Assembly (NCBI GenBank): GCA_050950765.1 | Contig: JBMNIF010000003.1 | Location: 320,001 to 384,000 of the forward strand | From: Bdellovibrionota bacterium | Lineage (GTDB): Bacteria > Bdellovibrionota_C > UBA2361 > JAAYZI01 | Direction: 5' to 3' | DNA: 64,000 nucleotides | Shown here: positions 1-64,000 of the stretch, one piece after another | Layout: each line of letters begins with the position of its first letter | Position numbering within the stretch: the stretch's first letter is position 1 | The notes under the pieces: generated by a model | What the model saw: the letters and a program-made list of their open reading frames with translations, nothing else | Told to the model about the DNA's origin: nothing | The model's database searches: none | Program-made: the position numbers and the translations under genes

Positions 1-2377
1 TTTTGCTGTTGATGATGCAGAAGTAAAGATGTGTACCGAGCTTGTCGGGAAAGGCTCGTGGTTTCTTCCATTCAACAAAGGCTGGAATGATGGTGCTGGA
101 AATCCGCCGAATCCTGATGGGTTGAAAACAGATTATCTCTGGAAGAATATTCTTAAAAAGCGAAGTCTGGCGGATATTATAGAGAACTATGCCCAGATTG
201 TTGAGTTAAAGGACGAAAAAGGCAGGAAGAAACGAAAACAGATCTTTCCCCGTTATCATCAACTGGATGTAGTTCGTCACCTGCTTTCAACATCTAAAGA
301 GCTTGGAGCCGGTAAGCGATACCTGATTCAGCATTCCGCCGGCTCTGGAAAGAGTAATTCAATAGCCTGGCTTGCCCATCAGCTTGTTGGGCTTGAAAAA
401 GACTCGTCACAGGTCTTTGATTCAATCATTGTTGTTACTGACAGACGCATCCTTGATAAGCAGATCAGAGATACCATCAAGCAGTTTGCCCAGGTTTCAG
501 CCACAGTCGGACATGCCGAGAGATCTGGAGATCTAAGAAAGTTCCTGGCTGCTGGTAAGAAGATTATTATCTCCACCGTTCAGAAGTTTCCATTCATTCT
601 TGACGAGATCGGCGAAGAGCATCGGGGAAGCAAGTTTGCAATTCTGATTGATGAGGCGCATTCCAGTCAGGGTGGCAGAACTGCTGCCAAGATGAACATT
701 GCTTTGGCAGAAAACGGCGGTGAAGACGAAGAGGAATCAACTGAAGATAAGATAAACCGCATCATGGAAGCCAGAAAGATGCTTTCAAATGCTTCTTACT
801 ATGCTTTTACGGCAACCCCGAAGGGAAAGACTCTGGAAATCTTCGGCGAATCCGGTAAAGAAGGCGGGGATACCCAGTTTAGACCCTTTCACTCTTACAC
901 CATGAAGCAGGCGATTCAGGAAGGTTTTATTCTGGATGTTCTTAAGAGCTATACGCCAGTAGAAAGCTACTATCGGTTGATGAAAACCATAGAAGATGAT
1001 CCAGAATTTGACAGCAAGAAAGCCAAGAAGAAGCTCAGGCGATATGTTGAATCACATGATCATGCCATACGCCAGAAAGCTGAGATTATGATCGACCACT
1101 TCCACGAGCAGGTCTATCAGCGGAGAAAAATAGGCGGTCAGGCTCGTGCCATGGTGGCTACAAGCGGTATCCAACGGGCAATTCAGTATTACCATGCCTT
1201 TCAGGATTACCTGAAGGAATCAAAGAGCCCGCATAAGGCAATTGTAGCGTTCTCCGGTGAACATGAATATGGAGGTGTTAAGGTAACTGAATCTTCATTG
1301 AACGGATTTCCAAGTAATAATATTCCAACTGTCTTTGTTGAAGACCCGTATCGCTTTTTAATTGTTGCCGACAAGTTTCAGACCGGTTACGACGAGCCGA
1401 TGCTCCATACCATGTATGTGGATAAACATCTTTCAGGGATAAAGGCAGTTCAAACGCTTTCCCGCCTGAATCGCGCTCATCCAAAAAAGCATGACACCTT
1501 TGTTCTGGATTTTATGAATGACACGGCAACGATTGAAGCAGCCTTTTCCGATTACTACCGCACTACAATTTTGAGTGATGAGACTGATGCCAATCGCCTG
1601 CATGACCTGTTAGCGGAGATAGAAGGTTATCAAGTTTATACAGAGGAACAGCTTGACGATTTTGTAAGTCTTTACATCCAAGGCGCAGAGCGCGAGAGAT
1701 TAGATCCGATTCTGGATGCTTCAGTAGCCATTTACAAAGATACTTTAGATGAGGATGGTCAGGTTGATTTTAAGAGCCGCGCCAAAGCGTTTGTGAGATC
1801 ATATAACTTCCTTTCTTCCATTTTGCCGTATACAAACGCGCACTGGGAGAAATCATCCATATTCTTAAGTTTCCTGACTCCAAAACTGCCAGCACCAAAG
1901 GAAGAGGATCTATCCAAGGGTATCCTTGAAGCCATTGATATGGATTCCTATAGAGCTGAGGTAAAAGCCACAGTTCAGATTGCACTGGCTGATTCCGACG
2001 GTGTTCTTGATCCAATTCCACCTGAAGGAGGTGCCTCGGTCAGAGAGCCTGAAGTTGATTATCTCAGCAATATTATCCGCTCATTTAACGATCAGTTCGG
2101 CAATATCGAATGGAAAGATGCGGACAAGATTAAAAAGATTATCAGTGAAGAGCTGCCTGAAAAAGTAGCCGCCGACCCTGCCTATCAGAATGCAATGAAG
2201 AACTCTGACAAGCAGAACGCCCGAATCGAACACGACAAAGCCCTGGCAAAAGTTATGGTGGATTTACTCTCAGACCACACCGAGCTGTTTAAACAGTACA
2301 GCGATAATCAGAGTTTTAAGAGATGGCTGGCGGACACAATCTTTGGGGCGACTTACAAGGAGCGGGATGCGGCATAG
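1..2377 (+). CDS. hsdR: Type I restriction enzyme R subunit (5'-truncated by window edge)
   Basis: Frame is open from base 2 (FAVDDAEVKMCTEL...). SF2 helicase motifs QHSAGSGKS, LIDEAHSSQ, AFTATP, KFQTGYDEP and AVQTLSRLNR are typical of HsdR. Confidence 0.93.
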   Translation, partial: FAVDDAEVKMCTELVGKGSWFLPFNKGWNDGAGNPPNPDGLKTDYLWKNILKKRSLADIIENYAQIVELKDEKGRKKRKQIFPRYHQLDVVRHLLSTSKELGAGKRYLIQHSAGSGKSNSIAWLAHQLVGLEKDSSQVFDSIIVVTDRRILDKQIRDTIKQFAQVSATVGHAERSGDLRKFLAAGKKIIISTVQKFPFILDEIGEEHRGSKFAILIDEAHSSQGGRTAAKMNIALAENGGEDEEESTEDKINRIMEARKMLSNASYYAFTATPKGKTLEIFGESGKEGGDTQFRPFHSYTMKQAIQEGFILDVLKSYTPVESYYRLMKTIEDDPEFDSKKAKKKLRRYVESHDHAIRQKAEIMIDHFHEQVYQRRKIGGQARAMVATSGIQRAIQYYHAFQDYLKESKSPHKAIVAFSGEHEYGGVKVTESSLNGFPSNNIPTVFVEDPYRFLIVADKFQTGYDEPMLHTMYVDKHLSGIKAVQTLSRLNRAHPKKHDTFVLDFMNDTATIEAAFSDYYRTTILSDETDANRLHDLLAEIEGYQVYTEEQLDDFVSLYIQGAERERLDPILDASVAIYKDTLDEDGQVDFKSRAKAFVRSYNFLSSILPYTNAHWEKSSIFLSFLTPKLPAPKEEDLSKGILEAIDMDSYRAEVKATVQIALADSDGVLDPIPPEGGASVREPEVDYLSNIIRSFNDQFGNIEWKDADKIKKIISEELPEKVAADPAYQNAMKNSDKQNARIEHDKALAKVMVDLLSDHTELFKQYSDNQSFKRWLADTIFGATYKERDAA

Positions 2378-2408
2378 GAAGTGAAGAGTTGATTTTGAGA
2401 ATAAGTTC

Positions 2409-4721
2409 GTGATTGAAAGAATTGAATTTGTTAAGAACTTTGGAATATTTCGTGCTTTTGACGGGAACGCTATTCAGCCTTTCGGTAAATACAATTTGAT
2501 ATATGGGTGGAACGGTAGTGGAAAGTCCACTTTGTCCTTAGTATTTGAGAGCCTTGAAAAGCGCGAATGTGTTGCGAGTGGGCGTTTTCCGCGAGGAGAA
2601 TTTAAAATTAAGTGTGCCGATTCAACTACCTTCGACAATAATAGTATTCAGTCCTGCAATCTGAACATCAGAACTTTCAATGCAGACTTTATTAAAGAAA
2701 ATATTGACTGGAGTTCTCATACAAAGAGCCTATTAATGGTCGCAAAAGAGAAGATTGAGGAGCGAAAGGAACTTGATTCTTTAAGGGCTGCGCAATCTGA
2801 AGATGCTATGAGACTGAATAGCCTTCGCAATGAGTTGCAGACTGAGGAAAAGGCTCTTTCCAAGTTTTTGTCTGATTCTGCAAAGACAATTAAAATTAAT
2901 CTGAAGATCATTGATACTAGCGATAACCGATTCCTAAATTATGATAAGACTAAGTTTGAGACTTTTTTGCAGCAGAATGAACATACTGTAAAAGATTCTG
3001 CTTCGATAGTGGGAGAAGAAGAACTTCTTTCGCTTACAACAGCAGCAAAGCCTGATAAGAAGGAGTCGATTCCCTGGGTAGTGTCTGAGTTGTCATTTGC
3101 AGATTTATCAGGCACAAAGGAAAAGATTGCCAAGATACTGGCAAAAAGTATTGTCAATAAAACAATTGAGCGTCTTGCAGGCAATTCTTCTTTACAGACT
3201 TGGGTTGAAACGGGGCTTAGCCTTCATGGTAAAGAGGGGAATGTAGCCTGTGAATTTTGTGGCAATATTGTTTCATCTGATCGTTTGAAGGATCTCGAAG
3301 GACACTTCAGTAAGGAATATGTTGAGTTCAAAGATGAATTGACACGGGCTCTTGGATGGATGAACGAAAAAGGGATATCCTTGCCTGATTTGCCAGCAGC
3401 GGAGAAGTTATATCCTGAGTTGGTAAACAGATATAGCGCGGCAAAGGAGGAACTTGAACTTAGTGCGAAAAATGTAAATGCCATAATTAATAGTTGGATA
3501 GTTCATCTTCAAACAAAGCAAACAAATCCTTTCGAGACCAATTTCCAGCTTTCCGAGATCGCGGAGAATGAGATTCAGGAGTTCAATTTAAAACTTAATA
3601 ATCTCACTGCAATTATTTCTGAACATAACCTAAAGACCGCTGATTTTGAAAAGAGTGTTGGCGATAGTAAGAAGAAAATTGAATTACATTATGCCGCTGA
3701 TGCTACATCCAAATTCGACTATTTCAGTAGGAAACAGGGTCTTGACGCTCTTAGTCAGGAAATTGAGACGCTTAAGAACGCGATGGAGGAAAAAAAGGGA
3801 AGAGTCAAGTCGCTTGAGGCATCTCTGGTCAATGAAGAAAGGGGAGCAAAGAATCTGAACGATGCGTTGCATCGATTTTTAGGAAGAGAAGATATCTCAC
3901 TAGTTTTTAACAAAGATAAACTGGGATATGAAATTCATAGAGGAGAGGACAATCGGCACTCTGAGGATTTAAGTGAAGGGGAAAAGACAGCCATAGCTTT
4001 TGTTCTTTTTGTGCTTAAACTGGAAGAGAACAACAATCATCTGAAAAAGACAATTGTGGTTATCGATGATCCGGTGTCGAGCTTCGATTCGAATCATTTA
4101 TTTCATGCGTATTCATTTTTAAGGAAGAGGTGCGAAGAATCTGAGCAGATATTTGTGATGACTCACAACTTTACTTTTTTTAGGAGAGTTTGTGATTGGT
4201 TCTATGGCGTTAATAGAACCCGCGAAGGGAAAAAACCACCTAAAAGTAAGAATGCGTTTTTCTATATACTCGAATGTTGCGATTCGGGAGGTCGATCAAG
4301 TAAGTTGGTTGAGGCTCCAGACAATCTGGTAGCTTACCACTCTGAGTATCATTATCTTTTTAGTCGTCTGTGTAGATTCATAGAAAACGAGTCTATTTCC
4401 TTGGAAGAGAGTTATGTTATTGCGAATTTGAGCAGACGAATCCTTGAATCATTTTTGGCGTTCAAGTTTCCAAAATATAGAAGTGATTTCGCACAGCTTT
4501 TGGATAAAGCGCGAGATAATTGCGAAGGCGTTTCTGCTGAGATGATGGAAAGGTTAAAAAGGTTTACAGATCGATATTCACATAGTAATGTTTTTGAAGT
4601 TGATTCGGAATCTATCGGAAACTTGGTCAGCGAAGGTCCGCAGGTGGTAAGTACGGTTTTGAAGGTGATGGAAGAGCTTGATCCATTGCACTACAAAGAG
4701 ATGTTAGAGGTTGTTCAATAG
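2409..4721 (+). CDS. RloC-like AAA_13 ABC-ATPase with zinc hook and C-terminal HEPN-type nuclease (putative anticodon nuclease)
   Basis: Walker A GWNGSGKS, coiled coil with central CEFC zinc hook, signature LSEGE, Walker B VIDDPVSSFD, H-loop MTHN, C-terminal RRILESF and RFTDRYSH (Rx4-6H-type). Lies directly downstream of hsdR. Confidence 0.8.
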   Translation: MIERIEFVKNFGIFRAFDGNAIQPFGKYNLIYGWNGSGKSTLSLVFESLEKRECVASGRFPRGEFKIKCADSTTFDNNSIQSCNLNIRTFNADFIKENIDWSSHTKSLLMVAKEKIEERKELDSLRAAQSEDAMRLNSLRNELQTEEKALSKFLSDSAKTIKINLKIIDTSDNRFLNYDKTKFETFLQQNEHTVKDSASIVGEEELLSLTTAAKPDKKESIPWVVSELSFADLSGTKEKIAKILAKSIVNKTIERLAGNSSLQTWVETGLSLHGKEGNVACEFCGNIVSSDRLKDLEGHFSKEYVEFKDELTRALGWMNEKGISLPDLPAAEKLYPELVNRYSAAKEELELSAKNVNAIINSWIVHLQTKQTNPFETNFQLSEIAENEIQEFNLKLNNLTAIISEHNLKTADFEKSVGDSKKKIELHYAADATSKFDYFSRKQGLDALSQEIETLKNAMEEKKGRVKSLEASLVNEERGAKNLNDALHRFLGREDISLVFNKDKLGYEIHRGEDNRHSEDLSEGEKTAIAFVLFVLKLEENNNHLKKTIVVIDDPVSSFDSNHLFHAYSFLRKRCEESEQIFVMTHNFTFFRRVCDWFYGVNRTREGKKPPKSKNAFFYILECCDSGGRSSKLVEAPDNLVAYHSEYHYLFSRLCRFIENESISLEESYVIANLSRRILESFLAFKFPKYRSDFAQLLDKARDNCEGVSAEMMERLKRFTDRYSHSNVFEVDSESIGNLVSEGPQVVSTVLKVMEELDPLHYKEMLEVVQ

Positions 4722-4811
4722 GAGCAGCGTTGATTCTTTCAGGAAGTTTCCGGAAATTTCAAAGTTGTTCAAAAGTTGGATGCAAAAAGGCTGCAACGGA
4801 AATAAAAAGCG

Positions 4812-4830
4812 AATAATATCAATATATTAG
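4812..4830. repeat. 19-bp inverted repeat, left copy (AATAATATCAATATATTAG)
   Basis: Exact reverse complement of 14080-14098 (CTAATATATTGATATTATT). Confidence 0.7.
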
Positions 4831-4847
4831 CCTAGTTCAGATACTAC

Positions 4848-5242
4848 ACCCCACTCTAAATCCCCCCCTAATGCTTCATAAATAGCGCATTCATAATTTT
4901 TCACTATCCTCGCAAGCGGAATTATTACGAATCCACTTTGACACTGTTGGTGCTTGGTATTTGAGAATGTTTGCTAACAGGTCGTGACCTGTTGTGGCTG
5001 TAAGTAGCATCTCTCGGTGTTCAATTCGCATAAAGCCTTCAGTGACCCCACTCTAAATCCCTCCCTAATGCTTCATAAATAGCACCTCATAAATTTTCAC
5101 TATCCTCGCAAGCGGAATTATTACGAATCCACTTTGACACTGTTGGTGCTTGGTATTTGAGAATGTTTGCCAACAGGTCGCGACCTGTTGTGGCTGTAAG
5201 TAACATCTCGCGGTGTTCAATTCGCATAAAGCCTTCAGTGAC
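4848..5242. repeat. Tandem duplication (2 x ~197 bp) of the LOG gene 3' end plus downstream sequence
   Basis: 4848-5045 and 5045-5242 align with only a few substitutions and one indel. The left copy re-encodes ...MRIEHREMLLTATTGHDLLANILKYQAPTVSKWIRNNSACEDSEKL* on the minus strand. Confidence 0.92.
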
Positions 5243-5722
5243 TGTATGATCCAAGAAGTTTAGGAGTTCGTCATAATAACCGTTAACATTGAGCAATCCG
5301 CACGGCTTCTGACTTTCGCCGAGTTGTGCCCATGTAAGCACCTCAAAGATCTCTTCAAGTGTTCCGTATCCTCCAGGGAGTCCGATAAAGGCATCGGAAA
5401 GTTTGAACATTAAAGCCTTCCGTTCATGCATTGTATTAGTGAGGTAGAGTTTCGTTAGTCCTTTGTGTCCGACTTTATCTGCGATTGAATTCGGTATAAC
5501 GCCGACCACTTCTCCACCTAATTGAAGAGCGGTATCAGCGATCTTACCCATTAACCCGACAGCAGCTCCGCCGTAAACAATTTTTATCTTATGTTGTGCG
5601 AGGTATTGAGCAAGTTCAACAGCAGCTTCTAAATAGACATCGCCTCGTCCGCTATTAGAGCCGCAATTAATACATATGGAGCTAATTGATTTCACGTTCA
5701 TCTCCCTTAGCAACAATCCCAA
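5087..5722 (-). CDS. LOG family (TIGR00730-like) nucleotide phosphoribohydrolase
   Basis: PGGYGTLEE motif, VYGGAAVGLMG, MHERKALM, KPCGLLN. True start may be the ATG/GTG at ~5701/5695. Confidence 0.9.
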   Translation of the reverse strand: MGLLLREMNVKSISSICINCGSNSGRGDVYLEAAVELAQYLAQHKIKIVYGGAAVGLMGKIADTALQLGGEVVGVIPNSIADKVGHKGLTKLYLTNTMHERKALMFKLSDAFIGLPGGYGTLEEIFEVLTWAQLGESQKPCGLLNVNGYYDELLNFLDHTVTEGFMRIEHREMLLTATTGRDLLANILKYQAPTVSKWIRNNSACEDSENL

Positions 5723-6164
5723 ATCCCTCCCGCACCAGATACCGCTCCCACCAAATCACTACTTCACCAAATTCTTCAATCCATTTCCAGCAAAATCTTT
5801 TCCCCCGCCGCCAGCACTTTCAATAAAACGCTTCTAGTGGTTAGGGTGTTAAAGGGGTGTAGGAAAAAGGCATTCAATAATCTAAACACGAAAAACAAGC
5901 TTGTAGAGGTTTTTTCAGGATATTTTGAAATTATCTTTTAAAAAGTGACCCATTCTCTAACCCTGCAAATCCATTGACCCTTCTTTCCTTTGGTGGTCTA
6001 ATACGACAGTTTTGGCTCTTTTAAAACCGCTCACACCTCGCCAAACACTTAAGTGTTAACACATACCCCCACTCAGGGCTCACACCCTTCAGAGATTTAA
6101 GATTTCTAGAGTGGTGGGATGGATGAGAGCAGGAAATCCTATTAAAAAAGTCAAATGACCACGG

Positions 6165-6461
6165 ATGATAAATAAAATGGCAGAAGCACACTCTGAAGAA
6201 TTTGAAGAAGAACAACTTATCGTCTCACGTCAACGCGTTACTGATCACGGTGAAGTTTATACACCTAAAGCAATCGTTAATCAGATGCTCGATCTGGTCG
6301 CTCAAGAAACTGAACGCATTGATTCTCGCTTCTTATTAAATGCCCCTACGATTCAATCTCAAACAAAAATCGCTCTGAGTATATTTTCCAAAATGAGAAA
6401 AATGAATATCTTTCTATGGATATGCTTGTTCGGTTGTGTAAAAGTCTCGCTTACTAGATAA
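6165..6461 (+). pseudogene. N-terminal remnant of a type II/IIG-type adenine DNA methyltransferase
   Basis: SRQRVTDHGEVYTP..VNQMLDLV..ETERIDSRFL is the usual N-terminus that precedes motif I (EPACGxGNF). The similarity breaks exactly there (~6335) and the rest of the ORF is unrelated. Confidence 0.7.
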
Positions 6462-6563
6462 GCGATATCGTGGAGTTGAGAACATTGGGTGCAAAAAAAG
6501 ATCTCTCCAATAAATGGAAGGATCGTAAAAAGTAAAAGTAATCTACAGGAGTAATTTGAGGAC

Positions 6564-9074
6564 ATGACAGTAAAAAAATCAGAATTATATTCAGTTCTTT
6601 GGGAAGCATGTAATAAATTAAGAGGTGGAGTAGAACCATCAAGATATAAAGATTATGTGCTAGTTTTGCTTTTCTTCAAATACGTATCAGATAAATACAA
6701 AGGGGAAAGATTCGCAGAGTTCACAATAGGCAAAAACGCCTCCTTTGATGATCTTGTAAAATTAAAAGGGAAGGAAGACATAGGCGAAAAAGTCGATAAG
6801 ATTCTTCAGAAATTTTTAGAAGATAATAAACTTAAAGGTCTTCTTCCCGATGTTAGCTTTAACAATTCAGACGAACTTGGCAAAGGCAAAGAACTAGTCG
6901 ATAAAGTCTCCGGGCTTATTGCAATTTTTGAAAATCCCGCAATCGACTTTAAAAGCAATGTAGCAAGTGGTGATGATATCATCGGCGATGCTTACGAATA
7001 TTTTATGATGAAATTTGCCCAAGAATCTGGAAAAAGCAAAGGGCAATTTTATACCCCAAGCGAGGTTTCTAGAGTTATCGCTAGACTTATAGGAATAGGA
7101 GATATAAAGCTAGAAAGGGGCAGACGTTGGACTTTACACGACCCTGCAGCTGGGAGTGGTTCACTTCTTATTCGTGCGGCAGATGAGGCTCCTTTAAATG
7201 ATAGTGGTAAATCTGTGGTAGATATATATGCCCAAGAAAAATACAGGGATACCGCCGGTCTTGCAAAGATGAATTTTATTCTTCATAACAAAGGCACGAG
7301 CGAGATCGTTAGCGCAAACACGTTATCAGATCCGCAATATACTGACAACTTCGGAGAGCTTAAAAAATTTGATTTTATTGTAATGAATCCTCCATTTTCC
7401 GATAAAGATTGGAGTGATGGTATTATTCCAAGCAATGATCAATTTGGTCGCTTTGGCAATGGTGAAGATGACTTTGGTATACCACCTGAAAAAAACGGTG
7501 ATTACGCTTGGTTTTTACACGTGCTAAAAGCTTTAAAGAGCACTGGTAAGGCTGGAATTATTTTGCCTCACGGTGTTTTATTTAGAGGTAATGCAGAAGA
7601 AAATATTCGTAAAAAAATCTTACAAAAAAAATATATTAAAGGAATCGTAAGCCTTCCTGCAAACTTATTTTATGGAACTGGCATTCCTGCTTGTATTATT
7701 ATTATCGATAAAGAAAAAGCGGAAAAAAGAAAAGGAATATTTTTTATAGATGCTAGTCAAGGTTTTAAAAAAGATGGCAATAAGAACAGACTAAGAGAGC
7801 AAGATATAGAGAAGATAGTTCAGACTTTTAATAATAATATTGAAATTGAAGGCTATTCTAGATTTGTAAGTAATGAGGAAATTGAAAAAAATGAATGGAA
7901 TCTAAATGTGCCACGATATATTCAAAAAATCGATGATTCTCTTTCTCAAAATATCGCTTCACATCTTAAAGGTGGTATACCCAAACAAGATATAGATGCA
8001 CTTTCAAAATTGTGGAGCGTTTCACTAGAGCTTAAAGATAAAATTTTTAAACTAATAGATAAGAAAAAGGAAGTTTATAAATTAGCCATCAGCCCTGAAA
8101 TGATAGAAGATGCCGTTTTTAACGATCCAAATATCTCTAAGGAACTTAGTCGTGAAAAAGATAAGATGTTTAATAAATGGAAAGATGAGATAAGAGAAAC
8201 TCTTTTAAATATAAATAAAGATACCAATCCTAAAACGCTAATACGTGAAATTTCTCAAAAACTTCTATCAGTTTATAAAAATACTATCATTTTAGATAAA
8301 TACGAAGTTTATGATTCCTTACTTAATTATTGGAATGAAAAACTTCAAGATGATACTTATATTATTAAGTCGCTAGGTTATAAATCTGGAAGTGGGATTG
8401 ATTATGAAGAGCAGAAAAAAACAAAGGCAAAAATAAAATCTTTTGAAGGGACTCTTATTCCTAAAGAAATTATTGCAAAAGAATATTTTTCTAATGAGTT
8501 AAAAAATATTGAAAAAATGAAAGATAACGCCGAGATGCTTAACTCTAAACTTCAAGAGCAAATAGAAGAAGAGGCAGGAGAAGATAGTATTTTTCAAGAA
8601 GTATTAAATGATGCTGGAGATAGCATTAGAAAAGGCAGACTTAATAAGAGAATTAAAGAGTTGGAAAATAAACTCGATAAGTCAAAGATTAAAAACGCTT
8701 TAAAAGAATCTGAAAAATATGATGAATACGATGAGTATAAAGCTTTAATTTCTTATAAAAAAGATTCTGAAGAATTAGCAAAACAAGAAAAGGCTATTAA
8801 AGATAAGGAAACAGAGCTCGATGAAAAGGTAAAAAATAAATATGGCAAACTTTCAGTAGATGAAATTAAATATTTACTTTTTGAAAAAAAATGGATGGCA
8901 ATAATTCAAGCAGAAATCTTTGAAAAAATAGATTTAGTATTAAATGAAATTGTAGATAAAGTAGCTACTATTGCTAAGCGATATGATAAAACTTTAGGCG
9001 AGATTGAAAAAAAGACGGAGGAATCTAGAAAAGAAGTTCGCCTTGCTTTAGAAAGGATGGGATATAAATGGTAG
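6564..9074 (+). CDS. hsdM: Type I R-M methyltransferase M subunit
   Basis: LWEACNKLRGG N-terminus, GQFYTP, DPAAGSGSLL (motif I), NPPF (motif IV), GIILPHGVLFRG. Confidence 0.96.
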   Translation: MTVKKSELYSVLWEACNKLRGGVEPSRYKDYVLVLLFFKYVSDKYKGERFAEFTIGKNASFDDLVKLKGKEDIGEKVDKILQKFLEDNKLKGLLPDVSFNNSDELGKGKELVDKVSGLIAIFENPAIDFKSNVASGDDIIGDAYEYFMMKFAQESGKSKGQFYTPSEVSRVIARLIGIGDIKLERGRRWTLHDPAAGSGSLLIRAADEAPLNDSGKSVVDIYAQEKYRDTAGLAKMNFILHNKGTSEIVSANTLSDPQYTDNFGELKKFDFIVMNPPFSDKDWSDGIIPSNDQFGRFGNGEDDFGIPPEKNGDYAWFLHVLKALKSTGKAGIILPHGVLFRGNAEENIRKKILQKKYIKGIVSLPANLFYGTGIPACIIIIDKEKAEKRKGIFFIDASQGFKKDGNKNRLREQDIEKIVQTFNNNIEIEGYSRFVSNEEIEKNEWNLNVPRYIQKIDDSLSQNIASHLKGGIPKQDIDALSKLWSVSLELKDKIFKLIDKKKEVYKLAISPEMIEDAVFNDPNISKELSREKDKMFNKWKDEIRETLLNINKDTNPKTLIREISQKLLSVYKNTIILDKYEVYDSLLNYWNEKLQDDTYIIKSLGYKSGSGIDYEEQKKTKAKIKSFEGTLIPKEIIAKEYFSNELKNIEKMKDNAEMLNSKLQEQIEEEAGEDSIFQEVLNDAGDSIRKGRLNKRIKELENKLDKSKIKNALKESEKYDEYDEYKALISYKKDSEELAKQEKAIKDKETELDEKVKNKYGKLSVDEIKYLLFEKKWMAIIQAEIFEKIDLVLNEIVDKVATIAKRYDKTLGEIEKKTEESRKEVRLALERMGYKW

Positions 9075-10226
9075 AATGTCCGAAAGGTTGGGATAACTCC
9101 AAACTTGGTAATTTGTTGAAGGTAGAAACGGGCGTAGGCGATTTAAAAGATAGTGTTAAAGGTGGAAAATACCCTTTTTATGTACGCTCACAAATTATAC
9201 AAAGGTTGAACACCTACTCTTTCGATTGTGAAGCTGTTTTAACTGCAGGTGATGGAGAAATAGGTAAAATTTTCCATTATATAGAAGGCAAATTCTCAGC
9301 CCACCAGAGAGTATATGTAATTTCAGGATTTACGAAAACAAAAGAGCAAGCAGTTTTAGGCAAGTATTTCTATTACTGGTTTTCATATTTCTTTTATAAT
9401 CATGTAATGAAATACACTGCTAAATCTACTGTAAATTCTATTAGAAGAGAAATGATTACTGATATGTATCTTCCTCTTCCACCCATCAAAGAACAGCAAG
9501 CCATAGCCGATACCCTATCCACTTTTGATAAGCATATAGAAAATTTAACTGAACTGATAAAAAAGAAAAAAGCCATTCGTGATGGAGCATTAGAAGATTT
9601 GCTTACGGGGAAGGTAAGAGTTGATGGAGCAAAAGGCGAGTGGGAAGAGGGTGAGTTATCAACCATTGCAAAAGTTTATGACGGAACACATCAAACTCCG
9701 ATATATACCAATAAAGGTGTGCCATTTGTAAGCGTGGAAAACATCAATAACTTAAATGAATCAGGTAAGCATATATCAGAAATTGATTTTGCAAGAGATT
9801 TTCCTGTTTATCCAGAATTTGGGGATATATTAATGACTCGCATTGGTGATATAGGCACACCGGCAATTGTAACAACAAAACGCCCTATCGCTTATTATGT
9901 AAGCCTAGCTTTGCTAAAAAACATTAGGATTAATTCAGTTTATCTGAAATATCATATTTTGAGCAGTTCCTTTAAGAAAGAACTTGATGAAAAAACTTTA
10001 CACCATGCTACGCCAATAAAAATCAATAAAAATGAAATCGGTAAATGTTTGGTGTCTTTTCCAAAGAGTTTCAAAGAACAGCAAGCTATAGCCTCTATCC
10101 TTTCTTCAATGGATAAAGAATTAGAATGTCTTGAAAAAGAAAAAGCAAAAGATTTTAGAAATTAAAGAAGGTGCTATGGATGATTTATTAACTGGAAAGG
10201 TTAGAATTAGTATAAGGAGATATTAA
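9068..10226 (+). CDS. hsdS: Type I R-M specificity subunit, with a +1 frameshift near the 3' end
   Basis: Two TRDs separated by the conserved PPIKEQQAIA...LLTGKVRV repeat. The ORF stops at 10165, but removing one A at ~10147-10150 restores ...KILEIKEGAMDDLLTGKVRISIRRY*, whose TAA (10224-10226) abuts the hsdR ATG. Confidence 0.88.
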
Positions 10227-13200
10227 ATGCTTAATGTAGAAAAAGAAATAAATACACAAGAAAAAGTTAAATCTTGGATGATTGATGGTCTTGGGTATAA
10301 TTTTTTAGGAAACTTAGCATATGAAAATAATAAATGCATAAAGCCTGAACTCCTTCAAGAGAATCTTAAAAAAAGAGGATATAAAAAAGAACAAATTGCA
10401 ATAGCAATTTCGGAGCTTGAAAACGTTGCTGGGAATCAAGTAGATGGTTTATATGAAGTTAATAAAAGAGTTTATTCTCTACTTAGGTACGGCAAGCAAG
10501 GTGTAAAAGATAACGATAACAATCGTCAAACTGTTTCACTATATCGATTGGAAAAATATAGAAAAAAATGATTTTTACTTAGCTGAAGAAGTGTCCGTGC
10601 AATGTTACGATAGAAAATCGCACAAAAGACCAGACCTAGTAATTTATGTAAATGGTATAGCGTTAGCCATTATCGAACTAAAAAGGTCTTGTGTAAGTAT
10701 TGGTGAAGGTATCCGTCAAAGTTTAACTAATCAAAAAAAAGAGCATATAAAAGACTTTTTTCACACTATTCAATTAATTTTTTCTGGAAGCATGTCTGAG
10801 GGGTTAAAGTATGGCACTATTGAAACGAAAGAAAAATATTTCTTAGAGTGGCGAGAAGATAAAAATGCTAAAGATAAATTATCAAAGACTATTAAAGAAC
10901 TTCATACGGATAATAAATTACAGAATGCGATAATTTCATTATGCCATAAAGAACGTTTTTTATCATTTATACACGATTTTGTTGTTTTCGATGCTGGAGC
11001 AAAGAAAGTTGCAAGACATAATCAATACTTTGCTAACATTGCGGCTAGAGCAAAAATTAAAGCAAAAGAAGGTGGTATCATATGGAACACTCAAGGTTCC
11101 GGCAAGTCGCTCATTATGGTCTGGCTTGCTAAATGGATTATAGAAAATGTTGAAGATAGTCGTGTAGTAGTTATTACAGATCGTAAAGAATTAGATGAGC
11201 AAATTCAAAACGTTTTCTATGAGACAGGAGAAAACGCAACTCGTGCTAAAAGCGTAGATGATTTACGAGATTTACTAAATAAAAAAGAAGCAAATATCAT
11301 TTGCTCTTTAATTCATAAATACGGGTATAATTCAGATGCTAAAATAAGCGATATCGATGAATATATAAAAGAATTATCAAAAAGCCTTCCTAAAGGATTT
11401 AAGGCAAAGGGTAATATTATAGCTTTTATCGACGAGTGCCATAGAACAAACTCTGGGAAACTACACCAAGCCGTTAAAACCATCATGCCTGATGCAATAT
11501 TAATCGGCTTTACTGGCACGCCTCTCCTTAAAAAAGAGAAAAAAACGAGTCTCGAGATTTTTGGTCCCTATATTCATACTTATAAATTTGATGAAGGTGT
11601 GGCTGATGGAGTTGTGCTTGATCTTCGCTATGAAGCACGAGATATCGATCAAGATTTATCTAGTAAAGAAAAAGTAGACCTGTGGTTTGAAAATAAAACT
11701 AGAGGGCTAACTGAGCAAGCACAGATGAGATTAAAACAAAGCTGGACCTCGATGAATAAGCTTTATAGCGCAAGGCAACGATTAGAAAAGATAGCAAGCG
11801 ATATTATTTTAGATATGACTATAACGCCACGCTTAAAAAATGAACGAGGTACGGCCTTATTAGTTGCAGGCAGTATTTATGAAGCTTGTAAATATTGGGA
11901 AATATTTAATAGTAAAAATTTTTCAAAGTGTGCCGTTGTAACTTCTTATGAGCCGACTGATGAGAGCGTTAGAACTGCTACTAGTGATTTAGATAGAGAA
12001 AGTGAAGAAGAATATAAAAAAGCTATTTATGAACGAATGTTAGGAGGGCAAACGTGTGCGGACTATGAAAGAGAAGCAAGGAGAAAATTTATAAATGAAC
12101 CAGCTTCTATGAAACTTTTAATAGTAGTTGATAAGCTTCTTACAGGGTTTGATGCTCCTTCTGCTACATATATTTATATCGATAAATCGATGCGTGATCA
12201 CGATTTATTTCAAGCAATATGTCGAGTAAATAGACCAGATGGTGAAGATAAAGATTACGGTTATATAGTCGACTATATGGATTTATTTAGAAATCTTCAG
12301 AGTACTTTTAATGATTATACGGGGGAAGCATTCGAGGATTACGATAAGGAAGATGTAGAAGGACTTCTTAAAAATCGCTACGATGAAGCTAAGGCAGAAA
12401 TGGAGAGTGCAAGGGAAGCTATTAAAGACCTTTTAGAAAATGTCGGCGATAAGCCAAAAGATGAAGATCATATAAGATATTTTGTTGGCGATAGTGGCAT
12501 AAGTGAGTCAGAAGAATTCATTAAAAAAAGAGAAACTCTTTATTCTTTAGTTTCTTCCTACACTAGATCTTTTTGTAATTGTTGCGACAAATTAGTTAGT
12601 AATTATGATTATACTGAAAAAGAAATAGATAAGATTAGAAGAGAGATTGGTGTTTATAATAATATCAAAAAAATGGTTCGTATGAGTAGTTGTGATTATA
12701 TTGACTTAAAGTTGTATGAACCCGATATGCGCTATCTTTTAGATACTTATATTAAGGCAGAAGAGGCTAAAATCATTAACAATTTAAATAATATGAGTTT
12801 AGTTGAAATTTTTGCTGATAATAATACGAATGTACCAATAGATGTTTATAATGAACTTCCTGGTGACCATAACGCTAGGTCGGAAATAATAGAGAATAAT
12901 ATTAAATATGAAATAGTTAAAAAAATGCCGCATAACCTAATATATTATCAAAAATTATCAGATATACTAGAAAGCGTCATAGAACAAAGAAAGAAAGGTG
13001 CTTTAGATTACAAAGAATATTTAAACCAAATTGTAGAACTTACAAAAGCTATTCTGCACCCAGAAGAAAGTGGAAGATATCCTGATTCTATAAAAAGCAG
13101 CGGAGCGAAAAGAGCGTTCTATGATTTTTTTGAAGAGGATGAGAAATTAGCACTTTCAATCGATAAAGCAATATACGATTCCTATGAAACTAATTGGAAA

Positions 13201-13341
13201 GGGAACTTGCAAAAGCAGAGAAAAATTCAAGGTGCTATATTTAATAGCTTAGAGCAGTCTGACTACGATGAAACTAAGGCAAAGAAGCTAGTTGAAGAAA
13301 TTTTTGAAATTGCGAAAAGGCAAGAAGAATATGACATTTAA
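10227..13341 (+). pseudogene. hsdR: Type I restriction R subunit split by a +1 frameshift (ORFs 10227-10571 and 10591-13341)
   Basis: Deleting one T at 10534-10536 joins ...NRQTV-HYIDWKNIEKNDFYLAEEVSV...RPDLVIYVNGIALAIIELK (PD-ExK nuclease). Downstream motifs are TQGSGKS, IDECHR, FTGTP, LLTGFDAP and QAICRVNR. Could be a sequencing error. Confidence 0.85.
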
Positions 13342-14065
13342 TAATCACCTTATAGGAGGCATTCCTGTCGAGATTACAAGGAAGAAAAATATAAAAAATT
13401 TGTATATAAGAGTCGCTCCTCCTCAAGGAGAGGTAGTAGTAAGTTCTCCTAATACTTGCACTGATGAAGAAATAAAATTTTATGTCCTTAAAAGGCTTCC
13501 TGATATAATGGCAGCAAGAGAGCGTATGAAATCGCAAATTAGGCAAAGTCCTAGGGAGTACGTCTCTGGCGAGTCCCATTATTTATGGGGCAAATCTTAT
13601 ATGCTTCAAGTTATCAAAGAAGGTAAGAAATATATAATTAAACAAGTTCCTAATAAGATTATTTTTACAGTCCCTGAGGATGCTACGAGAGAATCAAAAG
13701 AACGGGCGTTTAACGAATGGTATAGAAGAGATTTAAAAAGAGTTCTTTCTAATATAGTAAAACCTATTGAGCAAAAAATAGGAGTTTCTGCTAATGAATA
13801 TTGTATAAAAAATATGAAAACAAAATGGGGAACTTGTAATATAGAAAAGCGTAGAATTTGGATAAATCTTCAACTTGCAAAGAAACCTATTGAATGTCTT
13901 GAGTATATAATCACTCATGAATTATTGCATCTTATAGAAAAGAATCATACGCATAAATTTTATGCTTTAGTAGAAAAATATTATCCTACGTGGAAGGAAG
14001 CTCAAAAGAAACTGGAGCAGATGCCTCTGGATTACTTAGAAAGCGAGACACCCACTTTGAGCTAA
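13331..14065 (+). CDS. M48/SprT-like (YgjP/DUF45) metallopeptidase-family protein associated with type I R-M
   Basis: SGESHYLWG, MKTKWGTC and EYIITHELLHL (HExxH). ATG at 13331 overlaps the hsdR end. Confidence 0.88.
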   Translation: MTFNNHLIGGIPVEITRKKNIKNLYIRVAPPQGEVVVSSPNTCTDEEIKFYVLKRLPDIMAARERMKSQIRQSPREYVSGESHYLWGKSYMLQVIKEGKKYIIKQVPNKIIFTVPEDATRESKERAFNEWYRRDLKRVLSNIVKPIEQKIGVSANEYCIKNMKTKWGTCNIEKRRIWINLQLAKKPIECLEYIITHELLHLIEKNHTHKFYALVEKYYPTWKEAQKKLEQMPLDYLESETPTLS

Positions 14066-14079
14066 AATCCAAGCCTTTA

Positions 14080-14098
14080 CTAATATATTGATATTATT
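14080..14098. repeat. 19-bp inverted repeat, right copy
   Basis: Exact reverse complement of 4812-4830, located just after the end of the R-M operon. Confidence 0.7.
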
Positions 14099-14367
14099 AA
14101 ACTATTACAACCTTAGCCTTTGCGTATCTGAATTGCAAAGCTCTCGGCAAGAAAGGTACCAGCAACTCTTCCCAACCGACGCATAATGAACAGTTTTTTG
14201 CTTCGCTAGATAAAGCCATACCAAGAGGAACTTCCAAAATTGACTAACAACACTGACACATTCAGTTAATTGGTGTAATGTCACTAGGTAATGGTAGATT
14301 TGTGCCTAACACTAGAGAAATTCTCTTTAGATGGTAGTATCGAATAATCCATTTATAGGAGGAATTT

Positions 14368-17300
14368 TTGAGCGAAGCCTGCATCTGCACAAGTTATACG
14401 GATAAACTTTTCACCTTTGTTACGGCGGTTCCTACGCATATTCTTCTTTTTTCACTTGCCGCACTAGTTATATTTATACTGGTCTACTACACTAACAATA
14501 AAGGATTTAATCCTTTACACCGAGCAGCAAGCAAAACTTCACTTCGCAGTTCGGTTATTAAAGAGAAGAAGAAATACTACAATCGAAACCTATCAGCTCG
14601 ATACGAAGATTTTCTTATTCTAATAAGCACACCTTCTAGGAAGTTGTTTTATCTATATTTAGCTGTTTTTATACTTTTATTCTTTATAAGCCATTCATGT
14701 ATATATATGCCATCTTGGTTAATTTGGTGTGCAGATGAGAATGCTCTTCAGAATTTTTTTGCAGCTTTGACTGGAATTGGTGCTCTGATTTTTGCGCTTA
14801 TTATCTTTATCTCAGAACTTGACCGAAAAAATATAGGCAAACTTCTCACTCGAGTTTTTCTCATCAGAACCAAACTTCTTTTTTTGCTCTCATTATGTCT
14901 TTTCTCCTTCCTCATATTTCTAGGACCAACAATTAACATAGTGGCAATTATTCTGCTGCTTCCATTGTGTATACTGACTGTTCTTGCCGTATTCCGAGTA
15001 ATTCAACTTACTCTTAGTCAGACTCAAACGCAAAGTTTGATTGACAAATTACTCCGAAGAGACTTGGTTATTCATGTTGAGAATTCGATCTCCCGCAGAA
15101 TTTCAAAAAACATTATTCGAGATTTTCTAACAGAAGAAACGGATAATATTGAATTTTGTCCATGGATATTTCGTCGGGAAGAATATGATCATGTTATTCA
15201 TCCAAACTCTGGAACGGTAATAGATATCGATCTTAAACAGCTAAGAAAAGTGTTAAACAAAATTGCTTCAAAAACAATCACACCTGCTTCAATTAAACCA
15301 GAAGGGGAAGATCTACCTCCCGACCGATATGAAAGAAAGGAAAAAGAAGTTCTAGCTTACTTGCGGAAGTGCCTCGATGATAAAATAGAGGATTCCGACA
15401 AGACTATTCTCTCGATTAAAAAAGGACACCTCACTTTGCATGAGCTGCAAGAAGTTCAACAGTTGATTAAAACTGCGTATAAGATTAAAAGAAAAACAAC
15501 AAACGAAATTGAAGAGCTTAGAAATGTCCTTAAAGAGATAAAAGATAACTTCATATTTGCATTAGCTAATAATTATGGTGGACAAGTTGATAGACTTGTT
15601 GAGACCTACACAAACCTTGCCGAGGAGTTCCTAAAAGTCCTTTCAAGATACCCAGCGCAATACGATCTCAAGGCTGCAAGAAATGAAATATCAAATAAGT
15701 TCTGGGGCGAGTCATGGGAAGAAATTAATTGGCTCGTTGATGATATTAGGGATATCACTGAATATTGTTTGAGGAACGCCGAGTCAATCTTGACAAATGA
15801 TCTTCATTCTTCACTGCATTTGCCAATTTCTATTTGCTCTCGAGCGATCAAATATTCTGATAACTTTCTGTTTCAAAGTTTTTTGCCATCTTTAACTTCC
15901 CAATTTAACTATGGTCATCGAATTACTAACAACGAGATTAGAAACCTAGTGCTCGATAACTGCGTCCGATACCCTAAAGAACTAGGCAGCTACTACATTA
16001 CGCCCCAATTAACGAAGAAACACCTGTCACAACAAGAACGAGAAAGAATAGGCGATATGATCTTATATTTATCTTCCTTTTATGCTGAATTGATCAGAGA
16101 AGCCTATTTAAATGAAGATACGATCCTCGTGAACAAATTTATTGATGGATTAAATAGTTGTGCTGATGATTTTAGACCATCTTCCGATCGTTGGAACATG
16201 AAATATCTTAAAGAACGTTTAAAGGTAGCTGCTACCGAAGATGAAAGAAAAATGCTTTCTGAACAAATTAAAGAACAGAAATTTCTGGAAGAACTTGAAT
16301 CTAAAATCTGCAGTAGAAAAAGAGAAGTATCATTTTACGTTGCAACAAAGTTGCTTGATGGAGTTTATTCTAATAATGGTGTCGATTGGAGCAAAAGTTT
16401 TAAAAAGGCTTTAGATCTCCTCCCCTCGGACTTTTTCCAACTATTTGTCATTTTTTCTGATAAAGCTAATGGGCTTGATCCTGAAAGTATAAATTCCATT
16501 GGTCCATGGCAAAGATCAATATCTGAAAAAGAAATATCTCGGACTGGGATAGATAAAAATCTTTCTGAAGTTTTTTGTATCAAACTATTGTCGAGCCCCT
16601 CCATGATCAATGATTCGATCGATCCAACCACTATTAATGCAGAGATGAGTCTACTATGCGAGCCAAATGGCGAACTTCGCAAAACACTAATTTCTATTAA
16701 ATCTAAAAAAACGCAATTAAAAAATATTTTAAGCGATGAACAGTGGTCTAGCATAAACAAAGTACAACAATTTTTCGATAAAATCGTCGAAATTAATAAG
16801 AAAAATGAGGAATTAAAAAAGCAAATATCCTCCCTTTCTGATAAGAAACTAAATAATTTTAAGGAAAATACGATAAAATTTTTTAAGCAACATTTACTGC
16901 TAAGACCAATATTGGACTCAGTTTTTAATTGTTACGTTGATAGAACAACTGAATATGAAACTAAAGATGTCGTTACCATAGGGTTAAATCAGATTAGCGA
17001 TAAAGCAATTTTCATTGAACCATGGGATGTCTCTTATCGTAGATTGGAACAGGGCTATGGACAGGCTTATGGCGAAAGTATAGCGCTTGGCGAGAATCTC
17101 TACCTCTTCCGCAAATTGAAGGAGTTTGTCGTCGCTGATCAACGAAGTAACCTGCTCAATCACATTAAAAATAATAAGAATTCGATACTGATTCTGATCA
17201 ACGTTAGTGAATATATATTATTTGAGGAGTTGGGCTTGAATTTCACGTCTAATTATAAGCTTCCTACTAGAAGAACGGAACATCGCTTTGCTGGCATACT

Positions 17301-17682
17301 TGACATTAATGGATCAGGCATTGATGTATTTTCATTGTATATGCGTAGTAAAGAATCAGGGGTTTTTATTATAAATAAGGCATTAAAAATTAAAATTGAA
17401 CAATTTGCACCTTTTGCCCCTCTTAGCCCTTCTTTTGAACAGCGCAATGAGATCGGATTTGAAATATTAGATCTTAATATTAATGATGATCGAAGAAATG
17501 AACTTATTCAAATAGCACCAGATTGGTTAATAAAAGTATCCAATGATGAAAAAGAGCAAGAAAATTACCTGCGCAGGCGTGCTCAAGTCACAGTTATTGA
17601 ACGAATGAGAATTACAAAAGCGGAGCCAGATGAAAAAGACTTCACCCCTGGATTTTGGATTCCTCTTGAAGATCTGGAGTAA
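14368..17682 (+). CDS. Hypothetical large protein with N-terminal multi-pass membrane region
   Basis: 1104-aa ORF with an AGGAGG RBS upstream of the TTG. About 5-6 hydrophobic segments in the first ~215 aa, then a long soluble helical region with no motif I recognise. Confidence 0.75.
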   Translation: MSEACICTSYTDKLFTFVTAVPTHILLFSLAALVIFILVYYTNNKGFNPLHRAASKTSLRSSVIKEKKKYYNRNLSARYEDFLILISTPSRKLFYLYLAVFILLFFISHSCIYMPSWLIWCADENALQNFFAALTGIGALIFALIIFISELDRKNIGKLLTRVFLIRTKLLFLLSLCLFSFLIFLGPTINIVAIILLLPLCILTVLAVFRVIQLTLSQTQTQSLIDKLLRRDLVIHVENSISRRISKNIIRDFLTEETDNIEFCPWIFRREEYDHVIHPNSGTVIDIDLKQLRKVLNKIASKTITPASIKPEGEDLPPDRYERKEKEVLAYLRKCLDDKIEDSDKTILSIKKGHLTLHELQEVQQLIKTAYKIKRKTTNEIEELRNVLKEIKDNFIFALANNYGGQVDRLVETYTNLAEEFLKVLSRYPAQYDLKAARNEISNKFWGESWEEINWLVDDIRDITEYCLRNAESILTNDLHSSLHLPISICSRAIKYSDNFLFQSFLPSLTSQFNYGHRITNNEIRNLVLDNCVRYPKELGSYYITPQLTKKHLSQQERERIGDMILYLSSFYAELIREAYLNEDTILVNKFIDGLNSCADDFRPSSDRWNMKYLKERLKVAATEDERKMLSEQIKEQKFLEELESKICSRKREVSFYVATKLLDGVYSNNGVDWSKSFKKALDLLPSDFFQLFVIFSDKANGLDPESINSIGPWQRSISEKEISRTGIDKNLSEVFCIKLLSSPSMINDSIDPTTINAEMSLLCEPNGELRKTLISIKSKKTQLKNILSDEQWSSINKVQQFFDKIVEINKKNEELKKQISSLSDKKLNNFKENTIKFFKQHLLLRPILDSVFNCYVDRTTEYETKDVVTIGLNQISDKAIFIEPWDVSYRRLEQGYGQAYGESIALGENLYLFRKLKEFVVADQRSNLLNHIKNNKNSILILINVSEYILFEELGLNFTSNYKLPTRRTEHRFAGILDINGSGIDVFSLYMRSKESGVFIINKALKIKIEQFAPFAPLSPSFEQRNEIGFEILDLNINDDRRNELIQIAPDWLIKVSNDEKEQENYLRRRAQVTVIERMRITKAEPDEKDFTPGFWIPLEDLE

Positions 17683-18040
17683 CGTTGCCGGTGTTTTTAT
17701 TTAAAGTCCCCCATCCTTACCGAACGCTTTGCAACTGGGGTAGTTAAACTTTAAAAATTATAATAATTAAATAATATAAAAGCGTTGGTGAAAATTTTGA
17801 GTTTAGCTAAGTGAGTATCCTAAATTACTTTATCTCGCTTGGTACCTTTTATGGCGCTATGAGACTATTTCTTAAAATTACGATTGGTGGTTTTTTGGAG
17901 GTAAGGCCCCTTTATCGCCACCCCTTACCTCTGCCGACTTAAAGCTTTTGTTACTACCTTTAGCCATACTTTGCAGCTCTTTCTTAGTTGTTGAAGAAAA
18001 AGTTAATATTGTAACAGAATAGATTAGAACTCTACGGGCA

Positions 18041-18637
18041 GTGATTATGAATGAACTTAATCAGATCAATTCTCTTTTAAAGCGCGTTCCAAATGAAGGG
18101 GCACCAGTAGTGTGCTTAATTACCGGCTCCAGTGGTTGCGGAAAGACACACTTGGCGAAAGCTCTTGCCGCTGCTTTAGATCAAACTCGTTCCGAAGTCT
18201 GTTACTTTGATAGTAATGGAGTGCCCTCACTCAATGAAATGGTGAAAGAGTTTGGCTCACCACAAAAGTGGCAGGAGATAACCACACACCGTTGGCTCGC
18301 TCATATTGCTCAAGTGAAAAAGCCACTTGCTATCCTCGAGGGTAGCTTTAACCCTCACTTTGCCGTAGAAGGGTGCCATTTTTCCGGACTCACAACTTAC
18401 TGTATAGTTGTTCTTACCTGCGCGGAAAAAATTTGGGAAGAGCGTCTCCGTGGTCCACGCGCTCAGGAAGATCTAATCACAACAGACATGCGTAATTGGA
18501 ACCGATTTCTTGTTGAGGAAACAGTCAAACTCGGCGGAGTAGTCGTAGACACGAGCGCATCCAATGTTACTGAAAACATAATTCAGATCACACAATTGCT
18601 TATGCCCTTACTTGAAAGTAAAATCAGAAACACATGA
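18041..18637 (+). CDS. P-loop nucleoside/nucleotide kinase-like protein (AAA_33-like)
   Basis: ITGSSGCGKT Walker A, ILEG Walker B-like segment, lid ERLRGPR. Overlaps the next gene (ATGA). Confidence 0.75.
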   Translation: MIMNELNQINSLLKRVPNEGAPVVCLITGSSGCGKTHLAKALAAALDQTRSEVCYFDSNGVPSLNEMVKEFGSPQKWQEITTHRWLAHIAQVKKPLAILEGSFNPHFAVEGCHFSGLTTYCIVVLTCAEKIWEERLRGPRAQEDLITTDMRNWNRFLVEETVKLGGVVVDTSASNVTENIIQITQLLMPLLESKIRNT

Positions 18638-19107
18638 TACTATCACTGCACAAAAAACCGATAACTGATTTTTCTATTGAGAACACGCTACATCATCGCG
18701 ATCGCGGCTCCTTTCCCACTTGGCTTGATGCTTTTTTACGAGGTCCTGGAAACAACATCCCCTTAGCAGATGGTCTCCTTCAAGAACAGCGCTGGTGGTT
18801 AGGTCCTGAATTGTTGCCATTAAAGCAACTTATACCTAAATGCGGACCAAATTGTGAATATCACGAAGATGACGCTAGCTGGAAGAGACGCACCACCGAA
18901 ATCGCACAAGCTATTAACAACGGGACTAAACTACCTCCACTAATCGCTGAGTATCGCGATGGCAAACTCTTCCTTGCTGATGGCAATCACCGACACGGCG
19001 CTCTAGCCCTCATCGGCGAAACTCAATACTGGACAGCGATTTGGTTTAACTCAAAAGAAGATTTAGATCGTTATCGTAAAGATTTGTCTGACTTCCAAGT
19101 TTTTTAG
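18634..19107 (+). CDS. ParB/sulfiredoxin N-terminal-domain protein
   Basis: PPLIAEY...LADGNHRHGAL is a ParB-N/Srx motif. No HTH present. Confidence 0.78.
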   Translation: MILSLHKKPITDFSIENTLHHRDRGSFPTWLDAFLRGPGNNIPLADGLLQEQRWWLGPELLPLKQLIPKCGPNCEYHEDDASWKRRTTEIAQAINNGTKLPPLIAEYRDGKLFLADGNHRHGALALIGETQYWTAIWFNSKEDLDRYRKDLSDFQVF

Positions 19108-19201
19108 CTAAATTTGTCCATTATAAAAAATCCGACTTGTTGAAATATAAGAAGAAGTTTTTTAAAGCGAAGCTTAAAAAAACTGTCTCTCAGGAAGTCA
19201 G

Positions 19202-19477
19202 ATGAAAGCATTCATCCTGCCTTGTGAATATCACGAAGATGACGCTAGCTGGAAGAGACGCACCACCGAAATCGCACAAGCTATTAACAACGGGACTAAA
19301 CTACCTCCACTAATCGCTGAGTATCGCGATGGCAAACTCTTCCTTGCTGATGGCAATCACCGACACGGCGCTCTAGCCCTCATCGGCGAAACTCAATACT
19401 GGACAGCGATTTGGTTTAACTCAAAAGAAGATTTAGATCGTTATCGTAAAGATTTGTCTGACTTCCAAGTTTTTTAG
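19202..19477 (+). pseudogene. Duplicated C-terminal half of the ParB-like gene (91 aa, new start from the linker)
   Basis: MKAFILP from the linker is fused to a sequence identical to residues CEYHED...FQVF of 18634-19107. Confidence 0.6.
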
Positions 19478-19570
19478 CTAAATTTGTCCATTATAAAAAA
19501 TCCGACTTGTTGAAATATAAGAAGAAGTTTTTTAAAGCGAAGCTTAAAAAACTGTCTCTCAGGAAGTCAG

Positions 19571-19846
19571 ATGAAAGCATTCATCCTGCCTTGTGAATAT
19601 CACGAAGATGACGCTAGCTGGAAGAGACGCACCACCGAAATCGCACAAGCTATTAACAACGGGACTAAACTACCTCCACTAATCGCTGAGTATCGCGATG
19701 GCAAACTCTTCCTTGCTGATAGCAATCACCGACACGGCGCTCTAGCCCTCATCGGCGAAACTCAATACTGGACAGCGATTTGGTTTAACTCAAAAGAAGA
19801 TTTTGATCGTTATCGTAAAGATTTGTCTGACTTCCAAGTTTTTTAG
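19571..19846 (+). pseudogene. Second duplicated C-terminal half of the ParB-like gene (DGNHR changed to DSNHR)
   Basis: Same as the previous copy, with G>S in the catalytic motif and L>F near the end. Confidence 0.6.
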
Positions 19847-19929
19847 CTAAATTTGTCCACTACAAAAAATCCGACTTGTTGAAATATAACCTAACCACTT
19901 CAAAAGAATTTTAACTCGCTCTTGGGACA

Positions 19930-20919
19930 CTATAAAGAAAGCTCCTTAGAGTGAATGTAGGAAATAAATTTTTTCTCATCAGTTTTTTTATAAGCCACCT
20001 CTTGATGCGATCTATCCGCAATTTCTTTAGCAGTTAACCCTCCGAGATCTCGTCTCACCAATAACAACACCTCACGTTCAGAAGTATTAAAGTTAGATAG
20101 GTCTAGCTCGCTCTTAGCAATATACCTCTCTCCTACATAACCGTTTGGATAAAAGACTTCATCCACTTCAAGCAACCCTTCTTCAACCATTGAGGCAAAG
20201 TAAAGGTTGAAATCATCAATCACAGGACCGTAATCAATTTTAACATAGCGCGTGCCAGTAATTGACAATCCGAACTCTTTGCACGCTTTAAAATCCGCAT
20301 AAAATAGAAGCTTATTTAAGTTCGTCTTTTGACAGCCGCCTTTGCAAAAAAATTGAATAACACTTTTAAGTCTATTTAAATCAAACTTTCGATAACCTGA
20401 GTACTCATCAACATCATTCTTAGTAAAAACAACTTCAAATAACTTCGATATAACTTCACTCCTACGAGGAGTCAGTGCAGATATTAAATCGCGTCTTCTT
20501 TCTGGTGAAAAACTGCCTCTGTTTTCTTTTAATAAACGCAATATATTTAATGGCTCTCTAAGTAACCCTAAAACTCTTTCGTGCGATTCACTTTGAAGTG
20601 CCCCATTTTCATATCGACTAAGTGTAGCAACGCCCCATCCAAGAAGATCAGCTAACTCAACTTGTAAAAACCCATATTGCTTTCGAAACGCTACTATCTC
20701 TTCAGGTTGAGTCCATCGATGTCTCTTCCTATATTCACGAAATGCAGAATCATTCGGATCGCTATCTGGATCATAAAAATCGGTGCCACATTTTTTACAA
20801 ACAAAAATAGTAACAGGCACATCAATTGTGTCACCTCTTACTTGAAAAGATTCTAAACACTCTTTCCGTTTGAGTTGAGTTTCTTTTTCACAGTTTGGAC
20901 AAAATCCTTTGGTTATCAT
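19930..20919 (-). CDS. MqsA-like antitoxin: zinc finger + XRE HTH + DUF4065/Panacea domain
   Basis: CPNC...CKKC, QVELADLLGWGVATLSRYENG HTH, KTNLNKLLFYADF...ITGTRYVKIDYGPV, SHQEVAY. Confidence 0.88.
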   Translation of the reverse strand: MITKGFCPNCEKETQLKRKECLESFQVRGDTIDVPVTIFVCKKCGTDFYDPDSDPNDSAFREYRKRHRWTQPEEIVAFRKQYGFLQVELADLLGWGVATLSRYENGALQSESHERVLGLLREPLNILRLLKENRGSFSPERRRDLISALTPRRSEVISKLFEVVFTKNDVDEYSGYRKFDLNRLKSVIQFFCKGGCQKTNLNKLLFYADFKACKEFGLSITGTRYVKIDYGPVIDDFNLYFASMVEEGLLEVDEVFYPNGYVGERYIAKSELDLSNFNTSEREVLLLVRRDLGGLTAKEIADRSHQEVAYKKTDEKKFISYIHSKELSL

Positions 20920-20930
20920 ACTAACCTCCT

Positions 20931-21293
20931 TTATCGATATACGTTCCTAAGAGGATATTCTGCTTCGTGAAACGAAATACATATAACTGCTTGGTGCGTA
21001 CCTGTCTTAACAACCTTCACTTTAATATAAACCGGTCGCTCACAGATCTTTTTACCAAAAGTCCAAACGTTCCCTTTAAACTTTAGATCAAGATCTGCAT
21101 CTGGTTCTGAACAGTAGTCTTCAACCTTTAAGTTCATGACCTCTTGCCTGCAATTTTTGATAGTGAACCCCATCCTTAGTAAAGCATCGCGGTTCTTTTC
21201 TCTGGGGATGAGATAGAACTTGCCGCCTGCTTTAAGTATCTGTCTGAGATCATCAAAAAAGATCTTAACTGCCTCTTTGTCAGCCATAACCAC
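20931..21293 (-). CDS. MqsR-family (RelE-like) toxin
   Basis: KNRDALLRMG, EDYCSEP, VWTFGK, VYIKVK, ICISFHEAE. Immediately upstream of the antitoxin. Confidence 0.82.
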   Translation of the reverse strand: MVMADKEAVKIFFDDLRQILKAGGKFYLIPREKNRDALLRMGFTIKNCRQEVMNLKVEDYCSEPDADLDLKFKGNVWTFGKKICERPVYIKVKVVKTGTHQAVICISFHEAEYPLRNVYR

Positions 21294-21321
21294 TTTAAAA
21301 ATTAACTCCCTTTATATTTGT

Positions 21322-21351
21322 AGTTTATATATCAATTGATATATTTGTCAA
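21322..21351 (-). promoter_or_regulatory. Sigma70-type promoter of the TA operon with a perfect 18-bp palindromic operator in the spacer
   Basis: Minus strand reads TTGACA-N18-TAAACT. The palindrome ATATATCAATTGATATAT lies at 21327-21344. Confidence 0.72.
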
Positions 21352-21797
21352 TTAAAAGTTACCAATTGATTAGTTGTGCTTCTTATAACTATATGAAATT
21401 ACTATATGAAATTATTAGCAAATAATATTTTAGCGGGATGCTAATTTTATGGGTAGCACCACTCCAAAGAGGGAAATTCACTTTCTTGATACCTCGAATG
21501 TTATGGTGTCCTGCCTCTGATAAAAATGGACTTTTGTTATGTCACAATAGAGCGATCGCCCTGATCTGATTCAAGCTCTCCCCAGAAAACAATCCTCTTC
21601 CCAAAAACAATCCTTTTTATGTTTTTGCCACCCTTCAACTTCAGAAACATTCGGAGTGCTCTCTTATTTTGCGTTGAGACTAAAATCCAATAATGCATAA
21701 CTCTCCTCTCTTTTTAAAAAATCCATATCTCAAACCTCAAAAACAAGCAGCAAAAAAGACGGATTGCAAAATCGATTAAATCTGAGAATATTGCCCT

Positions 21798-22628
21798 ATG
21801 AAAGGAGAGATAAATTGGTATTATTTACTTAATGGAAAGTCGATTGGTCCCTTCTCTAAGAAGCAGTTACTAGCGATGGCTTCCTCAGGAACTATCCAGA
21901 AGAACACACTCGTTTGGTGTTCTGACGATACTCAAGGGTGTGCCCCGTTAGAACAAGCCTTCGCATTTAAAAAAGAATCACCATCAGCGCCTTTAAATAC
22001 ACCCTCAAGCACCCCCTTAAATGACACCCCTACGGAAGAAGTGCTAACTCAAACTACGGAAGAGTTTAAGGAGCAAAAGATACCTTTTTTCTACCATTCA
22101 TTACGACGCTACTTTGCCAGATGCTTGGATTACACTATTTGTGAATACCTAATAAAAATAATATTCTTTGCATTAAATCCGATTGCTGCAAAGGAATTTT
22201 TTACTTACATTGAGAAATCAGAACTCTCATTTGTAGTCTTATTTTTTATTTATGCTATAACCTTATTTCTCAACGCAGCCTTGATCGGTTATACAGGAAC
22301 AACCATTGGTAAGTGGCTTTTTGGGATAAGAGTTGTAGATTCAACGGGCTCTCCTATCAGTTACAAACGTGCCCTTCATCGAGAATTTTTAGTCTGGCTA
22401 AGAGGAGTTGGGCTTGGCATCTTCCCGATAATTTTTGGCACCTTATTGTACCAATCTCATCAATTTGAAAAGAATAACAGCACATCTTGGGATCGAGATC
22501 TAAAGCTATCAGTAGTTTACCGAAAGCCAGATTTTCGCCAATTTTTTCTTGGACTTATTGCATACGACATAATAAGTATTTTATTAACACGACTTCATAA
22601 AGCATTACTTGACGTTGTTGATATGTAG
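21798..22628 (+). CDS. RDD family membrane protein with N-terminal GYF_2 (DUF4339) domain
   Basis: WYY..NGKSIGPFS...TLVW (GYF_2), RRYFARCLD, TIGKWLFGIRVV, SWDRD. Confidence 0.85.
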   Translation: MKGEINWYYLLNGKSIGPFSKKQLLAMASSGTIQKNTLVWCSDDTQGCAPLEQAFAFKKESPSAPLNTPSSTPLNDTPTEEVLTQTTEEFKEQKIPFFYHSLRRYFARCLDYTICEYLIKIIFFALNPIAAKEFFTYIEKSELSFVVLFFIYAITLFLNAALIGYTGTTIGKWLFGIRVVDSTGSPISYKRALHREFLVWLRGVGLGIFPIIFGTLLYQSHQFEKNNSTSWDRDLKLSVVYRKPDFRQFFLGLIAYDIISILLTRLHKALLDVVDM

Positions 22629-22834
22629 ATGTTGGCACATAAATTATAATAACTAGAAAACCACAAGGCTCTTTTACCACTACACAAACAAATTAAAACC
22701 TTAATTGAAGAAAACAAGCTGAATAAGAAAGAAGCTTCACTGACTTCTAAGCCTAAACACTTTTTAAAAGTTCCTAGCTGAAGGGCGGCACCAGAAATCT
22801 CACGTGAGAGCTTTCATAATATCTTTATAAAATA

Positions 22835-23566
22835 TCACTCATGAAAATACGCCCAATCACCAATCAGTTCATACGATCCACAGAATTTAGAGTCTTGCTC
22901 CATAATACGACCAGCGACCTCACAATAATTCTGTTTTGGAAGGTAATAAAACTCATCGAACATAAATACCCCACTAACCGATAGCTTCCAACGATTCCCT
23001 TTCCAATAAGGAGATTGACTTAAAACTTCATATTTATACTCGTTATAAGCGGCCAATCCTGGAGTTGGAAGTGTTGCAAAGTATTTAGGCACAAGCGCTT
23101 CTAAATTAGGGGGTGGTGCATCGTTTTCAACTTCAAAAGTCTTGATAGCGTGTATAAGGTCTTTACTTTTTAGAGCAAGACGTTCTAAACCTGCAAATTG
23201 CAATTTAATTGCAAAGGAAGATCCGTGTATTAACACCAGACCTATTATTGCCGCACTAAACATCTTTACAACTCGATCTCCCCTGTTAGGACCTGTTAGA
23301 AACTTAATAAAATTGAGCAGTATAGATATAAGTATAAAACAGATCAAACCTCCCATTACTGCACTAGAAGCAAAGTGTACTGTTCCACTTAACGTTGCTT
23401 TAAGCGGTGACCAAGGTAATACTGCCACCGCATTTACGATAATAAAAATAACTGTAACAACCAAAGCAAAGAAAAATAATCCAAAAAACTTTATTAGAAA
23501 CTTTATTAGAGATCTGCGATCTAATGACCTACCACTTAAAAGTTTTGATATTATCGATAAATTCAT
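22835..23566 (-). CDS. Membrane protein, array copy 1 (3 TM + pilin/pseudopilin-like C-terminal domain)
   Basis: Hydrophobic N-terminal half followed by LIHAIKTFEVENDAPPPNLEALVPKYFATLP and a C-terminal Cys pair. Paralogous to the three upstream copies. Confidence 0.8.
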   Translation of the reverse strand: MNLSIISKLLSGRSLDRRSLIKFLIKFFGLFFFALVVTVIFIIVNAVAVLPWSPLKATLSGTVHFASSAVMGGLICFILISILLNFIKFLTGPNRGDRVVKMFSAAIIGLVLIHGSSFAIKLQFAGLERLALKSKDLIHAIKTFEVENDAPPPNLEALVPKYFATLPTPGLAAYNEYKYEVLSQSPYWKGNRWKLSVSGVFMFDEFYYLPKQNYCEVAGRIMEQDSKFCGSYELIGDWAYFHE

Positions 23567-23568
23567 AG

Positions 23569-23814
23569 CTAACCCTTCGCACCATCTTTTTGGCTAAACT
23601 TCTCTGCAATCCACATCTTCACCAACGACTGCCTAGCAGCTCCAAAACGTCGAGCTTCCTTGTCTAAACTTGCAATTACCCAAACAGGAAAGTCAATATT
23701 GACCCTCTTAAGTTCAGTGTTAACTCGTCGAGCTTTTGATTTATCAAGGTATTGAGTAACATCATCACCACGCTTAAAAGTAGCATCAAAATCTTTGGCT
23801 TTAATTTTCTCCAT
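23569..23814 (-). CDS. Orphan CopG/BrnA-type ribbon-helix-helix antitoxin
   Basis: KAKDFDATF..GDDVTQYLD.SKARR...KRVNIDFPVWVIASLDKEA..G..RQSLVKMWIAE. No toxin gene upstream. Confidence 0.82.
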   Translation of the reverse strand: MEKIKAKDFDATFKRGDDVTQYLDKSKARRVNTELKRVNIDFPVWVIASLDKEARRFGAARQSLVKMWIAEKFSQKDGAKG

Positions 23815-23903
23815 ATAGTTCTACACTATTATACACATTCACCTTTTAACGAAATTAACATTTACATATCTCTTAGCGATATTCTAGAAATTTTTTCAAG
23901 AGA

Positions 23904-24693
23904 TCAATCACGAAAATACACCCAATCACCAATCATTTGATACGATCCGCAGGATTTTGGGTTTTGATCCATAGTAGATCTTTTAGTTCGACAATAGTTC
24001 TGGTTTGGGATGTAAAAAAACTCATCCAACAGAAATACCCCTTCAACTGATAGCTTCCAATAACTCCCATTCGTAGCAGAATTGAAAACATTATAGTCGT
24101 ACTCACGATACCTTGCCAACCTTGGAGTTGGAAGTGTTGCAAAGTATTTAGGCACAAGCGCTTCTAAATTAGGGGGTGGTGCATCGTTTTCAGCTTCAAA
24201 AGTCTTGATGGCGTGTATAAGGTCTTTACTTTCTAAAGCAAGACGTTCTAAACCTGCAAATTGCAAATTGACCGCAAAGAAACCTCCAAATATTAATATT
24301 ACAACCATCATTGCTGCGCCAAACATTGTGGCAACCCCATGCCACCTATCTGGGCCTACCAAAATCATAATTAAACTAATCGGTATAGATAAAATCGCGT
24401 AAAACACCAAAACTAGCAAACCTACCCCCCATAAAAGAGAAAGCAAGAACCACTCCTTCACTAATTAACGGTGCTTTTAGGAATGACCAAGATGATACTG
24501 CCAACGCATTTACAATAATAAAAATAACTACAACAAATAAGGCAATTAGAGATAGTATAGAAAAGCACTTTAAAGGAGAAAGGTCGTCTTTCTCCTTTTT
24601 TAGCCACCATTCATTTTCATCTGACTTATCAAGACACGGAGTGGCACCGTCATCATGCTTAAAAGTGTTATCAGAATCTATGTCTTTTTCCAT
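23904..24693 (-). pseudogene. Membrane protein, array copy 2, frameshifted (ORFs 24376-24693 and 23904-24461)
   Basis: Removing one G from the G6 tract (C6 at 24425-24430 on +) joins ...FSFMG-VGLLVLVFYAILSIP... into a full-length paralogue. Confidence 0.75.
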
Positions 24694-24781
24694 ATAATTC
24701 TACGTTATTATACACATTCACTTTTAAACAAAATCACCTCTATATATCTCTTAGCGATATCCTAAGGAGCATTCCAAAGAA

Positions 24782-25576
24782 TCAATCAACACTATAAAAC
24801 GCCCAATCACCAATTAAGAGATATGATCCGCAGGATTTAACGTTTTGCCTCATGGGAGAATCCGCGATCTCGCAATAGTTCTGTTCCGGAAAGTAAAGAA
24901 ACTCACTGGACAAAAGTGGTAATTTGACTGATAGCTTCCAACGATTCCCCTTCCAATAAGGAGATTGATCTAAAACTTCATATTCATACTTGTTATAAGC
25001 AGCCAATCCTGGAGTTGGAAGTGTTGCAAAGTACTTAGGCACAAGCACTTCTAAATTAGGGGGTGGTGCATTGTTTTCAACTTCAAAAGTCTTGATAGCG
25101 TGTATAAGGTCTTTACTTTTTGGAGCGATACGTTCGCAAGCTACGTATGGTGATTCAAGTACAAATCCCATTGCATACATTGGCAACATAAACGTCATTG
25201 CTGCGCTCAACATTATGGCAACTCCATGCCACCTATCGGGACCTATTAAGATCATAATTAAACCTATCGGTATAGCTAGCATCGCCAAAAACAGCAAAGC
25301 CACCAGCAGCATGATTAAAGGATACATTAAGTATTGGTTGCTCAGCACTCCTTTGATTGGTGACCAAGGTGATACTGCCATATCAGCCACGATAATGTTT
25401 ATAGCTGCAATAAATAGAAAGGTGAGACATATTATAAAAAACAACTTTAAAGGAGAAAGATGATTTTCCTCAGCCTCCTTTTTTAGCCACCATTCATTTT
25501 CATTTGACTTATCAAGACACGGAGTGGCACCATCACCATCCTTAAAAGTGTTATCGGAGCCTATATCTTTTTCCAT
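24782..25576 (-). CDS. Membrane protein, array copy 3
   Basis: Paralogue of copy 1 with an MEKDIGSDNTFKDGDGATPCLDKS N-terminus. Confidence 0.8.
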   Translation of the reverse strand: MEKDIGSDNTFKDGDGATPCLDKSNENEWWLKKEAEENHLSPLKLFFIICLTFLFIAAINIIVADMAVSPWSPIKGVLSNQYLMYPLIMLLVALLFLAMLAIPIGLIMILIGPDRWHGVAIMLSAAMTFMLPMYAMGFVLESPYVACERIAPKSKDLIHAIKTFEVENNAPPPNLEVLVPKYFATLPTPGLAAYNKYEYEVLDQSPYWKGNRWKLSVKLPLLSSEFLYFPEQNYCEIADSPMRQNVKSCGSYLLIGDWAFYSVD

Positions 25577-25622
25577 ATAATTCTACGTTATTATACACAT
25601 TCACTTTTTAACAAAATCACCT

Positions 25623-26444
25623 CTACATATCTCCTAGCGACATCCCAGAAGCTTTCCTAAGAGATCTCTCATAAGAATGCACCCAATCACCAATCAATAT
25701 ACGTGGTCCACAGAATCTAGAGTCTTGATCCAAAGTATAAATAGTGTCATCACAATAGTTCTGTTCTGGAAGGTAATAAAACTCATTAAACAACATCTCT
25801 ACTTCGATTGATAACTTCCAACGATTTCCTTTCCAAGCAGGATCTAAAACTTCATATTTGTACTCGTTATGGGCAGCCAAGTTAGGTCTCGGAACTGTTG
25901 CAAAGTATTTAGGCACAAGCGCTTCTAAGTTAGGGGGTGGTGCATCGTTTTCAGCTTCAAAAGTCTTGATAGCGTTTATAAGGTCTTTACTTTCTAGAGC
26001 AAGGCGTTTTAAACCTGCAATTTTCAATTCAGTTGCAAAGAAACCTCCAAACGTTAATATTACAAACACTATTGCTGCGCCAAACATTGTTGCAACCCCA
26101 TGCCACCTATTGGAACTTATCAGAATCATAATTAGACTAAGAGGTATAGCTAGCATCGCAGAAACCGGTAAAGCTCTCTGCAGCAGGATTAAAAGAAACA
26201 CCACATAACGGCTACTCAGCGCTCCTTTAATTGGTGTCCAAGATGATACTGCTATATCAGTCAAGATAATGTTTATAGCTGCAAAAAATAGACCAGCTAG
26301 ACATATTATAAAAAACCACTTTAAGGGAGAAAGATCGCCTTCCTCATTTTTTAGCCACCACTTATTTTTATTTGACTTATCAAGACACGGAGTGGCACCG
26401 TCACCATCCTTAAAAGTGTTATCGGAGCCTATATCTTTTTCCAT
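25623..26444 (-). CDS. Membrane protein, array copy 4
   Basis: Paralogue with the same N-terminus. Its C-terminus reads through into the conserved intergenic segment. Confidence 0.8.
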   Translation of the reverse strand: MEKDIGSDNTFKDGDGATPCLDKSNKNKWWLKNEEGDLSPLKWFFIICLAGLFFAAINIILTDIAVSSWTPIKGALSSRYVVFLLILLQRALPVSAMLAIPLSLIMILISSNRWHGVATMFGAAIVFVILTFGGFFATELKIAGLKRLALESKDLINAIKTFEAENDAPPPNLEALVPKYFATVPRPNLAAHNEYKYEVLDPAWKGNRWKLSIEVEMLFNEFYYLPEQNYCDDTIYTLDQDSRFCGPRILIGDWVHSYERSLRKASGMSLGDM

Positions 26445-26800
26445 ATAGCTTCACCCTTCATCTTTTTAAAAGCATTGTACAGAGATTAACCTGTCTCTAT
26501 CTTCACAACAAGTAGTAACCTACCCCCCTGCTACTATCCTTTACCTTTTTCAAGCAGCAAAAAGCACGAACCCACACCCTCGCTATGGCTTTAATTTTGT
26601 TTTTCAGTGGATATCAAGATCTCTAACTCATACACCTAAGCGCCTCTACATACTTTTCAAGCACCATTTTCAGTTTAAGGGAATATTTTCTAAGTTTGAC
26701 AGGAATAACCTTAAGACGCTTCCCAGATAGACAAATCTTCAGAGCATTGAGCGCCATTTCTAAAGTAAGAAAACGAAAAGGATCGACACTCCCTCTCTCG

Positions 26801-27280
26801 TTATCTGTCAGCCTTGTTTATAACACACTCTCCGTTAAAAACGGCTCCCTCATGTACTTCAAAACTAGGAGAGATAACTTTTGCCGCAATCTGTGCCCCC
26901 CGATATGCAACAAGCTTTTTTCTAGCAAACACCTCACCTTTTAACTCCCCATACACTTCAAAAACATCAGCTTCCAAAACCCCCGCCAAGACACCTTGCT
27001 TCTCCACCACCACTTGAGATGCAGAAAAGAGCTCCCCCTCTAAATTACCCTCAATCCGAACAGGCTTATCAAAATTAACCTTTCCGACAACGGTAGTACC
27101 CGCCGGAAACGGAGTCTCAAGAACGGCGTTTTCTAGATTTTTTAGAGACTCTTCCTCAAACGACGAAATCGTTCTCTTTTCTTCCGTAGTAGCAACATCT
27201 GCCACAGGCTCCGTTTCTTGCCCCCGTTCTTTTGCCTTTCCAAACCAAAAAGCCACATCGCCTCCACAACACTGACTCAA
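26801..27280 (-). CDS. Bactofilin (polymer-forming cytoskeletal protein)
   Basis: GTTVVGKVNF..PVRIEGNLEGEL...GVLAGVLEA...VYGELKGEV...GAVFNGEC beta-helix repeats. Likely start is the GTG at 27256, after GGAGG. Confidence 0.85.
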   Translation of the reverse strand: MSQCCGGDVAFWFGKAKERGQETEPVADVATTEEKRTISSFEEESLKNLENAVLETPFPAGTTVVGKVNFDKPVRIEGNLEGELFSASQVVVEKQGVLAGVLEADVFEVYGELKGEVFARKKLVAYRGAQIAAKVISPSFEVHEGAVFNGECVINKADR

Positions 27281-27420
27281 CGCCCCTCATGATACTCCAA
27301 AATTCAAGCGCGACCAACCCCCTTGTAAAACAATATTTTCAATCTTAAAAAGGTAGAACTATTTTATAACATTAACACTTCATCTGTTGGCATATTTCGT
27401 TGTCATTGCTAACATAGAGA

Positions 27421-28752
27421 GTGTTTTTTCGTACACTATCTTTATTGCAGGAGGTCATAGTGGTTCGACGTTTTTTATCAAGGATTTTATTACTCTGGCT
27501 TAGTCTATCTTTTCCATTAACAGATCTCTACGCACAAGCATCAAACAGCCATAAACCTTTGACCGCTCCCCGTTATTCACTAAACCCCTCAAAAGTTCAG
27601 CTAAGCGTTATTAAAGAGACTTTCGGACCACCACTCCCCCTTCCCGCCTCCATAGCGGCACTTACACCATCTTTTCTAACCGTCAATTCACGTGGCGAAG
27701 TGTACATGAGAACTATCCCTCTCTTAAAAGACCATCGTGGATCAGTTATCGGGAGAAATCAGAGGGGCGATCTTATTATTTACTCTGTCGATCCCGCCCT
27801 ACACGCTTTAAGTAAAAAATTAGTACAACAAGCGAATGCTCCGCATGTAGCGGTTGTAGCAATGGATCCAAAAACAGGGCGCATCCTCGCCATGGCAGAA
27901 AAATCTGCTTCACTTTCGCACCCACTCTTGCACAGCGAATTTCCTGCAGCTTCTCTTTTTAAAGTAGTGACAGCCGCTGCGGCACTAGAAACGGGGTTGG
28001 TAGCTCCAACTTCCAAGATCTATTATCGCGGTGGCATATATCAGTTAAATCAGAACAACTACACCGTGAGTCCACGTTATGACAAAAACTTCATGCAGCT
28101 AGATCTCGCCTTAGGCAAATCATGCAACCCCGTTTTCGGTAGAGTTGCTCTTAAATATCTCAAACCGGCACGTCTACGCAGCTACGCTCGACAGTTCGGT
28201 TTTGATACCGATTTAGCTTTTGATATTCCGTTGTCTGATAGCCATGCCGTAATTCCAAACGACAACTACGGACTTAGTAGAACGGCTGCCGGATTTGGCG
28301 ATGTCACGATTAGCCCTATCCATGCAGCGACACTGATGTCAGCCGTAGCGAATAACGGTCAGATGACGCGCCCTTACGTTGTGGAAAAGGTAATTAGTAA
28401 AGATTCGGTTTTACGTTATGCTGCCAAGCCGAAACAACTTGGACAAGTAGCAAGACCTGAAACAGCTAGAAAGTTAATGCAGATGATGGAAACAACAACG
28501 CTACAGGGAACAGCACGTAACGATTTTACTTATAAAGGGAGGCGCCTTCTCCCTAATATTCGCGTTGCTGCAAAAACCGGTACATTACGCGGAAAAAATC
28601 CGATCGGTTTAAACAGATGGTTTATTGCTGCAGCTCCTATTGAAAATCCAAAGATCGCAGTGGCAGTGCTAGCCATAAATCCAGTCAATACAGCAGCACG
28701 TCCAGCTCAGATTGGAAAAAAATTAATTGAACAATATTTAAATAAAAAATAG
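27421..28752 (+). CDS. Penicillin-binding transpeptidase-domain protein
   Basis: SxxK (ASLFK), SxN (SCN), KTG (AKTGT), N-terminal signal/anchor. Confidence 0.88.
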   Translation: MFFRTLSLLQEVIVVRRFLSRILLLWLSLSFPLTDLYAQASNSHKPLTAPRYSLNPSKVQLSVIKETFGPPLPLPASIAALTPSFLTVNSRGEVYMRTIPLLKDHRGSVIGRNQRGDLIIYSVDPALHALSKKLVQQANAPHVAVVAMDPKTGRILAMAEKSASLSHPLLHSEFPAASLFKVVTAAAALETGLVAPTSKIYYRGGIYQLNQNNYTVSPRYDKNFMQLDLALGKSCNPVFGRVALKYLKPARLRSYARQFGFDTDLAFDIPLSDSHAVIPNDNYGLSRTAAGFGDVTISPIHAATLMSAVANNGQMTRPYVVEKVISKDSVLRYAAKPKQLGQVARPETARKLMQMMETTTLQGTARNDFTYKGRRLLPNIRVAAKTGTLRGKNPIGLNRWFIAAAPIENPKIAVAVLAINPVNTAARPAQIGKKLIEQYLNKK

Positions 28753-28754
28753 TT

Positions 28755-30167
28755 ATGGAACGCATTTATTTATTTAATACCTTAACACGTGAGGTTGAAG
28801 AGCTTAAACCAATTTCACCTGGTAAAGTCGGTTTATATTGTTGCGGTCCTACCGTTTATAATTTCCAACATATCGGCAACTTCAAAACATTCCTTTTTGA
28901 AGATATCCTCACGCGCACCCTTCGCTACGCTGGTTATGATGTAACGCACGTTATGAACATCACAGATGTTGGACATCTGACAGGAGATAACGATGAGGGC
29001 GAAGACAAAATGGCGCTCGCTATGCGTCGCGAAAAAAAGAAGTCTGAAGAGATCGCAGATTTTTACACCACGAAGTTTTTTGAAGATTGGGATAAATTAA
29101 ATTTAAAACGTCCTGATATCGTCTGCAAAGCAACTCAACACATCGCAGAGATGATTGAGTTAATCAAAAAGATTGAAGCTGCTGGTTGTGCTTATCAAGC
29201 AGGCGGAAACGTTTATTTTGATGTTTCAAAGTTTGAACAGTACGGCAAATTGGCAAAGCTAGATCTTGAAAAGCTGCGTGCTGGTGCGCGTGTTGATTTA
29301 GACCAACACAAACGAAATGCTTTTGATTTTGCCCTTTGGTTTACAAAATCAAAGTTTGAGAATCAGGAGATGACGTGGGACTCTCCTTGGGGCAGAGGCT
29401 ATCCTGGTTGGCATATTGAGTGCAGCGCCATGTCCATGAAGTATCTTGGTGAAGAGTTTGATATTCATTGTGGCGGAATTGATCACATCCCCGTCCATCA
29501 TACCAATGAAATTGCACAATCAGAAGCTGCCGTAGGGCATCAATGCGTTAGGATCTGGATGCACAGTGAATTCCTATTACTCGACAAACAGAAGATGTCG
29601 AAATCCACAGGTGGGTTCTTAGTCTTAAATGATATCATTGAAAGGGGTTTCGATCCTCTAGTCTATCGCATGCTTGTACTGGGCGCACATTACAGAACTC
29701 AACTTAATTTCAGTTGGGAGATTATGGAAAACACCAAACAGACTCTCGATAAATTGCGCAATAACGTTATAACGTTACGCGCCGCTGCTAAGTCAGATCA
29801 TTCTGAAAAAAGCGACCCCGCCCTTATGGCACAATACGAGTCTACTTATAAAGAGGCACTTTTTAACGACCTTAATACTCCGCAAGCCCTCGCCGTAGTT
29901 TGGAAGATGTTATCAGACCAAGCGCTTTCTCCTGCCGATAAATTAACTCTTTTGTATAACTTTGATGCAGTGCTGGGTCTTAACCTAGAAAAATGGGAAG
30001 AAGCTACGGTAGAGATTACACCAGAACTGCAGGCACTACTTGAAGAAAGACAAGCGGCGCGCCTTGCTAAAGATTGGGCTGCTGCAGATGCTGCACGCGA
30101 CAAGATCCTTGCTTTAGGATTTAAAGTAGAGGATAAAGCGGATGGACAAAAGTTACGGAAGGCTTAA
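28755..30167 (+). CDS. cysS: Cysteine--tRNA ligase
   Basis: CGPTVY, HIGN, PGWHIECSAMS, KMSKS. Confidence 0.98.
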   Translation: MERIYLFNTLTREVEELKPISPGKVGLYCCGPTVYNFQHIGNFKTFLFEDILTRTLRYAGYDVTHVMNITDVGHLTGDNDEGEDKMALAMRREKKKSEEIADFYTTKFFEDWDKLNLKRPDIVCKATQHIAEMIELIKKIEAAGCAYQAGGNVYFDVSKFEQYGKLAKLDLEKLRAGARVDLDQHKRNAFDFALWFTKSKFENQEMTWDSPWGRGYPGWHIECSAMSMKYLGEEFDIHCGGIDHIPVHHTNEIAQSEAAVGHQCVRIWMHSEFLLLDKQKMSKSTGGFLVLNDIIERGFDPLVYRMLVLGAHYRTQLNFSWEIMENTKQTLDKLRNNVITLRAAAKSDHSEKSDPALMAQYESTYKEALFNDLNTPQALAVVWKMLSDQALSPADKLTLLYNFDAVLGLNLEKWEEATVEITPELQALLEERQAARLAKDWAAADAARDKILALGFKVEDKADGQKLRKA

Positions 30168-30262
30168 AGATACCTTTTCTATTTAAATAAAATAAGGGGG
30201 ATCTTTCGAGCCTCTAATTCCTCAAAACACCATAAGTTAAAAAGGATAAAGATAGATTAAAT

Positions 30263-31072
30263 ATGAAGAACATTACTATCAATCAGAAATACGCTTTCTA
30301 TCAACGTGCTGTACAAGATCCAGAATCAGAGATAGAAACTTTTTCTTGGATATACCACGATATTTTCAAGAAAAAACCCTCCCGTTTACGTGAAGATTTT
30401 TGCGGAACTTTTCTTTTGGCTTGTGAGTGGGTAAAAAGCTCCGTTCGCAATTCTGCACTGGTTTTAGACCTAGATCCAGAGCCGTTACGTTATGGAAAAA
30501 AATACAACCTCTCTCTACTAAATCAAGATCAGCAACGTCGCCTTTCTATTCTGCAACAAGATGTACGTTCAGTAACAACAGACAAGCCTCATATTATTGC
30601 TGCTTCCAACTTCTCTTTTTATATCTTTAAAGAGAGATCACAACTAAAAAATTATTTTGCAGCAGCGCACGCTTCCTTAGATAAAAACGGGATCTTACTA
30701 ATGGATATGGTGGGCGGAAAAGGCTTTACAGAAGCCCCAAGCTCCGAGCAACGTGACTACACCAAAGAGACAAAGCAAGGTAAAGAGGTGGCGTGGTTTA
30801 CATATTTTTGGAGATCTCACAGATTTGATCCAAAGACACGTCAAGGGCTTTGGGGAATAGATTTTCAACTTCCAAATAAAGAGCGTTTCAATGGTGTTTT
30901 TACATACGATTGGCGTGTCTGGTCATTAAGTGAAGTTCGTTCTCTACTGCGCCAAGTAGGCTTTAGTAAAGTTATCGTTTACCAGCAACAAGTTTCATCA
31001 GATCAATATGAGGTTATAACTCGCACACCACGCGACTATTGTTGGATCTGCTTAGTTGCCGCAGTAAAATAA
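30263..31072 (+). CDS. Class I SAM-dependent methyltransferase
   Basis: YQRAVQDP, LREDFCGT, LDLDPEPL, FTYDWRVWSL. Confidence 0.82.
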   Translation: MKNITINQKYAFYQRAVQDPESEIETFSWIYHDIFKKKPSRLREDFCGTFLLACEWVKSSVRNSALVLDLDPEPLRYGKKYNLSLLNQDQQRRLSILQQDVRSVTTDKPHIIAASNFSFYIFKERSQLKNYFAAAHASLDKNGILLMDMVGGKGFTEAPSSEQRDYTKETKQGKEVAWFTYFWRSHRFDPKTRQGLWGIDFQLPNKERFNGVFTYDWRVWSLSEVRSLLRQVGFSKVIVYQQQVSSDQYEVITRTPRDYCWICLVAAVK

Positions 31073-31176
31073 TACTTCTTTAAAAATTTCTCTTTACAGC
31101 GCTCACTAAAGCGATCAAGCTTTAATACCACCAAGCGCAAATTTATAATCGCTTTAATCGAGTCGGGGCACTATAC

Positions 31177-31210
31177 CAAAAAGGCGGCTTGCACATCCGT
31201 GCAAACCGCC
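31177..31210 (-). terminator. Intrinsic terminator downstream of ppdK (possibly bidirectional)
   Basis: Hairpin GGCGGcTTGCAC-atcc-GTGCAAaCCGCC at 31183-31210 with an A-tract on its left (U-tract on the minus strand), between convergent genes. Confidence 0.75.
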
Positions 31211-31244
31211 CTCTCTTTTAGTATTTTACTCAGTTAAACAGGTG

Positions 31245-33887
31245 TTACTTTGATAAAATACCGTATTCGCCCTTAATGGCTGCTTGAGCAGCGGCAAGAC
31301 GAGCGATCGGAACACGATACGGACTGCAAGAAACGTAGTTCAAACCAACCATATGGCAGAACTCTACGCTGCTTGGATCTCCACCGTGCTCTCCGCAGAT
31401 TCCGAGTTTGATATCAGATCTGGCGGAACGACCTTTCTTGGTGGCGATCTTCATCAACTCACCAACACCTTCTCTATCAATAACTTGGAACGGATCATAC
31501 TCGTAAATACCAAGTTCAACATAATGAGCGAGGAATTTACCAGCATCGTCACGGCTAAATCCGCAACCCATCTGCGTCAGATCGTTTGTACCAAAGCTAA
31601 AGAACTCAGCTTCTTTAGCGATCTGATCTGCTGTAATAGCACCACGTGGTACCTCAATCATTGTTCCGATCTTGAGATAATCAAGAGCTTTGCCTTTTTC
31701 AGCCTTAACCTGCTCGTAAACATCCAAGCAGATCTTCTTCTGATTGATAAACTCTTTCACATCTCCAACAAGTGGGATCATGATTTCAGGTTTTGAGCCT
31801 GGTACTTCATAAGCAGCTTCAATCACGGCACGTGCTTGCGTTTCTGTAATCTCAGGATAGTAAATCCCTAAACGACAACCACGATGACCTAACATCGGAT
31901 TGAACTCATGCAGAGAATCCACAAGCTCCTTGACGTGCTTCACTGAAGTTCCCATAGCTTTTGCCATCTCTTCCTGTCCGGCTTGATCGTGCGGCACAAA
32001 CTCATGTAACGGTGGATCAAGGAACCTGATGGTAGCGGGTCTACCTTCCAACGCTTTAAAGATACCAACGAAATCATCTCTCTGCAGAGGAAGAAGTTCA
32101 GCTAAAGCTTTTTTACGCTCTTCAACACTCTCAGCAAGGATCATCTTACGCATAGGAACGATACGATCACCCTCAAAGAACATATGCTCTGTACGGGTAA
32201 GTCCGATACCTTCAGCACCGAAACGCACTGCGACTTCAGCATCATGCGGAGTATCAGCATTGGTACGTACACCAAGCTTGCGATACTTATCAGCCAACTC
32301 CATGATCGTACCGAAAGGCCCCGTCAGTTGCGGCTCTACTGTATCCAGCGCACCACTATAAATCACACCGGTGCTACCATTTAAGCTAATCCAATCACCT
32401 TCTTTCAAAACTTCAGAACCAAAGGTCACTGTTTTTGCGGTGTAATCAATGATGGCCTCACCACACCCTGCAACACAACATTTACCCATACCACGAGCAA
32501 CAACAGCCGCATGACTGGTCATGCCGCCACGTCCTGTTAAGATACCTGCTGCAACGTTCATACCGCCGATATCTTCAGGGCTTGTCTCTGTACGGACAAG
32601 GATGACTTTTTTACCATCTTCTGCCCATTTCTCAGCATCTTCAGCAGAGAAAACAACCTGTCCTTTAGCAGCACCTGGGCTGGCAGGAAGTCCTTTTCCT
32701 AATTCCTTAGCAGTTTTTTCTGCCTTCGGATCAAAGGTTGGGTGTAAAAGTTGGTCGAGTTGTTTCGGATCAACACGCAAGATCGCTTCCTTTTCATCGA
32801 TCAAACCTTCTTTCATCAGATCGATAGCAACTTCAACTGCTGCTGCTGCTGTACGCTTTCCGTTTCTAGTTTGAAGGATATAAAGTTTGCCTTGCTCAAT
32901 TGTGAACTCAAGATCCTGCATATCTCTATACTGTTTTTCAAGGATGTCACGGATCTTAACCAATTGATCATAGCTGGCCTTATCAACCTTCTCTAATTGA
33001 GAGATCGGCTCCGGCGTACGAATACCTGCTACAACGTCCTCACCCTGAGCATTCATCAGATACTCACCGTAGAATACATTTTCTCCGGTTGACGGATTTC
33101 TAGTAAACGCAACACCAGTTCCACTGTCATCACCCATATTTCCAAAGACCATCAACTGGACATTAACAGCAGTACCTAAGAGACCACGAATATCGTTGAT
33201 CTGACGATATTTAATAGCACGCGGATTATTCCAACTGCTAAAAACGGCATCTCTAGCAGCATCAAGTTGTGCTCGTGCATCTTGAGGGAAGGTTTTTCCA
33301 GCTTTCTCATAAACTTTTTTATAACCGGCAACGACCTCTTTTAATCCATCAATATCTAACTCTGTATCAAGTTTTACACCTCTGCTCTCTTTAACGTCGT
33401 GTAAAACTTTTTCAAAGTCATCGTGCGGAATTGAGAGCACAACATCACCGAACATCTGCATAAAACGGCGATAAGAGTCCCAACCAAAACGCTCGTTATT
33501 AGTGAGTTTAATTAAGGCAGGTAAAGTCTCATCATTTAATCCGAGATTAAGAACCGTATCCATCATACCCGGCATGGAAGCGGCTGCACCTGAACGTACG
33601 GAAACTAACAATGGATTCTGTCCGTGTCCGAAAGTTTTCCCTGTAATCTCTTCAAGCTTCTTAATATTTTCAGTAATCTGAGCATCAAGTTCATCAGGAT
33701 ATTTATGCCCAAGTTTGTAATACAGATCACAAACTTCCGTCGTGATCGTAAAACCTGGAGGAACTGGGAGACCGAGACTTGCCATATCTGCCAAGTTCGC
33801 ACCCTTTCCACCAAGGAGATGTTTCATATCAGCTTTCCCTTCGGATTTATCACCACCGAAGAAATACACGTATTTATTATCAGCCAT
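31245..33887 (-). CDS. ppdK: Pyruvate, phosphate dikinase
   Basis: LGGKGANL, SVRSGA..SMPGMMDT, GGMTSHAAVVARG (phospho-His), FSFGTNDLTQ, GICGEHGG. Confidence 0.98.
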   Translation of the reverse strand: MADNKYVYFFGGDKSEGKADMKHLLGGKGANLADMASLGLPVPPGFTITTEVCDLYYKLGHKYPDELDAQITENIKKLEEITGKTFGHGQNPLLVSVRSGAAASMPGMMDTVLNLGLNDETLPALIKLTNNERFGWDSYRRFMQMFGDVVLSIPHDDFEKVLHDVKESRGVKLDTELDIDGLKEVVAGYKKVYEKAGKTFPQDARAQLDAARDAVFSSWNNPRAIKYRQINDIRGLLGTAVNVQLMVFGNMGDDSGTGVAFTRNPSTGENVFYGEYLMNAQGEDVVAGIRTPEPISQLEKVDKASYDQLVKIRDILEKQYRDMQDLEFTIEQGKLYILQTRNGKRTAAAAVEVAIDLMKEGLIDEKEAILRVDPKQLDQLLHPTFDPKAEKTAKELGKGLPASPGAAKGQVVFSAEDAEKWAEDGKKVILVRTETSPEDIGGMNVAAGILTGRGGMTSHAAVVARGMGKCCVAGCGEAIIDYTAKTVTFGSEVLKEGDWISLNGSTGVIYSGALDTVEPQLTGPFGTIMELADKYRKLGVRTNADTPHDAEVAVRFGAEGIGLTRTEHMFFEGDRIVPMRKMILAESVEERKKALAELLPLQRDDFVGIFKALEGRPATIRFLDPPLHEFVPHDQAGQEEMAKAMGTSVKHVKELVDSLHEFNPMLGHRGCRLGIYYPEITETQARAVIEAAYEVPGSKPEIMIPLVGDVKEFINQKKICLDVYEQVKAEKGKALDYLKIGTMIEVPRGAITADQIAKEAEFFSFGTNDLTQMGCGFSRDDAGKFLAHYVELGIYEYDPFQVIDREGVGELMKIATKKGRSARSDIKLGICGEHGGDPSSVEFCHMVGLNYVSCSPYRVPIARLAAAQAAIKGEYGILSK

Positions 33888-34440
33888 GACTGGTCACTCC
33901 TAATCGATTTACAATTTACAATTTGATTTTTTAGCGATGTCTTATCGCTTCGCTGCTCCAACCCTGAGAATTTTCAGAGTCAGAAACGAGAATTTCTGTC
34001 ACGAGAGAGTATGATTAATACCTTTGAAGGCTATCTAACTTGTCGTTCGGAAATGCACGTCTAGTTTATGATTACAAAGGCTTAGGTGTCAATTAAGAGA
34101 AAGGTAGAATCTTCTGCCTAAAATCACTTAAGACGGTGTATCTTTAATTTAAGAACACTTAATTTTAAAATAAAACTCTCGATCTAAGCCCAAATTTATC
34201 GCATTACAAAGATTTTAAACCGTTGCTTTTTTAAAAAGTAGTTTTATAAAAGAGAGGTATCCTCACCAAACACCTCTACACTAGGTGTATTATTTTTTTT
34301 AGAAAATTGAAGGAAAGCATTAGATTAAAAGTTAAACAGGGTTTTAAAAGCCCAGAAAATACTCACTTATTAAATTGCATCTCCGTTTTTTGCACTATAA
34401 ACACTCCGAATAAGTTCACTATAAAAACTACTTTTCACCA

Positions 34441-34689
34441 TCCTTTACCTCCGACCTTAAATTTATAGCTCTGCTTACAGTTAGATCTTAGAGAAAAACA
34501 AAAATCTATTTACTAACTTCTTTTACCGCCAACCTTAAATTTATAGCTCTGCTTACAGTTAGATCTTAGAAGAAAACAAAAATCTATTTACTAACGTTCT
34601 TTTACCTCCAACCTTAAATTTATAGCTCTGCTCACAGTTAGATCTTAGAAAAAAATAAAAACTAATTTTTAATTTCTTTTACCGCCAAC
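34441..34689. repeat. Three ~78-bp tandem units comprising the rlmN terminal codons plus downstream sequence
   Basis: ACCTTAAATTTATAGCTCTGCT.ACAGTTAGATCTTAGA recurs at 34454, 34532 and 34611. Each unit contains a variant of TTTTACCGCCAAC, which is the rlmN 3' end. Confidence 0.9.
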
Positions 34690-35735
34690 TGTCCGCAAGC
34701 AGCATCGATATCTGCACCACGTGACCATCTGATGGTTGTATCAATGCCTGCCTTTACCAGTCTTTCCAACCAAGTAATAACACGTTCTCTAGGTGGAGTA
34801 CGAAAATCGAGTCCATCATTTTCATTATACGGAATAAGATTCACCTTCGCTTTTAAGCCGTGCAACAACTTCGGCAACCTCTTAATATCGCCCTCCGTAT
34901 CATTTATGCCAGCGAGTAGAACATAACTGATAGTCAATGTTTTACGGTGTTTTAACGGTATTTCATGTAAGGCGGCGATTAGATCCGCCAGCGGATACCG
35001 TTTATTGATCGGCATAAGTTTAGATCGCACGGCATCAGTTGTAGCACTAAGAGAGATCGCCAAGTTTACTCCGAGATCTGCCTGTACGAATTTTTTAATC
35101 CCTGGCACAAAACCACAAGTTGAGATCGTAATCTTTCGCACCCCGATACCGATTCCAGCATCATCATTTAAGATCTTTACAGCCGAAGCAACAGCCTCAA
35201 AATTATGTAACGGCTCCCCCATCCCCATAAAAACGATATTATTAAAAGGTGCATTCGTGCCCGAAATATTTTGCCCTTGAAAATCATCCAATACCGTTAC
35301 AACTTGCCTGATGATATCACCTGCTGAAAGATTCTTAACTAACCCCATCGTAGCAGTTCTACAAAAAGTGCACCCCATAGCACAACCGTATTGAGAAGAT
35401 ACACAAAGGGTAATCCGTTCAGGTTGTTTAATAAAAACCGATTCCACAAAAACATTCGGGCTAACTTCAAGTAAGTATTTACAACTACCATCTTTACTGA
35501 AGGTTCTCTCTTTTATTTCAGCATGGCGACACTCTAGAAGATCAGAGAGTTTTGGTCTTAAATCTTTTGTAATATTCGTCATTAAATTAAAATCAGTAAC
35601 TCGTTTGCGATAAACCCACTCAAAAAGTTGCGTCGATCGATAAGCGCTTGCTTCAAAACGCTCCTTTAAGAGGTGTGCTAGATCCTCTTTTGTTAAACTA
35701 TAAAAATCGACCTTCTCAGCCACTTCATCCATCAC
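34662..35735 (-). CDS. rlmN: 23S rRNA (A2503-C2)/tRNA radical SAM methyltransferase
   Basis: CVSSQYGCAMGCTFC, NIVFMGMGEP, NLIPYN, DIDAACGQL. Confidence 0.95.
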   Translation of the reverse strand: MMDEVAEKVDFYSLTKEDLAHLLKERFEASAYRSTQLFEWVYRKRVTDFNLMTNITKDLRPKLSDLLECRHAEIKERTFSKDGSCKYLLEVSPNVFVESVFIKQPERITLCVSSQYGCAMGCTFCRTATMGLVKNLSAGDIIRQVVTVLDDFQGQNISGTNAPFNNIVFMGMGEPLHNFEAVASAVKILNDDAGIGIGVRKITISTCGFVPGIKKFVQADLGVNLAISLSATTDAVRSKLMPINKRYPLADLIAALHEIPLKHRKTLTISYVLLAGINDTEGDIKRLPKLLHGLKAKVNLIPYNENDGLDFRTPPRERVITWLERLVKAGIDTTIRWSRGADIDAACGQLAVKEIKN

Positions 35736-35825
35736 AGCTACTCACTAAAACTTCGAGGCACGCCTCGCCCTCCCTCACGCCTCACAGATTGATCTTATTT
35801 AATACTGAAAAAAGTCTCTAAAAGA

Positions 35826-36323
35826 CTAACTAATCCCAAACTTTTTCATAACAGCTTTTTCAATCACTCTCGGAACGATCTTTGTAATATCTCCTCCAAG
35901 TGGTGCAATCTGCCGCACAAGTGTAGAATTAATATATGAGTACTCTTCACGTGCCATTAAGAAAACAGTCTCAATTCCATCTCCGAGATGTCTATTCATT
36001 AACGCCATCTGTGCTTCATAATCGAAATCACTAATGGCACGCAGCCCACGGATAATCACTTGCGCTTTACTTTGTCTGACAAAGTTCACAAGCAACCCTG
36101 AAAACGGTTCTACCTGCACCTTACCACCGTAAGTAGAGAAGTGCTCCCTAATCATCTCTAAACGTTCTTCCAATGAAAAAAGCTCATTCGACTTCTGTGT
36201 TTGTGCTACGATAGCAACTATTACTCTATCAAAAATAGATAACGCCCTCTCCACTAAATCAACGTGTCCATTAGTGAGAGGATCAAAGGAACCAGGGAAT
36301 ACTGCTAATTTTTCTTGTGTCAT
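35826..36323 (-). CDS. coaD: Pantetheine-phosphate adenylyltransferase
   Basis: AVFPGSFDPLTNGH, IRGLRAISDFDYE. Probable start is MTQEK at 36323. Confidence 0.96.
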   Translation of the reverse strand: MTQEKLAVFPGSFDPLTNGHVDLVERALSIFDRVIVAIVAQTQKSNELFSLEERLEMIREHFSTYGGKVQVEPFSGLLVNFVRQSKAQVIIRGLRAISDFDYEAQMALMNRHLGDGIETVFLMAREEYSYINSTLVRQIAPLGGDITKIVPRVIEKAVMKKFGIS

Positions 36324-36343
36324 AGGAAGCGCTTTTATCACAA

Positions 36344-37342
36344 TTAAAAAAGATATACACCCTCAAGATCGCCCCTTAACGGCTGGTACTCTATCTTTTG
36401 GATTATTTCAGCAGCGAAAGCCCCAAGCAGAAGTTGGCGTGCTTCTTCCTGCGGGATCCCCCTGCTTCGCAGATAAAAAAGAGCGTTTTCATCAAGTTGC
36501 CCCACGGTAGCACCGTGCGCACACTTTACATCATCGGCATAGATCTTAAGTTGCGGAGTAGCGTTACTAACAGCATCTGCCGAAAGCAATATACTCTTCG
36601 TTGTTTGCACGGCATCTGTCTTTTGAGCGTCAGGTGCTACATAAATCACACCATCAAAGTTTCCTTTAGATCTATCACTATATATCCCTTTATATAATTC
36701 GTAAGAGCTGCAATCTCCTACTAGATGATTAACCTCAGTTTGATTAGAGATCTCGCGTGCACCATCAGCAACACACAAGCCGTATAACTCAGAACGTGCA
36801 CCTTCACCGTTAAGCTGCATCGTAACTTTATTATTCGCATACGCCGCACCTAACACTAAAGAGATAGAGCTGACGGTCGCACCTCTCTTTAAATTTACAA
36901 AAAGGTCAGACTCATGCGTCGCCGTTTGGCTATCACGTTGTAAGCGCGCATGCCACAAAGTGGCAGCTTCATCTGCCATTATAAAGATTTTAGGACGAAC
37001 GAGATACGTCCCCTCTCCGAGATATTGTTCAAGTAGCGCCACCTGTTCACTCCCTTCTAGATCAAGATACAGGACGGGATCTACCACCTGAGAATCTTCC
37101 GTGTAAAAAAGCACGGTAAGGGGCGTAACAATTTTTTTAGCGGAAGTAATTTTTAACACAGTTCCAAGACGGTCTTGAAAGCCAACAACGAAGGCACCTT
37201 CTTCCAAGCTCACCCCTTCCTGTAACGCTCTGCAGAGGTCTCGTCTTAATTCGCCGTTAATGAAACATAGCGTGGGGAGATCTCCATCTATCATCATCTT
37301 TGCGACATCTGAAGGAGTAAGGTTATTCATTGTTATTCCCAC
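36344..37342 (-). CDS. sufD: Fe-S cluster assembly protein SufD
   Basis: AQKTDA.Q, PQLKIYADDVKCAHGATVGQLD...LFYLRSRGI. Confidence 0.92.
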   Translation of the reverse strand: MGITMNNLTPSDVAKMMIDGDLPTLCFINGELRRDLCRALQEGVSLEEGAFVVGFQDRLGTVLKITSAKKIVTPLTVLFYTEDSQVVDPVLYLDLEGSEQVALLEQYLGEGTYLVRPKIFIMADEAATLWHARLQRDSQTATHESDLFVNLKRGATVSSISLVLGAAYANNKVTMQLNGEGARSELYGLCVADGAREISNQTEVNHLVGDCSSYELYKGIYSDRSKGNFDGVIYVAPDAQKTDAVQTTKSILLSADAVSNATPQLKIYADDVKCAHGATVGQLDENALFYLRSRGIPQEEARQLLLGAFAAEIIQKIEYQPLRGDLEGVYLF

Positions 37343-38102
37343 CCGTAGCCGACTCTTTTCTCAACCAGTTATAACCACGCTCTTCCAACTCCAAAGAGAG
37401 GTCTTTCCCTCCAGACTTCACGATTCGCCCATCAAGCATAACGTGCACAAAATCAGGAACTATATAATCAAGTAATCTTTGATAGTGCGTAATCAACAAG
37501 AAAGATCTTTGCGGATCCTCTGCCTTTAAACGATTCACTCCATTAGCTACAACTTGTAAAGCATCGATATCCAAACCGGAATCAATCTCATCCAAGATTG
37601 AGAGTTGCGGCGCTAAAACTGCCATCTGAAAAACTTCATTGCGTTTTTTTTCTCCACCCGAAAACCCCTCATTGACCGAACGCTTTAGCATCCTATCATC
37701 CAAATCAAGGTACTCTAATTTCTCTCTTATTAACTCATTAAAATCTCGTACCGAAGCGGGCTCTCTACCTTGCGCTTTTCTAATGGAGTTGTACGCCGTA
37801 CGTAAAAAATATGTCTGCAACACACCTGGGATCTCAACAGGGTATTGAAACGCTAAAAACAACCCCGCCGCCGCCCGAGCTTCCGGTGTCATAGAGAGTA
37901 GATCCACACCATTAAAAAGCACACTTCCCGCCGTTACTTGATAACCATCACGTCCTGCCAAGATATTTGCTAAAGTGCTTTTTCCAGATCCGTTCACTCC
38001 CATAATGGCGTGCACCTCTCCTGAGTTTATCTTAAGGTTAAACCCTTTTAAGATCTCTCTCCCCTCGATTCCGCCATGCAGATCTCTTATCTCCAACATC
38101 AT
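37323..38102 (-). CDS. sufC: Fe-S cluster assembly ATPase SufC
   Basis: [43 protein letters not shown]. Confidence 0.97.
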
Positions 38103-39541
38103 CCTACACTCCCCTCCAAGCTGACCTGTAATAACTGTTTAGCTTCCACAGCAAACTCTAACGGTAATTCCTTAAAAACATCTAAACAGAATCCACTTAC
38201 AATCATCGACACAGCATCTTCCGTTGAAATGCCACGTTGATTACAATAAAAAATCTGATCTTCCCCTATTTTAGAGGTAGTCGCCTCATGCTCAACTAAC
38301 GCTGAAGGGTTGGCGACTTCTTGACACGGAAAGGTATGCGCACCGCACTTATCTCCTATCAACATCGAGTCACATTGCGAATAATTTCTAGCGCCATCAG
38401 ATCCCTTAGCAACCTTAACCAAGCCACGATAAGAGTTCTGACCGTGTCCTGCTGAGATACCTTTTGAGATAATAGTACTACGTGTGTTTTTCCCAAGGTG
38501 AATCATCTTAGTACCGGTATCCGCTTGCTGGTAGTTATTCGTCATAGCAACAGAGTAGAACTCACCGACAGAGTTATCCCCCTTTAATACGCAGCTAGGA
38601 TATTTCCAAGTGATCGAAGAACCTGTTTCAACTTGAGTCCATGAGATCTTTGAATTCCTCCCCTCACACAGACCGCGCTTAGTTACAAAATTATAGATCC
38701 CTCCATCCCCGTTTTTATCTCCTGGATACCAATTTTGAATTGTCGAATATTTAATCTCAGCATCATCCAGTGCAACCAGCTCCACCACTGCGGCGTGTAG
38801 TTGGTTTTCATCACGCATCGGCGCAGTACAACCTTCCAGATATGAAACATAACTACCTTTATCTGCGACTATTAAAGTTCTCTCAAATTGCCCCGTATTT
38901 TGGGCATTTATTCTAAAGTATGTAGAAAGCTCTATCGGACACCGAACCCCTTGCGGAATATAAACAAAGGTACCATCTGTAAAAACTGCTGAATTAAGCG
39001 CTGAAAAAAAGTTGTCCGTAGTTGGCACGACAGACCCTAAATACTTTTTAATCAGATCTGGATGTTCTTGAACCGCCTCACTGATCGGACAAAAGATAAT
39101 CCCGTGTTTTGTCAGTTCATCTTTATAAGTCGTCGCTATGGAAACGCTATCAAAGACAGCATCAACCGCCACACCAGCCAGCTGCTTCTGCTCTGAAAGA
39201 GGAATGCCTAACTTTTCATACGTTTTAAGAAGTTCCGGATCGACCTCATCCAAACTGCTTAACGTTTTCTTTTTTGGAGCGGAATAATAAACGATCGCTT
39301 GATAATCAATCGGGGGATATGTGAAGAATCCCCAGTGCGGTTCCTTCATCTTAAGCCAATATTGATACGCCTTAAGCCGCCACTCCAACATATATTTCGG
39401 CTCTTCTTTTTTACCTGAAATAATTCGGATGACATCTTCATTTATACCAGCAGCTATAGAGTCCGCCTCGATCTCCGTATAGAAACCGTACTTGTATTCC
39501 TGTCTCGCTAATTGTTTAATTTTATCGTTATTTTCCGACAT
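38099..39541 (-). CDS. sufB: Fe-S cluster assembly protein SufB
   Basis: [49 protein letters not shown]. Probable start is MSENN at 39541. Confidence 0.97.
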
Positions 39542-39793
39542 TGCTAATTTTTCCAAAACGAGATTTATGACGATAATGACGACATAGCTGCTGCTTGGGC
39601 TCACACACACAACTTTCGGGCGTAACTCATTTTTCCCCTCTACGGGTTCTAACTCTACAAAAAAGACGTTTGAATATCCAGATCAGGCACCCCAAGCAGG
39701 GTAAGCAGTTCTAAAAAACACCGTATGATCTTGACATTAAAGGGTTAAAAGATGATCCTCAAAAAGGTTTTTTTTAAAAAAACTACAAGCGAT

Positions 39794-39870
39794 GCCCTCG
39801 TAGCTCAGTTGGATAGAGCACAGGTTTCCTAAACCTGGGGTCGTAGGTTCAAGCCCTGCCGGGGGTGCCA
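39794..39870 (+). tRNA. tRNA-Arg (anticodon CCT)
   Basis: Acceptor GCCCTCG/CGGGGGT, D arm TAGCTCAGTTGGATAGAGC, anticodon arm CAGGT-TTCCTAA-ACCTG, T arm GTAGGTTCAAGCCCTGC, encoded CCA. Confidence 0.96.
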
Positions 39871-39948
39871 TCGTTTCTCCCCTCTCAAAAGCTCTTAAAT
39901 AGTGTCCTTAACTAACGATAAAAACGGTTAATGTTGTCCGTTTACTCA

Positions 39949-40908
39949 CTATACTGTGTTTTGGGGTTTACCTGCCAAGTATGCTTTGATGTTATCCAAC
40001 GTCCAATCTCTGTTACGCTTTTGTGCCTCTTTAGTCCACCATCCGAAGTCAGGTGTTAAATAGACGTTATCCATATTCCTAAATTTATCTCGCCACTCTT
40101 GATTTTGTAGTTCGTCAAACCAAACAAATAGATCTGACGTTGCGCAGCGCTTGTATAATGCTGCCAAGTCAAAGATCTCCGGACGTGAAGGATTTAAAAG
40201 AATAGTACTCGACTTTAGTTGTTGCACACGTTCAGAAGTTAGCATGGCTCTCGTCTCCTCTGTAAGAGGGCAATGAAAAGAGATGACGTGACTTCTCTCT
40301 AATAGCTCTGAGAACTGTACAAAAGATATCCCTAGACTTTCCTGATCACGTCGTCTAGTGCGGGAGTAATACAGAACCTCCATTCCAAATGCTTGGGCAA
40401 GGTGTGCAACTTTAGATCCTATCGCACCGAGACCAACGATTCCTAATGTCTTACCGAAAAGCTCGGAGCCTAGAAAAGGTTCAAACCCCCAATTCCCTGC
40501 ACGAACATAATTGAGCGCTTCTGGAATACGACGCATAATGCAGATTAAGGCTCCAATGGTTAATTCTGCCACAGATTGAGTCGAATACGCCGGAACGTGA
40601 GTTAGTGTAATATTTTTAGCCTTTAGCTCATTTAAATTTAAGTCAGATACATCCGTGTGAGTTAGACCGATATAACGGAGTAAAGTTTCATTAAAGAAAC
40701 CTTGGGGGTAGTGTTCAAAGACTCTAGAGATAAAAGCGTCGGCACCGATCAGATCCGTTTTTTTAATTCCGTTTTGGAACTCCCCTTCAGCTAAGATAAT
40801 TTCAACTTCAGTAGCAAAAGAGTCCAAACTTTTTATAAAAGTAGCGTCAAGCGGATCTCGCCTAAAGTCATAGAGTACCAATTTTTTAAACTTATTTAAG
40901 ATCATCAA
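39949..40908 (-). CDS. D-isomer-specific 2-hydroxyacid dehydrogenase family protein (deviant active site)
   Basis: VPAYSTQSVAE, GKTLGIVGLGAIG, FHCPLTEET, LLNPSR. The usual TPH motif reads TPD here. Confidence 0.85.
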   Translation of the reverse strand: MMILNKFKKLVLYDFRRDPLDATFIKSLDSFATEVEIILAEGEFQNGIKKTDLIGADAFISRVFEHYPQGFFNETLLRYIGLTHTDVSDLNLNELKAKNITLTHVPAYSTQSVAELTIGALICIMRRIPEALNYVRAGNWGFEPFLGSELFGKTLGIVGLGAIGSKVAHLAQAFGMEVLYYSRTRRRDQESLGISFVQFSELLERSHVISFHCPLTEETRAMLTSERVQQLKSSTILLNPSRPEIFDLAALYKRCATSDLFVWFDELQNQEWRDKFRNMDNVYLTPDFGWWTKEAQKRNRDWTLDNIKAYLAGKPQNTV

Positions 40909-41235
40909 TTACAACACTAATTCAGGCTTACCCATAAGTTGTTTAAAACAGGAAAAACATCTTACCCCATTTAAACGCGACAACTGAGGTATGATTAGCA
41001 GAAATGCGTGGCAGTGTATACTACACACTTTAATTCCCCACTACTTAAACTCCTCCGTTATTGAGGATCTCTTATAAGTAACAAGCAAGATCATTCAGAT
41101 GGGTAGAGAAGAATCTCAATTTATGGGCAGTGTCAGATATAGAGGTAAAAGCCTCATCTTCAATATTGAGTTTCCAGCACAGACCTTTACACCCCATACT
41201 AAAGAGATATTATCAAATGTAAAAAAACATCCTAT

Positions 41236-42249
41236 TTAAACAGAACAACTTAAGTTTAATTCCGTTTTAGGTTCGAACTCTTTGCCGAAAGCTTTTTTAT
41301 ATGAGGATTTTAACTCAGGGGAAAGGTCTTTTATATTACCAGCAATAAGATCTGCCATCGCTAAGTCTTTTTCCTGCACAGCCATATCAAAGCATCTAAT
41401 TAGTATCACTCGTATCTCATCTTGAGGCTTTTTTGATATTAGAAACTCCATCATCTCTAAATTCTTATTATTAACTGCATTCAAAAAGACCTCTCCATTA
41501 TCAACAGTGACACTTGCCCCTGCTTTCACTAGGCTTTTAGTGACCTCAAGATAATTTTCTTTAGTCGCACACTTTAAAGCTTCACAGTAATTAGAGTTAA
41601 CATAAGCTTTTTTTGATATTAAATAATCAACCACCTTTACCCTATTATTCTTTGAAGCTAAAATTAACGGCGCTGAGGAATCTATGTTAACTTGTGCTCC
41701 AAAATTTTCAACTGCACTCTTTACTATATCTAAATATCCTTCTCTTGATGCGATCTTCAGGGCACGATTTAGCGCACCTTTTGATACACCAAGACCTGCA
41801 ACGTAATTAAATCCATCTACAAACCCATCTTCTGCCCAAGCAAGTAATGCCTTATCATGATTTTCCAGTATCTTCGAATTTTTTCTTTCTGATTCTGGAT
41901 CAAGGAACCTATTTAAAGCTTCATCAACAAACCCTTCTGGTTCTGGTTCAACGTATGTGGCATATTTAGGGGGAATGCCTGCTTTTATCTTGTCTCCAAG
42001 TCCTAAATCACCGTATCCAGTATCCTCTGGGGAAGAACCCTCTTTTATCCTCCCTTCAAGATTTCTTTGTTTTTCTGGAACAGATTTATTATCTAAGTCT
42101 AACGGTGCATTAAGAGGCACTTTAGATCCTAAGTTTCCTTGAAGCGCGGCGGCTTTGTTATCTGGACTAAACGATGTATCAAGAGGATTCTCGTTAATAT
42201 CTTCTCCAAGACCTGTATTTGTGGACTCTTGAACTGCACATGTACTCAT
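41236..42249 (-). CDS. Ankyrin-repeat protein
   Basis: Repeats ALKIASREGYLDIVKSAVE.GA, PLILASKNNRVKVVDYLI, ALKCATKENYLEVTKSLVKAGA and FLNAVNNKNLEMMEFLI after a low-complexity N-terminus. Confidence 0.82.
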   Translation of the reverse strand: MSTCAVQESTNTGLGEDINENPLDTSFSPDNKAAALQGNLGSKVPLNAPLDLDNKSVPEKQRNLEGRIKEGSSPEDTGYGDLGLGDKIKAGIPPKYATYVEPEPEGFVDEALNRFLDPESERKNSKILENHDKALLAWAEDGFVDGFNYVAGLGVSKGALNRALKIASREGYLDIVKSAVENFGAQVNIDSSAPLILASKNNRVKVVDYLISKKAYVNSNYCEALKCATKENYLEVTKSLVKAGASVTVDNGEVFLNAVNNKNLEMMEFLISKKPQDEIRVILIRCFDMAVQEKDLAMADLIAGNIKDLSPELKSSYKKAFGKEFEPKTELNLSCSV

Positions 42250-42858
42250 AATAGATCTCCTTTATGATAAAATATGCAATTAAGACTTGATTCAAAGGTG
42301 GCATTATAGCACTTTTTTAAAAAAACGGTGAAACTTTTTTTAATATTTATCAAAAATAATTAAGAATCTCTTTTATTCAAGTTTATCCTAAGTATTTTTC
42401 ACTTGTAAGAGAGCTCTAAAAGCTACTTTTTAGTAGTATTTTAGCGCTATGCGCAGCGAAAAAATGCTTCCTTTTTAGCTATAAGGTGCTTCCAGAGGTT
42501 ATTTTAGGCATTAGCGCAGTAGCCCCCTCCTAAGGAGACCTCTTTAGGTTGCTAATTTTTAAGTGCAAGCCGTAAAAAAAATCTAAAGATACCCTTATCG
42601 TGAAAGGATGAGGGGAATAGTTAGGAATCAAGATAAGTACAACCGTGTTCATGCGAACTTTTATTAGCAAGCGCTACTCTTATATCCCAATCTTTAAACA
42701 TTATAATAGGTAGATTTTAACTCCTCATTATACATCAACCACCTTATGATGTTCAGTAAATTTAAGTGCTCGTTTAGCGGTTTTAAATTTGACTTAATTA
42801 AGCGCGGATAGCACTATCTCGGAGCTAAGCATTAGGTAATAATAATTACATTTATCAA

Positions 42859-43629
42859 ATGACCATCTCGATAGTTACAACTTGTTATAACTCCGCCTCC
42901 ACTATAAGGGAGACGATTCAAAGCATCCTCTCTCAAGGTGATGAGAATGAGGTTGAATACATTGTTGTCGATGCGGGTTCAACTGACGGTACTATCGACA
43001 TAGTAAAAAGTTTTGGGAGTCGAATTAAGTTGATTGTTGAACCGAAGTGCTCTCAATCGGAAGGCATTAACATTGGACTCAAAGCCAGCACAGGCGAAAT
43101 AGTTGCTTTTTTAAATAGTGACGACACCTATTTGCCAGGAACGCTTAAGAAGGTTAAAGCTGCATTCGCCTCCTCCCCATCTGCCTCATGGTTAGCAGGG
43201 CAGTGTGAAATAGTAAACTCCAAAGGTGTCAAGCAAAACACTTGGATCTCTGCATATAAAAATTTTCTCCTAAAACGACATTCCTATTTCTTGCACCTTA
43301 TTGAGAATTATATCTGTCAACCTGCAGTATTTTTAAGACGTCAAGTTCTTGATAAATACGGCTACTTTTCAGCGCAAGAGTATCTAGCTATGGACTATGA
43401 GTACTGGTTGAGAATCGGCAACCATGAAGAACTGATAATCGTTAATGAACCTCTGGCCACCTTCCGCCGAAGCAAAAACACAAAGAGTAATACAAGTTAC
43501 AGAAAACAGTTTAGAGACGATCTACGATTGGGAGTGAGGTATGCGCTAAAGAGCAGAAAATATTTAGCCATACCGCTAAATTTTCTAGCGTACATTAAAA
43601 CCGTGACCATCTATTCCTTTCTTTATTAA
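42859..43629 (+). CDS. Glycosyltransferase family 2
   Basis: ISIVTTCYNS, VVDAGSTDGT, FLNSDD, QPAVF, MDYEYWLR. Confidence 0.92.
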   Translation: MTISIVTTCYNSASTIRETIQSILSQGDENEVEYIVVDAGSTDGTIDIVKSFGSRIKLIVEPKCSQSEGINIGLKASTGEIVAFLNSDDTYLPGTLKKVKAAFASSPSASWLAGQCEIVNSKGVKQNTWISAYKNFLLKRHSYFLHLIENYICQPAVFLRRQVLDKYGYFSAQEYLAMDYEYWLRIGNHEELIIVNEPLATFRRSKNTKSNTSYRKQFRDDLRLGVRYALKSRKYLAIPLNFLAYIKTVTIYSFLY

Positions 43630-43930
43630 AGAAAAGTTTCTTCTTCCCTCACGCATTTTTACTTATTAGTTTAGATTATCCGCACTACATAAATTAAAGT
43701 TAAGAGTATGCCTTTGCGGGAAGATGAATCGTACCTTTTAAATAGATCTAGAGTTACACCTGAAAAAATCAACTATTTTGATCAGGGAGTAAAGACAATC
43801 ATCTTTCTACAAATCAAAAATGGCGTTATAGTTGGCAAATTGAGATTAGTTGATTCGGCGTAATATTTGCCGTGCTATTCGATCAATATAAAACGTTCAG
43901 TGATATTTTTAGAGACAGATATAGCCGATC

Positions 43931-44821
43931 ATGACGCTTTTTTTACAATTATTATTAAACGGTTTGGTCAATGGTTGCGCCTTAGCATTGATAGCGCTGG
44001 GCTTCGCTCTGATCTATAACACGACTCGAATCTTTCACTTCGCACACGGCGGAATCTATGCCTTGTCAGGCTTTCTTTTCTATTCTTTCTACACTCAACG
44101 GGGGCTACCGATCTACGTAGCGGTTATTTTAACCATGTTACTAGCGGCAGTGCTGGGGATACTAATTGATCTACTCGTCTATCGACCGCTAGACCGTAAG
44201 GGCGCCTCTACCATGATGCACATGATCAGTTCTCTTGGTCTTTATGTCGTCGTCGTAAATATCATCTGTTTATGTTATGGTAATAGTTCTAAGGTTCTGA
44301 TCTCCGGATCACTTCCAACGGTTAAGATCGGAGGTTTTATCTTCAACGCCATTCAGTTATGGACCGTAGGAACATTTACAATCGTCTTTTTCGCATCTGC
44401 TCTCTTCTTACGCTTTTCAATTCTGGGTCTCAAGATTCGTGCGGCCCGAGACAACCCAACTTTACTGACCCTTTATGGATTCCATTCGAACGGGATCCGT
44501 CTCTTCGTTTTTGGTATAGGTTCCGCCTTATGCGCTTTAGCCGCTATCCTGATCGGACTAGATCTTGGAATCAATCCACATCACGGTATCGCTTCAGTCG
44601 TTAACTGTGCAGTTGCGTTAATCGTTGGCGGAATCGGAGTATTCGAAGGTGCCGCGTTAGGATCCCTACTACTAGGTGCCCTCCAAGGAATCGCTGTCTG
44701 GAAATGGTCTGCTAACTGGCAAGATATGGTAACTTTCACGATCCTTATTGTCTTCCTACTTTTTAGACCTAATGGAATTTTAGGACGTCGCGGACGTCTT
44801 GAAGAAGGAGTTGATGCATAA
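43931..44821 (+). CDS. LIV-type ABC transporter permease (LivH-like)
   Basis: QLLLNGLVNG..LALIALGFALIY, FHFAHG, LLFRPNGILG. Confidence 0.9.
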   Translation: MTLFLQLLLNGLVNGCALALIALGFALIYNTTRIFHFAHGGIYALSGFLFYSFYTQRGLPIYVAVILTMLLAAVLGILIDLLVYRPLDRKGASTMMHMISSLGLYVVVVNIICLCYGNSSKVLISGSLPTVKIGGFIFNAIQLWTVGTFTIVFFASALFLRFSILGLKIRAARDNPTLLTLYGFHSNGIRLFVFGIGSALCALAAILIGLDLGINPHHGIASVVNCAVALIVGGIGVFEGAALGSLLLGALQGIAVWKWSANWQDMVTFTILIVFLLFRPNGILGRRGRLEEGVDA

Positions 44822-45702
44822 TGAATACGGAATACCTCCTAACTATTTTTATTTTTATCAACATCTACATCATTCTCTCTTCGTCATTGAATTTAATCGT
44901 CGGCTTAGGCGGAATGATGTCACTCTGTCATGCTGCCTTTTATGGCTTGGGCGCTTACATCGGGGCGTTAGCGCTGCTCAACTTAGGCTGCTCCTTTTTT
45001 CTTGCCACCCTGCTTGCCATCATCGGATGCTCCTTGTTAAGTATCGCCGTCGCTTATCTATCCTTACGGCTAAAAGGGGATTACTTTGTCCTCGCATCTC
45101 TCGGCTTTCAAAGCATCGTCTATATAATTTTACTTAATTGGGTCAAAGTAACTAAAGGTCCTTACGGTCTCAACGATATTCCATCACCACAATTTTTTGG
45201 ATTAGATTTTTCCGGTCACCATCGTGAGATGTGGTTTCTATTTACGACGATCGTCATGGTCGTTAGTGTTCTTTTGATCTCGTTTATTATGGACTCCCCT
45301 TTTGGCAGAACCCTTAAATCAATTCGGGATGATGAGATCGCTGCAGCCTCCTTAGGCAAGAACGTCCCTTCCTTTAAAATTCGCACCTTTGCTCTAGCTG
45401 CTGGATTCGCCGCCGTTGCAGGAATGTTGTATGCAGGATTTTCACGTTACATCAATCCATCTAGTTTTACGATCATGGAATCGGTCTTCATCTTATCGAT
45501 TATCATTATCGGAGGTGCTGGCAACTTACGGGGTCCGATCATCGGCTCGATTGTTCTTGTTATTCTACCTGAACTACTGAGAGAGTTGGGAATGAACGAT
45601 GCCGTCGCCGCTAATGTGCGACAGATTATTTACGGATTAGCGATCATTTTCATGATTCGGTGGCGACCACAAGGTTTGTTAGGGAATTATACATTTTCAT
45701 AG
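44821..45702 (+). CDS. LIV-type ABC transporter permease (LivM-like)
   Basis: SLNLIVGLGG.MSLCHAAFYGLGAY, LRLKGDYF, SPFGRTLKSIRDDE, RPQGLLG. Confidence 0.9.
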   Translation: MNTEYLLTIFIFINIYIILSSSLNLIVGLGGMMSLCHAAFYGLGAYIGALALLNLGCSFFLATLLAIIGCSLLSIAVAYLSLRLKGDYFVLASLGFQSIVYIILLNWVKVTKGPYGLNDIPSPQFFGLDFSGHHREMWFLFTTIVMVVSVLLISFIMDSPFGRTLKSIRDDEIAAASLGKNVPSFKIRTFALAAGFAAVAGMLYAGFSRYINPSSFTIMESVFILSIIIIGGAGNLRGPIIGSIVLVILPELLRELGMNDAVAANVRQIIYGLAIIFMIRWRPQGLLGNYTFS

Positions 45703-45713
45703 AAGAGTCCTCG

Positions 45714-46478
45714 ATGCCGATACTAGAACTAAAAAACCTGTCCAAACAGTTTGGGGGCGTGAAAGCGGTCGAAAACCTCTCACTCAACTTTAGCGCTGGA
45801 CAAATTACCGCCCTAATCGGTCCTAACGGCGCTGGCAAGACTACGGTTTTTAACTTAATTGGCGGTCTTATCCGCCCTGATTCTGGTAGCATCTCTTTTG
45901 AAAGGAAAAACCTTGTCGGCTTAACGCCTTGGCAAATTGCAGATCGAGGCATCGGTCGCCTTTTTCAAGACGTCCGCTTATTTCGGAAGATGACGGTTCT
46001 AGAAAATGTGCTGACCGCCTATAAGTTTCAACAGGGCGAATCTATCTGGCGTGCGCTATTTGCCCCATGGACGGAGATTAAGCCGGAAAAAGAGCGTCGT
46101 AAACACGCTATGGATCTACTTGAAAAAGTCGGGCTAGCAGAAAAAGCTGAGTCGCCCTCTGAAAAACTTTCTTATGGACAACAGAAACTCCTCGCTATCG
46201 CCCGACTCCTCGCCGCCGATGCTAAAGTCTTATTACTAGACGAGCCGACTGCCGGTGTTAATCGTGTTATGATCGAAGAGATACTCAAGACGATTCAACT
46301 TCTAGCACAAGAAGGAAAAACTATTGTATTCGTCGAACACAATATGGAGGTCGTGCGGAGCTTGGCGCAAACAGTGGTCTTCATGATCACGGGTCGCGCA
46401 ACCGCTTCCGGCACTCCAGACGAAGTCTTATCCAGCTCAGAAGTTAAGACCGCCTATATTGGGAGGGTAAAATGTTAA
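45714..46478 (+). CDS. LIV-type ABC transporter ATP-binding protein (LivG-like)
   Basis: GPNGAGKTT, LSYGQQKLL, LLLDEP, VEHNM. Probable start is MPILE at 45714. Confidence 0.9.
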   Translation: MPILELKNLSKQFGGVKAVENLSLNFSAGQITALIGPNGAGKTTVFNLIGGLIRPDSGSISFERKNLVGLTPWQIADRGIGRLFQDVRLFRKMTVLENVLTAYKFQQGESIWRALFAPWTEIKPEKERRKHAMDLLEKVGLAEKAESPSEKLSYGQQKLLAIARLLAADAKVLLLDEPTAGVNRVMIEEILKTIQLLAQEGKTIVFVEHNMEVVRSLAQTVVFMITGRATASGTPDEVLSSSEVKTAYIGRVKC

Positions 46479-47161
46479 AATTAACAGAGGTCTCTGCTGG
46501 CTACGGACAAAAACAGATTTTACATAACATCTCCCTCGAGATTAAGTCGGGAGAGATTGTAGCCTTATTAGGTCCTAATGGCGCCGGTAAGTCTACACTA
46601 TTAAAAGTGATGAGTGGCTTATTGACACCATTTTCAGGCGATGTATGTTTTAATCAGCAGAAAATTACTAACCTCCCCGCGTACCGCCGAGCGAGAATCG
46701 GGATCGGTTTTGTGATGCAGGAAGCGCCCCTCTTTGAAAGCTTGACGATTGCGGAACATCGGAGGTTAGCGGGGGGAGGTACCGGCGGAACTGATGCAGA
46801 GTTTCTTGAGGCTGCAGCCAATAAGTACGGCGGCGTTCTTTCCGGTGGCGAACGACGTTGCTTAGCAATAGAGCTTTGCTTAAGCCGACACCCTAAACTC
46901 TTGCTCTTGGACGAACCATCAGCGGGAGTTTCACCAAACGTTGCCTTAGAGATTTATGCTTGGATAAAAAGCCGTATTGAAGGCACAGCAACTGCCGCTC
47001 TTGTTGTGGAACACAACCTCCGTTTTTTGCCTGACTTTGCTACGCGTCTGACTATTATGCGACAAGGAACGGTTGCTTACGATTCGCTCCCGCTGTCGAC
47101 TTTACATAATTCAGAACAGATGTTTGAGTTATTTTATGGAAATAATAAATCAACTGGATAA
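46472..47161 (+). CDS. LIV-type ABC transporter ATP-binding protein (LivF-like)
   Basis: GPNGAGKST, LSGGERR, LLLLDEPSAG, VVEHN. Confidence 0.88.
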   Translation: MLKLTEVSAGYGQKQILHNISLEIKSGEIVALLGPNGAGKSTLLKVMSGLLTPFSGDVCFNQQKITNLPAYRRARIGIGFVMQEAPLFESLTIAEHRRLAGGGTGGTDAEFLEAAANKYGGVLSGGERRCLAIELCLSRHPKLLLLDEPSAGVSPNVALEIYAWIKSRIEGTATAALVVEHNLRFLPDFATRLTIMRQGTVAYDSLPLSTLHNSEQMFELFYGNNKSTG

Positions 47162-47222
47162 CAGGTATAATTTATCAGCGTAGTGTTTTGATCAGATCAA
47201 CTATAAAAAAAGAGGTATTGAA

Positions 47223-48344
47223 ATGAATAAGAATAAACCCGCTCTTTTTGTCGTTTTAGCGCTCGTCCTTATCGGAGCCACTCTCATTCTTTTTAGCAAA
47301 CAGGATAATAACGGCACCACTGCTGACGGTACTATTAAAATTGTTTTAAGTCTCTCTCTGACAGGAGACTTCTCCTATTTCGGAAATGAAGTAAAAAATG
47401 CCTTCAATCTCCTTGAAAAAAAAGCAAAAGCTAACAATATCCAATTCATTTACGAAGATAATCAAAGTGAGATAAACCGCGGGGTAACTATCTTCAACAA
47501 GTATGCCTCTGATAAATCCGTAGCGCTCTTTGTCACTAACAACACCCCGTTCAGCGCACCTATCCGAGAACTTGCTGATCGCGATAAGAAAAACCACATG
47601 GCGTTAATTACAGGAGCTGTAGGTTTCCCCAATAACTATAAATACGTCTTTCGCGATGCCATCACCCAAGACCAAGAAGGTGCAATGCTTGCAAACTACA
47701 CACTGAATAACACTAACTATAAAAAGTTAGCTTTGTGTGCAATGAACGACGATTACGGATATGACGGACTCAGAGAATTTAAGAATATTACAAGTGCAAA
47801 CGGCTTGAGCATCGTTGCCGAAGAGTACTACACGACTGGGAATAACGACTTTAAAAATATCATTGTAAAGCTACTTGCAGGAGAACCCGATATGATCTTT
47901 TTTGTCGGTCGAGAACAATCTTATGTAAGTTTCATTAACCAATTACGTGAACGAGATGCAACTATTCCCTTGTACTGCACCGATTCATTTGAATCCCAAA
48001 CCGTTTATGATGGGATCGGCGCGCATGTAAACGGGGTGGTTTTCGTAAGCTACCACAACGATCTGGAAAGCGAAAAGTCAAAAGACTTTATAACCCGTTT
48101 CGAACAATCTTTCGGCACCAAACCTGGCATCTACGCTATTGATGCCTACGTCTGTGCAGAATACATCATCGATTGCATCGCTAAAGGCGCTCGCGATACA
48201 GAATCGCTGAATAAGGCGCTTTCAGAGTTAGAACATGACTCCTTCCTGAAAGGGCACATTTACGCAAAGAACCGAAGCATCGTTTCGAATCTTGCACTCT
48301 ATAAAATCAATTCAGAAGGTAAGAAAGAGCTTATTCACAAGTAG
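47223..48344 (+). CDS. LIV-type periplasmic substrate-binding protein
   Basis: N-terminal TM anchor, LSLTGDFS, YEDNQS, NDDYGYDG, DFKNIIVKL. Confidence 0.85.
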   Translation: MNKNKPALFVVLALVLIGATLILFSKQDNNGTTADGTIKIVLSLSLTGDFSYFGNEVKNAFNLLEKKAKANNIQFIYEDNQSEINRGVTIFNKYASDKSVALFVTNNTPFSAPIRELADRDKKNHMALITGAVGFPNNYKYVFRDAITQDQEGAMLANYTLNNTNYKKLALCAMNDDYGYDGLREFKNITSANGLSIVAEEYYTTGNNDFKNIIVKLLAGEPDMIFFVGREQSYVSFINQLRERDATIPLYCTDSFESQTVYDGIGAHVNGVVFVSYHNDLESEKSKDFITRFEQSFGTKPGIYAIDAYVCAEYIIDCIAKGARDTESLNKALSELEHDSFLKGHIYAKNRSIVSNLALYKINSEGKKELIHK

Positions 48345-48697
48345 ACAACTAACGTAGCTTCCTCTCCTTGTGAAACAACACTACTTCTAGACAACTAAAG
48401 CTAGGGGCGCACTCTTTTTTATTAGCCACTCCAGCTTAGGGATAGTTACTATAATTTTAACTACACAGATAGAAGTCATTAAATGTAATTTTAATTAATT
48501 ACAAACTAACAGTGTGATATTAGCTGGCTTTTATACGCCATTAACTGGAGCTAATTACCTGAAGTAACTAGATCAAAAATAGTTAAGTCACGGGAAGATA
48601 GTGGTTATTAAAAACACCCCCACCTCTTACTAGCTTAAGAATCAATGTATGTTAAAATCTGTAACAACAATTATAAGGAAAATATAAGGAAAAAGAG

Positions 48698-49999
48698 ATG
48701 GACGGTGATGTTAGTCTGCACGATAACAATTTAAGAAAAAATGTTCCACCTAGTGGCTATGTTCCAATTGTACATGGATTAAGTTCAGAAAGCTTCAATA
48801 AGTCGCTACGAAATTCACTACAAGACTTTAAAATAAAAAGCTCGCCAAGAATCACAATTCTTACCGAAATTGCTAATAAAATTGCTGACAAAATTGCTGC
48901 ACGCAATCTTAAAAATTTTGAAAACAGATACGGCGAAAAAATTGGCTCATTCGTGTCACTTGGCTCTTCTACGACGGAACATATTGGATACTCATACAAA
49001 TTAGAACTTGGAAAAGATCAAAACGGAAAAGATGTCGCTATCTTGATACCTACTGATAAATATAATTCTTTTGGAGAACTACAAGAAAGGCGTAAAAGTA
49101 ATCTTTGGGGAAGTCCAGATGAATTTATGGCGCACAAAACCTTAGCCAATGTTGGAACAAGTTATTTCATGTTCGTTAATATGTTTAATATGGATGAATA
49201 TGTTGGAACATACTTGATATGCACCACTAAACATAACAACGGCAAGACCGGTTTATTTGCGATCTCGGGATATGTAAATTGCGCCGATAACGATGGCAAG
49301 CCTGAGGGAAGTATACAAAGAACTGCTATCAAGGAAGTGCGTGAGGAAGCTTTAATTATTGGTGAAAAATGGCATCATTGGAACTTTAGCGATGACGATA
49401 ATAAAGGATTCCAAGTTTTCGGTAAAACTCATACTCCTGATGGCTCAGAGATAAAAGTAACTCCTTTAAGGGATATTCCCGCAGTTTTTGGCAATATAAT
49501 TCCAGTTATAGTTGATGGCAAGGTGGGCGGTGGTTATTTCATAGATGAACGTTCATGTAGTGCACAATATATTGCTTGTGGTATTGCTAATATAGATTTG
49601 GCGGGGAATTATACTTTTGGGCAATCAAGTAAGCACTGCGACGAAACTACTCTTTGGCAATCAGAGAGCAGACATATTGACAACAAGATACATGAAGTTT
49701 TTGCCGAAGATGGTCTTGTTCTATTACAGGTGGATGAATATTTAACAAACTTTACAGGTAAAGCTTTTAAGTGTATCGGTGGAACTCTTAGACCATTATC
49801 AGACCAAGAAAAAGCTAACATGTACTTATCGGAAGCATTTAATGTTGAGATAGTTGAGGTTATAGAAGGTGGCAATAACTATAAACTTGCTTGGACGACG
49901 GGCGATATATCTTACGAAAATTTTTTAAAAAAATACGGCATTCACTGCGACAAGAGTCATAAAACCCCAGTTCAGGAACCTCTCACAACTCCGCTTTAA
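48698..49999 (+). CDS. Hypothetical protein with a Nudix-box-like motif
   Basis: 433-aa ORF containing ISGYVN...EGSIQRTAIKEVREEAL, which resembles Gx5Ex7REUxEE. Confidence 0.6.
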   Translation: MDGDVSLHDNNLRKNVPPSGYVPIVHGLSSESFNKSLRNSLQDFKIKSSPRITILTEIANKIADKIAARNLKNFENRYGEKIGSFVSLGSSTTEHIGYSYKLELGKDQNGKDVAILIPTDKYNSFGELQERRKSNLWGSPDEFMAHKTLANVGTSYFMFVNMFNMDEYVGTYLICTTKHNNGKTGLFAISGYVNCADNDGKPEGSIQRTAIKEVREEALIIGEKWHHWNFSDDDNKGFQVFGKTHTPDGSEIKVTPLRDIPAVFGNIIPVIVDGKVGGGYFIDERSCSAQYIACGIANIDLAGNYTFGQSSKHCDETTLWQSESRHIDNKIHEVFAEDGLVLLQVDEYLTNFTGKAFKCIGGTLRPLSDQEKANMYLSEAFNVEIVEVIEGGNNYKLAWTTGDISYENFLKKYGIHCDKSHKTPVQEPLTTPL

Positions 50000-51141
50000 T
50001 CACCCTTACCGCTATAAATAATTGGCTGATCGTTTTTGCTTTTAATTATCTTTACTGCAAAATCTTGCAGGACGTCGTTTTTTTCATCGAATATTAAGCA
50101 CCCCGTCGCACCTTCCTTAACGTCAATCTGTCGTATCGCTTCAGTCAGAGAGATCTTATTCAATCTATGAACTCTTTCCGTTTCTAACGCTACGGTAGCA
50201 GCATCGAAAGCAGTAGCAGCATAATAGTTGGCATTACCTCCATATCTCTCACTAAACTCCTTAAAAAACGGATGCGCAGCACCGCTTATTTCACCGTTAT
50301 TAAGAACCCGTGAACTAAAGATAGCGCCTTCGGATTCAGGGATTTCAAATACTGCACCATCTTCAAACATTGTCGTACCCAGAATAATGCCAGCATACCC
50401 TACCTCTCTCAACTGCTGAATAATTTTAGGTTGTTCTTTTTGTCCAACCAAGAAGATATAGCTAGGGTCGCCTTGTAACACCTTCGTAATTACATCTCGA
50501 TAATTTAACGACGAGGCGTTGTAAGACTCCATCCCCACCACCTCTTCACCGTGAGAAAGGATCGTCTTATTAAAGGCATTTGCTAACCCCAAGCCATACT
50601 CATTGTTGATATGTAAAATACCTACTGAATCTGTTGCCTTTTTTTGATTAAGATAATAATTCGCAACCGTTCCTCCCTCTGCATCGTCTGAAACACACGT
50701 TCTATAAATATAAGGAGAAAAGCCACGAAGATTTGGTGTCGTCGCCGTTGGAAAGATATAGAGCGTATCGTCCTCTTTTTTATTAGCCACCGCCATTGCA
50801 ACTCCGCTCAACATAGGTCCGACAATAACATTGATGCCTTTTGCTCTTAAAGTATTTGAAGCAATGAGACCTTCCTTGACATCACCTTTACTATTTTCAA
50901 AAACGACCGTTGCGACAAGTGCAGAATCCGAATATTTCTTATTAAAAAGATCAACGGCTAACAGTATCCCTTTTTGAGCCGACTCCCCGTATGGCGCAGC
51001 AGCGCCTGTCAGCGGCAATATCGCACCCACCTGTATTGTCTTTTCGTCCCCCTCCTTTTGTGCTCGATCTCTTATGCCCAAAAATAGTAATAAAATTGCA
51101 GCACAAAGTATGACAATAAAAATAAGAGCTTTCTTCTTCAT
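49996..51141 (-). CDS. LIV-type periplasmic substrate-binding protein
   Basis: IQVGAILPLTGAAAPYG, IVGPMLS, NNEYGLGL. Divergent from the second LIV operon. Confidence 0.88.
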   Translation of the reverse strand: MKKKALIFIVILCAAILLLFLGIRDRAQKEGDEKTIQVGAILPLTGAAAPYGESAQKGILLAVDLFNKKYSDSALVATVVFENSKGDVKEGLIASNTLRAKGINVIVGPMLSGVAMAVANKKEDDTLYIFPTATTPNLRGFSPYIYRTCVSDDAEGGTVANYYLNQKKATDSVGILHINNEYGLGLANAFNKTILSHGEEVVGMESYNASSLNYRDVITKVLQGDPSYIFLVGQKEQPKIIQQLREVGYAGIILGTTMFEDGAVFEIPESEGAIFSSRVLNNGEISGAAHPFFKEFSERYGGNANYYAATAFDAATVALETERVHRLNKISLTEAIRQIDVKEGATGCLIFDEKNDVLQDFAVKIIKSKNDQPIIYSGKGD

Positions 51142-51618
51142 CTTTTCACCTTATATTTTACCTTATAATAACGGTGGTACTCTGTATGGATAGCAATAAA
51201 TAAAAATCATTCGTTTAAGATCTTCTATATTATCTGTTTATTGTATGTGCAGAACATCTATCCTCACTTGCTGCTATAAATCTCGCGCTAATTTTAAATT
51301 TACTAATTACTCTTTATAAGTTCTTCTTTACAAGTTTCTCTTTGCAAGGATTGCTTAAAACCTTTTATATCCAATTTATTGTGATTAGGTAAGCGCGACA
51401 AACACAGCAACCTGCTTGTCCCGTTGTAACCTCACTATAAATGAAAAATCAAGTATTTTTCCAAATAAGTTGAGATGAGGCTTTGCTTGTGGACTTAGAA
51501 AGAGTATTTTAAAACTACACGCCATTATGCGCAGCGCTTATATAGGGGTATGCTCTTTTTAAAGAAAGCCACTTTAACCAAAAAAGACAAAAGTTACTTT
51601 AACGGGAGTGCTAGTTAA

Positions 51619-52503
51619 ATGACCTTCTTCTTACAACTATTTTGCAACGGGGTTATCCAAGGAGCGTTGATAGCGTGTCTAGCTGCAGGATTCGGGCTCG
51701 TCTATCGTTCCTTTCGAATTTTTCATATCGCAATGGGTGCACAATTTGTCTTCTCCTGTTACGCCTTTTATTTCTGCTCTATCGAGATGAAGTTGCCCAT
51801 GACGGCAGCAGCGTCAGGTGCCTTGCTTCTTTCTATACTCTTTGCCTGTTTGATCGAATGGATAGTTTATTATCCGTTTTATAAAAAGCAGGCATCGGGA
51901 GGCGCAGTTATGATCGCCTCCTTAGGAGTAATGATTATCGTTGAAAATATTATCGCCTTATCATTCGGCAACGAGGTCAAAACGATATCTAATCTCTTAG
52001 AACCTTCGATTGTTTGGGGAGGTTTACGCTTCACCCGCATCCAACTTATTCACCTCTTTACTGGAATAGCGCTTTTCTGCGGAGTGGGAGTTTTGCTTCG
52101 GTATAACCGATATTTTAAAGCGATTTGGGCGATGGGCGATCAGCCGGAATTGATACCGATTCTCGGATTACCACTGAAACGGTTGAGAATTTTAATAATG
52201 GTTTTAGGGGGGATTATGATCGCACTGCCCGCCATGCTTATCTCCTATGATACCGGTATGAATCCGCATCTAGGAATGTCTTATCTTTTACTCGCTGCCG
52301 TAGCTATGTTTTTTGGTGGTGCAGACCGATATTTTGCTTGGGGAGTGGGAGCACTTATCCTCTCCATCTTACAAAGCATCTCCATCTGGAAGTTCTCTGC
52401 TCGTTGGATCGAATTAGTTACCTTTGGTGTCCTTATCTTTGTGCTACTTTTTAGACCACAGGGATTATTCGGAACACGTAAACGACTGGAGGAGCAATCA
52501 TGA
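51619..52503 (+). CDS. LIV-type ABC permease (LivH-like), second cluster
   Basis: Paralogous to 43931-44821 (MTFFLQLFCNG..., FRPQGLFG.RKRLEE). Confidence 0.88.
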   Translation: MTFFLQLFCNGVIQGALIACLAAGFGLVYRSFRIFHIAMGAQFVFSCYAFYFCSIEMKLPMTAAASGALLLSILFACLIEWIVYYPFYKKQASGGAVMIASLGVMIIVENIIALSFGNEVKTISNLLEPSIVWGGLRFTRIQLIHLFTGIALFCGVGVLLRYNRYFKAIWAMGDQPELIPILGLPLKRLRILIMVLGGIMIALPAMLISYDTGMNPHLGMSYLLLAAVAMFFGGADRYFAWGVGALILSILQSISIWKFSARWIELVTFGVLIFVLLFRPQGLFGTRKRLEEQS

Positions 52504-53369
52504 ATTATCTTCTTGATATTGGAATCATGATCGGCATCTATTGCATGCTTGCTTACTCAGCTAATTTACTGCTGGGGTTTGGCGGATTATTAACCATGAC
52601 TCAAGCGGCATTTTACGGAATGGGAGCTTACGTATATGCATTACTTTCACTTCACTATCACCTACCGTTTGTTGTAACTCTACTTTGTGCAATAGCTTTT
52701 TGTGCAATCATCGGCTGGCTTTTTGGTCTTGCTGTGCTTCGCTTCAGGAATGAGACATTTGTTCTTGCTACCATCGGTTTTCAGATGATTGTCTTCGTTA
52801 TCCTGTATAACTGGATAGACTTAACAAAAGGCCCTTATGGCATTTCTGGTATTCCAAAACCGTCATTCTTTGGAGTAACGATAGAAAGTGTTCCTCAATT
52901 TTTTGTCTTTACTACGGTATTATCTCTAATTGTGGTGGGATTCTGGGCTCTAATCTACCGTAGTTCGTATGCCCTAACTCTCAAAGCCTTAAGAGATAAT
53001 GAGAAAGCGGCGCAAACGTTAGGGATTTCACCTAGACAACAATATATCCGCGCCATGATCATAAGTAGCGCCATCACAGCCATCCCCGGTGTCTGTTTTG
53101 CCGCTTACGTAACATACATTGATCCAACACCGTTTATTTTACAGGAGAGCATTTTTATCGCATCAATTTTATTAGTGGGAGGCTCTGGAAATCTTAAGGG
53201 ACCAATCTGCGGCGTTCTATTCTTACTAATACTTCCTGTAATACTCCGTTTCATTGGAATTCCAGATGTAGTAGCTGACAATATGCGAGAGATTATTTAC
53301 GGCATCTTGTTGATCCTCTTAATGTACTTCAAGCCACAAGGTCTAGCGGGAGATTATGCAATCGAATGA
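52500..53369 (+). CDS. LIV-type ABC permease (LivM-like), second cluster
   Basis: NLLLGFGG, AAFYGMGAY, NWIDLTKGPYG, KPQGLAG. Confidence 0.88.
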   Translation: MNYLLDIGIMIGIYCMLAYSANLLLGFGGLLTMTQAAFYGMGAYVYALLSLHYHLPFVVTLLCAIAFCAIIGWLFGLAVLRFRNETFVLATIGFQMIVFVILYNWIDLTKGPYGISGIPKPSFFGVTIESVPQFFVFTTVLSLIVVGFWALIYRSSYALTLKALRDNEKAAQTLGISPRQQYIRAMIISSAITAIPGVCFAAYVTYIDPTPFILQESIFIASILLVGGSGNLKGPICGVLFLLILPVILRFIGIPDVVADNMREIIYGILLILLMYFKPQGLAGDYAIE

Positions 53370-54163
53370 AAACGAATAACACTACAAATCATAACGCTCC
53401 AAAACTTGTCACACACGGCGTTTCTAAGTTTTTTGGCGATATAAGAGCGCTTCACAATATCGATATAACGATCTTCCCAAGTAAGATATCGGCGTTTGTC
53501 GGCCCAAACGGAGCAGGAAAAACAACCTTGTTTCATGTTCTTAGTGGAGATCTGAAGCCAGATAGCGGAAACATTATCTTTAATGGAGAAGAGATAGCGG
53601 GGCTTTCACCTTGGAAGATCGCAAGAAGAAAAATAGGAAAATTGTATCAAGATGTTCGTGTTTTTAAAGATATGACTCTTTGTGAAAACGTTCAAGTTGC
53701 CCTACTCTCCGAAACGGAGTACCGACTGACATCTGCCTTTTCTCTATTAAATGATCGTGAAAAGAAACATAAGGAAGAGGCGCTGTACTGGCTAGAATAT
53801 GTTGGATTGGCTGATCTAGCGAACGATCAAGCGGGTAAACTTTCCTACGGTCAACAAAAGCTACTATCGATAGCGCGACTTATTGCCCACAAATCTCGTC
53901 TACTCCTTCTAGATGAACCAACTGCTGCTTTATCACCTGTAATGATACAAAAGATGATAGAGCTGATTCGGAAATTAGTTCTCGAACAAAATTGCTCGGT
54001 AGCGTTAATTGAACACAATATGAATGTCGTTAAGGAATTGGCGCACTATACTTATTTCATGCATGAAGGAAGTATATTTTGTCACGGAACGCAGGAATCT
54101 GTTTTGGAAAATTCTGAAGTTCGAGAGCTCTATATGGGGCTTACGGGGAGCGCTAAGAGATGA
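53366..54163 (+). CDS. LIV-type ABC ATP-binding protein (LivG-like), second cluster
   Basis: GPNGAGKTT, LSYGQQKLL, LLLDEP, IEHNM. Confidence 0.9.
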   Translation: MKTNNTTNHNAPKLVTHGVSKFFGDIRALHNIDITIFPSKISAFVGPNGAGKTTLFHVLSGDLKPDSGNIIFNGEEIAGLSPWKIARRKIGKLYQDVRVFKDMTLCENVQVALLSETEYRLTSAFSLLNDREKKHKEEALYWLEYVGLADLANDQAGKLSYGQQKLLSIARLIAHKSRLLLLDEPTAALSPVMIQKMIELIRKLVLEQNCSVALIEHNMNVVKELAHYTYFMHEGSIFCHGTQESVLENSEVRELYMGLTGSAKR

Positions 54164-54894
54164 CAGAAAAGAAAATTCAAATAGAGAAAAAGATCCTCTC
54201 ACTACAAGATCTTTATTGTGGCTACGGAACGCGTCCCGTATTAAAAGGGATCAATTTTATAGTTCACAAAGGTGAAAGTGTCCTACTAGCTGGACCTAAC
54301 GGTTGCGGAAAATCTACTTTGTTAAAAGCGATCGCTGGTGTAGTTCCTCTCTCTTCCGGAACAATTTCGTTTAACGGTGCTGTGCTTGATCACAATTCCA
54401 TCGAAGAGCGAATTAATTCTGGAATCGGTTATCTGCGACAGACAGGCAATATCTTCCCCAGTCAGACAGTAAGCGAAAATCTACGCCTTTCTGGCTTGAC
54501 TCTAACAACTAAGGAATTTAGCTCCGCACTGGAACGAGTTTTAGCTCTTTTTGATTTTTTGCGGAACCGCTTGGAAGACCGCGCGGGAACATTATCTGGT
54601 GGTCAACGTCAAGCTCTTGCGATTGCGATGGTCTTACTACATAAGCGTAAGTTGTATCTCTTCGACGAGCCGACCGCTGGCTTAGCTCCAAAAGCGGCAA
54701 GGGACATCATTGAAAGGATTCGCCGCTTCTCTAAAGAAGATTCTGAACAATCCGTAGTGATTGTAGAGCACCGTCTTGAGCTCTTGGATTGGGTTGATCG
54801 TGCCGTTATATTGCTTCAAGGCGAGGTCAAAGTTGAAAGCGAGGATGCTAGTCAATTTTTAAATCCTGAATGGCTGGCTAAACACTACTTTTAA
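54160..54894 (+). CDS. LIV-type ABC ATP-binding protein (LivF-like), second cluster
   Basis: GPNGCGKST, AGTLSGGQRQ, FDEPTAGLAP, IVEH. Confidence 0.9.
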   Translation: MTEKKIQIEKKILSLQDLYCGYGTRPVLKGINFIVHKGESVLLAGPNGCGKSTLLKAIAGVVPLSSGTISFNGAVLDHNSIEERINSGIGYLRQTGNIFPSQTVSENLRLSGLTLTTKEFSSALERVLALFDFLRNRLEDRAGTLSGGQRQALAIAMVLLHKRKLYLFDEPTAGLAPKAARDIIERIRRFSKEDSEQSVVIVEHRLELLDWVDRAVILLQGEVKVESEDASQFLNPEWLAKHYF

Positions 54895-55327
54895 ACACAC
54901 TACCTTTAAAGGAAGCAGCTAAGCATTCTCTAACTACCGTGCTATCTATCGTGTCGGTGCGCTTACCCCCTAACTTTCCTGACTTCCGAGTGTGGACACC
55001 TTTTTTTAGGATAAATTTTCAAATAATCTTAACAAATTTTTTAATTTTGAGTTAAAAAAGAATTTAAAAATTCCTATTTACAACATCACCTCAACACCTC
55101 TACTTGTCCTAGTTGTCTTTCTCTTTTTCGCAATCTCCGTAACAGTGTATTTTAAAAGGTACCTTCCCCCCTAGACGCTTAAAAAAAGTGGGGTGCTACT
55201 GGAGGAGAATCTAGTGAGGCGTTTTATCTAGAAATTTTTAATTTATGTAGAAAAGGTAAAGATATCCATAAAACGCTTAGAAAGATCTCGCCCTTTAAAG
55301 CTATCATACTGAATCTGTTATAATTTT

Positions 55328-55356
55328 TTTACATAAAAAATGAAGCATTTTATAAG
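55328..55356 (+). promoter_or_regulatory. Putative sigma70 promoter of the structured-RNA/ORF unit
   Basis: TTTACA-N17-TATAAG, ending ~22 nt before the first long-range helix strand at 55379. Confidence 0.5.
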
Positions 55357-55378
55357 TTAGAGCCGATATGAGTTTTGT

Positions 55379-56212
55379 AAGATAAGGGCTTGGGTAGAAG
55401 TGTTTTGTGAAGGATTTTAAATGTATTCATTCACACGTCCATTTCAGGGATCTCCTGTTTTTTCATAAAGAGACCTTTTTACTGATGAGCCATCTCTGTT
55501 TAGTTTTTTAACTTGATAGAGATGGCTCATCGGTTGGTTATATCTGAAGTTCAGGTGTAGCCGGTGGTCATCTCGGCAAAACCGAGAACAATCAAAACAT
55601 TACTTTTCGGCAATGCCGAGAAAAGGAAGTTATCATGGCGAAAATCAAGAAAAGAACGTTCGCAATTATTGTCCCTAAAAATCGGAGAGAGTTCCGTGAA
55701 GAGCGAGGTCTCAACGAGGTCTGCGAAAGTGAGGTTTTGGAAGCGTTCAGAGGTTTTTTGGCAAAATATAACATCCAAGACGTTTTTTGTAACATCGAAA
55801 TGGGTGACTGGCAAGGAAAGACGGCGGAGGAAAGGGACCACCAACTGAGTGGTTCGCTTGAAAACGTTACAACTAGGAAAGGGTATAAGCTTGTCAACGC
55901 ACTGGCAAGGCACATCTACAACGAACTGGATACCGACTGTGTCGATGTTCATTATAAGGTGAACTCGTATGAGGACGGCGTCTGGTCTATTAACCAACAA
56001 GGTCGAAAAAGAGAAGGGGAGTAGAAATTGGAGGAATAGATTGGTAACAACCTAATCCATCCGAACCGCCCCGAGGCCTTAAAGGGTTCTTCTGAATACC
56101 TTAAGACCTCGGTCGCCTGATGGAAATGAGTGAATACAAGACCGAAACGAAGGCCCAAGAGGTTTTTAATCTCAAAGGTTTCCCGCCAAGCTCTTGTCTT
56201 CACCCCTTTTTT
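55379..56212 (+). ncRNA. Putative highly structured RNA with 5'-3' long-range closing helices, enclosing a 129-aa ORF
   Basis: 55379-55393 pairs with 56186-56200 (15 bp, 2 G-U). 55422-55448 pairs with 56116-56138 (12 bp + 4 bp + 5 bp). Local hairpins at 55481-55534, 55536-55562, 55571-55587, 55604-55622, 56030-56062 and 56071-56112. T-tract follows the closing helix. Confidence 0.6.
55635..56024 (+). CDS. Hypothetical 129-aa protein with SAM-lyase/DUF3574-like ferredoxin-fold motifs
   Basis: AAGGAAG RBS. Pattern G-D-W...A-E-E...ALARHIYNELDTDCVDVHYK. The family resemblance is by eye only. Confidence 0.6.
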   Translation: MAKIKKRTFAIIVPKNRREFREERGLNEVCESEVLEAFRGFLAKYNIQDVFCNIEMGDWQGKTAEERDHQLSGSLENVTTRKGYKLVNALARHIYNELDTDCVDVHYKVNSYEDGVWSINQQGRKREGE

Positions 56213-56461
56213 ATTCTTTTATTAAATTTAATTTAACAAGCTCTATCTCTATAAATCTTACTTCTTATACAATACCAACACACCTTTTAACGCCTTAATA
56301 CTTTTAAGAGTTTTTTAAGAGTTGCACCAAGAAAAATATCTACCCTCTGCCGATACTACTTCATCTTTACTTCTTAATAACAACATCAAAAAACCTTAAT
56401 AACTTTTAAAGCTAAAATAAAAACACACCAATAAAAAAAGCCTCCTCCTTCCCCTTATCCT

Positions 56462-57334
56462 TTACTTAACATGCTCTCTGGCGTGATATGAACTTCTAAC
56501 AAAGGGGGCGGACTCAACAAAGAGAAAGCCTCGTTTTAATCCTTCCTGTTTATACTCCTCGAAGTGTTGCGGTGTTATGTATTCCTTTACCGGTAGCTGC
56601 TGATCTGATGGACGTAGGTATTGACCGATAGTCATTATATCGACTTCAACGTCTCTTAAATCATCCATCAGAGATAAGACCTCCTCCTTAGTCTCTGAAA
56701 GCCCCACCATAATTCCAGACTTTGTACGGAGATTAGGGTTAATCTCTTTTGCCCACCGTAAAATATTAAGAGATCTCTGATAATCGCCTTGCGGTCTAAC
56801 ACGGGGATAAAGCCGCTTAACCGTTTCAAGATTGTGATTCAATATATTAATTCCCGCCTCTAAGATAGTAGTCAGATCTACTTTACTCCCTAACAGATCT
56901 GAAATAAGTAGCTCAACGGTACAACTCGGTGCCTCTTTATGAATAGCACGCACAGTCTTAGCGTAGTGTTCAGCACCACCATCCGGCAAATCATCACGTG
57001 TGACCGAAGTAATAACGGCGTGTTTTAAACCCAGCTGCTTAACAGCTTCTCCAACCTTTTGCGGCTCAGTAGCATCAGGTAAAGGTAGCGTTTGCCCTAA
57101 GGCGTGTTTTACTGCACAGAAAGAACAGGCACGGGTACAAGTTTCGCCAAGAATTAAAAACGTTGCAGTTCTCGATCCCCAACACTCCCCTATATTCGGA
57201 CAACGCGCCTCCTTACAAACTGTATGCAGCTTTAAGGAATCAACTAATTTCTGCACTTCGATATAATCGTGTGAACCTGGAGCTTGAACTTTTAACCACT
57301 TCGGTTTTCGTAACGGTACTGAAGAACTATCCAT
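56462..57334 (-). CDS. lipA: Lipoyl synthase
   Basis: RKPKWLK, CKEARCPNIGEC (Cx4Cx5C), CTRACSFC, VRSSYHA. Confidence 0.97.
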   Translation of the reverse strand: MDSSSVPLRKPKWLKVQAPGSHDYIEVQKLVDSLKLHTVCKEARCPNIGECWGSRTATFLILGETCTRACSFCAVKHALGQTLPLPDATEPQKVGEAVKQLGLKHAVITSVTRDDLPDGGAEHYAKTVRAIHKEAPSCTVELLISDLLGSKVDLTTILEAGINILNHNLETVKRLYPRVRPQGDYQRSLNILRWAKEINPNLRTKSGIMVGLSETKEEVLSLMDDLRDVEVDIMTIGQYLRPSDQQLPVKEYITPQHFEEYKQEGLKRGFLFVESAPFVRSSYHAREHVK

Positions 57335-58290
57335 TATTTTTTTCCTACTTTAAATATACGAGAGATGGCGAAGGTGAGTTTCTCTTTAAACGTATCTTTT
57401 TGCAATTTTTCACTATCAAGCGTGCTATGCGAGGGTGCGGCCTCCGCAGAATCTTCAAATTTCTCCCCTACTTTAAGCATCATCTGAGTAATGCGAGAAA
57501 AGAGCTCTTGACGGGGTGGTTGCAAAGTTTTCGGAACGAACTTCTCCGGCATTTTAAATGGCGTAGGTCTACAACCATCACAATAACCACCACCGTTAGA
57601 TCCGTACTGAGTTTTTTTACCACAGGCACGACACTGCGTTAAAAAGTGCTTCACCTCCGGCTTGGCATTGATGATAAGGATAGCTGCAATTGTAAAATAT
57701 CCGATAAAACTTCTTTGAGAGATGAGCCCCATTAAACACAATACGGCAGATCCGATTGAAAGGATCTTCGGTATCACGATCCGTGCCATACAGATAAGTT
57801 GAATCTGCTCTAAACTTAAATTCGTTGTTGTCGTTATTCCTTTATCAGAAGTGTCACGTTTAATCATCATATCATAGATCTGCCAAGCGATAACGAGATA
57901 ACCGACAAATTGAAATAGCGCGACAGTATATGTTTTTTGTCGGTAATACACCTGATAAAGCGGCATAATAATTGAGACGATAAAGACCACTATTATCAAA
58001 ACATACCCAACTTTTTTGCGGTACTTTGCAAAAAAGAGATTGATCTCTTTTGTCCACAAAATACTCTTTAAAACCAAATCATGATTAGCTGTGAAAAGAG
58101 CTACTAACAGTAGCGGAAGTAAGAAAAGATACCCTCTCCCACCGTTCTCAACCTGCTCTGCTGAAAAAGAGAGGCAGAGTAGATCAAGAGGAAGGGTATA
58201 AAAGAATATTACCCATAGTAACGCAATCGGACGAAGAAGCTTTTCCGTTTTTTGCAGTTGTGGATCTTTTACTATTTCAGGAGTTGGCAT
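57334..58290 (-). CDS. Hypothetical multi-pass membrane protein with C-terminal zinc-ribbon-like motif
   Basis: About 6 hydrophobic segments followed by CRAC-x12-CDGC. Translationally coupled to lipA. Confidence 0.7.
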   Translation of the reverse strand: MPTPEIVKDPQLQKTEKLLRPIALLWVIFFYTLPLDLLCLSFSAEQVENGGRGYLFLLPLLLVALFTANHDLVLKSILWTKEINLFFAKYRKKVGYVLIIVVFIVSIIMPLYQVYYRQKTYTVALFQFVGYLVIAWQIYDMMIKRDTSDKGITTTTNLSLEQIQLICMARIVIPKILSIGSAVLCLMGLISQRSFIGYFTIAAILIINAKPEVKHFLTQCRACGKKTQYGSNGGGYCDGCRPTPFKMPEKFVPKTLQPPRQELFSRITQMMLKVGEKFEDSAEAAPSHSTLDSEKLQKDTFKEKLTFAISRIFKVGKK

Positions 58291-58423
58291 CTGTTCCCTT
58301 TTTTACAATTCTGGCACTATCAATCAACTGATATTTAAAGTTAATATCACACAACTTGAATCGACTGAATGACATAAAATATGTTAATACAAACAATCTC
58401 TTTTCTAAACATTTAGAGTTATT

Positions 58424-59758
58424 ATGGATTTAAATAAAAACGAGAGATATCTGAGTGTTACTCAATTAAGTCAGATCTTAAATCAAGTTCTGGAAGAGGA
58501 TCTGGGGGAGGTTACCTTTCAAGGTGAGATCTCGGAGTTTACCTGTGCACAAAGTGGGCACTGCTATTTTACGATCAAAGACCAACAAAGCCAGTTAAGC
58601 GCCGTTATGTGGCGTTCAGTATCTTCTCGTTTGAAGTTTCATCCTAAATGTGGCGATCTGGTAGTCTGCACAGGTATTTTTAACGTTTATAACAAGACAG
58701 GACGTATACAAGTTATCTTGCAACGCATGGTGCCAGCTGGCGAAGGTGAACTTAAACAGAAGTTTGAAGAATTAAAACTTAAACTGGAACGAGAAGGGCT
58801 TTTTGCGCAGGAAAGAAAACGCCCCATTCCGTTCTTCCCGAAAGGTGTCGGAGTTGTAACTTCAAAAAGTGGTGCCGTCATCCACGATATCATGACAAAA
58901 ATACATGAGCGCCTACCGAATATGCAGGTCTATCTGGTAGATGCACGGGTACAGGGAGAGGGTGCCGCACAAGAGATCGCGCGAGGCGTGGAGCTACTGA
59001 ATAGATCTAACCTCGTTGATGTGATTATTGTAGCGCGTGGCGGCGGGTCTCTCGAAGATCTCTGGGCGTTCAATGAAGAGCCACTTGTTAGAGCTGTTTT
59101 TGCCTCACGTATACCAGTTATCTCAGGGGTGGGACATGAAGTTGATTTTTCGCTCTGTGATATGGCGGCCGATCTACGCGCACCAACTCCAACAGCAGCA
59201 GCTGAGATGGCGGTGCCGAAAAAAGTTGACCTGCTGCAAGACCTTTCTGAAATTCAAAAACAACTACTTAATTACGATCGTTGGCTGCAACCACTAAACC
59301 AGAACCTTGATGAGGTCTCTTCTCGTTTTAATCAGCACCTATCAATAACGATGCGAGAGGCTGAGATGAACTTAACTACCCTTAAAGTACGCATTAACGC
59401 CCTGCATCCACACCATATTATTAAGAACAACGATCTGCGCCTACAAACGTTAGCGCACGAGCTGCAAGCGCTAATAAAGAAAAAGATCTTACACTGTGAA
59501 CGTGAAGTGAATCATTTCAATACTCGTTGGAGTGCAATAGATCCGCAACTTAAGATTAATTTAGAAGTTGCCAAGCTCTCAGGGATGGTGGCACGCTTAA
59601 AAAATCTTGCGCCGCAACGAGTCTTACAACGTGGTTACGCCTTAGTTGAAAGTGAACACGGTATTGTGCGAGATTCAAAATCGTTAGCAGTAGGGGATAA
59701 ATTAAAGATAACTGTTGCACAAGGAAAGATCGCTGCAACTGTTAACGGTGAATATTAA
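58424..59758 (+). CDS. xseA: Exodeoxyribonuclease VII large subunit
   Basis: QGEISEF...SGHCYFTIKD, IIVARGGGSLEDLWAFNEE, SGVGHEVD, RAPTPTAAAE. Confidence 0.97.
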   Translation: MDLNKNERYLSVTQLSQILNQVLEEDLGEVTFQGEISEFTCAQSGHCYFTIKDQQSQLSAVMWRSVSSRLKFHPKCGDLVVCTGIFNVYNKTGRIQVILQRMVPAGEGELKQKFEELKLKLEREGLFAQERKRPIPFFPKGVGVVTSKSGAVIHDIMTKIHERLPNMQVYLVDARVQGEGAAQEIARGVELLNRSNLVDVIIVARGGGSLEDLWAFNEEPLVRAVFASRIPVISGVGHEVDFSLCDMAADLRAPTPTAAAEMAVPKKVDLLQDLSEIQKQLLNYDRWLQPLNQNLDEVSSRFNQHLSITMREAEMNLTTLKVRINALHPHHIIKNNDLRLQTLAHELQALIKKKILHCEREVNHFNTRWSAIDPQLKINLEVAKLSGMVARLKNLAPQRVLQRGYALVESEHGIVRDSKSLAVGDKLKITVAQGKIAATVNGEY

Positions 59759-59788
59759 AACTGAATATTTAAAATAGATGAGGTAAGG

Positions 59789-60076
59789 ATGGCAGGAAAA
59801 AAACAGAGTGGAAAAATGACACTTCAAAATCTATTAGATGCTAAAGATTTTGAAGCTCAGATTAAACAATTAAATTATGAAGACGGTTTAGCTTTAGTGG
59901 AAGCTCTCTTAAATAGTGTAGAGTCAGGCGAGCTGGCACTAGAGCAATCTATAACTTCATACGAAAAAGGGATGGCGTTAGTTAAGCACTTACGTGGACT
60001 TCTAGCAGGAGCTGAGGAAAGGCTAAAAGTCCTAAAAGACTCTGAAGATGGGATAAAAATAGAAGACTTCGAATAA
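59789..60076 (+). CDS. xseB: Exodeoxyribonuclease VII small subunit
   Basis: YEDGLALVEALLNSVESGELALEQSITSYEKGMAL...L..AEERL, directly after xseA. Confidence 0.9.
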   Translation: MAGKKQSGKMTLQNLLDAKDFEAQIKQLNYEDGLALVEALLNSVESGELALEQSITSYEKGMALVKHLRGLLAGAEERLKVLKDSEDGIKIEDFE

Positions 60077-60117
60077 GCAAAAAAGGTAAGGAGAGTGTGA
60101 GAAAGGTAGCAACTCTC

Positions 60118-62388
60118 TTATCTACGTCTTAACTTAAAAGGTCCTCGACGTGGAGGTGGCGCATCTTTTTCACTGCCCTCTCCACCTTCTTTGTTATCCT
60201 TAACATTTTTTTTCTTTGGATCGCCTTCTTCATCTTTTGGCTTAGCTGTAAGTGGTGCCGTAAACATCTGAACCCGTCCTCGAATTTTTCCCTTGCTCTT
60301 TGCACTTATCTTAAATGGAGCATCCGAAGCTTCGTCTACTTTAGTTGCACCGTTTTCAGTAACGGATGACGCTTCACCTTGCTGCGCAGAGCCATCTTGT
60401 TGAACTTCATTTTTAGCAACACCCGTCGAACGGGGCGCTTTCAAAGAGGTTAATTTTTGAGCTTCTTTTAAGAGATTTTTTCCTTTGGCGGCAGGTGTTG
60501 TCTCTGCCTGCGCTGCCGCCTGTTGCGCCACTTTACGCACGGCATCTCCACTCCTTGCGGCCTCTGCATCTCCCTGCCTTACTATCTGCTCATCAACCCA
60601 ATCACCCAATCCGATCTCATCACGTTCAAACTTCTCAAGCCGCACTAAATGTTCTCTTCCTTCCCACTTTTCAGGTAGCACAGCGTTAAACCAACTACAC
60701 CGTCCCTTTACAATACGTCCGTCACCGAGATCGAACCACGCCAAGCCCTTCTCCGCTGACATCTCATGTTTTAACTCTTCAGGACTGACAAAATAATCCT
60801 CAGCTTCTAACATCCCGATCGATTGTGACTCTCCACCCATAGCGCGAGCATCCAGATCGATAGCACCACGCACTACATTTCCTGTCTTACTCCGTGTCAC
60901 ACCGGTACTAAGTGAAGTCTTCGTAACAGAGACTTTACCGAACCATTCTGCCATATCCTCAGCCGTACGATTATCTCCGATACGCATCATGACCTTTAAA
61001 TTTACATTAGCCATAACACGTTCATAAAACGACTCACTTAATCCGATCGCTCTATCCGTCAAACCTCCCGTAGACTGCGCTCCAAATAAGAGAGCAAAAC
61101 GTCCTTTTCTTGCCAGTTCAAAAAGGTTCGCCCACGTCGGTCCAAAAGTTGAAGAGCCCTCATCAACTATCACCAGATGCGGATCTTCCAAATTAAGAGA
61201 CCTTGAAGAGGTGATCTCTCCGATTGAGACCTCCAGATCTTCACGAAAAAGCTTCACCATTCTCGCCGCCGACTCTGCTTCCTCTAACCTCGGCAACATA
61301 AAATAGATTATCTTTCCCCGTAAAATAGCATCAGTCAGCACTAAATCTGTATACTTCGTGCAAAAGATAGCGCCCATATTACTTCCGGAGATGGCGTGTA
61401 GCTCTGAAGAGATACCCCTTAAATTATCAGTCAACTTCGTCGTATCCATACCTCCGCGCTTATCTCTATAACTGGAAGCTAAATGTCCCAACTCTACTAA
61501 CGCCTGTCTGGCACCTATCTGTTGAAGAAGCCTCCTTAAATGTGGATATGACAAACTGAAATCTGAAAGTGCCACAGCAACATCATGAATAGACCATGCT
61601 AAACCGAAACTCTCCATCGCCCTAACCATACGATAGATAGAATCTGCTGCTAAACGATCATAGTGCTTCGTTGAACTCTGATCTGAAGTTGGCGGCAACC
61701 CCGCACGCAATACCTTACGCGCCTTTACATCAGCTCGTTGATCCGTCAAGACAAAGTTATACGAGTGCACACAATCAAAGGGATCAACCACTACTAGATC
61801 TTCGATCCTCCCCGTTATAAGCGCCATTAAGATAATCTGCGCCAACGTTCCCGAATCTCGTTTTGCATCAATAAATGTACAACCACTAGCACGACCGCGC
61901 GCCATCTGTTGAAAGATAAAAGACTCCAACCATAAAGTTTTACCAACACCTGTTTTAGCAAAAACACAGGCGTGACTACACAAATCCTCCTCATCAATCC
62001 AAAGCGGCTCCCCCGTTTCCAAATTAAAGCCAACAAGATACTTATCAATCATCTTCTTACCACGCGCTTGGGCACTCTCTATACATTTCGCTATGGCATC
62101 ACGTTGCGGTGCCATCCCCAGAACTTTTTTACCACCACGTTTTTTGGATTCCTGCGCTCTTTCATATTCAATCTTAATGTACTTGGTAAGAACCTCTACT
62201 AAACGTGCTAAAAAACAAACCGGCGCAAGCCCTACTATAAAAAGGATCCCCGTCGGCACTCCTGAAAAAAGAGGTGACATCACTAAAATTATGACGATTC
62301 CGAAAGCAAGCAAAAGTGATTTTAAAGCACTCATGCACTCTTCACGCCGCATCGTGCTAAAATCAATATTTTGATATTTTCGCGCCAT
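60118..62388 (-). CDS. Type IV secretion coupling ATPase (TraD/VirD4/DotL-IcmO-like)
   Basis: Two N-terminal TMs, Walker A AKTGVGKT, FIDAKRD, Walker B VIVDEG, LARKGRFALLFGAQS, NVNLKVMMRIGD..TAE, and a long low-complexity C-terminal tail. Confidence 0.85.
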   Translation of the reverse strand: MARKYQNIDFSTMRREECMSALKSLLLAFGIVIILVMSPLFSGVPTGILFIVGLAPVCFLARLVEVLTKYIKIEYERAQESKKRGGKKVLGMAPQRDAIAKCIESAQARGKKMIDKYLVGFNLETGEPLWIDEEDLCSHACVFAKTGVGKTLWLESFIFQQMARGRASGCTFIDAKRDSGTLAQIILMALITGRIEDLVVVDPFDCVHSYNFVLTDQRADVKARKVLRAGLPPTSDQSSTKHYDRLAADSIYRMVRAMESFGLAWSIHDVAVALSDFSLSYPHLRRLLQQIGARQALVELGHLASSYRDKRGGMDTTKLTDNLRGISSELHAISGSNMGAIFCTKYTDLVLTDAILRGKIIYFMLPRLEEAESAARMVKLFREDLEVSIGEITSSRSLNLEDPHLVIVDEGSSTFGPTWANLFELARKGRFALLFGAQSTGGLTDRAIGLSESFYERVMANVNLKVMMRIGDNRTAEDMAEWFGKVSVTKTSLSTGVTRSKTGNVVRGAIDLDARAMGGESQSIGMLEAEDYFVSPEELKHEMSAEKGLAWFDLGDGRIVKGRCSWFNAVLPEKWEGREHLVRLEKFERDEIGLGDWVDEQIVRQGDAEAARSGDAVRKVAQQAAAQAETTPAAKGKNLLKEAQKLTSLKAPRSTGVAKNEVQQDGSAQQGEASSVTENGATKVDEASDAPFKISAKSKGKIRGRVQMFTAPLTAKPKDEEGDPKKKNVKDNKEGGEGSEKDAPPPRRGPFKLRRR

Positions 62389-62398
62389 CTAATGATCC

Positions 62399-64000
62399 TT
62401 AACTGCTAAGACTATCACTTGCATCATCTATAAAAATCGGGATGCCTTGCATAATCAAATTAAACTGCTCGTGTGTAGTGGCTATCGCCGGAGCACGTCC
62501 CTGTCTGAATTTTTCCTTCCAGCTTTGCCCATAACGCTCAACTAAACGGGTTGTCCGTAACGGCACCATCCCAGCACGTCCGATATAACCACTTTCATTA
62601 CGATCTGGTGTACCCTCATCTACCTGCACCGCTGCAAAAACTACACACGCTTCCGGAACGGTAGAATCTCCTACTCGACGTGCTAGCCAACTATAATGGT
62701 AGAGAATATAACGTAAGTAACCCCATTCAGCGACCTTTGAGGCAGGCAGATCGTGAACATCAACGATCTCTGCTATCTCAGATTGTGTAAAATCTCTCGG
62801 AATTCTCTCATAATCCGGTATCGCAACACCATCGCTCTCCTCCTGCTCTGTCTTCCCTTTGTGTTGCCACTCATCCACCCGTCGAACCAACTCTTTTAAA
62901 ATAACCTTTTTGTCGATATCGATAACCTTACTAAAAATTCCGAGTACTGAGAGCACCGGCAGAAAGAACATACTGGAATCGGTAGCGATCCCCTCTCCAA
63001 AAATACTCTTATTGTTTTCAGATAACTCCTTAAAGAAAGCAGCTTCCCAACTCTCATGCAGCTCATACGTTATCCCAAAGAGTTGCACATCATCTGCTAC
63101 GAAATCTAATTCATGCGGGCACGCCAAAGTCACCTCTACCCACTGCCTCAAAGCTTGTGACTCCTTTGTAATATCAACTGAAAAACGGACTGGTCCAAAA
63201 ACACTTTTACGCAATCCGTAAACCAGTGCTTGCCTAATCATGTTTCTTTCAGCAGATCGATATTCACGTGGATATTCAGGAACAGAGTGTAAAACTGCCC
63301 GCGCTCCGAGTTGCGGGAAGTTAGTAGACCTGATCCAAGCAACACCTGCGGATTCAACTCCTAACGGTTTCGCCGCTTCAATAGCAAGTAACGCCGTTGC
63401 GACACCTTCCGCACGAATTGATATTAAGGATTGCTTCTGTTGTGGCGTTAAAACTCGATCCAACGCCTGTCGAAATTTCGCTATATAATCTTCACCTGAA
63501 AGCATTGCTTGTGACGATGAAATCTGATTTTTAGCAGATGGTGTCTTCTGTTCAGGAAGATACGTTTTAAAAGATGGTGCGCCGTTTTTACTGTATTCAC
63601 TATGCAAAGATAGCGCGCAATCTAATAGTGCTGTCGTATTATCAACTAAAGTAGAACCTTTGTAGGCAGCTGCCAGATCTCCTTCTTCTCCTGTTTTTGC
63701 AACGTACGCTGGATAATCACCGTACTCCACGATCATGGCAGCTAACGCTTTATTCGTTTCATTATCCACACCATATTTATTTAAAACTTTTAATATTTCA
63801 GATTGAGCAAGCACCTGTGGTGAGCACCGTTTTAAACAGGCCAACCCCCTCACCAACACATCCGGAGCTCCCGACTCATCCATATTATCCAGCGACGCTC
63901 GCATACCTGAATAAAAAATCCTGCCATTCCCCGTCTGCCCAAGTAGATCATCTGCTACGTACGGCTTTATCTTATTATATGCGTGTATTGCGGCGATCAT
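62399..64000 (-). CDS. Hypothetical protein, possibly DotM/IcmP(TrbA)-like (probably 5'-truncated by window edge)
   Basis: ORF of at least 533 aa reaching the window end, 10 bp upstream of the coupling protein. LLAIEAAKPLGVESAGVAWIR loosely resembles the DotM/TrbA AR..GV..A.F.WL segment. Confidence 0.5.
   Translation of the reverse strand: MIAAIHAYNKIKPYVADDLLGQTGNGRIFYSGMRASLDNMDESGAPDVLVRGLACLKRCSPQVLAQSEILKVLNKYGVDNETNKALAAMIVEYGDYPAYVAKTGEEGDLAAAYKGSTLVDNTTALLDCALSLHSEYSKNGAPSFKTYLPEQKTPSAKNQISSSQAMLSGEDYIAKFRQALDRVLTPQQKQSLISIRAEGVATALLAIEAAKPLGVESAGVAWIRSTNFPQLGARAVLHSVPEYPREYRSAERNMIRQALVYGLRKSVFGPVRFSVDITKESQALRQWVEVTLACPHELDFVADDVQLFGITYELHESWEAAFFKELSENNKSIFGEGIATDSSMFFLPVLSVLGIFSKVIDIDKKVILKELVRRVDEWQHKGKTEQEESDGVAIPDYERIPRDFTQSEIAEIVDVHDLPASKVAEWGYLRYILYHYSWLARRVGDSTVPEACVVFAAVQVDEGTPDRNESGYIGRAGMVPLRTTRLVERYGQSWKEKFRQGRAPAIATTHEQFNLIMQGIPIFIDDASDSLSS

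Follow-up and report, generated by a model that had tools for sequence, protein, structure and literature searches.

The locus at 55328–56212 of the window (the whole stretch of 64,000 nucleotides of Bdellovibrionota DNA analysed here) raises the question of what kind of unit it is whose two ends can pair with each other across the gene they enclose. An original prediction, made from the letters of this DNA, had proposed a structured, stand-alone unit with its ends zipped together around a small open reading frame (ORF). The structured transcription unit and the predicted pairing of its ends around the ORF hold good in our analysis, but the unit does not stand alone; it belongs to a lineage-restricted family whose members are expression cassettes complete in themselves. 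The explanation we favour, and to which we would give about an even chance of being right, is that these are end-paired mRNA cassettes under a common post-transcriptional control, with conserved flanks that also permit the swapping of genes; as with every reading offered below, it rests on computation from six units.

Looking for further copies in the same genome, we find four, so that ‘stand-alone’ was simply wrong: three lie in tandem (T1–T3), with near-identical flanks, and one sits beside a CRISPR array, each pair of flanks enclosing swappable cargo. With nhmmer, all five units of this genome are recovered, by the leader at E 5.5e-47 to 9.5e-75 and by the trailer at E 1.9e-27 to 1.4e-52; a weak hit at C5:72121-72255 falls inside a coding region and was set aside as a chance match. 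The sixth unit (G8) belongs to another Bdellovibrionota genome, G008, and variant copies are present in metagenome runs; the habitats listed for samples with this organism are anaerobic digesters and bioreactors. The units are chromosomal: some are flanked by housekeeping genes, and others have CRISPR and methyltransferase genes as neighbours, a type II CRISPR-Cas locus and the gene of a Dam-like methyltransferase adjoining two of the sites. Their distribution is patchy (within the phylum, 4 of 124 genomes have a copy, and these fall in two families). A pattern built on the main leader hairpin picked out three stretches among genome contigs, one of them true (the G008 contig) and two of them chance matches inside genes, seven among metagenome contigs, none of them true, and none among viral contigs, where a looser pattern gave nine, none of which scores with model R1 where the pattern had matched. 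When two units were compared by BLAST with phage and plasmid records, no match was returned. As a candidate empty site, genome G041 (from the genus of G008) has one downstream gene in common, at 76% identity, with no clean break points.

Reading along the plus strand of the window unit, we see that it stands out from its AT-rich surroundings much as had been described (GC 0.39–0.49, against 0.28–0.37 in its flanks), and that all of the motifs singled out in the original prediction can be read where they had been placed. A T-run precedes a sigma-70-like promoter (55328–55356), consisting of TTTACA (55328–55333), a 17-nt spacer and TATAAG (55351–55356), as first reported; a comparable −35/−10 pair is found at the same aligned place in all six units (from the alignment, and by reading in the case of the G008 unit). 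A consensus promoter scan leaves the window pair unlisted because its rule demands a T at position 6 of the −10 box. Between the end of the predicted −10 box and the start of the outer helix, P1, there are 11–12 nt in five of the six units and 22 nt in the window unit. At the opposite end, the T-tract begins 4–6 nt past P1 in every unit (in the window unit a T6 at 56207–56212, read in the sequence after the closing helix, where a T-tract had been noted before); this gap is poor geometry for an intrinsic terminator. Further on, in the AT-rich tail, a degenerate repeat of the motif in the P1 3′ strand can be read (CAAGCTCTATCTC, 56237–56249, plus strand), and T1–T3 carry a similar second copy (AAGCTTATCTT) after the T-tract.

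The pairing of the ends involves two long-range helices. In the predicted fold, P1 joins 55376–55393 to 56186–56203; within these limits, AAGATAAGGGCTTGG (55379–55393) is complementary to CCAAGCTCTTGTCTT (56186–56200), two G·U pairs included. P2, lying inside it, joins 55422–55448 to 56116–56138. Both pairings had been proposed originally, and both are contained in the minimum-free-energy fold of 55360–56215. With RNAfold, the plus strand of this region reaches −277.9 kcal/mol, better than any of 20 dinucleotide shuffles (−231.4 ± 6.7; z −6.89, 0/20 as good), and the minus strand −240.4 kcal/mol (z −4.10). The P1 duplex of the window has an energy of −24.2 kcal/mol, compared with −11.9 ± 2.6 for shuffled partners; across the units the corresponding values run from −15.8 to −24.2 kcal/mol, whereas the means for shuffled partners fall between −7.0 and −11.9. 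P1, which by itself amounts to 11–17 bp, closes the predicted fold in six of six units irrespective of the cargo, over total lengths of 788–1350 nt, and in T1, T2, S and G8 its 3′ strand is predicted to be contiguous with a trailer hairpin of 13–17 bp. A P2-type duplex is possible in all six as well; its partners are predicted to lie in local hairpins instead in T1, T2 and G8, and P2 may therefore be an alternative fold and not a helix that is always formed. The helices are retained in the copies found elsewhere in the family, with compensatory changes from C-G to U-A, one in P1 (unit S) and one in P2 (the window unit). In more distant copies, those of genomes G037 and G026, only the main hairpin is kept and we found no convincing 5′–3′ pairing, the contig of the former stopping just past the ORF and the ORF of the latter containing masked bases.

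Each unit has a structured leader of ~240 nt and a trailer of ~170–220 nt. The main leader hairpin (55481–55534, plus strand; ~24 bp, in which G·U, U·G and U×U close to the tip are conserved) is, according to model R1, the most widely conserved part of the unit; in the alignment of the units its 24 pairs have 99.3% of cells paired, with changes on both sides in four of them. It is followed by leader hairpin 2 (55536–55562), in which three U·G pairs occur and 3/5 pairs are changed on both sides across units; one of the U·G pairs has become U-A in a copy from an RNA library. Both hairpins had been described, wobble pairs included, and are present. Over the leader as a whole, 95.0% of cells are paired in the consensus structure, compared with 40.5–52.7% when the partners are slid, and both-side changes are seen in 10 pairs against 4.7 ± 1.3 in shuffles (0/500 reach 10), figures for which the structure was derived from and tested on one and the same alignment. 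The covariation statistics are weak, because full units number just six and these are not independent, three being tandem copies that are nearly identical. Further hairpins particular to the window unit occupy 55563–55634, a segment that includes the cargo-swap boundary (55619/55620) given by the joint in the RNA-library contig.

The ribosome-binding site (RBS; AAAAGGAAG, 55623–55631, plus strand) is predicted from the ensemble to be mostly paired, its partners being nearby segments of leader or ORF that vary between units, and CU-rich stretches of the leader are complementary to it. Further upstream there is a possible leader mini-ORF (55409–55468, plus strand), in which GAAGGA and a 6-nt spacer are followed by ATG at 55421, 15 codons and TAA at 55466–55468; it overlaps the 5′ strand of P2 together with a small terminator-like hairpin (55445–55457) that is followed by a T6. 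A counterpart with an RBS-like site, ATG or GTG and a short frame beginning M-Y-P/S-F can be read at the same place in five of the six units, the start in T3 being GTA.

Beyond the stop codon we see a variable junction (56025–56050), and then the conserved trailer (56051–56215), which holds a hairpin at 56072–56112, the 3′ strands of P2 (56116–56138) and P1 (56186–56203) and the T6. Most of the 5′ arm of a GUAA-loop hairpin (56030–56062) lies within this junction. The hairpin had been counted among the structures of the unit, but does not qualify as a conserved one: a variant strain has five substitutions at 56025–56039 for which no compensation is listed, and in the copy from the RNA library other sequence takes the place of the junction as far as 56050. 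The consensus fold of the trailer, for its part, is without net support from covariation (covariation term +0.94).

Which strand, and which nucleic acid, the pairing belongs to is suggested by the mismatches. In a DNA-level inverted-repeat scan that is blind to mismatch type, the sense-strand mismatches in the flank stems over the family are G·T in 33 cases, A·C in 8 and of other kinds in 15 (binomial 5.6e-5, with units that are not independent), an excess of G·T that points to RNA; the same scan gives seven G·T to three A·C transition mismatches in the stems of the window unit. A hand count of events judged to be separate in the strongest stems, which was not blind, gives ~15 to 3. The sense-strand G·U bias first remarked upon in the window thus holds both there and across the family. 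Consistent with this, the sense strand folds better than the antisense by 12.6–39.2 kcal/mol in all six units, and when G·U pairs are forbidden the gap falls to within 6 kcal/mol in four of them, with 12–16 in the window unit and G8. As to known RNA families, the unit matches none in Rfam (release 15), in agreement with the original prediction: over the whole window the sole gathering-level match is a tRNA at 39794–39867, and at E values up to 10 only animal and plant miRNA-precursor models touch the long hairpin (best 39 bits, cut-off 71.8).

The genes enclosed by these flanks are unrelated from unit to unit. That of the window (55635–56024, plus strand) is an orphan of 129 amino acids, and across the six units the cargo proteins measure 112–302 amino acids; none of the six has a match in Pfam or PADLOC, and against PHROG there are weak matches only (E 0.005–0.05). 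The best pair, T1–G8, has 25% identity at an E value of 4e-4 calculated within this six-protein set, and no pair is clearly related. Searches of 5.8 and 1.84 billion proteins return only P0002 as a relative of the window ORF, and the genome and metagenome contig collections searched return none. In 6/6 cargos the annotated frame has the best codon usage; in the window the log-odds are +0.16 per codon, the next best frame (+0.04) being on the opposite strand. An antisense ORF at 55551–56000 was considered and is not favoured over that of the plus strand (12 of its changes are nonsynonymous and six synonymous, and its codon usage scores 0.04). All cargo proteins are hydrophilic (GRAVY −0.22 to −0.83; maximum 19-residue Kyte-Doolittle hydropathy 0.57–1.30, with no window above 1.3). 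AlphaFold models of cargos are of low confidence (pLDDT 55.7 and 61.9), with nothing found by Foldseek in the PDB at E ≤ 0.001; structure neighbours of the window ORF in the Atlas are unnamed clusters and DUF3574, and its best Foldseek matches are tautomerase-like folds with a TM of 0.38, too weak to interpret.

Comparison between strains sets the flanks apart from what they carry. In a variant strain, no differences are listed over 55291–55681 (~390 nt, leader), against 20 in the 387-nt ORF (Fisher 2.6e-6); the trailer has one listed substitution and one loop insertion. Nineteen of the ORF substitutions, which affect ~5% of sites, are nonsynonymous and one is synonymous, giving a dN/dS of ~5 that rests on 20 substitutions in one contig (one-sided p 0.06). 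On the strength of this contrast with the flanks, the cargos are probably conflict proteins; they could be defence or counter-defence proteins, several being small and acidic and two of the sites lying near CRISPR-Cas and methyltransferase genes. Replacement of a whole cargo is seen once, in a contig from an RNA library (X20) that matches 55596–55619 and 56051–56167 and in between has 412 other letters in place of 431; the match is a single assembled contig of a sister copy, for which DNA carry-over is possible. A second RNA run, X23, also in the form of assembled contigs, gave no match, and since all four of the runs examined are assembled contigs, transcript starts, ends, strand and level cannot be read from them. 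The flanks of T1 and G8 are 81–84% identical, whereas their cargo DNA is no more similar than shuffled sequence.

Of the other explanations, the one that survives best, although we think it unlikely, is that these are regulatory cassettes resembling phage morons or the PeSLs of T4-type phages, the flanks being no more than promoter-leader and terminator-trailer that tandem duplication, gene conversion and recombination have multiplied, with an end pairing that has no role at the level of RNA and is incidental or only aids termination. The tandem array of T1–T3 with its near-identical flanks fits well with such an origin, as does the replacement of cargo between conserved flanks, and the parts of Arbiol et al. 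(2010; PMC2839356) drawn on here provide a precedent: a PeSL is a non-coding sigma-70-like promoter with stem-loops flanking non-essential ORFans, through which recombination shuffles, deletes or replaces genes. The likeness is close, given that 6/6 units have conserved stem-loops and a conserved promoter-like site, that the cargo is orphan and that it is replaced; with morons, too, the units have the layout of promoter, ORF and terminator in common, along with shared flanks around unrelated orphan cargo that varies between strains and with no mobility gene in view. The PeSLs shown there, however, are intergenic motifs, each contained in a single region that is bounded by one gene's stop codon and its neighbour's start codon (PMC2839356, legend to figure 2), whereas here ~240 + 200 nt are conserved and leader and trailer are complementary to each other across the gene. 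PeSLs also belong to the hyperplastic regions of T4-type phages, whereas the present units are chromosomal, reside in Bdellovibrionota and match no phage or viral contig. Further against a role for the flanks confined to ordinary promotion and termination are the compensatory changes in P1 and P2 of diverged units, the restriction of the wobble bias to the sense strand, and the ~390 nt of leader for which no change is listed in the variant strain, beside an ORF changed at 5% of its sites.

Complementary ends would also be retained if both ends of a DNA element were bound by the same protein, and it is a distinctly less probable alternative that the repeats belong to DNA: as terminal inverted repeats of a non-autonomous mobile element with passenger genes, or as folding recombination sites of the kind found in integron attC or at IS200/IS605 ends. 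Over their outer ~30 nt, leader and trailer indeed repeat each other in inverted orientation (AAGATAAGAGC ... AATGG in both), and the wobble bias is compatible with this reading as well, since G·T is also tolerated in folded single-stranded DNA. Mobility would likewise suit the patchy occurrence within the phylum and the position of the G008 unit in a mosaic island, where neighbouring genes are 91–95% identical to those of the genome studied here and LipA only 57%. The repeats are not, however, at the ends of what is conserved, because conservation reaches ~70 nt upstream, taking in the promoter, and ~100 nt past the 3′ repeat; neither the inverted repeats at the very ends nor the target-site duplication typical of a MITE is seen in the conserved alignment and by-eye reading, in which no flanking direct repeat is apparent around the units. 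There are only five copies in the genome, three of them in tandem, and promoter, RBS, ORF and T-tract all lie on the strand that bears the wobble pairs. A search of the genome for the integron integrase (TIGR02249) gave no match above cut-off, two weak tyrosine-recombinase hits (C2:471769 and C2:1062608) are far from all units, and no transposase or recombinase is found among the ORFs adjoining the two C2 sites, of which only the methyltransferase was checked against Pfam. Integron cassettes are mostly promoterless, have one 3′ attC site and need the IntI integrase. They resemble our units in being tandem, swappable, single-gene units with conserved non-coding borders and cargo of mostly unknown function, and differ from them in that every unit here has its own promoter-like site and a long (240-nt) 5′ module plus a 3′ module, in a genome with no IntI above cut-off.

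The original prediction had also offered a translationally locked mRNA like those of type I toxin-antitoxin systems. We consider this very improbable; as in hok and aapA, the 5′–3′ interaction would keep the full-length transcript inert until trimming of its 3′ end activated it. In the parts of PMC6733600 used here, the hallmarks of such systems are a stable primary transcript with a long-distance 5′–3′ interaction, an occluded RBS and a short upstream frame, and all three have predicted counterparts in the units; paired ends of a stable primary transcript, a structured leader and CU-rich occlusion of the RBS are what hok/sok and aapA/IsoA would have in common with them. In those systems, according to the same parts of that source, end pairing itself masks the RBS, the mRNA encodes a small toxic peptide, and an antisense RNA made in cis is indispensable. 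Here, by contrast, both strands of P1 and P2 are located >170 nt upstream of the ORF or after it, leaving the RBS outside either helix with partners that are local or particular to one unit; the cargo is large, soluble and diverse (112–302 amino acids, hydrophilic) rather than a small hydrophobic peptide; and a consensus scan, which could miss a weak or unusual promoter, shows no antisense promoter-like site at a shared position in the six units. This reading fails on two defining features, the small hydrophobic peptide and the masking of the RBS. Least probable of all is a processed or circularised RNA whose closing helix would be cut by RNase III or a different nuclease, in the manner of the stems flanking rRNA, or would join the ends for ligation, for although the main leader hairpin (~24 bp), or P1 if stacked on its contiguous trailer hairpin (~25–30 bp in T1, T2, S and G8), might offer such a substrate, P1 alone, at 11–17 bp, is short for RNase III and the unit has no match to a ribozyme or intron family in Rfam. 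Nor do we find anything that speaks for the integrated copy of an RNA-based mobile element also named in the original prediction.

We return, then, to end-paired mRNA cassettes as the preferred explanation. If the transcript starts and ends where predicted, its first bases would pair with the last bases ahead of the T-tract to form P1, an inner segment of the leader could pair with the trailer to form P2, and the mRNA would close as a panhandle with the ORF inside the loop. Should the helices form in the cell in this way, closure may hide both RNA ends from ribonucleases that depend on them and, together with the occluded RBS, would place all cargos under one common post-transcriptional control; the conserved flanks might at the same time act as homology arms for the exchange of cargo between units and between strains.

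Bacterial mRNAs with pairing ends are already known for a few single genes and small toxin genes, and swappable cassettes of promoter, gene and terminator are known from phages. For icaR of S. aureus (PMC3868564) and hbs of B. subtilis (PMC5737220), pairing of 5′-UTR and 3′-UTR is reported, in the portions of these papers drawn on here, to control translation or decay; as described there, these are single genes with their own untranslated regions, whereas in the present family one leader-trailer pair is common to unrelated genes and travels between genomes. Within the literature on these known analogues, we found no report that joins an end-pairing mRNA with swappable orphan-gene cassettes; in the present family a single large leader-trailer, predicted to pair with itself, is common to unrelated orphan genes and better conserved than its cargo. 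If the end pairing is functional, the family would provide a natural portable module controlling the life and translation of an mRNA, and would explain how fast-evolving accessory genes are traded without a dedicated recombinase. More speculatively, and with considerable doubt on our part, the units may be an undescribed modular RNA chassis of bacteria, in which a leader-trailer pair closes the mRNA and one switch gates both stability and translation, and which passes between lineages and takes up, by recombination, unrelated genes on which strong diversifying selection acts; if so, this would be gene capture of an integron-like kind, with RNA structure, rather than a recombinase site, as the common currency.

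Between 54600 and 57000 of the window, every motif of the original prediction is present where it had been placed: a promoter-like TTTACA (55328–55333) followed, after a 17-nt spacer, by TATAAG (55351–55356); an end pairing of AAGATAAGGGCTTGG (55379–55393) with CCAAGCTCTTGTCTT (56186–56200), here P1, that includes two G·U pairs; a second long-range pairing, P2 (55422–55448 with 56116–56138); a long leader hairpin (55481–55534); a hairpin 2 with three U·G pairs (55536–55562); and a T6 (56207–56212). Both long-range helices appear in the predicted plus-strand fold of 55360–56215 which, as anticipated, is more stable than its shuffled counterparts (−277.9 kcal/mol; 20 dinucleotide-shuffled controls, −231.4 ± 6.7; z −6.89). 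For the minus strand the energy is no lower than −240.4 kcal/mol (z −4.10). The unit has a G+C content of 0.39–0.49, against 0.28–0.37 in its flanks, and lies with housekeeping genes on both sides, one for an ABC-transporter ATPase and the other lipA, whose 3′ ends converge upon it. The expectation that it belongs to no described RNA class holds for Rfam, where it has no gathering-level match; at E up to 10, miRNA-precursor models alone touch the hairpin, far under their cut-offs. A separate repeat (…CTTCCGAGTGTGGACAC-T7-AGGATAAATTTTCAAATAATCTTAAC) lies nearby at 54975–55042, with copies at C2:878115–878182 (90%), C3:406727–406797 (82%) and C1:539839–539883, each directly after a gene end; many loose ends of metagenome contigs begin at this repeat, probably a shared gene-end module of terminator type.

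The further claim that the unit is ‘stand-alone’ does not survive a DNA search of its genome (G000), in which the hairpin region recurs at four places on contig C2. Read in sequence, each of these is a complete unit of the same plan; T1, T2 and T3 form a tandem (about 1160506–1157401, minus strand), and S is single (1227987–1226653, minus strand). Searches with leader and trailer profiles return exactly five units in this genome; one further weak match was set aside, as it lies inside a gene. A sixth unit, G8, is found in G008, a Bdellovibrionota MAG of the same order and another family. In every unit a T-run precedes a promoter-like −35/−10 pair; there follow AAGATAAG(A/G)G(C/T)TTGG, a segment with TGTAT(C/T)CATT, a hairpin of ~24 bp and another after it, and then a ribosome-binding site with its ORF, the ‘cargo’. 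A trailer containing one hairpin or two comes next, succeeded by the complement (G/A)CTCTT(A/G)TCTT and a T-tract.

P1 closes the predicted whole-unit fold in all six cases (788–1350 nt); its duplex energies lie between −15.8 and −24.2 kcal/mol, and the corresponding shuffled means between −7.0 and −11.9. In unit S a C-G pair of P1 is exchanged for U-A, with GAGTTTGG facing CCAACTC in place of the GAGCTTGG facing (A)GCTC of the other units. The predicted −10 box ends 11–12 nt ahead of P1 in five units; in the window unit this distance is 22 nt. The T-tract starts 4–6 nt after P1, and with these distances P1 would be formed by the outermost ends of the transcript. The 3′-strand motif of P1 recurs in degenerate form in the window tail (CAAGCTCTATCTC, 56237–56249), with a counterpart in the tails of T1–T3 on C2 (AAGCTTATCTT), about 35–45 nt beyond the T-tract. 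P2 likewise carries a C-G to U-A exchange, TATTCA opposite TGAATA in the window unit and TATCCA opposite TGGATA elsewhere. The P2 duplex is possible in all six units; in T1, T2 and G8 its partners are predicted in local folds instead, because the box and its complement both occur in the leader and in the trailer, so that P2 may represent one of two possible folds.

The six leaders share a consensus fold of 54 pairs, 95.0% of whose cells are standard pairs (40.5–52.7% with the partners slid) and ten of whose pairs differ between units at both positions (4.7 ± 1.3 in shuffles, none of 500 attaining ten), the six sequences including three that are near-identical and the structure being derived from the alignment on which it was scored. 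The main hairpin retains 24 pairs (99.3% paired, 4 compensatory), and close to its tip the G·U, U·G and U×U are identical in all units, suggesting a specific binding site. Just 5′ of it, CUCCUU is predicted in the consensus fold to form a helix with the AAGGAG ribosome-binding site (88.9% paired); in folds of single units this site is mostly paired, with partners that vary. The trailer consensus is weaker than that of the leader (covariation term +0.94). A possible mini-ORF is also seen in the leader, at 55409–55468 in the window and at the same place in T1, T2, S and G8 (stretch L010): a ribosome-binding-like AAGGA lies 6–9 nt 5′ of an ATG or GTG, the peptide opens M-Y-P/S-F, and its length is 6 codons in four units (MYPFDV or MYPFYV) and 15 in the window, T3 having GTA at the start position. 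This putative mini-ORF shares sequence with the 5′ strand of P2, and its translation would therefore compete with closure. Within it, and in the window unit only, a small terminator-like hairpin (CAGGGATCTCCTG then T6; 55445–55457) gives a layout that recalls attenuation control.

Selection could act on such a structure as RNA or as DNA. The sense strand folds 12.6–39.2 kcal/mol better than the antisense in six of six units, a gap that falls to within 6 kcal/mol in four of them, and to 12–16 in the other two, when G·U is forbidden. Mismatches in the flank stems, taken from an inverted-repeat scan that scores all mismatches alike, comprise 33 G·T, 8 A·C and 15 other; when separate events in the strongest stems are counted by hand, G·T and A·C number about 15 and 3 (p about 0.004). 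Conservation does not stop at the inverted ends but takes in the promoter on one side and a ~100-nt tail on the other. Reading the units reveals no target duplication, no integron integrase scores above cut-off in G000, and no recombinase is seen among the ORFs adjoining the two C2 sites (a Pfam check, on the methyltransferase only). Together these observations favour selection on an RNA fold, with a folded single DNA strand as a less likely reading.

The cargo ORFs of these units encode proteins of 129, 205, 135, 112, 302 and 188 aa, none of the six matching Pfam or PADLOC and their PHROG matches being weak (E 0.005–0.05). Among 5.8 and 1.84 billion proteins that of the window has a single relative, P0002; the T1 protein has none in the protein search. 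Within the six-protein set, the sole likeness is a faint one between T1 and G8 (25% identity over 162 aa, E 4e-4), whose cargo DNA shows no similarity beyond that of shuffled sequence. Codon usage, trained on 620 long ORFs of G000, ranks the annotated frame best in 6/6 (+0.14 to +0.26 per codon, with two housekeeping genes at +0.29 and +0.33 as yardstick). The proteins are soluble and mostly acidic (pI 4.3–6.3 in five of six); structure prediction, at low confidence, identified no fold.

All or part of the stretch occurs in 20 listed runs from 14 studies (anaerobic digesters, bioreactors, wastewater, landfill), five of which may be the source sample; four runs were compared with the window, all as assembled contigs. 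A landfill run contains a variant copy of the window unit, on single contigs at depth 4–7, with no difference listed in 55291–55681; its ORF differs by 20 substitutions and an in-frame insertion of 15 nt, the segment 56025–56039 by five substitutions, and the trailer by only one substitution and one TT insertion, both where the predicted window fold is unpaired or loop (Fisher: leader vs ORF, p 2.6e-6; trailer vs ORF, 0.007). Nineteen of the ORF substitutions are nonsynonymous and one synonymous (dN/dS about 5 on 308 nonsynonymous and 79 synonymous sites; one-sided p 0.06). Exchanges affect charged residues, replacements of hydrophobic ones are conservative, and P0002 shows the variant's changes across its covered part, residues 42–129. 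An RNA-library run yields one 579-nt contig that matches 55596–55619 and 56051–56167 and has 412 other letters in place of 431 between these flanks; in this copy, therefore, the cargo and its ribosome-binding site are replaced between conserved flanks. At a loose end of this contig, one U·G of hairpin 2 becomes U-A; as an assembled contig, its presence in an RNA library is no proof of transcription.

With a covariance model, the main hairpin is detected in 4/91 genomes of the order and 4/124 of the phylum, namely G000 (family f1) and three of the four genomes of family f8. In two of the latter, G037 and G026, a nucleoside 2-deoxyribosyltransferase-like gene (PF15891, E 2.4e-10; stretch L036, 1643–2085, in G037, and stretch L037 in G026) has a diverged hairpin in its leader, with no clear end pairing around the gene. 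Phage, plasmid, viral-contig and JGI metagenome records yielded no family member. G8 sits within a 2.7-kb mosaic, its flanks 81–84% identical to those of T1; the adjoining genes have 91–95% DNA identity to other places of G000, although LipA of the two genomes has only 57% protein identity, from which it follows that DNA has passed between these lineages. The GNAT-like gene region there (stretch L017 of G008, 1131–1964 in unit orientation; 91–95% DNA identity) corresponds to G000:C3:203110–203469 and 205297–205774, two halves separated by about 1.8 kb, suggesting that the G000 copy carries an insertion. On C2, the tandem units adjoin a divergently oriented D12-class adenine methyltransferase gene (PF02086), and S lies about 500 nt from, and convergent with, the array end of a type II CRISPR-Cas locus (1221204–1226130; cas9 of 1071 aa, cas1 and cas2, and behind them 8 repeats of about 36 nt, GATCATAGCACGCCGGAGCAAAGGAAGGAAGCTATGAC). 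Directly upstream of S, on the side away from CRISPR, is a non-coding tandem array of ~100-nt units (C2:1228090–1228850; …GGTGCCACCC(TTCAGGGA/ACCAG)…CTAGGTCTGGACGGAGGTTAAAAA…).

Integron cassettes are a known system working partly like these units. The PeSL cassettes of T4-type phages (PMC2839356), type I toxin mRNAs with long-distance interactions (PMC6733600) and the single mRNAs icaR and hbs with reported 5′/3′-UTR pairing (PMC3868564, PMC5737220) are also partly alike in working, but the units fail defining features of each of these families, as of integron cassettes. The most likely reading, to which we give an even chance, is that the units are end-paired mRNA cassettes, in which the common leader and trailer would close the transcript end to end, closure would shield the transcript ends and gate translation, and the cargo would be swapped by homologous recombination through the conserved flanks.
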